Source: the human T2T-CHM13v2.0 reference genome, Homo sapiens
Assembly (NCBI GenBank): GCA_009914755.4
Contig: CP086569.2
Coordinates: 6,624,001-6,688,000, forward strand
DNA: 64,000 bases
Direction: 5' to 3'
Part shown: in pieces, positions 1-64,000 of the stretch
Layout of the letters: the number at the start of each line of letters is the position of its first letter
Numbering within the stretch: position 1 is the first letter of the stretch
The notes under the pieces: generated by a model
Told to the model about the DNA's origin: nothing
The model's database searches: none
What the model saw: only the letters and a program-made list of their open reading frames with translations
Program-made: the position numbers and the translations under genes

Positions 1-233
1 TCTCAGTCCGCTGCAACTTCTGCGTCCCATGTTCAAGCGATCCTGCTGCCTCAGCCTCCCAAGTAGCTGGGATTACAAGTGTGTGCCACCACACCGGGCT
101 AATTTTTGTATTTTTAGTAGAGATGCGGTTTCGCCATGTTGGCCAGGTTCATCTGGCACTCCTGACCTCAGGTGACCCATCTGCCTTGGCTTCCAAAAGC
201 ACTGGAATTACAGGTGTGAGCCACTGAGCCCCG
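1..233 (-). mobile_element. Alu SINE (antisense, truncated by window start)
   Basis: cctcagcctcccaagtagctgggattacaag...gtgagccactgagccccgc, which is the Alu complement. Confidence 0.9.
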
Positions 234-2582
234 CAAAAGCCGTATATTCTTAGATGGTGCTCTCTTAGATTGCAGATGACAGTGGTTTTGCAATAGCATT
301 TTCAAGTTAGGAAGGAGAAAGATAGTTTTGGGTTTCTTGCAGTGTGGGGACCAGTTTTGTCATTGCCGTGGATGGTTGTGGCTCTGGTGGTACAGTGAAC
401 TTTTTGGGTTAAAATTTATTACTGGTAGTATGAATTTTGGCTGGTTAAATTTTGGAAACTTGCCTGTAATTTTATTTGATAGATGATCAAAATTGATAAG
501 TGACTTGGTAAGTGATAAAAATTCTGAATGGACTGGCTTCTGGCTTTGATCCTGCTTTGATCCTTTCCAGCTGTGCTTCTCCTACCCTCAGGCAATCCCT
601 ATCATGCTGTACTTGTCTGGCACCACTCACCCTGTCCTGACACTGGATGATTTATTTCTGAATGAATTGCTCCTGGAAGCTATTCTGACACCGTTACAGC
701 TGGCAGCAACATAACTGTCTTGGGATGCTCCTGGAGCATATAGATAGATGTAAACATAGCATTTTAGTAGCTCTACTTCCACAGTATTTTCTTTCAGAAT
801 GGGGTGTTAGAGTTGAAGGAGGCAGGGCCATGATGAAGACTGTGGGCAGTGTGTCTTTCTTTGGACATTTTCATCATGATCTGAGCTTGTGAAAACTCTG
901 CCATGGCCCTTCCTCCCACTTTGGAAGAACTGGAGCAAGAGTGGATAGCAGCTGGATTCACAGCATGGTGTGAATCACATGACAGCTCAGTCTTCGATCC
1001 CTGGGTGCTGCAGAGAGGGAAGAATCAGCCTCGCAGGGGGAGTGACTGCCAGCCCTTGTGGTCTGTCTCCTGCCACGTGTCACCATACTGAACATTTGTG
1101 TGTGCTCTGTGTGTTTTCAAAACACCTTCATCTTGCCTGCCCTGGACTCTTCCCTGTGAGGGAGGCAGGATGGGCATTACCATCTCTGTGGACCAACAAG
1201 GAGAGTGCAGCTTGCAATGCATGAGGTGGCTTCCCCATTGCTGTGGAGGCATAGAAAATGGGGGCCTTGGACACAAATCCCTGTGTTGGGATTCTGGCCA
1301 CCCATGCCTGCTGGTCACCCTCAGTTCCTCCCTGGATTTGATTCTGTGGCTCTTCTGGATGTGCATGTGAGTGTGTTATGGGTAAGTCTGTTGTTGTTGA
1401 GGGGAAGGAAGGGGAAATTAGCCAGCCAGGAATCTCTGTGCGGTGGCTGTCATGAGCTTAGCTATATCCAAGCCCTGTGTGATTGTTACTTTTCAAGGCA
1501 GCAGGGTGACTTTGAAATCAGAGGGGTATTTTCCTTATTCACAGAGACTCGGCTCTTCCCTCTGCCCCTCCTCATCATCTTCCCCCATTCCGTCCCCTCA
1601 TTCCTCTTGCTGGCTCACATACTGAGTAGGGCATCTCAGCCCTCACACAGGAGGCCATGAGAAAGAGGAGGCAGAGCTGTCAGAGTGTGACCCCTCATTT
1701 TGTGGTTGTGCAAGTGACTGCTCCTGCCCCTGAGTGGCTCTCATTCAATGGGTCAGGGGTGTAAGGGACATTGTCCAAGCTGTGTATGGGACTCTCTGTT
1801 GATGCTTGTTTTTAAATAAACTATTTGATTGAGCTTGTCTAAAATCTTCTTTGTGCCAAGTGTCAGGACAGGTGATAGAAAATTCTGACCAAACCCAAAA
1901 GTTCCAGTATCAAAATTGACAGTGATATATCCTCGCTTCTTAACACAGCCAAGAAACAGGGGTAAAGGATTATCATCCACATATGGAGAGTCCACCAGCC
2001 TTTGTGACAGTAGCTGAACACAGAACATTCTCTGCAGATGTTGCTGAGGCTTAAACTCGTTATGTTTATAAGGATAATCTGCTGTTCTTAAGAAGGTAAA
2101 AACAATTGCAAGTTTACCTGCCCTCTCCTCCTCTGCCCCCACTTAACATTCTGGTAGGGCCTAGCAGGGGGAGTTTTACAAGGAATTGGGGCAAATTACT
2201 CCAACAGATACTTCCACCTAACATCCTAAGAAGCGTGTGTAAATGCTGTTGTGAATTTTTTAACAGTATTCCAAACTCCTATTAATTATTAGGTGTTTGC
2301 TCAAGTCAAGAGCAGCAGAAATACAGGCCTTGCTATCACAGGATCTGTAGAGACCCAGGATGCTGCTAAACATCCTACAGTGTGCATCACAGCCCCCTGC
2401 CAACCAAGACATTGCTGTTTATTCTACACTTCCAAGGCCCTGACTTGAAGACTAAATTTGATTTCAGCCCAGGCTGAAGTTTGAAGCATCATTAGTGGGA
2501 AGTGAGATAGCACAACAGTGGAGGACAAAGCATGTTACTGTCAGTGCCGCAAGGGAAGTTTGAGCCAAATTGTTAAGGGATT

Positions 2583-2698
2583 GAGATGGGATTTCTTTAT
2601 GTTGGTCAGGCTGGTCTTGAACTCTTGACCTCAGGTGATCTGCCTGCCTCAGCCTCCTAAAGTGCTGGGATTGCAGGTGTGAGCCATTGTGCCCGGCC
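2583..2698 (-). mobile_element. Alu left-monomer fragment (antisense)
   Basis: ggtcaggctggtcttgaactcttgacctcaggtgatctgcc...gtgagccattgtgcccggcc. Confidence 0.85.
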
Positions 2699-4220
2699 TT
2701 CATTAGCTTATTAAGTTTTTCCTGGGATTCCCAGTCAAATCTGTGAAACAATTTTAAAGCTAGATGTTTTGTAATTATTTCTCCAGAAATCTGGAAATTT
2801 GTCCACAGGCCCACTGGGCATTGTTGATACACTGAAGTCAATTGTCTCAAGCATTTTGCGGATGTCTCTGTAGACACGAGTGTGATTAATAGAAACATAT
2901 ATTATTTTAAAGGTGTTGCTGAATTTACAGTCATTCTGTATTTTTGTCATTTGGTATTTTTTCCTGAAAGATTACATAATTTTACATAATAAAAGTGCAG
3001 CTTGCTTTCTTTATCTAGGTGATCTGTGAAACTTTTTGACACTTAAAAATTGGTTTTAATTGTATTTTGCCATGTTACTTGCAGTTTCAAGGGGGTGAAC
3101 ATAGTGGTGAAAGATTGGGTAGTACAGCAGGATCTAGCCGTATGATTACTAGCCAACCATTAAAAATAATACTTTAGAAGTGATACATTTATTGGTATGA
3201 CCAGGTGTTTACAATATATTGCAGTGGTGTTTCTGCAACCCACAAGAGACCAGCAGCCCAGCTGGGACTCTGAGAGCTTCTAAGATATGTCCCTGGAGTA
3301 AACCAGGCTGCAGCGAGGTCTGTACACTTCTGTATTGTTTACTGACTTATAAATTTGGTTTACGTAGCTAGACTTTGGTGTTGTACAATTATCACACACT
3401 GGGGGTTATTTGAAGAAGTATCCCAAGGAACTGTCTTGTGTGTTTACTGAGGATAGCATTGTATGCAGTGTACAACTTCCTCTTTCTGAGAGAAATTTTG
3501 CACGTGTCAGAAGTCTAGGAGCTGTGTTTCGGATACTTGTATCTTCTTTATTGTTTAGATACTGTGAATCCAGAATCTAACTATAGTTCCTTCTTTGAGG
3601 TCTAGGAAATTTGAATCAGTTTTACAGTTACCTTCCAAGTGATTGCAGGTTCTGTCTGATTGCAAACTTTGGGTACCACCTTCCCCTTATCAGCTTTATC
3701 TCCTTTGTCTTAGCATGATCTTCTCTTGGCCACAGTTTCCTCACCGAATTACTTTATTTTTGCTATTTTATATGTGCTTTTGGAAGCCATGCCAACTTTT
3801 TTCTCTTCTTTTCCTTAGCGGGGAGATAAAAGTGTTTCAGTAGAGGAGAGTGCTGTGGCTTCATGGAGGTTGTTGGTTTGCAGTAACTTTTGAATTCCGG
3901 TATTTTAACGACATCTTATGCTAATCTAGCTGCTTCCTGTTGAAGTATATCAGGACAAAGTATATTTCTAAATTTATTATGATGAATACTCTATTAAATT
4001 TACTATGATACATAGTCTTAAAAGCAGCCGAATTTAACATTCAGAACTGAATGATAAAGTTCCTTAATATGAGTTTAGAAAAGATTCATAATGATTAATG
4101 GAGCTCCTGCATTATCGAATTTTACTGGAATAAAAAAAATTATTAGGCTTGTAGTGGAAATTCTTTTATATCTCCGTTACTGCTGAGGAACAGTTTCCTC
4201 TAAACCCCTCATAGCCTTGA

Positions 4221-4572
<352 letters not shown>

Positions 4573-6539
4573 TAATGTTTGTTGAAAAGCAGGAAATGAA
4601 AATGAGGTATTGGAAGTAAAAGTTTTTTTTGTGTCCCATGAAACATGTATAACACATTGCTGCAGAAAGAGTGCTTAGTTATTTCTCAAATTATACAAAG
4701 GAAATATTTGCAACCTCTTCTATCATCAGTGCAGCAGTCCCAGTTGTTCTCTGTTAATCATAGCTGACAAAAATGCCCTCCAGTTTATTGCTTTGATGAG
4801 CCAGATGGTAGGCTCTGTGTTTTACATGTAATATCTCTATTCCTTCCATCGTCTGCCTAACCTAGATATCCTTCATCCCATTTTTATGAGACTCATGGGT
4901 TCTTGTCTGGGATCCCACACCTAGTAACTGACAAGATTGCAAACTAGTTCTGTCACCTGTGGAGTTTCATGACAAAGACAATTCTAGGCGATGTTGGTAT
5001 AGTGTTCTCTGCATGCCAGGGGGATTCTGTGCTCTTTCCATGTGTGAATGATGGCATCTGCTAACTTTGTTGGGAGAGTTCAGTTATCCTCTCTGTACAG
5101 GTGAGAACAGGAGGTACTGAAGACATCTGGCCCAAGAATACTATCGCTGGCATGGGGTGGGTGGTGATTCCCCCGCAGTCCTTCTGGCCCAGAATGCATG
5201 CTGTTTGTTGTCAGGCCAGCTGCATCTCAGATAGAGTGACAGGATCTGTTCATGTCACAACCAGAAAAGGCTCTGAGGCCAAGCTCCCTGTGTTGCTTCT
5301 TACTTTCATTCTGGAATCAGAGGTTCGTACCTGGAAGACTTACCTCTGCGTGGACAACTGGTAAGGTGTCACAGAGGGTGAGGTGGGCCATTGTAGCAGA
5401 GAGTTGTTAAGAGATGGACACATGGGTTTTCTCACAGGGTGCCAGGCTGGGGAATGGGAAACCATTTAAGGGACGTTGCTACTAGCCTAGACCAAAGATG
5501 AGGGGTGGGTCTAGACAGATTACACAGTGTTCATTAAGCAGGTGTAGACAGATTGCAGGGCTATTTGTGAAGCTGATTTGCTGGGGTTCTTTGGGGGTGG
5601 AAAACCTCTTATGTATGTTCATCCCACCTCCTGTTGTTGACAGATGACACCTGCACAATCAGGTCCTCCTAATTCCTCCCACCACCCAAAGTGAAATACA
5701 CAAGTCCCAGAGAACTATGTCATTCTTACCAATGTGGGCAATGTAGGATGTCAGAAACATCATCCACCCCAAGTTATGACAATCTTGAACATCTCCAGAC
5801 ATTGTCAAATGTCTCTTGGAGGGGGCACAATTATCCACAGTTGGGAACACAGGCCTAAATGCTTGGGGCCAGGGCTGACCCACTCGGTGTAGGCTAGAAC
5901 AGAATTCCCGATGACTCATCATTAGGACATTTGACACCCCCCACCTATCACCTTTTTAAAACATTTCCACTCTTGGTAAAGGTTGGGGCTTAGAAGTCAT
6001 TATGAAGACAATCATTTCCAGAGGGGTGAGAATCAGAAAGCTGGCTACTTCGGGTCTCTGCCTTGTAGGAGTTCCAGAGTGTCTTTATGAGTAGAGTGAA
6101 GCTCCAGTATTTATATGAGTGTTGGGGTTGTTTGGTGGTACAGAGTAATGCAGAAGGAGAGAACTGGGGAACTGTTCACCACCACCCAAATAGGCTACAG
6201 AGAAGAAGTCCAGGAGACTTATACTGCAACGGAGACAGGAGCACTGTGGCCGGAAGAGTGACATCCGGGTTTTCTGTGAGTGCTAATTTCTTCTGCTAGA
6301 ATGAGCACAGAAACATGTTCTCTGGAGTGAAAGTGGAACATTGTGTGGTTGATACGTGTGCAGCTGCCCATAGCAGCTCTTCCTGATGGTCTGAATATGG
6401 AGGGTGGCAGTTGGAGCAAGTTTGGTTTTTGAATAGACATGTACATGTGCCTGTGTGTGCATGCACGTACATGTTGTATATGTGTGTGCATTAGCACCCA
6501 GTTCCTGAATTGGCTAATCATTTTTTTTCCTCTTTATAG

Positions 6540-6570
6540 GCATTGATGTCCTAGGTTGTAAGGTGCTAAG
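6540..6570 (+). other. Candidate 31-bp micro-exon (non-coding or UTR)
   Basis: Acceptor ttttttttcctctttatag|GCATTG (AG 6538-6539) and donor GCTAAG|gtaagtgaat (GT 6571-6572). The evidence is splice-signal only. Confidence 0.2.
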
Positions 6571-7229
6571 GTAAGTGAATAAATTTGTCTGCTTGTGTTT
6601 AATGGCTTTGCCAAAGGGATTTGCTGGCTGTTTTGTTATATGATATTGAAGCTAATACAATTGACCTTTCCAGGTGAAGAGGGAGTCAGATGTGTTTTGC
6701 AAATGGTGGAAACTGAAGTGTGAATAGCAGGACCATATGGTGTTCAGAAACTTTTATCATAACTACAGTGAATAAATAAAGTGCCTGACAATTACATTTA
6801 GAATCATGCTTCGTCCTCATGCAAAATGTAGACAGCGCTTTGAGACACAAGGGAGAGATTAATTAGGATTCTTTTCTACCTCATGATGCAGTATGTTATC
6901 CGTGAACAAAAAATAGATTTGTATTATGTGAGGATTATCTTTCTAAAGATTGGAGTTGGATCTGTGGGGAGAGATTTGAATTGCTCTTGATTGACAATTT
7001 GATGAATTTGAAAGATCATTTTATCCTACTTAAAATGTATTATCTTTACATGTGATTTTTTTTGTCTCTAAAGATTAGTTTCTCCCTCTAAAGATTAGTT
7101 TTATGACACAAAATTTATTTTATCACTGTAATTTAAATAATAGCAAATGCTTAGAAACATACTATGCAACTGATAGCTTGTTAAAACTTTGTCGGTATTT
7201 TATTTAGAAGTAGTGATTTTGCCAGTTAG

Positions 7230-7557
<328 letters not shown>

Positions 7558-8015
7558 GAAAAGTGCAGTATTTTTTATTAAGCCTCATAAGACATAAGCC
7601 TCACAAGAGGAAGTCAAGTTTGTGCGTCTTTAGTGTCTGCTGTTCTCCTTATTTGAATAGCTCGTATGTTTAACCCTGAATTTGTAAATGCTACAAGCAT
7701 AAAAAGATTCCATGTTCTATAGGAACTACTGGATATGAAATGACTTATCTAAAGAGTAGACTAAGACATTTCTCCGTTAATCTTTACATAGAAAAATGAA
7801 TGATTTTTCCTGAATATTTGTTTCCCTTTACATACAGTGTTACTATGTCTGTTTCTCTTTGTCATAGAAAAAAAGTGATTTTCTTTGGCTTTTGATTTTG
7901 TTGTGTATTTGTTTTAAATACAAACCTATTGTATGCTTGCTGTATTCTAGATGGGGGTGGGGAGAGAAAGAAAGATACAGAGAGAGAGAAAGAAATAGAG
8001 AGATGCTACACACTT

Positions 8016-8294
8016 TGTTTTTTGAGACAGAGTCTTGCTCTGTCACCAGGCTGGAGTGCAGTGGCACAGTCTCGGCTCACTGAAACGTCCACCTCCCAGG
8101 CTTAGGCGATTCTCCTGCTTCAGCCTCGTGAGCAGTTGGGACTACAGGCATCCGCCACCACACCCACCTAATTTTTGTATTTTTAGTAGAGAGGGAGTTT
8201 CACCATGTTAGCCAGGCTGGTCTCAAATTCTTGACCTCAAGTTATTTGCTTCTGAAAGTGCTGGGATTACAGGCATGAGCCACCATGCCTGGCC
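8016..8294 (-). mobile_element. Alu SINE (antisense)
   Basis: ttttttgagacagagtcttgctctgtcaccaggctggagtgcagtggc...catgagccaccatgcctggcc, preceded by a GA-rich tract at 7960-8005. Confidence 0.9.
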
Positions 8295-8295
8295 A

Positions 8296-8480
8296 CTACA
8301 CACTTTTAAACAATGAGGTCTCATGAGAACTCTGTCACAAGATAGCACTACAGGGATGATTTTAAACCATTAGAAACTGCCTCCATGATTCAGTCACCTC
8401 CCACCAAGTCCCACCTCCAACATAGGAAATTGGAGTTTGACATTAGATTTGGGTGGGGACAACAGAGCCAAACCATATGA
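8296..8480 (-). mobile_element. MaLR (THE1/MST-type) LTR 5'-end fragment, antisense
   Basis: ...cctcccaccaagtcccacctccaacataggaaattggagtttgacattagatttgggtggggacaacagagccaaaccatatga, the reverse complement of the THE1/MST LTR start TGATATGGTTTGGCTGTGTCCCCACCCAAATCTCA... Confidence 0.55.
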
Positions 8481-10499
8481 AAGCTGTATTGAAAAGTGAT
8501 TCCCAGTCATGTGGATAGAACGATAGGCTCATGTGGTTTGAAATGGGTATACAGAAGATTTGCAGTTTGGTTTTATTCTACTTTCTATCTAGGTTCTTGG
8601 CACTAGAATGCCTGGAAAAGGATTTGTTTTATCTGCGGTATTTATGGAATGAATAAAAGCATTCAAGGAGAATGCCCTGGCTGGCCTCCTAGCTTCCTCT
8701 AGAGCATCCAGTATACAGAAGAACTGGTTCTTACCACAGCATGTGGAAAGACACATGGAGTAGTTGGCTTGCCATACAAGGAAGTTGCTGTCAGGGGCCT
8801 TGCTGTTCATTTTAGGTGTTTGGTGCTTGATTCTATTAGCCTATATATTACTCTTTTCCTAAGTACCTCAGTAGCTCCCCAAAGTGGAAATGAGCATTGT
8901 TCATAGTTCGGGGGCATAAGACCCATGTTTATGCACAAAGGGATGTTCCTGCTTATGTGATAACCATTCTACAAGGTCCTTGAGCTCCTGCAAGGAACCA
9001 TAAGGAATAAAATCATAGAATTATTATGAAAATAGTAATGGTGGGATATGGAAATTATACTAAATTTTTTCCTCTGAAACTAAGTGGAATGTCACCTGAG
9101 AGTTGGTGCTGAAGGCAGACCTGATTTTTCTGTTTTTAAAGCATTTTTGTCATAGTCGTTGTATTTGTGCTGTTCTAATATGGCAGCCACTAGCGGCATG
9201 TGACTGTTTAAGCTTAACTAAAATTAAGTAAAATTTAAAATTCAGTTTGTCAGTCACATTAGTCACATTTTGAATGTTCAGTAGCCACTTGTGTCCAGTG
9301 CGTACCTTATTAGAAAAGGAAGATATAGTGCAGAAAGTTTTACTTGACCAGAGGAACAATTCAGACATTTGCCTAGTTGGAATTCCAGGGAAGAGAGGGA
9401 AAAATATTTTAAATCTGAAGAAGAAAGAAATTTCACACCAGGAACTACAAAACAATGCATACAAATTAACCACATCAAAATATTATACCGCATCAAAGCT
9501 CATCATCATAACATCTTAGAATATTAAGATCTGTCACTTTCCTGAATTTTTCAAAAAAAGCAAATGAAGGATATTGGAATCAAAATTACATCAGATTGCT
9601 TAACATTAACACTAGAAGTCAGAAAAAAGACCTAACATGGACTTCTTTGAAAATAATATTACTCTGAGAATTTTGAAGTTGTTCCTGTCCTAATTGTTAA
9701 TTAATGATTTCCTTCAAATTTTGAAGTTATTCACATCAATTAATAATAATAATTAGTTATTCATCATTAATTGTTAATTAAGGGTAGAATAAAGGTGTTT
9801 GTCCACATTGAGGATATCAGTAAAAATTAACTTTCACATGGAAATTCTTAGAAAACTAATAAAGAATATATTCCACCAAAGTGAGGGAGTTAACCCAGTA
9901 TGAGGGAGGTTTAGGATCCTGCAGATAAAGGAAGAAGGAATTCTCAAACGTTGGGTGTTTTCAGGGCAGTGGCTCTTGCAGTACAGACTACAGACTAGAG
10001 CAGGAAACAAGAAATTTCCAAAGGAAAGTCTGGTGTGAGTTTATTGGTTAGGGGTGGGAGGGATGGGGAGGGTGTTGGTGGAGAAAGGAAACACTGACCA
10101 ATTATCTGAGAGTTTTGGTCCTGTGAAAAGTGTAATTGAGACTGTTAGAGAGTGTTGAAAGAATTATCAAATGGTACACAAAAGACTGGAATAAAAACAA
10201 AGGCAACTGACAACTCCAGGAGAATGCAAAAAGTATATAAGAAAGAAATGATTACTGCTCAGTAGTGCCCATTTATAATATTGTGAAAATACATGTGTAA
10301 TATATGATATAGCCAAAACCAGGTTATATGAGAATATTGAAAACTTACCATTGAAAATGGGAAGGTCAGTACAGAATTGGCCGTGGGAATATAGAAAAAC
10401 AAAAGTCCTTACTGTATGTATGAAAATCAGTAAGTGGTATCGAAAATCGATTTCTTAATTGGAGTATCATCAGCAAATTATTTAGAAACATAGAAGTTT

Positions 10500-10800
10500 G
10501 GCTGGGTGTGGTGGCTCATGCCTGTAGTGTCAACATTTTGGGAGGCCAGAGGGGGAAGATTGCTTGAGCTGAGGAGTTTGAGACTAGCCTTGACAACACA
10601 GTGAGACCATGTCTCTAAAAAAAATTTTTTTAATTAGCCTAGTATGATGGCATGCCCCTGTGGTCCCAACTACACAGGAAGCCGAGAGGGGGGACTGGTT
10701 GAGTCCAGGAAGTCAAGGATGCGGTGAGCTATTACAGTGCCACTGCTTTCCAGCCTGCGTGACGGTGAGACCCTGTCTCCAAACAAACAAACAAACAAAC
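10500..10800 (+). mobile_element. Alu SINE (sense) with (CAAA)n tail
   Basis: ggctgggtgtggtggctcatgcctgtagt...ccagcctgcgtgacggtgagaccctgtctccaaacaaacaaacaaacaaac. Confidence 0.9.
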
Positions 10801-11016
10801 CATGGAAGTCTATATACAGGGAACACCACCATCACCAAAAATAGTTCTAAGATTTGAAAGTGGTTGCTTTGGGAAGTGAAAATGGGGATAGATGATGCTG
10901 AAAGACTTGTAATTAATAAAAGGAGTCTTTTTGCTTCACCTGCACTTACTTTTTAAAACTTTATATGTGTATTACTTTGTGAAGAATAAAGTGCTTTGAA
11001 AAATAAAAGTGTAGAG

Positions 11017-11388
11017 CAGGGATTGCCAACCCTTTGAAAAATAAAAGTATAGAGCAGGTACTGGCCTATGGCCTGTTAGGAACCAGGCTGCACAACAGGA
11101 GGTGAGCTGCATGTGGGCCAGTGAGCTAGTGAGCGATTACCACTTTAACTCTGCCTCCTGTCAGAGCAGCAGCAGCATTAGATTCTTATAGGAGTGTGAA
11201 CCCTATTGCAAACTGTATGTGTGAGGGATCTAAGTGTCATGCTCCTTATGAGAATGTAACTAATGCCTGATGATCTGAGGTGGAACACTTTCATCCTGAA
11301 ACCTCCCCCTGCCCACCACCCCCTGTTGGTGGAAAAAATTGTCTTCCACAAAACCAGTCCCTGGTGCCAAAAAGGTTGGGCACCGCTG
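11017..11388. mobile_element. MER1-type (hAT-Charlie) non-autonomous DNA transposon
   Basis: cagggattgccaaccc...ggcctgttaggaaccaggctgcacaacaggaggtgagctgc...gtcttccacaaaaccagtccctggtgccaaaaaggttgggcaccgctg. This matches the MER1 consensus termini CAGCGGTCCCCAACCTTTTTGGCACCAGGGACCGGTTTCGTGGAAGACAAT as recalled from memory. Confidence 0.6.
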
Positions 11389-13214
11389 GTATATGGTATA
11401 CCCTCTGTAGAATTGTAGAATTGTAGAAATTTTGGCAGATGCTAACCTAGATGCCGGTGGCATTCCTCCCTGAATCCTGACAACTAAAAATGTTTCTAGA
11501 CATTGCCCTGTGTCTCTTGGGGGTCAAAATCTCCTCTCTTTTAGAACCACTGATTTCAAGGATTTTAAAGTGCATTACTAAATACACATCAATATATAAT
11601 AAACATGCTGTTTGATATTGGTAATACAGGAAACAGTAGCTTCTTTTTATAGAACTTGAACCCTGGAGCAAATGAAGTGGTTCAGAATCCTCTGGCACTA
11701 TAGTACCATTGATGCTTATACTGGTACATATATTAGTCAGAGTCTGGCTTTATGCCCGACTAACTCAGGGTTTACTAAGAAAGGAAAAGGGATCAGGAGG
11801 AACCCACAGCTTCTCTGTCATGATTCGTGGCTTCCAAAAACGTATTTTAGGTGTCTCATGTTGCTTTTATGGTACAACTTCTCTAGAGTTGAAAATATTA
11901 ATCATTATGGCAAAAATATTGCACCTTTTATATGTATTCCAGTGCTCGGTTGGCTGCAGGACAAATCGTTTTCCCTCCAGAGTTGTTTTGTAAGTTCTTT
12001 GTTATGTGTTTTCCTCTAGAATTTACACAGGAAATCAACAGGAAAATGGTATCCCAGACTTTTTGATGTGGATGAAACCTCATAAATAGTGTAAAACCTT
12101 CATTTCACAGCCGAGGAAACTAGTCCAGGGAGGGTTTCTTACAAATAAGTGGAAGCACAATGGGGCCTGGAACTCTGTTCTTCTGTTTTGTGCTTTCCTT
12201 TTAAAATATCACACGTGTGTCCAGTAATGCTGGAGGAGCAAGATAAAATGGGGAAGGGCTAGGGCATCTGATGCATCATGGGAGTTTGTTAGGATTTTCA
12301 CACCGTTACAAGTTCTCAGCATCCTCTGCAAGGGGTGTATGCCCTTAATAAGCTTAGAGAAAATGGCAAAGAGAGGCAGGAAATGTAGTTTCCATGATCT
12401 TTCTATGAGCTGCCCCTGTACCTCACTACCTTATGGCCCAGAACTGGGTGGGGGGTGTAGGCTGGTGCATTAGCATGTCTGACAGGGAAGACCCTGGCTT
12501 CCCGGTCTTGTAACTCTTGTTACTAGGGCACTTGTGGAGCCAGCGTGCACTGCCCCTGCGGCTGTTCTTAAAGCAGTGGCCAGAAGAGTGAAATTGGCCT
12601 GTACTGGTTGGGTGCGGAGCTGCTTCTTCACGGGTCCCTATGTTCTGACTGTCCTGTCCCCTCCCCTGGGATCAACCCTCCTCACCCCAGATGGTTCAGC
12701 CTATGAGGGTTAATGTCTGCCCCAGCTTAGGGGATGCTGGTGTCCCACCCAAGTCGGTTGTTCAGTATAGACAGTGCCATCTGCAGTCTGCAGGGCCGTC
12801 TTGCCCAGGTGGCCCCTTCTTCTGTTGGCTGGATGGGGCACTCTGTTCTGACCACCTTCTGTCTCCTTCCAGGCCACATCCTTTTTCCTGAGCACTGAGA
12901 GCATCACCCCACATTTTTAGAAACCTCAGCACCTCTATCTTACCCCATCCATTGCCTTTGGTACCACTCGAACCTCTTTCTATTCCTCCTCTCCTAAGTT
13001 CTCAGGCCAACCCAAGTGCCAGCTACCCCCTGTAGGTTTCCTCCACTGGGACAATGTTACACAAATATGAAAACAGGACTTTCTTCAAAGAAAATTCACA
13101 AAGGACCCACATATTTTGCTGCTGTTGTGGGGTTCAGTCTGGTTTGTTACCTGAGGCCTGCCAACAGAGAGACTGTGCAGTGGACACACCTGTGTGGTTT
13201 CAGAATGACTTCTC

Positions 13215-13340
13215 TGTGCTGGGCCCAGTGGCTCTTGCCTCTTTTACCAGCACTTTGGGAGGTCTAGGCAGAAGGATCCGTTGGGCCCAAGAATTTGAGA
13301 ACAGGCTCAGCAACATAGTGAGACTCCGTCTCTTAAAAAA
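13215..13340 (+). mobile_element. Free Alu monomer-like fragment (FLAM/FRAM-type)
   Basis: ctgggcccagtggctcttgcctcttttaccagcactttgggaggtctaggcagaaggatccgttgggcccaagaatttgagaacaggctcagcaacatagtgagactccgtctcttaaaaaaa. Confidence 0.6.
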
Positions 13341-28215: not shown

Positions 28216-28943
28216 CATGAATCATTTTCCTGGCCAATTCAATCGACTGAGAAAATCCTTGGAGAAATGGCCATATTTCTTTAACACTGGGTTCCTTTCA
28301 GGGCTCAAGATTCCATTTTTTTTCTCAGTATTTTCTCCTACAGAATAGGAGTCTTCTTCATGCTACAATGTGCACTGTGTACAGAAACTGTGAATAGAGA
28401 AGTAGCCGTTCTTCTTGCTAAGTTTCTTTCAGAAGGTGGTTCCACATAGATGACTTTCACTCTGAACTCAGTATCATGGGGCATGTGTGTGCCCACACAT
28501 TGCCAGTTTCAGTTGTGGGCAAACAGAACTAATACTCTCTCACCAAGATAAACATACAAGGAAAGCACTCTATCTTTGTGCAGCATCATTTGCATCCTAT
28601 AAAATAATGGCTTCTTAAAGCCGACCTGTCTTATGGGTGGTTTTTAATTAGTCCAAGCAGAACCTAATGTGGCCACTAATATTCCACTTGCTAAAACAAG
28701 GACAGTCGAATTCGATCTGTCATCATTGATTAGATGCATGCAGTCACCCAATGCTGTTTGCCCAAGCATCTGTAGGCATAGATTCCCCAGTGCTGATTCC
28801 CCAATTCTTGTAAGGGGCAGGACTTAATTAAATCTTAAAGTGACAGCTGAAAATTTAAGGGTCAGGAAGTCATGTCTAAAACAGGATTGATTATAACAAT
28901 AATAATAGCAGCAACTAAGACTAAACCTGGTTCAGGCTATTTA

Positions 28944-29228
28944 TTTATGAGGCTGAGTCTCACTCTGTCACCCAGGCTGGAGTGCAGTGGCACGATCTCA
29001 GCTTACTGCGGCCTCTGCCGTCCAGGTTCAAGTGAGTCTCCTGCCTCCGCCTCCTGAGTAGCTGGGATTACAGATGCCCACTACCACACCTGGCTAATTT
29101 TTGTATTTTCAGTAGAGATGGGGTTTCACCATGTTGGCCAGGCTGGTCTCAAACTCCTGACCTCAAGTGTCGCGCCCACCTCAGCCTCCCAAACTGCTTA
29201 GATTACAGACATGAGCCGTCACACGCAG
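28944..29228 (-). mobile_element. Alu SINE (antisense)
   Basis: tttatttatgaggctgagtctcactctgtcacccaggctggagtgcagtggcacgatctcagc...ttacagacatgagccgtcacacgcag. Confidence 0.9.
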
Positions 29229-29668
29229 TCTCTGGCTCAGGCATTTTGTTTGGGGTCACCTGGTCTTAATTAGCAGCACTCTGGGATTTGAGTGGCGCTG
29301 TGCTGTTGCCCACAAAGCCCATCAGTAGCACCATTGCCTATGTCCTTCAGGACAGTCTGTTAGGGAGGGTGGCCCAGGTGTTGGCATGGTCATCCCCATT
29401 TTATAAGTGAGGGAACCTCAGCCAGGCAGGGTCCTTGCCTGGATCCTCTGTGGGGAACCCTGTGAGCTTGTAACCCCCCATGCAGCCCAGCGTGTCAGTA
29501 GCCCCCAAATTGAGAGATAGAGAGGGCACCGAGGTGTGAGGCCATTGGCTAGCTATGTGAGCCACTTGTCAATCGCCTGGGACTTCTGAGGCCCACAGAC
29601 ATTCACCTGGACCTTGATCAGGTATCTCACAGAACTTGCAATAACTGAGTCTGTTAAAAATAACTTCA

Positions 29669-29969
29669 GGCCAGGCACGGTGGCTCACACCTGCAATCCT
29701 AGCACTTTGGGATGCCGAGGCGGGTAGATCACGAGGTCAGGAGATTGAGACCATACTGAGTAATACGGTGAAACCCCATCTCTACTAAAAATACAAAAAA
29801 TTAGCTGGGCATGGTGGCAGGCGCCTGTAGTCCCAGCTACTCAGGAGGCTGAGGCAGGAGAATGGCGTGAACCCGGGAGGCGGAGCTTGCAGTGAGCTGA
29901 GATTGCATTACTGTACTCCTGCCTGGGCAACACAGCGAGACTCCGTCTCAAAAAAAAAACAAAAAAAAA
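29669..29969 (+). mobile_element. AluY-type SINE (sense)
   Basis: ggccaggcacggtggctcacacctgcaatcctagcactttgggatgccgaggcgggtagatcacgaggtcaggagattgagaccatactg...cctgggcaacacagcgagactccgtctcaaaaaaaaaacaaaaaaaaa. Confidence 0.9.
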
Positions 29970-32825
29970 CTTCAAACACAGAAAACCACTTTTTGTTTCC
30001 TAGATAAGTGTAGTATTCAACTAGAATGACTGGAGGTTTTTAATTTGTTTCACATTGATCAAGGGGAAAAATAAAAGATATATCTTTTTATCGTTAGACC
30101 TTCCAGTAATGTGTGAAGTCTAGTAATAGCATGTGTGTCAGAATAACTCAGTTGTAAAGTCTACATTATGATGCTACTCATCCCTTAAATGTAGACAAAA
30201 TGGGGACAATAGCTCTCGCTGCAAGCCCATCTACTCTACCCATGTATGTTGGCAGGGATATGGTACCATGTGGCTTCTACTTCTCCATCCACTTTATGGT
30301 TAGTGTTCACGCTCATTATAAAAACTCAACAAGACCAGAAATATCGTATGAGTCCTCAAGAAGGAAAATGCAGTGTTCCAGGGAGTTATGGCATCCACTA
30401 CCGGCTCTGAACTTTCTTAAGTTAGTATATTTATCCAGGAACTCATACTTACCAAACTGTTTTTTAAGTTTCTTTCCTAAGTCATGCACACTCCAAGCTA
30501 AGTGTCATGGCTGCAGAGGCCCATGCCCTCATGGAGCTTGCCTGGTATTTGGGACACTGGTACCAAACAGAGAAACAAAGAAACAAAATACTTTGATGAC
30601 AGTAACACATCCTGTGATAGAGATGAACAGTGTAACATGGGTTGGAGGAGATTCCACATTAGATGTAAGAAGGCCTCTATGAGGAAGAGACAGATGAACT
30701 GAGGTCTGTAGGATGTGGCTGGAAGAGCCAGGAGAAGAGAGTTTCAGGTGAAGAGGCCAGCACATGCAAAGACCAGGTACCCAGGCGCCTGAGGGAAAAG
30801 ACAGAAGCCAGGCCAGCATGGTGGAGTAAGTGACCAACAGGGAGCTGAGGTGAGAGGTGGATGTGGTGAGCAGACCCTGCAGTGCCTTGTAGGCCGTAAT
30901 GTGGGAAATTAAGGAACCAGAGAGACCGAGTGGAGTGCAGGAAAGTGTTTATTTGAGGTGTACACTAGCTTTGTGGACATGTGTCCTGAAAGTCTGAGCC
31001 CAGAACAAAGAAAATGAGTTCCCTTTAAGTATCTTGAGGCAGGCACTGTGTGAAGCAGGAAGCAGGCTTACAGAAGTGAGAAGAAAGGCTGCTGTGACAC
31101 TTTTGCAACATATCTTACATCTCTGGGATATCTTCGTTTGCAGCTTATGCTTATCTGCCTTGTGACTTTGCATCTTTGCAGGGAAGAAAGAAACAGGAGT
31201 TTACAGAGCCTGTGAAATATGAGGAGAGTAGATATGGTTAATGTTTCTTGGGACAGGCAGTTAATATTCTCCTTTAACTTTAACTTCTCGGGAGCTACTT
31301 AAATTCTTTTTAGCCTTGATTAATACAGCAATTCAGTCTATGAGCTGTTATTATTATTTTGGTTACGATTACTATAATCTTTACTATTACTACTTATGCT
31401 ACTATTCTGTTGTTTTCTTAATTTCCTACTTCAATAATACTAAGACAGAGAGTGTGGACTAGAAGCCACCCAGCAGCTTCCTACCACACTAATCAGTGGC
31501 TGGATGCCAGATGCGGGATGGACTGTGATCACTCCAATTTTGTCCCAGGCAGGGAGATAACTTCACCTTCCATTAGCATAGCTCAGTGGAGCCAAGAAGG
31601 GAAGAAGACAGATTCAGGACATCCTTCAGCACCAAATATCATTGGACATATGTCCTGGCTAGGGGAGTGAAGGTGTGGCATGTGACTGTGGAGATGTGAC
31701 TTATGGAGACCACGGGCTAGAAAAGGAACGAGATGCTGTGGATGGGAGGGTGGAGATCTCCACTGTAGGCATGCCACATTTAAGATGCTGCTTGGACCTC
31801 CAAGTGGCCAAGTCATGCAGGCCATGCAGGGATGAGTAAGGAGCTCTAGAGGGCAGGGGCTGGAGACATCTGGGATATAGTGCTGGGGACTGGATGTGTT
31901 CACTGGGGAGACAGATAGTGGTGCAGTCAGCCAGGGGCACTCAAATGTCTGGAAGAAGCCTTTTAGAACAAGGTCTCCAAACTATTTCCAGAGTCATTTA
32001 ATACCTCCTTGTGTTTTTCATAGGCACTCAGAAGCTCTTAGGAGATAAGGATATAGGGAACTTGCCATCCAGAGACTTCTGCAGAGAATATGCATTAATA
32101 TCACCATCATATTCTCACTGACTCCCCCTTTTTTAAAATAAGGGAGATGGGGCTTAGACTAAGACGTGTTCTTAAATTCCATCCCTCCTCCTTTTTTTCT
32201 GACTGTAGTTTTCATCTGAGGCAGAGAGAAATGACACATATAGCTAAATTAGACCTGATTATCTGTTGTTTTTCTTGGACTTTTGAAGTTTTTGCTAACA
32301 ACCACAGCATAGTCTTGAACATTACATAATAGCATAATGTATTAATTTTAAAAATGCGTTTTGTGGTTAACCTTGACATAAGAATACCCAGCTCATTTCC
32401 CAACCACATGGATTAATACAGATTTGATGAACTGAAATGTGCCCTTCTGCTGCCGCATAGTTCAGTTGTTTTAGGGATGGAAGCTGGCTTGAGAATTTCT
32501 AAATTTGATGAACATTCAGAGGTTCTAGAAACTATCACGATTCTGAAACTGTTTGTAAGAAATGCCTTGACTGTACTGGGAAATACATCAAAATGACACT
32601 TTTGAATCTGAAAAGAACTGAGTCCTGTACATTTTTTATTTTAGTTAAGAGTTTGAATCCAGCTTATGAGGAAAAAAAAAAGAAAGCGGATGCTATATAT
32701 TTTTGGCTTGTCAGTTTGAAAACAAACTGGTTGATGCCCATTTTCACGGTCATAACCATTTTGATCTCTCCATGGCTTCCAGAAACCACCATTTTACTTT
32801 CTGTCTGTAGTTCTGACTACTATGG

Positions 32826-33175
32826 TGACTTCACATAAGTGTAATCATACATAAATTGTCCTTTTGTGTTGGGCTTATTTCAGTTAGCATAGTGTCCTTT
32901 AGGTTCACATGCACTGTAGCATTTGTCAGAATTTCATTCTTTTTAAAGATTGAGTAATTTGTCAGACATATGGGTTGCTTCCACTTTTTGGCTATTGTGA
33001 ATAATGGAGCTGTGTACATTGAAGTGTCTGTTTGAGTCTCTTGTCTCCAGTTCCTTTGGGTGTAACCTAGAAGTGGACTTGCTGGATCAGATGGTAATTC
33101 TCTTCACTTTTTTGATGGCCTGCCATTTTGTTTTTCTGAAGGTTTAATTCTTTGTGAGATGTGATAAAAGTAGGG
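32826..33175 (-). mobile_element. Old L1 (L1M-type) 3'-end fragment, antisense
   Basis: ttgggcttatttcagttagcatagtgtcctttaggttcacatgcactgtagcatttgtcagaatttcattctttttaaagattgagtaatttgtcagacatatgggttgcttccactttttggctattgtgaataatggagctgtgtacat...ggacttgctggatcagatggtaattctcttcacttttttgatggcctgccattttg. This matches the classic mammalian L1 3' consensus in reverse complement. Confidence 0.8.
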
Positions 33176-33476
33176 TCCAACCGTGACTCCTGTGATCTGA
33201 TGCAAAGGTTAACCTGCTGCAGCCTGCATGCCGGATTTAGCCCTTGCTACTTATGCACAGTTGGTGTGCTAAGGATACTTTTAATATTTTTGGATGTCTG
33301 AAAAAAACTGAGGGATAGTACGTCATGATCCATGAAAATTAAGTGAAACTCAGATTTCACTGTACGTAGCTGAGATTTCATTGGAACACAGCTACACCCG
33401 TTACCTGTTCTCTATAGTACAGAAGTTGTATGGCCATGTATCAGGATTTGCTGTGACCCTTCAAGAACAAATCTGT

Positions 33477-33770
33477 GAGGCTGGCATGGTGGCTTCATGG
33501 CTGTAATCCTAGCCCTTTCAGAAGTCGAGGTGGGAGGATTGTTTTAGCTCAGGAGTTGAAGACCAGCCTGGGCAACATGGTGAAACCCTATCTATACTCA
33601 CTTAAAAAAATTAGCCAGGTGTGATTGTGTATGCCTGTAGTTCCAGCTACTCAAGAGGCTGAGGTGGGAGGATTGGTTGAGCTTGAGAGTTTAATGCTAC
33701 AGTGAGCTGAGATAGTACCACTACATTTCATCCTGGGTAATGGAATGAGATCATGTCTCAAAAAAAAAAT
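33477..33770 (+). mobile_element. Alu SINE (sense), divergent older subfamily
   Basis: gaggctggcatggtggcttcatggctgtaatcctagccctttcagaagtcgaggtgggaggattgttttagctcaggagttgaagaccagcctgggcaacatggtgaaaccctatct...tcatgtctcaaaaaaaaaa. Confidence 0.85.
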
Positions 33771-34629
33771 AAAGTCCGACAAGCTTACTTATGGCTCTGA
33801 GTACATGCATCAAGCTGTCCATCTAATTAATCACACAGTCCTACACATTACTTCTGTCACTTTTTTGCATGTAAGCACCAATCCATTGCTTAAGCCCCCA
33901 GGAGGAGTTTCTTCAGTAGGACATGGAGAGTGTAAAAACTCCAACCAAGTCTTTCATCTTGCCCATTTCAGGTACATTTTCTTCTCTGTTTGCATTCCAA
34001 AACGTAGCTTCCTATCGTGCCTATTAAGGAACTGCCTATTCTCATTGACTAAGAGGTAAATATCTGTATAATAGAAGAACCAAACTGAGGAAAATCATCA
34101 AAATCTAGTTACTTTTTTCAGACACTGTTTTTGGACAAGGTTTGTACCCAATTAGGAGGCATAGTCTTCTATTTTTAATTTGTGATATTTCCATAAAATC
34201 GTGTAGATCTTACACTTGTTAAGTGTAGGGTATTTTCAATTTATTTTTTATGTTATTTTATTTTTTTCAAAGAGCTGTTCTCTGCACTGAAGCCTGGGTG
34301 TGACTTGTTAAAAGTTAAATTCACATAGCATCTGTCTCCTCCATTAGCTTCTTGCATTTAAAAAATATCTCCTTCGACATATCATTTAAGGGCAACACTT
34401 TGTTCGGTATTTAATTTGTTGGCAGAAATATCAGCCCAGAACTTCTTAATATACTTACCTAATGCTATTGCACATACCAATATAATTTACATTTAACTTA
34501 TTATTTTATTGAATTCATGAGAGTGATCTTAGGACCTGTGATAAATTTGAACAGGCACATTACAAATCAGGCTAAGTTTAAACTAGGAAGCCAACTTTAA
34601 GACTGTTTTTGTAGGAAATTGGGAATTGT

Positions 34630-35196
34630 GTATTGTCTTATCTACAACCATCTGATCTTTGACAAACCTGACAAAAACAAGCGATGGGGAAAGGATTCCC
34701 TATTTAATAAATGGTGCTGGGAAAACTGGCTGGCCATATATGGAAAGCTGAAACTGGATCCCTTCCTTACACCTTATACAAAAATTAATTCAAGATGGAT
34801 TAAGGATTTACATGTTAGACCTGAAACCATAAAAACCCTGGAAGAAAACTGAGGCTATCCATTCAGGACATAAGCATGGGCAAGGACTTCATGTCTGAAA
34901 CACCAAAAGCAATGGCAACAAAAGCCAAAATTGACAAATGGGATCTAATTAAACTAAAGAGCTTCTGCACAGCAAAAGAAACTACCATTAGAGTGAACAG
35001 GCAACCTACAAAATGGGAGAAAATTCTCACAACCTACTCATCTGACAAAGGGCTAATATCCAGAATCTACAATGAACTCAAACCAATTTACAAGAAAAAA
35101 ACAAACAACCCCATCAAAAAGTGGGCAAAGGATATGAACAGACACTTCTCAAAAGAAGACATTTATGCAGCCAAAAAAAAACATGAAAAAATGCTC
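34630..35196 (+). mobile_element. L1 ORF2 C-terminal fragment (sense), 5'- and 3'-truncated
   Basis: Translates to ...[69 protein letters not shown]... and ...[99 protein letters not shown], matching L1 ORF2p residues ~1040-1230. Confidence 0.9.
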
Positions 35197-35799
35197 TTTT
35201 GAAATTGTGTTTTAATTGTATTTGCATGAAGAAGCAGCTTGTTTCCTATTAGACTGGTAAAGTGGGAACACTAGAAAAGAGAAAGGTGGGATTTGGGAAA
35301 TATGACATGAAGATGTTGTTAAAAAAGGGATGCATATAATTAAATATGACAAGAACAGTGCTACTTAAATATGAAAGCTGCTAACATTTTAATGTTCTCT
35401 TTATAAACAAAAGAAACTTTAAGAATTTTAACATCTGCTAGAGCTCAGTCTAATCTGAATTCTTTTTTTCATCTGACCTTTTTATTTTTTCTTTCTCAAA
35501 CACACTAACTCATTTTAAAAATTACTTTTGAGAACCAAGTAATCTGTTTCCATTTAAGAAGGCTACAGATAAATATTATGTTCCATTTGAAATGACAGTT
35601 TCACTCATTTTATACATTTACTTATATGACTATTTTAGGTTCCTTTTAAATAAATAGCTTAAATTCATCCTTTTGGGAGCCACTGATTAAAATGTTTGCA
35701 CGTTCATTGTGGTTTTAAAATTTGCATTTGTTTAATTGTGATAAAAAATACACCAAAAGTGTATTTCTGTGTGTTTGTGTCCGTATGTGTGTGTGTGTT

Positions 35800-36082
35800 T
35801 TCAGAGAGGGTCTCACTCTGTTGCCCTGGCTGGAGTGCAGTGGTGTAATGTTGGCTCACTGCAATCTCCCTTCCAGATTCAAGTGACCTTCCTGCCTCAG
35901 TCTCCCAAGTAGCTGGGACCACAGGGCCACACCACCATGCCTGACTAATTTTTGGTATTTTTTGTAGAGATGGGGTTTCCCTGTGTTGTCCAGGCTGGTC
36001 TTGAGCTCCTGGGCTTAAGTGATCCATCTGCCTCAGTGTCCCAGCGTGCTGGAATTATATGCGTGAGTCACTGCGCCTGGCC
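35800..36082 (-). mobile_element. Alu SINE (antisense), old subfamily, preceded by GT-rich tract 35762-35800
   Basis: tcagagagggtctcactctgttgccctggctggagtgcagtggtgtaatgttggctcactgcaatctccc...tgcgtgagtcactgcgcctggcc. Confidence 0.85.
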
Positions 36083-38084
36083 TATGTTTGTGTTTAAGGT
36101 CTGAGAATATTAATAGAGCAAAGGAAACACACCAGTATTCCAGTGAGCAGTGTGTGCAGTTATTCCCACTGTGTGATTATATTGTTTTTTACAAGTCTAC
36201 ATTTATGGCTTTACCTATATTTGAATATGTGAATTCATGCAGTGTAATTGTACAGCACTGTGCTCGCTTAGTGGCACAGAGAGGTTGAGTTATTGACTAG
36301 GGGACCCATAATTGTCAGCAAGAAATTCTGGGATTTAGCCAAGGACAGCCTCACTCCAAGATCATGCTGCTTCTCAGAGTTTGCTTGGATTGTTAGAGTG
36401 TAATTTCTGGAAAACAAGGCCATGCTGGAATCTAGAGGAGAGAAAGATGACTCACACTGGGTATGAGTAGAGTGTGGTTGAGATGTGCAAACAAGATATA
36501 GGTAAGAAAGGAAAATGCAAACTAGTAGAAGAAGGAGTTGGGCTTTTTGTTCTTATTTTTTATTTTAAGATAGGTCATGTGGTATAACAGGAAGCTGATG
36601 GAACTTAGGGTCAGACCACCTGGGATCATTCTTGGATTCCAACCTCCCTTGCCATTGTATCCAGAGGTCAGCTTGTCTTTGAGATATCTAGGGACGGTGA
36701 TGCAGTGGAGATCAGGGTGTTAGTGAAGATTAAACTCATGTAACATGAAGCATGACACACATTCTGCATGTTTGTCTTTGTACCATGACATACTTGGACA
36801 TACATATTCCTGATCTGGTAAGAATTGATTCCGTATGTTTTTTGTGACCTCAGCATTCCACGCCCAGACTCTGAAGTCAAAGGGGACAATCAGAGCCAGA
36901 GCCCTTAGTAGTTGGGAAATTCTGATCGCCAGTCAGCACAAATATTTGACTATTGGAAATTTTTTTAATGGTGAGCTCTTTTTCTGTTTCGAGATTTGGT
37001 AGTCCTTTCTGATTAGTAGACAGAGAAGTCTGTTTGACAGAGTTAATGTGAGGCCCTGCACTGGCTGTCACCTCATGCAGTGCACTGTCCTTCCATGGCC
37101 TGTTCTGTTAGTTTAGCGAGGTCAATAATACCTGCCCATCTCACAGAGTTTACATCCAAGTGTTTCATCATGGTGGAAGTGGTTTTTAATGAAACAATAG
37201 ATTTCTTGGTTTTGCTTCAAGGAAATGTCTGAAGTGTTTGCTTTCCCAGTGATTTCATGCTCTAAACTGCCTTTTTGTGCCCATGGCCCATGAGCATAAA
37301 ACAGCGTCGTTGCTATTCAGGCAAATAAAAGCCAGATAAAAGAAAACCTCACTGTTTAGCCATTGTATCAGAGAGAGCCAAACTGCCTTTCTTCCCAAGC
37401 CCTGGTTTTTAGGGGATCACGTGTCACCCACACCTGAAATCTATTCTAATTATCTGTGTTGCATAACAAGAAAGGCCACTGAGGAATCAGAATTCTTACA
37501 AGCATGGACATGCTTATTTTATGAATTGAAAAATATTCCTAATCAGCAGTTGTGGTTACACAAAATTAGGCCTGATGTAAGGTTCCACAATTTAAAAAGC
37601 ACTGTATGTGTTTAACTATGATTTACAGTCATTTATATTAAGAATAGTTGCTAGTGGTTTTGCAAGTTTCCAGCAGTTGTAATGCAACTAGGGAAGCTTT
37701 TACATATCAAAGTCAGGAGCCACCAATACAGAACAGATTTTAACAGGTATTAGGGTATCTGGGAATTACGTGAGAGGAAAATTAACTGAATTCTATAGGT
37801 AAAAAGTGAAATTCATTTACTCCTCCAACCATGTACTCTGTTGCTTTCTTGGTGAGAGAAATGACTGACCTACTTGGTCTCCATGAAACTTGGTCTTCTT
37901 ACCTATAAATAAGATACTAAGTGTTGATCTGAGAATGTATGAGTCTAAATTTTACATAATGGGAAACATGCATACATGAGTGAAAAGCAGAACGCTGTGA
38001 TAACTCACTCTTGTTCCAGCTACAATTTTGTAAACACCATAGGCTTACTATAGGAAAGGAAGTATCTTAGAAAATCCTAAAATT

Positions 38085-38790
<706 letters not shown>

Positions 38791-38984
38791 GTTCACTTAC
38801 ACTCTTAAGAAAGCAGCCTTTTGTCTACAAAATGAAAACAAATGGGACTGATGTGATGGTTAATTTATTTAATGGACGTAATAAACACTTTCTTGACAAA
38901 TGAGAATGTGAAAAAATTATTGAGTACAGATGAGGCATAACCATCCTTGCTGTTCAAGAATTATAGCATGGAAACAGTTGATAT

Positions 38985-39287
38985 GGCTGGGCATGGTGGC
39001 TCATGCTTATAATCCCAGCCCTTTGGGAGCTGAGGCAGGTGAATCAGTTGAGGTCAGGAATTCAAGACCAGTCTGGCCAACATGGTGAAACCCCGCCTCT
39101 GCTAATAACACAAAAATTAGCCTGGAGTGATGGTGGGTGCCTGTAATCCCAGCTACTCAGGAGGCTGGGGCAGGAGATTCACTTGAGCCCAGACGGTTGC
39201 AGTGAGCAGAGATTGCGCCACTTCACACTCCAGCCTGGGTAACAGGGTAACACTGTGTCTCAAAAAAAAAAAGAAAAAAAGAAAACA
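38985..39287 (+). mobile_element. Alu SINE (sense)
   Basis: ggctgggcatggtggctcatgcttataatcccagccctttgggagctgaggcaggtgaatcag...ccagcctgggtaacagggtaacactgtgtctcaaaaaaaaaaagaaaaaaagaaaa. Confidence 0.9.
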
Positions 39288-39439
39288 GTCACTATGTAGT
39301 TCTCATGACCCAATTAAAATATTATAGTTAGGATGTTATGTTTGTGTTAAAACTAAGAATACACTGTACAGAACTTGTGGAAGAAGCTTGGAACAGAGGC
39401 TGCCTGTGCATTAAGACTAAGAGGACTTGCAAAGAGTTA

Positions 39440-39700
39440 GAAGACTTTTAATGTTTTACTTTTACATCAAGTTTTCTTAACTGTGGCACTGTAGACATGT
39501 AGGGCTGGAGAACTCTCTGTGGTGGGACCGTCCTGTTCACCAGGGGAGGTCCAGCACCATCTCTGGGCATTCCTTCCTGGATGCCAGCAACATCCATACC
39601 ATATAATGACCACCAAAAGTGTCTCCAGACATTGCCCACTGTCCCCCTGGGGGGCAACATGACCCCAATTGAGAACCACCTAAAATTTCCCCAGTGAAAC
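39440..39700. mobile_element. Ancient hAT-like non-autonomous DNA-transposon relic ('gacattgcc..atgtc..cctggggg...gagaaccac' family)
   Basis: ...tgtctccagacattgcccactgtccccctggggggcaacatgaccccaattgagaaccacc. I could not name the family, but related copies occur at 5690-5880, 11445-11560, 13645-13860 and 44560-44725. Confidence 0.5.
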
Positions 39701-40699
39701 TGCATTACTTCTCTAACTTTAATAGCAACCTAAAAAATTACAGACGTCATTTTTAAACCAACAAGATTACTCTGCCTAATTTTACATACTGAACAGTTGG
39801 TTGTTTTTATGAGGGCTTTTGCACTTGTATTCTGAAAGCACCACCTTAACAAAAAGTGATGTTGCATGACTGTCCCAACGACAGCTGGCAGCAGCTATGG
39901 AAGCATCCCAGGAACCAAAAGCCAGCCTGATGTTGCCCTCATGCACTTGCGGCTCTTTCAGTGTGGCCATTCTAAGTAACCAAGTACACATGTGTGCTGC
40001 TTCTGGGATAAAGCACCTCTGTATGTTAGTTGTCTGAAGTCACATTGATGATATCAGTAGGTTATCTATTCTAATTTAGTAATGCATTACGAGTGCGCAG
40101 CTGAATATGAGTTAGCTCCAAGGCAGGGATCAGCAAACTACTGCACATAGGCCAGCTGGCCTGCAGGTTGTTTTTGCAGATAGTTTTCTTAGAACACACA
40201 CACATCTGTTTACATAAACACACCTACCTGATTACGGATTGCCAGTGGTTTCCAGTTGGAGTTAAATATGATGACATAGATAGTGAGGGTAAGGCTGAGG
40301 AGGTCTCAGATGGAGATGAGGAACTTACTGGGACCTGGAGTAAAGGTCACTTTTGTTATGCATCAGCAAGGAGGTTGGGATGTGGCATTGTGCTTCTGCC
40401 CTAGGGATCTGTGGAACTTTGAACTTAAGAGTGATGATTTAGAGTATCTGGTGGAAAACATTTGTAAGCAGCAAAGCATGCAAGATGTGGCCTGCTTCTA
40501 AAAGGCTATGCTCATATGCGTGAGCAAAAATAATCTACTTGAAACTGGAACTTATATTTAAAAGGGAAAGAGCATGTAAAAGTTTGGAAAATTTGCAGCT
40601 ATGACGTGATAAAAAAGAAAAGCCTATTTTCTGGGGAGGAATTCAAACATGCTGCAGAAATTTGAATAAAAGGACAGCAAGGGCTGATAACCAAGGCAA

Positions 40700-41000
40700 T
40701 GGGGAAAATTCTATTAATAGGTACAGTCCAAGTAACTGCATAAATTTCAGACCAATTAAAAGTATTAAAGATTAATAAAATGAAGAGCTTGCAATGATTG
40801 GTGATGGGTACATTGTGTATATGCAAATTGTTCATAAGGCTTCTACACTAGTTGTGTTTCAGTTGTCTAATTTCTGTTTATTCTCATTGTGCAGAAGTAG
40901 GTTACTACCGACTCCAATACAAATTAGTGTGAATTGTGAATTGCTTGGTCTAAAATGAAAAGAGCACTCAACATGGAGCTCCTGAAAGCATTTCAGATAG
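40700..41000. repeat. Copy B of the unclassified duplicated segment (homolog of 38440-38790)
   Basis: tccaagtaactgcataaatttcagaccaattaaaagtattaaagattaataaaatgaagagcttgcaatgattggtgatgggtacattgtgtatatgcaaattgttc...caaattagtgtgaattgtgaattgcttggtctaaaatgaaaagagcactcaacatggagctcc. Confidence 0.6.
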
Positions 41001-42416
41001 CTTCATGACAGCCCCTCCTATTACGTACCGAATCCTAGGAGGGAAAAATGATTCCCTGGACCAGGCCCAAGGCCTTGCTGTCCTACACAACCTCAGTACG
41101 CTGCTTCCTGCATTCCAGCTGCTCTGTCTCTGACTCTAGCTGCACCCTTCGCTCAGATGGCCCCGGTACAGCTTAAGACACTGCTTCAGAGGCTGCAGGC
41201 TGTAAGCCTGTGTCTTCTACATGGTGTTAAGCCTGCAGGTGCATAGAGTACAAGAGTTGAAGCTTGGTAGCCTCTGCCTAGATTCAGAAGATATACAGAA
41301 AAAGCCTGGATGTCCAGACAGAAGCCTGATGCAGGACCAGAACCATCATGGAGAACGTTTGCTAGGGCATTGCAAAGGGCAAAGGTGGGATTGGCGCCCT
41401 GATATGGAGTCCTCACTGGAGCACTGCCTAGTGGAGCTGTGTTAGATACAGTTATGTTCCCTCTTCAAACAGCTTATCCAGCTTCCCCATTCTCTATCCT
41501 ATAATTCCAAATAACCCCTTGCCTTTCCTGTGCCCCAATTTGTCTGAATATGCCTAGCCATGCCTGAACTTGCTACAACCCCAGCCTGCATGCCTTTCCT
41601 TAGTAGAGAATAGGTTACCTTCCTAGTCCCTCCGTAATTGACCTTCCTTCTCTCTCTTCTCACCTCCCTTACCTTATCTAAGAATGTTTAAATATTTAGC
41701 CAGTTGGGACTAGTTTAGACTGTGTGGTCCAACCCTAGCCAATAGGGGAAAGACACAGAAGCACAAGCTGCATTAGAGATAATAAAACCCCTGCTTTCCT
41801 TTGGTCTGTATGCTTTTGCCATTGCTCCATACATGAGTTGCACCCTTGTGCAGAAGTAAATTTTCCTTGCTGAGACGTTCTTTGTCTAAGTGCTTGTTTT
41901 CTTTGCGACTCCAAGTTCTTATTCCCAACAAGCTATGAGAAGAGGTCCACCATCCTCCAGACCCCAGTATGGTAGGCATTCAACACCAGATGGTGAGAGC
42001 AACTGCAGGGTCTATACCTTGCAGAGACAGGGGTGGAGCTCCCCATGGCCTTGGTAGCCCACTTCTTGTGCCACTGCACCCAGGATGTGAGACAGGGAGT
42101 CAAAGGAGATTCTTGGAGAATCTCCTTAAAATCTAATGATTGCCTTGCTGGGTTTTGGACTTGCATGGGGCCTGTAGCCCCTTTCTTTTGGCCAATTTCT
42201 CTCTTTTAGAACAGGATAGAATATAACCTAATGCCTATATTCCCATTTTATCTAGGAAGTAACTAATTTGGTTTTGATTTTACAGGCTTATAGGCAGAAG
42301 GAACTTGCCTTGTCTCAGATGACACTTTGAGTTAATGCTGTAATGAGTTGACTTTGGAAGACTATTGGGAAGGCATAATTGTATGTTAAAATGTGAAAAG
42401 TGAGGGGCCAGGTGTG
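41000..42416 (+). mobile_element. MaLR (ERVL) internal region, degenerate
   Basis: The 3' end, ...cttgccttgtctcagatgacactttgagttaatgctgtaatgagttgactttggaagactattgggaaggcataattgtatgttaaaatgtgaaaagtgaggggccagg, matches the canonical MaLR-internal terminus (...gagttaatgctg(g/a)aatgagttaagactttgggggactgttgggaagg...) immediately before a THE1/MST LTR. Confidence 0.5.
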
Positions 42417-42850
42417 TAATGATATGATTTAAATCTGTGTCCCTGTCCAAATCTCACGTTGAATTGTAATCCACAGTTTTGGAGGTAGGGCCTGGTGGGT
42501 AGTGATTGGATCATGGGAGTAACTTCTCATAGTTTAGCAACATCTCTGGTGGTACTGTATAGTGAGTGAGTTCTGATGAGATTTGGTCGTTTAAAAGTGT
42601 GTAGCACTTTTCTTCCTCTCTCTTTCCCTCCTGCTTTTCCCATGTGAATGTGCCTGGTTTCCCTTCACCTTCCACCATGGTTGTTTCGTGAGTCCTCCCC
42701 AGAAGCAGAAGGTGTTATGCTTCCTTACAGCCTGCAAAGCCTTCAGCAAATTAATCCTCTTTTTTTTCTTTTTTTTTTAATAAATTACCCAGTCTCAGGT
42801 GTTTCTTTATAGCAATGCTTGTTAGTAAAACAGAGGACAGCAATTTTTAT
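42417..42850 (+). mobile_element. MaLR LTR (THE1/MST-like), 3' LTR of the element above
   Basis: tgatatgatttaaatctgtgtccctgtccaaatctcacgttgaattgtaatccacagttttggaggtagggcctggtgggtagtgattggatcatggg...ccaccatggttgtttcgtgagtcctccccagaagc...taaattacccagtctcaggtgtttctttatagcaatgc. It is collinear with the THE1 consensus TGATATGGTTTGGCTGTGTCCCCACCCAAATCTCATCTTGAATTGTAGCTCCCATAATTCCCACGTG...TAAATTACCCAGTCTCGGGTATGTCTTTATTAGCAG. Confidence 0.8.
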
Positions 42851-43929
42851 CATTTAACCAAGCAGAATGTTTTTGAGCGAAAAATATTTTTAGGTTTTTT
42901 CTTGGTTATAGTTTTCTAGTTCACTTATGGCAGGTATGCTTATTTTTAAAGAACATTAAAGTTTAGGCCTTTAGAATTTGTTTGTAAAATAGTTATTGAT
43001 TATTAAAAAATAATACAAAACATGTTTTATTTGTCATGATTATAACAGTCAAAGGGAAGGGGTGGGTGACTCTTAAGAAACAGATGTGCTCCTGAGAAGT
43101 ACTACAGTGGCAAAAAATTACTGGTCTAGATAAACAGTATTCCAGAAGTGAATTTTAAAAAAAGTTGAGATGGTAACATACGAGGAAATAATGAATGCAT
43201 TGTGACTTTTCACCTCCCCATACCCATTTTCTCATAGTTTGTTGAGGAGAAAGAGAAATGAGGATGTTGGCCTGATTTTGATTCCCAATGGGTAAGGCTC
43301 ATGCAGAACTGCCCTGCTTTTTGACACTATTATGATATTAAAAGTACCATGTACTTTTATAAGTCTTTACCGTCTTGGCACACTTGCATTCATTTTAGTC
43401 AAGTACTGTCACCTTTAGATTTCAGGCTTGCAGAGTCTTTAAAAAATGCACATTAGAGAACGCAGAGTCTTCTAACAATAAAATCTCAGCTTATTAGGAT
43501 GTTTAGTGACCAGGGTATTCAGAGTCAGTTAGAAAAGTGTCTTTAGAATTTCAGCATATGGAGATGTCTTTCATAGAGAAACCTGGAAGAGTTTGGCAAA
43601 CCCTAGCATGTTGAGCATGGAGTATCGTCATCTGCATGGGCACTCAGACACCTGGACAAATGAATCAGCAGTAAGACAGGATGGAGGGGTTCACAGAATA
43701 CATGCTTCCCACTACCCGGAGCTGTGAGGAAATCATGAGGACTGACTGAGCATTCATTGTACACATGTGCACATGTTGGTTGCTATGCCCTGGGATGTGG
43801 CAGCAAAGAATAAGCATGTGAAATATTTAAAATTATTTATTAGGTGGATTAAATAAGCTCCCAGCACTCAGAAGACAGCCAGGCATGTAACAGGTGATAT
43901 ATATGTGTTAGTTAATATCATAATTTAAC

Positions 43930-44046
43930 AGAGACGAGGTTTTGCTACATTGCCCCAGCTGAACCTGAACTCCTGGCCTCAAGCCATCCTCCCACCTCAG
44001 CCTCCCAAAGTGCTGCAATTACAAGCATCAACCACTGTGCCCAACC
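43930..44046 (-). mobile_element. Alu left-monomer fragment (antisense)
   Basis: gagacgaggttttgctacattgccccagctgaacctgaactcctggcctcaagccatcctcccacctcagcctcccaaagtgctgcaattacaagcatcaaccactgtgcccaacc. Confidence 0.8.
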
Positions 44047-45372
44047 TATTATTATTTTTGAATAACTTTATTTAACCCACTGTTGCCAATGGTTTTGAAG
44101 TGTGGAGCCATTTTTCAGATGACACATGCTAAACTACTGAACAGCCTGAGAAATGTCGCTCTGAAGAGCATGCCTTGGCAAACACTCTCCTACTTAATCA
44201 ATCTCCAGTTGATTGGCTTCCAAGTTCATTTGGTTCTCATTTTTCCTAACAACAACCCTGCAAATCATTACCCCCATTTGATGAGGTGCTGGCTGAGAAG
44301 GCTGCTTGCCTAGGTATGTTTCCCACCTGCCTGTGACAAGCTGTTAGATTCTGAAAGCTGGTGGTGCTGGCCTCAGTTAGCTGAGTGATTCCAGTGTAGG
44401 GTCTTTCGAGGCTGCAGGCAAGATGTCCGCCCACCTAAGGTGGGATGGGGGCAGGAGGGGCTGTGTCCTGGCACCTCCCTCCTGTGGCTGCTGAGTTGGT
44501 ATGGCTGTAGGCGGGGGGCCTCAGTGTTGTACTGTACTGGCCTCGCCGTGAGCACCCAAAGGGATTTTATCATACAAATTTGATTCTGTTTTATCAAGAG
44601 ATGCCAGTAGTACCTCCACTTCCAGTTGTGAAACCCCAAAATATCTCCAGACATTGCCTAATATCCCCTGGGAGATGGCGGGGGATGTGGGGAGGGGGCA
44701 ACAGCGGGCACTGTCAATCCTGTTCCAGAACACTGTAGTAAAATACAGAAATGTGATGCCAATCCCATGCTTTTATTTAGGATTGCATGTGTAACACATA
44801 TGCTTCTGAGTGGGAAAGTAACTGTTTGCTCCAAGCAGAAAATGGTGCATCCTTTGTTGTCATGGGGCAAATGCTTAGTAAGGATTTGACCAATGTAGAG
44901 GAATGCTCAGTGTGCAGTGGCAGCCAGGTAGTGAGCAGATGCAGCCCTGCACACAGCGTGAGTTTGTCAGTGTTTGCCAAGCAGTACTCCGGTATGCAGT
45001 CACTGCTGGCTATGGCTCTTAGGCAGGCAGGCTCCTGGCTCCTCCTTGTGTGTCCATCCCGTTTGTTGGCCACCCTGCCTGCTGGCACTAGGCCATCTGC
45101 TCCTTTTCCCAGGTTCTGGTTGCTCCAGCTTGGCCTCCCTCTGCCCATTCTGTGCACCTTTCATTCTTGGGGAGGAGGAGACTCAGGTAAAGAAGGATAA
45201 AGCAGAACGATGCCAGGAAATTCCACTGCTAGCCAGTTGCCCCAAGGACTCGAATGCTCATAGTAGCATGGTTGACCCAAGCCAGGTGGCTGTCAGCTGC
45301 TGCCTGGAGAAACACAGTGCGGTCCAGCCACACAGTGGCATAGTATTCAGCTATAAAAAGAGTGAAGCCCTG

Positions 45373-45592
45373 GGCCTGGTATGGTGACTCAGCCTGTCAT
45401 CCCAGCACTTTGGGAAGCCGAGGTGGGTGGATCACCAGGTCAGGAGATCGAGACCATTCTGACTAACATGGTGAAAACCAGTCTCTACTAAAAATACAAA
45501 AAATTAGCCAGGTGGGGAGGTGGTCTCCTGACTACTAAGCCTGGAGTTCGAGACCAACCTGGGCAATATAGTGAGACCCCATCTCTGTTTTT
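45373..45592 (+). mobile_element. Rearranged Alu (left monomer followed by a second partial left-monomer segment instead of a normal right monomer)
   Basis: ggcctggtatggtgactcagcctgtcatcccagcactttgggaagccgaggtgggtggatcaccaggtcaggagatcgagaccattctgactaacatggtgaaaaccagtctctactaaaaatacaaaaaattagccagg...ctggagttcgagaccaacctgggcaatatagtgagaccccatctctg. Confidence 0.7.
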
Positions 45593-48500
45593 TAAAAACA
45601 ATAAAATTTTTTAAAAGAAAAATAATAAAATGGTTAAATTTACATTAAGTTATTTTTACCCCAGCTGAAAACAACAACAACAAAAACCATGTAGGTGAAT
45701 GTCCAAGGGAATGTCTATATTGGGCCTATGGTGTGCTGTTCTGGTTTTTCTTATATGAATGGGCTCTGAAGGCTGCGTCAAAAGGGGAGTCTTTAAAGTT
45801 GCTAATTTTTTCCTGATACAAAAAGAATATAGTTTCTCAAAATGACTGCTTTCGAGGAATGCCCCTTTCTAAATTTGAAAACATAGTATTAAAAACAAGA
45901 GTCTCTCAGTGCTTTAGACCGTTATTTCTTGTATTCAATTTAAAAATCCCTTATGGTGGTTTGCAGATCTGCAGAGAAATTCACAAAGCATGATTGAAAA
46001 GTGATGTGTAGTCTTTATAGTTGAATAGGAAGAAACCAGCTGATTTGCATATAGGATGAAATGTAGCTGAGGGTGCTATTGAGTTTGGACAACATTTGGC
46101 TAGACCTTTGTAACTTTTCAGCTCTATGAAGCAATAATTGTGTGAAGAATTAAAAGGTGGAAAATGAACTGCATGTGGCTGGCTCGCATATGCCTAGGTC
46201 TATTTCCAGACACAACGACCAGTGAAATGACAGTGTTGGTGATGCACCAGTTCAAGGAAATATACAAAGACTGCCTACTCACAAATACAGACACCAGCGG
46301 ACTGATACATTGCTTGCACTTGAAGGTATAGAATTAGAAAACATAGGAAAACAGCAGCAGACTGTTCTGTGTCCTTTTCTTTAAAACTATATCTTGAAAT
46401 TTCTGTGCTTCCCCCAAGAACATCTTTAAAGATGACAGTAAAATAACTCCAGAGGAAACTTTCTGAATTCTAATATCCACATGAAAATGTTGCATTTTCT
46501 TCTGATTTTTCACAATAAAAGTATGGCAAACCTCATGAAGAAATGAATGTGGTAGAGGGCTTCTGAAATCTACGTATTAACATTTGTGATCAGCTAGTGA
46601 AATATTCTCATTGATTATATATAGTACATCCTTCATTCATTAAGCTAACTTTTATCAAGTATGTGTTATGTGTCAAGCCTAGATTGTAGAAATGGAACTT
46701 GAGGAAGACAGGACTCTTCCTCCTGTTTGGGTAGAAAAGGTATTATGTGTGTTATGAATGATGTGATGGAAGGAAACACAGGACAGCATTGGAAAATGGA
46801 GATCATCACCCAGAGATTCTGTATTCTACTTGGGGAATAGACTAAACATCAAAATACAGTAATTTAAACAAAATGCATTTACCCCTCATGTATTGGTACA
46901 AAGGCAGACAATAGTCCCAGAAGGGTAGGTGTCAAATCCCCAAGAGCATCGGGGGATCAAGGTTCCTTTTGTGTTACTATCCTGCCTTCCTAAGGGTCAG
47001 ACAGGCTCTCAAGCAACCCCCATGAGCACAAGTTGTATGCATCCTTTCCCAGCTCTTCTCACCTACCATTGGCAAGAACTCAGTAGTGGAACACCCAGGG
47101 TCTGTTAGTGAGGTGTGCTTGTGTGACTGAAAGAAAAAGAGAAGTCTTTTGGGGAGGAGCAGGCCTGGTGGAATCATAGTTTCTAAATCTTTGCATTTTA
47201 TCTAATTCAGTTTTTTGAAGAAATGTACGTAGCACCACAAACTCTATTCTTAACCTACTTTCTATGGAGAAGCAGGCACATGCTGTGTTGTATCAGCTTG
47301 GAGAGCCCCTTCAAAACCTCTCCACATTCAATGTGGAGGGACTGTCACTATACATGCACGGCACACCATGCCAAGAGGGGAGGACTACTGGAACATTAAA
47401 ATCTCTTTTGTATTTGTCACATAATCAGCATTTAGTTGTAAAAATAAAGAGCATACGGCATTTGTTAAAATCATTTCCATTTCATAACAAATATTTGGCC
47501 ATATGTAAACTTTCTTGCTGTGGCTGTTTTTTAATAATGTTTCAATTTCTGTACTAATAATTTGTAATAATAATAACAATGGGAAAATCAGTAATGAACA
47601 GGTGTTGGAAGGTCTGATTTCTCATTTTAATTTATTGTTTCTAGCTATAAACAAATTATTTTTGACATGTTGCATAACCAGAAGAATGTTATTAAATAAA
47701 GTCATAATTCTCCTTTTTGGTGTTGATGACACCCAGATGATAATTACACTTAATGAGTTTAACAACACATATAAAAGATAATCTAAAGTTTCAGGACCCT
47801 GTTATGTGGGTTACCATCTGTTTTGGACCAAAGAATAAGAATTGGATTCCAAGCTTTTTTCTGAACAGCTTGTAATAAGAGCTGTTTGTGTATTAATTAC
47901 TTCTTGAACTATTGTGGGTTTTAATGTTTTAATTTACAAGCAATTTGGAATTTATGACATCTGCTCATATTTTGATACTTCATGCTATTTACCAATTTTG
48001 TCATGAGGCTGTTTTTCCCCCTGGTAATTTACAACCTAATTCTGAAAATAGTAATTTGGTCTCTACCAGTTCACTCTAAGGAGAATTGCCCTGTTTCATC
48101 TCCACTGCAGATTTTTTTTTCATAAGTGAAAGTATCTTTGTTTTATAAACAAAATTAAGTTGCCATTGTGCCTGCTTCTCTGGTGCCCTTTCATTTCTGT
48201 TCAAAGAGTTAGAGATGAATTTAGTTTCACTCTCATTGCTTTACTTAAGTAGTTGGTTTTTTACAAATTGTCCTGGTTATTACTTTTGGTTGGTTTTTGT
48301 TTTTGTTTTTCAATGTACTCTAATGCAATTCATGGTCCTGTGAACCTGACTGTAGAACTTTTTTTTAAATCTCCTTTATTTAAACATCATAACTGTAAAC
48401 ATGACCCAGTGGGAATAATTTACTTGCAGTTCCTGAAAGTACTTCATGAGGTTCCATATGAGTTCACTAATAACAAACACCACTCATAGCTTCGCTGGTA

Positions 48501-48632
48501 GACTTCAAGTATACTAAACCTGGTACCTTTTTATTATCACTTAAGACTATTTAGAGAAAATGGTGAGCCTTTAATTTTCTTAGTTCTTGAATTTGTAGTT
48601 GATAGAGGGTAATTTAAACTCTCTAGGCGGGT

Positions 48633-48947
48633 GGCCAGGTGCAGTGGCTCATGGCTATAATCCCAGCACTTTGGGACGCTGAGGTGGGTGGATCACTTGA
48701 GCCTAGGAGTTTGAGACCCTGGTCAATATGGTGAAACCCTGTCTCTACTAAAAATACAAAAATTAGCCAGGCATGGCAGCGGTTGCCTGTAATCCCAGCT
48801 ACTCAGGAAGCGAGGCAGGAGAATCACTTGAACCTGGGAGGCGGAGGTTGCAGTAAGCTGAGAAAGTGTCACTGCACTCCAGCCTGGTTGACAGAGTGAG
48901 TCTCTGTCTCAAGGAAAACAAAAACAAAAACAAAAAGAAAAACAAAA
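48633..48947 (+). mobile_element. Alu SINE (sense) with interrupted A-rich tail, flanked by 12-bp target-site duplication aaactctctagg
   Basis: ggccaggtgcagtggctcatggctataatcccagcactttgggacgctgaggtgggtggatcacttgagcctaggagtttgagaccc...ccagcctggttgacagagtgagtctctgtctcaaggaaaacaaaaacaaaaacaaaaagaaaaacaaaa. The TSD copies are at 48616-48627 and 48946-48957. Confidence 0.9.
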
Positions 48948-49779
48948 ACTCTCTAGGAGGCTGGATTCATTCACAATCAAATAAATTTTATGAGAAAGCT
49001 GGTAAATATCATTAAATGGTTGGCATTTATAGTGACTAAAAAATAAAACAATTTTTAATATAGAGGATGATTGCTTTATGAGATATAAACCTGGCTTACT
49101 GAAAAATCAGTGCAAATGAACCCTTGTGAAATAAAAATGTCTAAGAACAGTACATGAGAAGTTGAGATGTCAGTTGGTGCCTTTGTTTTCCTTTATTTTA
49201 GAGGAGCCGAAGGAAAAAGATTCTGACCTGTTTCTGTGTTTTTATGAGCACAGTATATAAGAATGGTTATATGCGCACCAACATGCACTCTGGGGTTACT
49301 GGAAAGCTAGCCCCAACAATGGGAAACATCTTGCTACAGTGTGATATCTTCTCCCAGTGGTGTGCACAGGTTCATGTATCAGTTGCATAAGGCACTGTTC
49401 CAAAAACAACAATAAGGGAATAAGGTTCAAGGAACCTTAATTTATCTTTAAACTTAATTTAATTTAAAATTAATTTAAATATTTATATAATAGCAGTAGC
49501 AATAGCTGAGCTAATATTATCTATTTTGAGACTTTTCTTTCAGAACTTCTACAGGCATAATAATGCCTGACTGGTCATTTTAATTTCTCCTTTTTTTTTA
49601 GTTTGCAAACAAAACCCTGCAATCTGTGCTTTAGACTAACACAGAAGTTAAGAACTAATAAGATGTGTTAAGTTTGAGTTAGGATGAAAAAGAAACCTAA
49701 AAGAATGGGAGGGGTGAGAGGTAAAAACACCCTAAGGATTTTTAAGTCTTTTGTTCTAAACCTTTCCCTTTCTCCCTAG

Positions 49780-49868
49780 GCTGGTCCCCACAGACGGCTT
49801 GCCATTTCTATGACTGGATGCTGAGAAGCCTGCTGGTTCAGAGGTCCACACATGAAGTTACCATAAAG
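49780..49868 (+). other. Candidate 5'UTR exon (89 bp) of the same + strand gene; contains a short uORF start (ATG 49818, MLRSLLVQRSTHEVTIK...)
   Basis: Very good acceptor ttttgttctaaacctttccctttctccctag|G (AG 49778-49779) and donor ATAAAG|gtaagcagc (GT 49869-49870). It lies in non-repeat sequence in the same orientation, 3.5 kb upstream of the coding exon. Confidence 0.45.
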
Positions 49869-50889
49869 GTAAGCAGCCCAGCATGCCATTGGATCCTTGT
49901 CCTTGTACCTGAAACATATTTCAGGAGCAAAACTGCATTTTGCCAAAACGCAATCCCTTCTCTTTTAAATTATGTTTTCGGGGAAAGTGGCACATCTTTG
50001 TCCTTGCTGAAATTGAAGCCATTAGAGAAACCATTATTAAATCCTTATGAGCTGCAAAGTCAATTCTAAATGAGGAATTCGCCTTTTTACTGCCTTCTGA
50101 GAATTTTGGATCCTGAATGAGCAATAACAAACTTTTCTGGGTCTTACCAGTCGAGATAACACCTTCTAAAATCAACCTCTCTTGTGAATATTATAATTAT
50201 GCAGGCTTGTTAATTGTAATTGGGCACACGAGTATAGATTTTATTTGACTCCTTTGTCTTCATTTTGTGCTCCATTAGTTTTTTAATATGATTTGTGTCT
50301 GTCTGCGTTGATTTGCTAGTTAACCGTGAAACTTATTAGAAAATCATGCAGATTACTGTGTGTAAATGTGGTGAGACGCTTAAGGTTTCCTGATTAGCAA
50401 ACCAAACAGTTCTATGTGGCCAGGTGTCAAAAGTTGAAACCGATACCCAAACTAAAACTAAGACCTGCACCCCAAAAGTTCTTTTAAAGTTATCCTATTA
50501 CCTTTTGGTACATAGGATTATAGTTTTATTTTACTTAGTTGCTACTTAATTTTCTGCTTCTTTCTCTAAGGCATTTTTAGTTTTTTTTTTTTTAAAACTA
50601 TAGAAATTTGGTAACTTGAAAGCATAAGGATGGAATTTTGAGGGAGATTTTTGCTTTACTGTTTTGAAAGAACCAACTAGAACTAAACTGTAGGCTTAAA
50701 TTTAACTAAAATAGGAAGCTTACTGTTTGAGGTACTTTTGTTTAAAGCAAGATGTACGTATATTGTTATAACAAGTTAAACATGTAGAGGTATTTGAGTG
50801 TTATTTGACTTAAATATTTGAAAGGTGTTGTTTGTTAATAAAAACAAAATTTGTAATATATTAGTGAATTTGAATTTTTTGATTGGCTC

Positions 50890-51280
50890 TTTCATTCAGT
50901 ATAATGTTTTCAAGGTTCATGTGCATTGTGGCATGTGTCATTCCTTTTTACATTAGAATAATATCTCATTGTGTGGCTAGATCATGAATAGAACATGTTT
51001 TATCCATGCATCAGTTGATGGAAATTGGGGTTGTATTTCCCTTTGGGCTACTATGAAAAAGATGTCAGGAATACACATATACAAGTTTTTGTGGGGACTT
51101 ACGTTTCATTTCTTTGTGGTATCTACTTAGAATTGGGTCATTTGGTACCTCTGTTGAACATTCTGAGGAACTATTGTTATGTTCCTCAAAATGTAAAGTG
51201 GTCAAAGTGGCTGTTATGTCAGTCAATATTTTTTGAAATGCCATTGAACCATATTCTAAATGTGAGAGGGATGATGGGAG
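50890..51280 (-). mobile_element. Old L1 (L1M-type) 3'-end fragment, antisense
   Basis: ttcattcagtataatgttttcaaggttcatgtgcattgtggcatgtgtcattcctttttacattagaataatatctcattgtgtgg...catcagttgatggaaattggggttgtatttccctttgggctactatgaaaaagatg...acatatacaagtttttgtggggacttacgtttcatttctttgtggtatctacttagaattgggtcatttggtacctctgttgaacattctgaggaactattgttatgttcctcaaaatgtaaagtggtcaaagtggctg. Confidence 0.75.
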
Positions 51281-52055
51281 GGGGTCCTTTCTCTCATCAG
51301 TGTTTTGACTGGGTATTAATTTCAGTACTTTGGGAACCTAAGCTTCAGTTTAATTCAATCTAGTATGTGCTGAATTTCTCCTGTGCGTGAGGTGTCTGTG
51401 TTTGGCCTTATAAATGACTGAGTGTTTTTGTGGCCTTTCATACCTTATGCAGTTTATAGATGCAGGTGGTAATTTGGGATTATCCTGAAAAAGGGCACTC
51501 TGTTGCTATTGTTCATCAGTAAGGCTGGGAATAACTTGTCTAACATACTCTTTCTGCCTGTGTTGGGCACTGCGGCTTAGAAAGTGAAGGCTTATAATTG
51601 TTTCCTTGAGATGTGTGTGGTTTCAACACATGTCCTCCTTTCAAAGTCATCCATAACAGACCTGGGTAATTGTGTTTTATTGACTCTCAGTCTTAAACTG
51701 GTTGGTAAGATTATGAGGAATGTTCACATTAGGGGCGTTCACCATTGAGGTTCTTAGGCAGGAAGATTCCACACCCAGAAGGGACTAGGCAGTTGTTCTC
51801 TGAAGTAGAGGTGGGAAAATCTGTTGTAAATCGAGAAGGACTGAGAGCAGGCTCAGCAAACGTGGTCTGTGATGGACCTGATAGTAAGGGGCTTAGGATT
51901 TGTGGGCCAGGCAGTTGCAGCTGCTTTACTCTGCCATTGCATTATGAAGGCCCTACGGAGATGAATGAACATGGCTCAGTGCCAAGAAAACTTTATTTAT
52001 AGACATTGATACTGGGTTGCAGTTTGCTGACTCTGACCTAGAGCAACACACTGTT

Positions 52056-53190
52056 TTTTTTTTCCTTTTATGTCTTTTTATTTTTATTTTAAGTACTTGG
52101 GTACATATGCAGGATGTGCAGATTTGTTACACAGGTAAACATGTGCCATGGTGGTTTGCTGCACCTATCAACCCATCACTTTGGTATTAAGCCCAGCATG
52201 CATTAGCTGTTTTTCCTAATGTTCTCCCTCCCCACTCTCCAAACCCCAGTGCCAGCATGTGATGTTCCCTGCCCTGTGTCCATGTGTTCTCATTGTTCAA
52301 CTCCCACTTGTAAGTGAGAACATGTGGTGTTTGGTTTTCTGTTCTTGTGTTAGTTTGCTGAGAACGATAGTTTCCAGCTTCATCCATATCCCTGCAAAGG
52401 ACATGAACTCATCCTTCTTTATGGCTGCATAGTATTTCATGGTTTATATGTGCCACATTTTCTTTATCCAGTCTATCATTGATGGGAATTTGCGTTGGTT
52501 CCAAGGCTTTGCTGTTGTGAACGGTGCTACAATAACATACATGTGCATGTGTCTTTATAGTAGAGTGATCTATAATCCTTTGGTATATACCCAGTAATGG
52601 CATTGCTGGGTCAAATGGTATTTCTAGTTCTAGATCCTTGAGGAATCACCACACTGTCTTACACAATGGTTGAATTAATTTACACTCCCACCAACAATGT
52701 AAAAGCATTCCTATTTCTCCACATCTTCTCCAGCATCTGTTTCCTGACTTTTTAATGATTGCCATTCTAACTGGTGTGAGATGGTATCTCATTGCAGTTT
52801 TGATTTACATTTCTCTAATGACCATTGATCATGAGCTTTTTTTCATATGGTTGTTGGCTGCATAAATGTCTTCTTTCAAGAAGTTTGTGTTCGTATCCTT
52901 CACCCACTTTTTGATGGGGTTGTTTTTTCTTGTAAATTAGTTTAAGTTCTTTGTAGAGTCTGGATATTAGCCCTTTGTCAGATGGATAGATGGCAAAATT
53001 TTTTTCCCATATATATGGCAAAATTTTTTTCCCATTCTATAGGTTGCCTGTTCACTCTGATGATAGTTTCTTTTGCTGGGCAGAAGCTCATTAGTTTAAT
53101 TAGGTTTCTAATTGAGCCTTCCCTGGCCTTAGGAAATAGGTCAACTCTTGTTTTTTTGGAAAACATTTCACCTGGTCTTTTTTTTTTCTT
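52056..53190 (-). mobile_element. L1 (L1PA-type) 3' end: ORF2 C-terminus + 3'UTR, antisense; poly-T 52056-52066
   Basis: gtgtccatgtgttctcattgttcaactcccacttgtaagtgagaacatgtggtgtttggttttctgttcttgtgttagtttgctgagaacgatagtttccagcttcatccatatccctgcaaaggacatgaactcatcc...gtaaaagcattcctatttctccacatcttctccagcatctgtt is the exact reverse complement of the region present in sense at 63630-64000. It has an internal 22-bp tandem duplication at 52995-53040. Confidence 0.9.
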
Positions 53191-53364
53191 ATGTATAATT
53201 ATGGAATGTTTATGTAATTACATAATTACAAAATATAACGCATCATATATTAATTACCTTCATGTGTATAATAGCATAGATAGTATTTTCTTTAATCACC
53301 TCACACACAAAAAAAAGAGAAACACACAGGCAGTGTTTCAAAACTGTCTTCTTTTTTCAAACAG

Positions 53365-53472
53365 AGGGTGGTTCCAACTTCATCAATACCTCATCGCCAT
53401 GAGGTGAGGCTAAGATGAGCATAACCAGTGACGAGGTGAACTTTCTGGTTTATCGGTATCTCCAGGAGTCAG
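53365..53472 (+). other. TBL1Y: Complete exon containing the TBL1-family start codon (5'UTR portion 53365-53414 plus CDS 53415-53472)
   Basis: Acceptor with a polypyrimidine tract, ctgtcttcttttttcaaacag|AGGGTGG (AG at 53363-53364). Consensus donor cag|gtaaga at 53472/53473. Confidence 0.7.
53415..53472 (+). CDS. TBL1Y: First coding exon (start codon) of a transducin-beta-like 1 family gene; encodes MSITSDEVNFLVYRYLQES + first base of Gly codon (LisH motif N-terminus)
   Basis: ATG at 53415 in an aagATGA context (A at -3). The translation MSITSDEVNFLVYRYLQES(G) matches the TBL1X/TBL1Y N-terminus exactly; TBL1XR1 has MSISS. The donor is tcag|gtaagagg at 53472/53473. An in-frame upstream TGA at 53400-53402 and Asn where TBL1X has His (as recalled) favour the Y paralog, but TBL1X is not excluded. 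Confidence 0.7.
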
Positions 53473-55263
53473 GTAAGAGGCTTGGTTTTCTGTTGGGAGG
53501 AAATTCATCCTGAGCATCTTACGAGCAGAATGATCAACCCTTGATTCAAAACCAGGCTGTAGAAGAAGAACAGCTAAGAAAGTTCTCAGTGCTAACAGGG
53601 AGAAGAGAAGGTTGTGGAGCCATGTCATCCCACCTTCCTCAACGATAATGACCCTAGTGGACTTTGTTATCTCTACATGTTTACTACACACAGCTGTTTT
53701 CCTAACCAATATACAGAGCCAGTGGATTTGTTTCCTAGAACTGCCATAATGCAATACTGCAAACTGGGATGGCTTAAAAGGAAATACGTTGTCTCCTAGT
53801 TCCTGAGGACAGAAGTCCAAGATCAAGATGTGGGAAGGTCAGCTCTTTCTGAGGGCGAGTCTCCTGTGCCCGTCCTGGCTCCTGGGGCCTTGCCGCAGTC
53901 CTTGGATTCCTTGGCTTGTAGGGGCATCACCCTCGTCTCTTGTGTTCAGATTTGACCACATTTCCCTGTGGTAAAGACAGTCAGATTGGTTTAGGAATTT
54001 ACTCTACTCCAGGATAACCTAATTTTAGTAATTGATTCTGAATCCAGTTATAGTTACATTTGCACTGACCCTGTTTCCAAATAGCATCACATTCTGAGGT
54101 GCACTGTTGATGAGCACTTTAACCTGTGAATTTGTGGGGGTGGGGGCACAGTTCAAACACCAGGATTTGTTTTGGAGTCTTTTTAAGGTTTGTCCCCTTA
54201 ATACCAGATTGAATATACAGTATGGAACTTGATTATTTGAAAAGGAACTCCCAGTTCCTTGGCACCCCCTCCCAGAGATGTATGTATTCAATTTGAAGGA
54301 AGCCAGTCTGTGGTCCCTTGGGCATGGGTTCTCTCACTGCTGTGTAGGGTACAATATAGGCATTGGAGCCACCCAGAATGGCTCAAGATGTGATCGTTAA
54401 ACAAGTCTGAGTGAGGCCTGTTCATTTGAGCCTTGGTTTTCCTGCCCAGGCAAACGTGATCAAGTATGTGAGGCACGTAACATGTTGTAAATAAGTGCCC
54501 TCCCCATCAAGCCTGGGTTTCTGTCCCTTGTGCTCCCAGCTACCATTATTCATGGGAAGTGCATGCGCTTTCTGCATATATATCAGATACCTTGGATTGG
54601 CTTTTGTCAGACGCAGTATAAGCAATTGGTATACAAAACAAAATAGGTACTGCCTCACCCCTGGGAATCAGGGAAATAATAACCCCTGTGCTAATACCTC
54701 AACCTTGGCTCTTAGACTAGCACAGGTGATCTCCTGTCTCAGAGCTCAAAGCTTCCCAGAGGTGGCTGCAAATGGAAATCATGCATACCAAAACCTGCCT
54801 CCCTGTTCACTCATGGCATGTAGTTTAGCATTTAGCAACACCTTTGCACAAGGACGTGATGAAGGCCAAAGAGACTCACGGCATGTAAACAAGTTCCAGG
54901 CTGGAGCTGTCAGGTGTAAAAAGTGCATGTGCACGGAGACAGAGCCATGCTGCTTGCTGGTCCCGAGGGTCCCCAAGTGTGAGCTTTGCTGGCCTCTTGG
55001 CAGAAGCCACCAACTCTCCCCAGAAAGATCGTCTTCCTTATTCAGTGCTTGTTTATGAAGCTTCTGTAACCAGGCAGTTGAGATGGAGAGCTAGAGCACA
55101 ATAACGCGTAGACCTTGGCAAATGTCAACTTTATGTAACATCTGTGAGCTTCATTTCCTGATTCTACAGTGTTGCTGAAGTAAGATACCTTAGGTGGAGT
55201 TGGTATTGAAGAGAGACACTGTTGTACTTTCTTCCAATTATTGTGTGTATTGTGGTACTTTCT

Positions 55264-55530
55264 TTTTTTGAAATGGGGTCTCAGTTTGTTGCCCAGGCTG
55301 GCGCTCACTGCAGCTTCAACCTCCTAGGCTGAAGCCGTCCTTCCACCTCAGCCTCCCAAGTAGCTGAGACTACAGGCATACCAACGTGCCCGGCTAATTT
55401 TTGTAATTTTTGTAGAGACAGGGTTTCACTATGTTGCCCACGTTGGTCTGGAACTCCTGGTTTTCAATGATCCACCCACCTTGGCCTCCTAGGGTGCTGG
55501 GATTATAGGTGTAAGCCACTGCGCCCAGCC
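55264..55530 (-). mobile_element. Alu SINE (antisense)
   Basis: ttttttgaaatggggtctcagtttgttgcccaggctggcgctcactgcagcttcaacctcctaggc...ataggtgtaagccactgcgcccagcc. Confidence 0.9.
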
Positions 55531-55730
55531 ACTGGAACTTTTTGGAGTACTCCACAAGGTTGTATTTAAAGGAAGAAGGGAGCAAAGAAGTGTTCATTCT
55601 TGGGATGTTTTCTATGTTTACCTCAAGTCCTGAAGTTTTGGTTAGGTCAATATTTATTGAGCCGCAATCAAGAAAGAGCACCTTCTCCTCAGCCTATCAA
55701 TGTTTCCCTTCTACCTTAAAGAAAAAGGAA

Positions 55731-56105
<375 letters not shown>

Positions 56106-57569
56106 AAATGTTTCCTTGATCATGTTCCCTCCTCAAGCACCTGTACTGTCATTCCTGCACCCCACCAAACTCATTAAAAACAGATTCTGCACCTCAGAAA
56201 ATGATTCATTCCTCAAATACCTCTAGTCTGACTTTCTCCATTAGAAGTCTTCAGTAAGTTCTGGGTTCCCATATCCAGTAATCTTACTGCAACTGGCATT
56301 CCTCCTTCCCTGCTCATCCATCCTTACCTGTGTGCAGCAGGAAGTGGGTATGGGGGTGGGGGTGGTGAGGAAGGGAGTAGGTGTTGACCTGCAGTGCAGC
56401 TGGGCAGGGTTCCCTGGAAGATCTGCTCAGAATCCTCAACCTCACCTTCCAGGTGCAGTGATGGACAAGTTCTCCAGAGTCACCGAGCTTGTGGCCTGAG
56501 TCCTGCTTCTGAGCCCTGGACCCAGCAGAATAGATGCCATTCCTGTCCAACTGTTCATCTCCTTCACCACCAGTGTCTCTCTTCCTCCCCTCTACCAATA
56601 TCCATGATGTCAGTTAGGATGCATTAGGCTGCAAGAAAGGGAATCTTCAGTGGAGCACTGATATGCTCAGATAGCAGGGGAGTAGGGTGTTGAAGAAGGA
56701 CCCAAGACACACAGCTCTTCAAACTCAGGAAGGAGCCTCAAAAATGGATCTGTTTTGTTCCTCTGCCCACAACAGGCAGATGTCAGGTCATCTGGCTTTT
56801 AGCAAACCATGTATATTTCCTAACCTGTGTGGATTAGTGGATTTTCATTGTTGCCCTGCAGGGCCTTTGCCATGAGAAGCACTCCGTGGATGTTATCCAT
56901 AGGTGGCATCTCAAAGCAGCGCACTCATGGCAGTCAGAAAAAGGAAACTAATTAGGCAAAAATTTTAAGTAGTAGACGACTTATGCATTACCAAGTTCTA
57001 GTGCCAAAAGGAATTTGTTGTGTTTGCATGAGTTTAGCAGTCTGGCATTGACGGGTGACTCTATTGGCCTCTGTCTTACGGGATCCATTGCCTGGTCACT
57101 TGTGCTATCTGGGCAGCTTTTAAGAATCACATGGTGACCATGTGCCTTTCCCGTGAGCTCATGTTACCATCCCAGGAGCAGAGAAGCAAGGGAGCGAGCC
57201 CCTAGAAATGTGCACAGCCTGCACCTGCTGTAGTGAGCAGCTCCCCCAAATGCTGGGGGAGTTGTGAGTTGTTTGCCCCCACATATTTCTGAACACAGCC
57301 AGGGAAGTGGAAGTCCATTTTCCACTTAGTATGGAAAGAGAGAAAATTTGTCAGATGAGTTCCTGTAAACATAATAAGTATTTCCTCTGGGACTTCATCA
57401 CCCAAAGTCCAAACTATAAAGAAGACATGTTCTTCCATACCCAGATTTTTAGCATACATAAGATAATTCACACAGACTTGCAAGGCATTATGAGGAACAT
57501 GGGACAGAACCACAGATTCAAACTGAATTTAGCTGGGAAAGAACTGCCTGCAACATAATCAAGTGATAG

Positions 57570-57905
<336 letters not shown>

Positions 57906-58139
57906 TGATTTTTTAAAGAAGGGGAAAATACTGTCTAAAGAGGAAGGAAGAACGGAATGTGAGGAGCTGTCTTGAGTGTAGTCAACACACATGACAGTTC
58001 TGTCATTTCAAAATTGCCTAGTGTCCCTTTGTTCTGAGCCCTCTTCTATTCCTTCCCTGCACCTTGCAGCCTACTCTGTGTTCTGTTCATAGAGTTTTGC
58101 ACTCGTAAGAATGGCATAGAGATGGCATCATGCATTGTG

Positions 58140-58440
58140 TGGCCCTGAGAGTGTGACGTCTTTTATTCAACCTCATGTATTTGAGATTCATGCATGCTAT
58201 TGTGTGCACCAGCCATTCTTTCTTTAATAGCTAAGTGACATTTCATATTGAAGGCCTTTTCAGTGATTTGTTTATCCATCCTCCTGTGGAAGGACATTTG
58301 GGTGCTTTCTAGGTTTTAGGGATTCCAACATAAAGCTGCAAAAAACATTTTCATACAGATCTTTTGTGTGAACATAGGTTTTCACTTCTCTTGGGTAAAT
58401 ATCTAGGAGTGGGATTGCTGGTTCATGTGGTTAACTGTAG
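58140..58440 (-). mobile_element. Old L1 (L1M-type) 3'-end fragment, antisense
   Basis: ...gatttgtttatccatcctcctgtggaaggacatttgggtgctttctaggttttagggattccaacataaagctgcaaaaaacattttcatacagatcttttgtgtgaacataggttttcacttctcttgggtaaatatctaggagtgggattgctggttcatgtgg. This matches the L1 3' consensus (ttatccattcatc.gttgatggacatttgggttgtttccac...gggtatatacctaggagtggaattgctgggtcatatgg) in reverse complement. Confidence 0.8.
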
Positions 58441-59035
58441 GTTTCAGAAACCAGTGCATTCTTTTCCAACTAAGGCGGAGGCAAGACACATGACAAATAT
58501 GAATGGTTTTACAGAGATGAGTTCTGTTGCAGAGCTTGTCTGCCTGTTGCTCAAGGCGTATTGGAAAGTATGTAAAAAGACATTAGCTCTGGTGTATATA
58601 TCTGCAGAACACTCATGAAGTTTGATTCTTTTTCTGAGGGTTTGCAGTTAGCCTTCTGGGCTAATTTCATGAATCTGTCAGGGTCACAGTTTCCATGGGC
58701 AGACGTGAATGTCGCCCAGGTCTGCTGAGTGACAGAGCATCCTGGTTTGCACACCTTCCCCTCCTTCAGCAGTGCAGTTGGTGTAACTTTCTGCATATAA
58801 ACAGAAAACTCTACAGTCTGGTTAGCCCTCTGGTGGGTAGACTCCAGAATCTGCACAGGACAGAGGCCTGTCTATTCTGGCTTTCAGAAAACAGGGTTCC
58901 TACCGGCTGGACCATATGGCAGCCAGGAAAGATCTCTGTGCATTTGCCCACATACCCATGCTGTACAAGTCATCAAAAATCCAGTGAAGCATTTTCCCCA
59001 CCTATATATTTAACTTCTAAATCTACTTATCTTTC

Positions 59036-59415
59036 AGATAGATAGATAGATAGATAGAGACAGGCTAGATAGATTAGACAGATTAGATAGAATAGATAGA
59101 ATAGATAGGTAGATAGATACATAAATATTAATAGATACATTAGGTAGATAGTTTAGAGTAGATATTGATAGATTAGACAGATGATAGATATAGATACATA
59201 GGCCAATAGATTGATAGATTAGACACAGTAGTTATTAATAAATAGATAGTAGATATTAATAGGTTAAATAGATGGATTAGATAGAGTAGATATTAATATA
59301 TTTGAAAGATGATGATACATAGATAAGAGACAGATAATAATATATCAGAAGAGTAGATATTAATAGATAAATTAGATAGGATAGATTGATTAGATTAGAT
59401 AGATACATTGATTTC
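59036..59415. repeat. ~380-bp degenerate (GATA)n/(TAGA)n-derived satellite-like array
   Basis: gatagatagatagatagatagagacaggctagatagattagacagattagatagaatagatagaatagataggtagatagatacataaatattaatagatacattaggtagatag...gattagattagatagatacattg. A short pure (GATA)5 core grades into diverged AGAT/AGATT/ATAGA units. Confidence 0.9.
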
Positions 59416-60399
59416 CTGGCTATGTGACATACTTCACCTGCAGTACTTCTCTCTGGTGATGATGTCATTCAGATGAGTTACTGTAAGAGGAGTGAGTACA
59501 AAGAAGAGTGAATGAGATCTCAGTGGCCTCCTCTTTCCACAGCAAGCCCAAGCACAAAGATAAAAGGCTACACTGAGCACTCAACACACAGTGAGGTTGG
59601 GCTCTCCATAAGGAGTATGTAGCAGATGACCCAGCAACTTCACAACTGGTGCAGGTCTTGGTTAGAGTGAGGTAAGGTGGAGGGGAAGCACTTCCCTGAG
59701 GTGTTCGTGTGTTCCAGTGCTCCTCGTATCCTAGGCTTCTGAACAGAGGGCTGTCAGTTGAGTGAGTGGTTCTTGTCACCTCCTGTTGGCCTGGCGTTTC
59801 ATGGTTCTGGAGTTTCTGCCCAAGTGGAGACCAAGGTCTGTTCTGTGTCAGTCTCCTCCTGTCACATCTGTAAGCTGCTGTTGTGAGGGCGGTGGTGTCA
59901 AGGTGAGCTGAATGGAAAGACATGCTCCCTCCTTCCAAGACTGACCTCACACTTTAGGGGAGTAGTACAGTGTGCTTTAAAAAACCTCAGCAGAAACAAC
60001 ACAGATATCCATTGACAGAGGAAATTCCATCAAAAGCATGTATGCATCCATACAGTGGAATATCATGACTGAGCTTTGAAAAGGAAGGAAATTCTGACAC
60101 AGGCTACAGCATGGATGACTCTCAAAGAAATTATACCAAGTGAAATTAGCCAGTCACAAATGGCAGATACCATAGGATTCTACTTGTAAGGGATACCTTG
60201 AGGAGTCTAGTCCAAAGACACAGACAGTGGAAGGGTAGTTGCTGGAGCATGGGGAGAAACGGAGGGTGTGGAGTTTGTATTTAAGGGTACAGTTTCAGTT
60301 TTGCAAAATGAATAAAATTCTCGACACATTTGGTGGCGAAGGTTGCACAACAGTATGAATGCACCTAATGCCTCTAAACTGTGCACTTAAAAATGGTTA

Positions 60400-60650
60400 A
60401 GATGGAGTCCAAGGTGGGAGGATCACTGGAGGCCAGGATTTCAAGTAAGCTTGGGCAACATAGCAACACCCTATCTCCACGAAAAAAATTTCAAAAATTA
60501 GCTAGGCATGGAGGCTCACATCTGTAATCCAGCACTTTGGGAGGCTGAGGTGGGAGGATTGCTTGAGCCCGGGTGTTCAAGGCTGCAGTGAATGGGGATC
60601 ATGACAGTATACTGCAGCCTGGGCAACAGTGAGACCCTGTCTCCACAAAA
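60400..60650 (+). mobile_element. Alu SINE, 5'-truncated (sense)
   Basis: ccaaggtgggaggatcactggaggccaggatttcaagtaagcttgggcaacatagcaacaccctatctccacgaaaaaaatttcaaaaattagctaggcatggaggctcacatctgtaatccagcactttgggaggctgaggtgggaggattgcttgagcccgggtgttcaaggctgcagtgaatggggatcatgacagtatactgcagcctgggcaacagtgagaccctgtctcc. Confidence 0.85.
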
Positions 60651-61124
60651 TAAATGTGTATTTTTACCACAGTTTTGGGCGACAGGTCACAGTGAGATGG
60701 TCCATGTGTAGATGCGTTAAGTTTAGAAAATTAGTCTCAGAAGAGAGAACCACAGGAATTACATTATAACTTAGAGTGAATTATAATTAGTGTGAATTCC
60801 CAGTAATTATTACATGATAAGGGCTTTTTCATAGTTGTGTTCAGTGTTTGGGGCAAGTCCCTAGCACAGACAGTGTCATTTGTTAGCTACACTGGTATCT
60901 GACAAAATTTGGTTATGAAAAAAATTAAGCAGAAAATGTAGCTTTAGTCATAATAGCAATATTCTGGAAAAAAGGCTATTATCCCTCAGTGGATATGGGT
61001 GAGGCAAGCTGTGTTGTCTCTGTGCCACGGAGCACTGCTCAGCTGTGAAAAGGAAGGAGCTGTGAATATGTGCGATAAGCTAAAGAAACCTCCAGAGTAA
61101 TGTGCTAAGTAGAAAAAGCTGTCT

Positions 61125-64000
61125 CATAACATACCAGAATCTCTGGGACACATTTAAAGCAGTGTGTAGAGGGAAATTTATAGCACTACATGCCCATAAG
61201 AGAAAGCAAGGAAGATCTAAAATTGACACGCTAACATCACAATGTAAATAACTAGAGAAGCAAGAGCAAACAAATTCAAAAGCTAGCAGAAGACAAGAAA
61301 TATCTAAGATCAGAGCAGAACTGATAGAAAGAGAGACATAAAAAACCGTTCAAAAAATCAATGAATCCAGGAGGTGGTTTTTTGAAAAGATCAACAAAAT
61401 AGGTAGACAGCTAACCAGACTAATAAAGAAGAAAAGAGACAAGAATCAAATAGACACAATAAAAAAATGATAAAGAGGATATCACTACCAATCCCACAGA
61501 AATACAAACTACCATCAGAGAATACTATAAACACCTCCACACAAATCAGCTGGAAAATTTAGAAGAAATGGATACATTCCTGGACATATACACCCTCCCA
61601 AGACTAAACCAAGAAGAGGTTGAATCCCTGAATAGATCGTAACAGGCTCTGAAATTGAGGCAATAATTAATAGCCTACCAACCAAAAATTCTCCAGGACG
61701 AGACAGATCCACAGGCAAATTCTACCAGAGGTACAAAGAGGAGCTAGTACCATTCTTTCTGAAACAATTCCAATCAATAGAAAAAGAGAGAATCCTTCCT
61801 AACTCATTTTATGAGACCAGCATCATCCTGATACCAAAACTTGGCAGAGACACAACAAAACAAGAAAATTTCAGGCCAGTATCCCTGATGAACATTGATG
61901 CAAAAATCCTCAACAAAATACTGGCAAAAAATCCAGCAGTACATCAAAAAGCTTATCCACCACGATCAAGTTGGCTTTATCCCTGGGATGCAAGGCTGGT
62001 TCAACATACACAAATCAGTAAACGTAATTCATCACATAAACGGAACCCATGACAAAAACCACATGATTATCTCAATAGATGCAGAAAAGGCCTTTGACAA
62101 AAATTCAACAACCCTTCATGCTAAAAACTCTCAACAAACTAGGTATTGATGAAACATCTCAAAATAATAGGAGCTATTTATAACAAACCCTCAGCCAATA
62201 TCATACTGAATGGGCAAAAACTGGAAGCATTCCCTTTGAAAACCTGCAAGAGAGAAGGATGCCCTCTCTCACCACTCCTTTTCAACATAGTATTGGAAGT
62301 TCTGGCCAGGGCAGTCAGGCAAGAGAAAGAAATAAAGCGTATTCAATTAGGAAGAGAGGAAGTCAAATTGTCCCTGTTTGCAGATGACATGATTGTATAT
62401 TTAAAAAACCCCATTGTCTCAGCCCAAAACCTCCTTAGGCTGATAAGCAACTTCAGCAAAGTCTCAGGATACAAAATCAATGTGCAAAAAGTACAAGCAT
62501 TCCTATACATCAATAACAGACAAACAAACAGCCAAATCATGAGTGAACTCCCATTCACAGTGGCTACAAAGAGAATAAAATACCTAGGAATCCAACTTAG
62601 AAGGAATGTGAAGGACCTCATCAAGGAGAACTACAAACCACTGCTCAAGGAAATGAGAGGACACAAACAACTGGAAAAACATTCCATGCTCAGGGATAGG
62701 AATAATCAATATCATGAAAATGGCTATAATGCCCAAAGTAATTTATAAATTCAGTGTGATCCCCATCAAGCTACCATTGACTTTCTTCACAGAATTGGAA
62801 AAAACTACTTTAAATCTCATACAGAACCAAAAAAGAGCCCATATAGCCAAGACAAACCTAAGCAAAAAGAACAGAACTGAAGGCATTGCGCTACCTGACT
62901 TCAAAATATACTACAAGGCTACAGTAACCAAAACAGAATGGTACTGGTATCAAAACAGATATATAGAACAGAGGCCTCAGAAATAACACCACACATGTAC
63001 AACCATATGATCTTCGACACACCTGACAAAAACAAGCAATGGGAAAAATATTCTCTATTTAATAAACGGTGTTGGAAAAACTGGCTAGCCATAGGCAGAA
63101 AGCTGAAACTGATCCCTTCCTTACACATTATACAAAAATTAATATAAGATGGATTAAAGACTTAAACGTAAGACCTAAAATGATAAAAACCCTAGAAGAA
63201 AACTTGGGCAATACCATTCAGGTTATAGGCATGGGCAAAGACTTCATGACTAAAACATGAAAAGCAATGTCAACAAAAGCCAAGATAGACAAATAGGATC
63301 TAATTAACTTAAAGAGCTTCTGCATAGTAAAAGAACCTATCATCAGGGTGATCAGGCAACCTATAGAATGGGAAAAATTTTTGTCATCTATCCATCTGAC
63401 AAAGGGCTAACATCCAGAATCTACAAAGAACTTAAACAAATTTACAAGAAAAAAAAATCAAAAAGTGGGTGAAGGATGTAAACAGACATTTCTCAAAACA
63501 AGACATTTATGTAGCCAACAAACATATGAAAAAAAGCTCATCATCACTAGTCATTAAAGAAATGCAAATCAAAACCACAATGAGATACCATCTCACACCA
63601 GTTAGAATAGTGATCATTAAAAAGGAAACAACAGATGCTGGAGAAGATGTGGAGAAATAGGAATGCTTTTACACTGTTGGTGGGAGTGTAAATTAGTTCA
63701 ACCATTGTGGAAGATAGTGTGGTGATTCCTCAAGGATCTAGAACCAGAAATACCATTTGACCCAGCCATCCCATTACTGGGTTTATACCCAAAGGATTAT
63801 AAATCATTGTGCTATAAAGACACATGCACACGCATGTTTATTGCGGCACTGTTTACATTAGCAAAGACTTGGAACCAACCCAGATGCCCATCAATGATAG
63901 ACTGCATAAAGAAAATTAGGAACATATACACCATGGAATACTATGCAGCCAGAAAAAAGGGTTCATGTCCTTTGTGGGGACATGGATGACGCTGGAAACC
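61125..64000 (+). mobile_element. L1 (L1PA/L1PB-age) element, sense: ORF2 from the end of the endonuclease domain through RT to near the C-terminus; 5'-truncated, runs off the window
   Basis: Frame-shifted translation gives [26 protein letters not shown]..., ...[16 protein letters not shown]..., ...[49 protein letters not shown]..., ...[23 protein letters not shown]...[49 protein letters not shown]... and ...[16 protein letters not shown]...[16 protein letters not shown]..., all matching L1 ORF2p. Multiple stops and frameshifts make it an inactive copy. Confidence 0.95.

What the first reader, a model, noticed from the sequence alone, without database searches (positions are those of the whole stretch)
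49780..49868. Well-formed 89-bp upstream exon in unique sequence, likely a 5'UTR exon of the same gene
A pyrimidine-rich acceptor (ttctaaacctttccctttctccctag|G) and a consensus donor (AAAG|gtaagc) bracket an 89-bp segment. It sits between repeat blocks, 3.5 kb upstream of the coding exon, on the same strand.

Only one frame is open, and it contains an ATG at 49818 (MLRSLLVQRSTHEVTIK). The TBL1X-like extension frame is closed by a TGA within this exon, so it is not the TBL1X long-isoform coding exon. TBL1Y is known to have several non-coding 5' exons.
Basis: partly seen in the sequence, partly recalled or inferred. Interest (0 to 1): 0.5.

Follow-up and report, generated by a model that had tools for sequence, protein, structure and literature searches.

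The report
Ancient non-coding TBL1Y leader exon
The 89-base segment is the Y-chromosome copy of an old, non-coding leader (5'UTR) exon that TBL1X messenger RNAs of several mammals splice directly onto the first coding exon; this is ordinary, expected gene anatomy, not a new feature.

Summary
Window 49780-49868 is an 89-nt segment bracketed by a strong acceptor (ttctccctag|G) and donor (AAAG|gtaagc). It lies 3.5 kb upstream of the first TBL1 coding exon (53365-53472) on the same strand. With an approximate splice-site matrix it is the only such pair of this quality in the 64 kb, on either strand.

The decisive evidence is homology. Six assembled RNA contigs of TBL1X-type mRNAs from public runs carry a homolog of this segment in their 5'UTR. 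They appear to come from one catarrhine primate, three other placental mammals and one rodent-like species. In five of the six contigs the homolog is joined directly to the homolog of 53365. The junctions fall exactly at the predicted acceptor and donor.

The exon is non-coding. It is a different exon from the TBL1X long-isoform "MTELAG..." exon, which is absent from this window and from a monkey Y locus.

I found no Y-derived RNA covering the 5'UTR, so use of this copy in TBL1Y mRNA is inferred (about 0.8). Two cautions apply. The Y copy evolves no more slowly than its flanks. In the Rhinopithecus Y the acceptor AG is GG.

The parts
49754..49761 (+). Candidate branch-point motif TTCTAAAC, about 20 nt upstream of the acceptor AG
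   Evidence: Read directly from the sequence. Pattern match only, not tested.
49755..49779 (+). Polypyrimidine tract and acceptor (TCTAAACCTTTCCCTTTCTCCCTAG)
   Evidence: PWM score 10.4 bits, top 4 of 4,647 AGs on the + strand. Homology to spliced X mRNAs begins exactly after this AG.
49780..49868 (+). 89-nt internal non-coding (5'UTR) exon; Y gametolog of a conserved TBL1X 5'UTR exon
   Evidence: 88.8% identical to L001 56-144. 76-80% identical to L004, L005, L007 and L008. 93.3% identical to Rhinopithecus Y L009 5005-5093.
49869..49874 (+). Donor site GTAAGC (exon end AAAG|)
   Evidence: PWM score 6.95 bits, top 6 of 3,784 GTs. Conserved in Rhinopithecus Y. The mRNA junction falls here in L004, L005 and L007.
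49818..49868 (+). First part of an upstream ORF. It starts at ATG 49818 and, after the conceptual splice, runs 34 codons and ends at the TGA overlapping the main ATG (window 53416-53418)
   Evidence: This uATG is not conserved: AGG in L005, GTG in L007.
49852..49866 (+). Four-codon mini-uORF ATGAAGTTACCATAA (M-K-L-P-stop)
   Evidence: The ATG and an in-frame stop four codons later are present in all six sequences compared: MKLP*, MKSS*, MKSP* three times, MHSL*.
53345..53364 (+). Acceptor of the first coding exon (cttcttttttcaaacag)
   Evidence: All X mRNA contigs join here.
53365..53472 (+). First coding exon of the TBL1Y-like gene. Main ATG at 53415. A TGA at 53400-53402 closes the X-type N-terminal extension
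   Evidence: Human TBL1Y NP_150600.1 starts MSITSDEV.

Best explanation
Window 49780-49868 is the Y-linked (TBL1Y-type) copy of an ancient internal 5'UTR exon of the TBL1X/TBL1Y gene pair.

In the pre-mRNA it would be recognised as an ordinary U2-type GT-AG exon. It has a 20-nt pyrimidine tract plus AG, and a donor AAG|GTAAGC that pairs with U1 snRNA. Its donor would be joined to the acceptor at 53365, placing 89 non-coding nucleotides immediately upstream of the first coding exon.

The exon encodes no part of the protein. It contributes leader sequence carrying upstream AUGs that may damp translation.

Shown: the sequence anatomy; homology to an exon that is spliced with these same boundaries in TBL1X mRNAs of several mammals; and its non-coding nature. 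Inferred: that the Y copy is still spliced into TBL1Y mRNA, and any effect on translation.
For: (1) Splice sites are intact and unusually strong for this window.

(2) Six RNA-derived contigs from six sequencing runs encode TBL1X-type proteins and carry the homolog in their 5'UTR. In L001, L004, L005, L006 and L007 it abuts the homolog of 53365 directly. In the alignment of genomic Y against the mRNAs, similarity starts exactly at the predicted acceptor and stops exactly at the predicted donor.

(3) L001 is 96-100% identical to gibbon X exons, so it is a catarrhine TBL1X mRNA. The window is only 88-92% identical to L001 and 80-88% identical to gibbon X. It is colinear at 88-89.5% with the Rhinopithecus Y TBL1Y locus. 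The window therefore holds the Y gametolog.

(4) The coding exon at 53365 has a conserved acceptor and needs an upstream donor. The alternative X donor, the MTELAG exon, is absent from the window and from the monkey Y.

(5) All three frames argue against coding. Two have stops, and the open frame's ATG is not conserved.
Against: No RNA from the Y copy covering the 5'UTR was found. The only Y-type contig (L003) is internal to the gene. A look-up of the window's intron-read-through ORF found nothing, and so did a metagenome scan for the exon core.

Between the two Y loci the exon is 93.3% identical against 91-92% for its flanks, so there is no sign of purifying selection on the Y. In Rhinopithecus Y the acceptor AG is GG. 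A predicted macaque TBL1Y isoform (MECGFCF...) implies an upstream exon ending in ATGG. That does not match this exon's end.
Confidence: 0.8

Rival explanations
1. Relic exon. The segment descends from the real TBL1X/Y leader exon and still looks like one. On the Y it is no longer, or only rarely, included, and TBL1Y mRNAs reach 53365 from other upstream donors.
For: Neutral-like divergence between the two Y loci. Loss of the acceptor AG in Rhinopithecus Y. A macaque predicted isoform implies a different upstream exon end. At about 10% divergence, keeping four essential splice nucleotides by chance is likely (roughly 0.9^4, about 0.66; my estimate).
Against: Both sites are intact and among the strongest in the window. 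No better-placed conserved donor was found. The X alternative (MTELAG exon) is missing on the Y.
Confidence: 0.15
2. Chance pseudo-exon: a decoy pair of splice-like motifs in intronic or intergenic DNA with no history as an exon.
For: Splice-like motifs are common in long introns. Four weaker pairs appear on the + strand when thresholds are relaxed by 3 bits.
Against: Homologous sequence is spliced with the same boundaries in mRNAs of several mammals.
Confidence: 0.01
3. Coding exon: either the start of an N-terminally extended TBL1Y isoform, or a translated upstream peptide (MLRSLLVQRSTHEVTIK...).
For: One frame is open with an ATG at 49818. After the conceptual splice it gives a 34-codon ORF.
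Against: The frame that leads into the main ORF has two stops in the exon and a further TGA at 53400. The 49818 ATG is absent in L005 and L007, and the exon length differs by 1 nt in L001, shifting the frame. The true X extension exon is a different sequence. Human TBL1Y starts at MSITS.
Confidence: 0.03

Closest known systems
TBL1X 5'UTR exon immediately upstream of the first coding exon, as seen in assembled TBL1X mRNAs L001, L004, L005/L006 and L007
   Same: Homologous sequence (76-89% identity). Same acceptor and donor positions. Same downstream partner exon. Non-coding. Shares the conserved 3' core GGATGCTGGG...AGGTCCACACATGAAGT and the four-codon mini-uORF.
   Different: This is the Y copy. 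It differs by about 11% from the catarrhine X exon. It is 89 nt against 88 nt in L001. It carries an extra uATG at 49810 that L001 lacks (GTG there). Its 49818 uORF overlaps the main AUG. Its use in RNA was not observed here.
TBL1X long-isoform exon encoding MTELAGASSSCCHRPAGRGAMQSVLHHFQRLRGR- (gibbon X, L002 10001-10103)
   Same: Also lies upstream of the exon encoding GGSxFINTSSP-GEAKMSITS and splices into it.
   Different: Unrelated sequence. In gibbon X it lies about 0.5 kb upstream of the coding exon, inside a segment with no counterpart in this window or in Rhinopithecus Y. It is coding, whereas the 89-nt exon is not.
uORF-bearing internal 5'UTR exon of the autosomal paralog TBL1XR1
   Same: The paralog also has several non-coding 5' exons with the start codon in a later exon (PMC1555579). 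It also has a short internal 5'UTR exon carrying upstream ATGs (PMC12822670).
   Different: Homology between that exon and this one was not tested. For TBL1XR1, removing the exon or its ATGs did not change reporter translation (PMC12822670). An effect of the uATGs here should therefore not be assumed.

Membership tests
U2-type GT-AG internal exon | AG acceptor preceded by a polypyrimidine tract | tested here: met
   TCTAAACCTTTCCCTTTCTCCCTAG|G. PWM score 10.4 bits, top 4 of 4,647 AGs on the + strand.
U2-type GT-AG internal exon | GT donor matching the U1-complementary consensus MAG|GTRAGT | tested here: met
   AAG|GTAAGC. PWM score 6.95 bits, top 6 of 3,784 GTs.
U2-type GT-AG internal exon | Branch point 18-40 nt upstream of the AG | tested here: inconclusive
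   TTCTAAAC at 49754-49761 fits yUnAy loosely. Pattern only.
U2-type GT-AG internal exon | Observed inclusion in RNA transcribed from this locus | not testable with these tools
   No Y-type RNA contig covering the 5'UTR could be retrieved. Needs male RNA-seq or cDNA.
TBL1X/TBL1Y leader (5'UTR) exon preceding the first coding exon | Sequence homology to the exon found at that position in TBL1X mRNAs | tested here: met
   BLAST E = 1e-28 to L001. Also hits L004, L005, L006, L007 and L008.
TBL1X/TBL1Y leader (5'UTR) exon preceding the first coding exon | Same exon boundaries and same downstream splice partner | tested here: met
   Genomic-to-mRNA similarity starts at 49780 and ends at 49868. The mRNAs continue with the homolog of 53365.
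TBL1X/TBL1Y leader (5'UTR) exon preceding the first coding exon | Locus is the Y gametolog rather than X | tested here: met
   Colinear at 88-89.5% identity with Rhinopithecus chrY TBL1Y. Identity to gibbon X is 80-88%. A TGA closes the extension, as in Rhinopithecus Y. The X-only MTELAG exon is missing. The species of the window was not determined.
TBL1X long-isoform N-terminal coding exon | Encodes MTELAG...RLRGR- in a frame continuous with GGSxFINTSSP | tested here: not met
   That frame has two stops in the exon. tblastn and blastn with the gibbon and marmoset extension and its exon find nothing in the window.
Conserved regulatory uORF | uATG and its in-frame stop conserved across species | tested here: met
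   The mini-uORF at 49852-49866 is present in all six sequences, with a TAA or TGA stop at the same position. The sample is small and the surrounding bases are also conserved, so this may be a by-product.
Conserved regulatory uORF | Ribosome occupancy and an effect on main-ORF translation | not testable with these tools
   Needs ribosome profiling or reporter assays.

The most novel reading that the evidence does not exclude
The leader exon is retained because of its upstream AUGs. The four-codon mini-uORF, conserved from rodents to primates, would be a translational control element of TBL1X/TBL1Y. The Y copy adds a 34-codon uORF ending on the main AUG and a new uATG created by CpG decay at 53399. 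Together these would make TBL1Y translated much less efficiently than TBL1X, a post-transcriptional X-Y dosage difference.
Probability: 0.12. Interest if true: 0.3.

Novelty: already known. Interest (0 to 1): 0.1.

Why it matters
It matters little beyond correct annotation. The result shows that the exon immediately upstream of the first TBL1Y coding exon is inherited from the ancestral TBL1X/Y gene. It also shows that the Y copy lacks the X long-isoform exon, which fits the annotated start of TBL1Y at MSITS. For anyone studying X-Y dosage of this co-repressor subunit, the differing sets of upstream AUGs in the X and Y leaders give a small, testable hypothesis.

Tried and rejected
(1) Retrieving Y-type RNA. 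Three protein searches returned many TBL1X-type partial proteins from RNA assemblies but only one Y-type fragment (P0249/L003). That fragment is internal to the gene.

- bonobo LOC129395581 isoform X2
- Rhinopithecus isoform X3
- macaque isoform X3
- the window's own intron-read-through ORF MSITS...GKRLGFLLGGNSS

(3) A metagenome scan for the exon core pattern, chosen to be shared by X and Y, gave 0 hits.

(4) Searching the window and gibbon X for the next-upstream X mRNA exon segments gave only chance-level short matches. The next upstream exon was not located.

(5) I first suspected, from a guessed back-translation, that the exon might be a decayed copy of the MTELAG exon. I rejected this once the real gibbon exon sequence was in hand.

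(6) Structured RNA: no Rfam family in 47-55 kb. There is no conserved fold: -6.8 kcal/mol, with no covariation support.

(7) Literature. Papers mentioning TBL1Y that are held do not describe its 5'UTR exons. Yan et al. 2005 and Di Stazio et al. 2019 are not held.

Full report
OBSERVATION

The sequence is as described. The acceptor TCTAAACCTTTCCCTTTCTCCCTAG|G lies at 49779/49780. The donor AAAG|GTAAGC lies at 49868/49869. The segment is 89 nt.

The next exon downstream on the same strand begins at 53365 behind ...ttttttcaaacag|. It reads EGGSNFINTSSP*GEAKMSITSDEVNFLVYRYLQES, the LisH-domain start of a TBL1 protein. That exon ends at 53472, not 53473.

Frame 2 of the 89-nt segment is open and holds the ATG at 49818. 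The frame that continues into the coding exon has two TGA stops.

IS IT MORE THAN CHANCE?

I scored every AG and GT in the window with an approximate human splice-site weight matrix. The frequencies were recalled from textbook values, so the scores are rough.

- The acceptor (10.4 bits) is among the four best of 4,647 AGs on the + strand.
- The donor (6.95 bits) is among the six best of 3,784 GTs.
- The pair is the only one, on either strand, 50-250 nt apart with both scores at least this high.
- None of 200 locally shuffled windows gave such a pair.

From the site counts alone, about 0.08 such pairs would be expected per strand (my arithmetic: 4 x 6 x 201/64,000).

The segment lies in DNA that is single-copy within the window. 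An Alu-like element lies at 48631-48948 and a repeated element at 52078-53103.

WHAT IT IS

Protein searches with TBL1 N-termini returned partial TBL1X-type proteins predicted on assembled RNA contigs. I fetched six such contigs.

- L001 (SRR13339314): positions 56-144 are 88.8% identical to window 49778-49866. They are followed without interruption by the homolog of 53363-53474, which is 92% identical.
- L004 (SRR32622113), L005 and L006 (SRR29752144, SRR29752140) and L007 (ERR2353943) show the same arrangement, at 76-80% identity over the exon.
- L008 (SRR30843135, rodent-like) carries the homolog further upstream, with extra sequence between it and the coding exon.

In the alignment of genomic window against the mRNAs, similarity begins exactly after the predicted AG and ends exactly at the predicted donor. 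The segment therefore descends from a real exon of the ancestral gene. That exon is used with these boundaries across placental mammals.

WHICH CHROMOSOME COPY

L001 is 96-100% identical to the exons of the gibbon TBL1X locus (L002). It is therefore a catarrhine X mRNA.

The window is only 88-92% identical to L001 and 80-88% identical to gibbon X. It is colinear from 45209 to 64000, at 88-89.5% identity, with the TBL1Y locus on the Rhinopithecus roxellana Y chromosome (L009).

Both Y loci have a TGA where X has CGA in the N-terminal extension. Human TBL1Y (NP_150600.1) starts at MSITS. The window is a TBL1Y-type locus of a primate. I could not determine the species.

NOT THE LONG-ISOFORM EXON

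Gibbon and marmoset TBL1X proteins start MTELAGASSSCCHRPAGRGAMQSVLHHFQRLRGRE-GGSHF. In gibbon X that exon is L002 10001-10103, about 0.5 kb upstream of the coding exon.

X-Y similarity starts only at L002 10386, which corresponds to window 53118. The MTELAG exon region has no counterpart in the window or in the monkey Y locus. The gibbon X homolog of the 89-nt exon is not within the 10 kb upstream of the MTELAG exon.

The reason is more basic than a closed frame: it is a different exon.

HOW IT MOST LIKELY WORKS

It is an ordinary internal non-coding exon. Splicing of 49868 to 53365 would place 89 nt of leader directly before the first coding exon (inferred for the Y copy).

The conceptual Y leader has four upstream AUGs in its last 139 nt:
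- 49810, MTGC*
- 49818, 34 codons, ending at the TGA that overlaps the main AUG
- 49852, MKLP*
- 53399, MR*, created by the same CpG decay that made the TGA (X has CCGCGA, the window has CCATGA)

Only the four-codon uORF at 49852 is conserved. The ATG and a stop four codons later are present in all six sequences, with TAA in some and TGA in others. The 49818 AUG is AGG in L005 and GTG in L007. Any translational effect is speculative. For the paralog TBL1XR1, deleting a uATG-bearing 5'UTR exon did not change reporter output (PMC12822670).

There is no Rfam match and no conserved RNA fold.

CAUTIONS

I found no RNA from the Y copy that covers the 5'UTR.

Between the window and Rhinopithecus Y the exon is 93.3% identical (83/89), against 91.9% and 91.0% for its flanks. 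The exon is therefore not measurably constrained on the Y.

In Rhinopithecus Y the acceptor reads CCCTGG|GCTGG, so the AG is lost, while the donor is kept. A predicted macaque TBL1Y isoform begins ME-CGFCFINTS. That requires an upstream exon ending ATGG, which this exon does not. A relic-exon reading therefore keeps about 0.15.

COMPARISON AND NOVELTY

This is the Y gametolog of a known kind of element in a known gene. From memory, reference TBL1Y transcripts have several non-coding 5' exons and differ only in the 5'UTR. I could not verify that here. Nothing about the exon departs from standard gene anatomy.

VERDICT

Observation confirmed. Interpretation supported. Already-known kind. Interest low.

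Noticed in passing
window 52078-53118, compared with L002 9600-10386: The TBL1X long-isoform exon (MTELAG...) and its surroundings have no counterpart on the Y. X-Y similarity resumes at window 53118, 15 nt after a repeated element (52078-53103) that the Rhinopithecus Y shares. The Y lineage seems to have lost that exon by rearrangement before the ape / Old World monkey split.
   Followed up: partly
window 53397-53402: X has CCGCGA (Pro-Arg). The window has CCATGA. Two CpG transitions create both the in-frame TGA that closes the N-terminal extension and a new upstream ATG (53399, MR*). Rhinopithecus Y has CCGTGA. A predicted macaque Y isoform still reads Arg there, so the stop may have arisen more than once.
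   Followed up: partly
window 49852-49866, and homologs in L001, L004, L005, L007, L008: A four-codon upstream ORF (ATG + 3 codons + stop) is present in all six sequences from rodent-like to primate, with TAA or TGA at the same position. It lies within the most conserved part of the exon (invariant core ACACATG).
   Followed up: partly
L009 5003-5004 (Rhinopithecus roxellana chrY), homolog of window 49778-49779: The acceptor AG of the exon is GG in the monkey Y assembly, while the donor is intact. An AG 13 nt downstream (CCATAG|ACGG) might substitute. It could also be an assembly error.
   Followed up: no
window 6540-6570 (+): A 31-nt exon-like segment has an excellent acceptor and a perfect donor (attttttttcctctttatag|GCATTGATGTCCTAGGTTGTAAGGTGCTAAG|gtaagtga). 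Both sites rank among the best in the window. It shows no similarity to the upstream parts of the X mRNA contigs. It could be another TBL1Y leader micro-exon or a decoy.
   Followed up: no
L008 113-372 (rodent-like Tbl1x mRNA contig): In this transcript about 260 nt of extra exon sequence lies between the leader-exon homolog and the coding exon. Part of it looks SINE-like (my impression only). It supplies an in-frame ATG that the gene caller used (MSALTRNRNF...; P0001, P0124).
   Followed up: no
P0123, P0269 (human and Rhinopithecus TBL1Y predicted isoforms): Predicted isoforms start MCLKSAGHFQISMAARPSFNLGLTQRQLSSLAA-GFSHSAF. They skip the MSITS exon and so lack the first part of the LisH domain. 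Their first exon is not in this window.
   Followed up: partly
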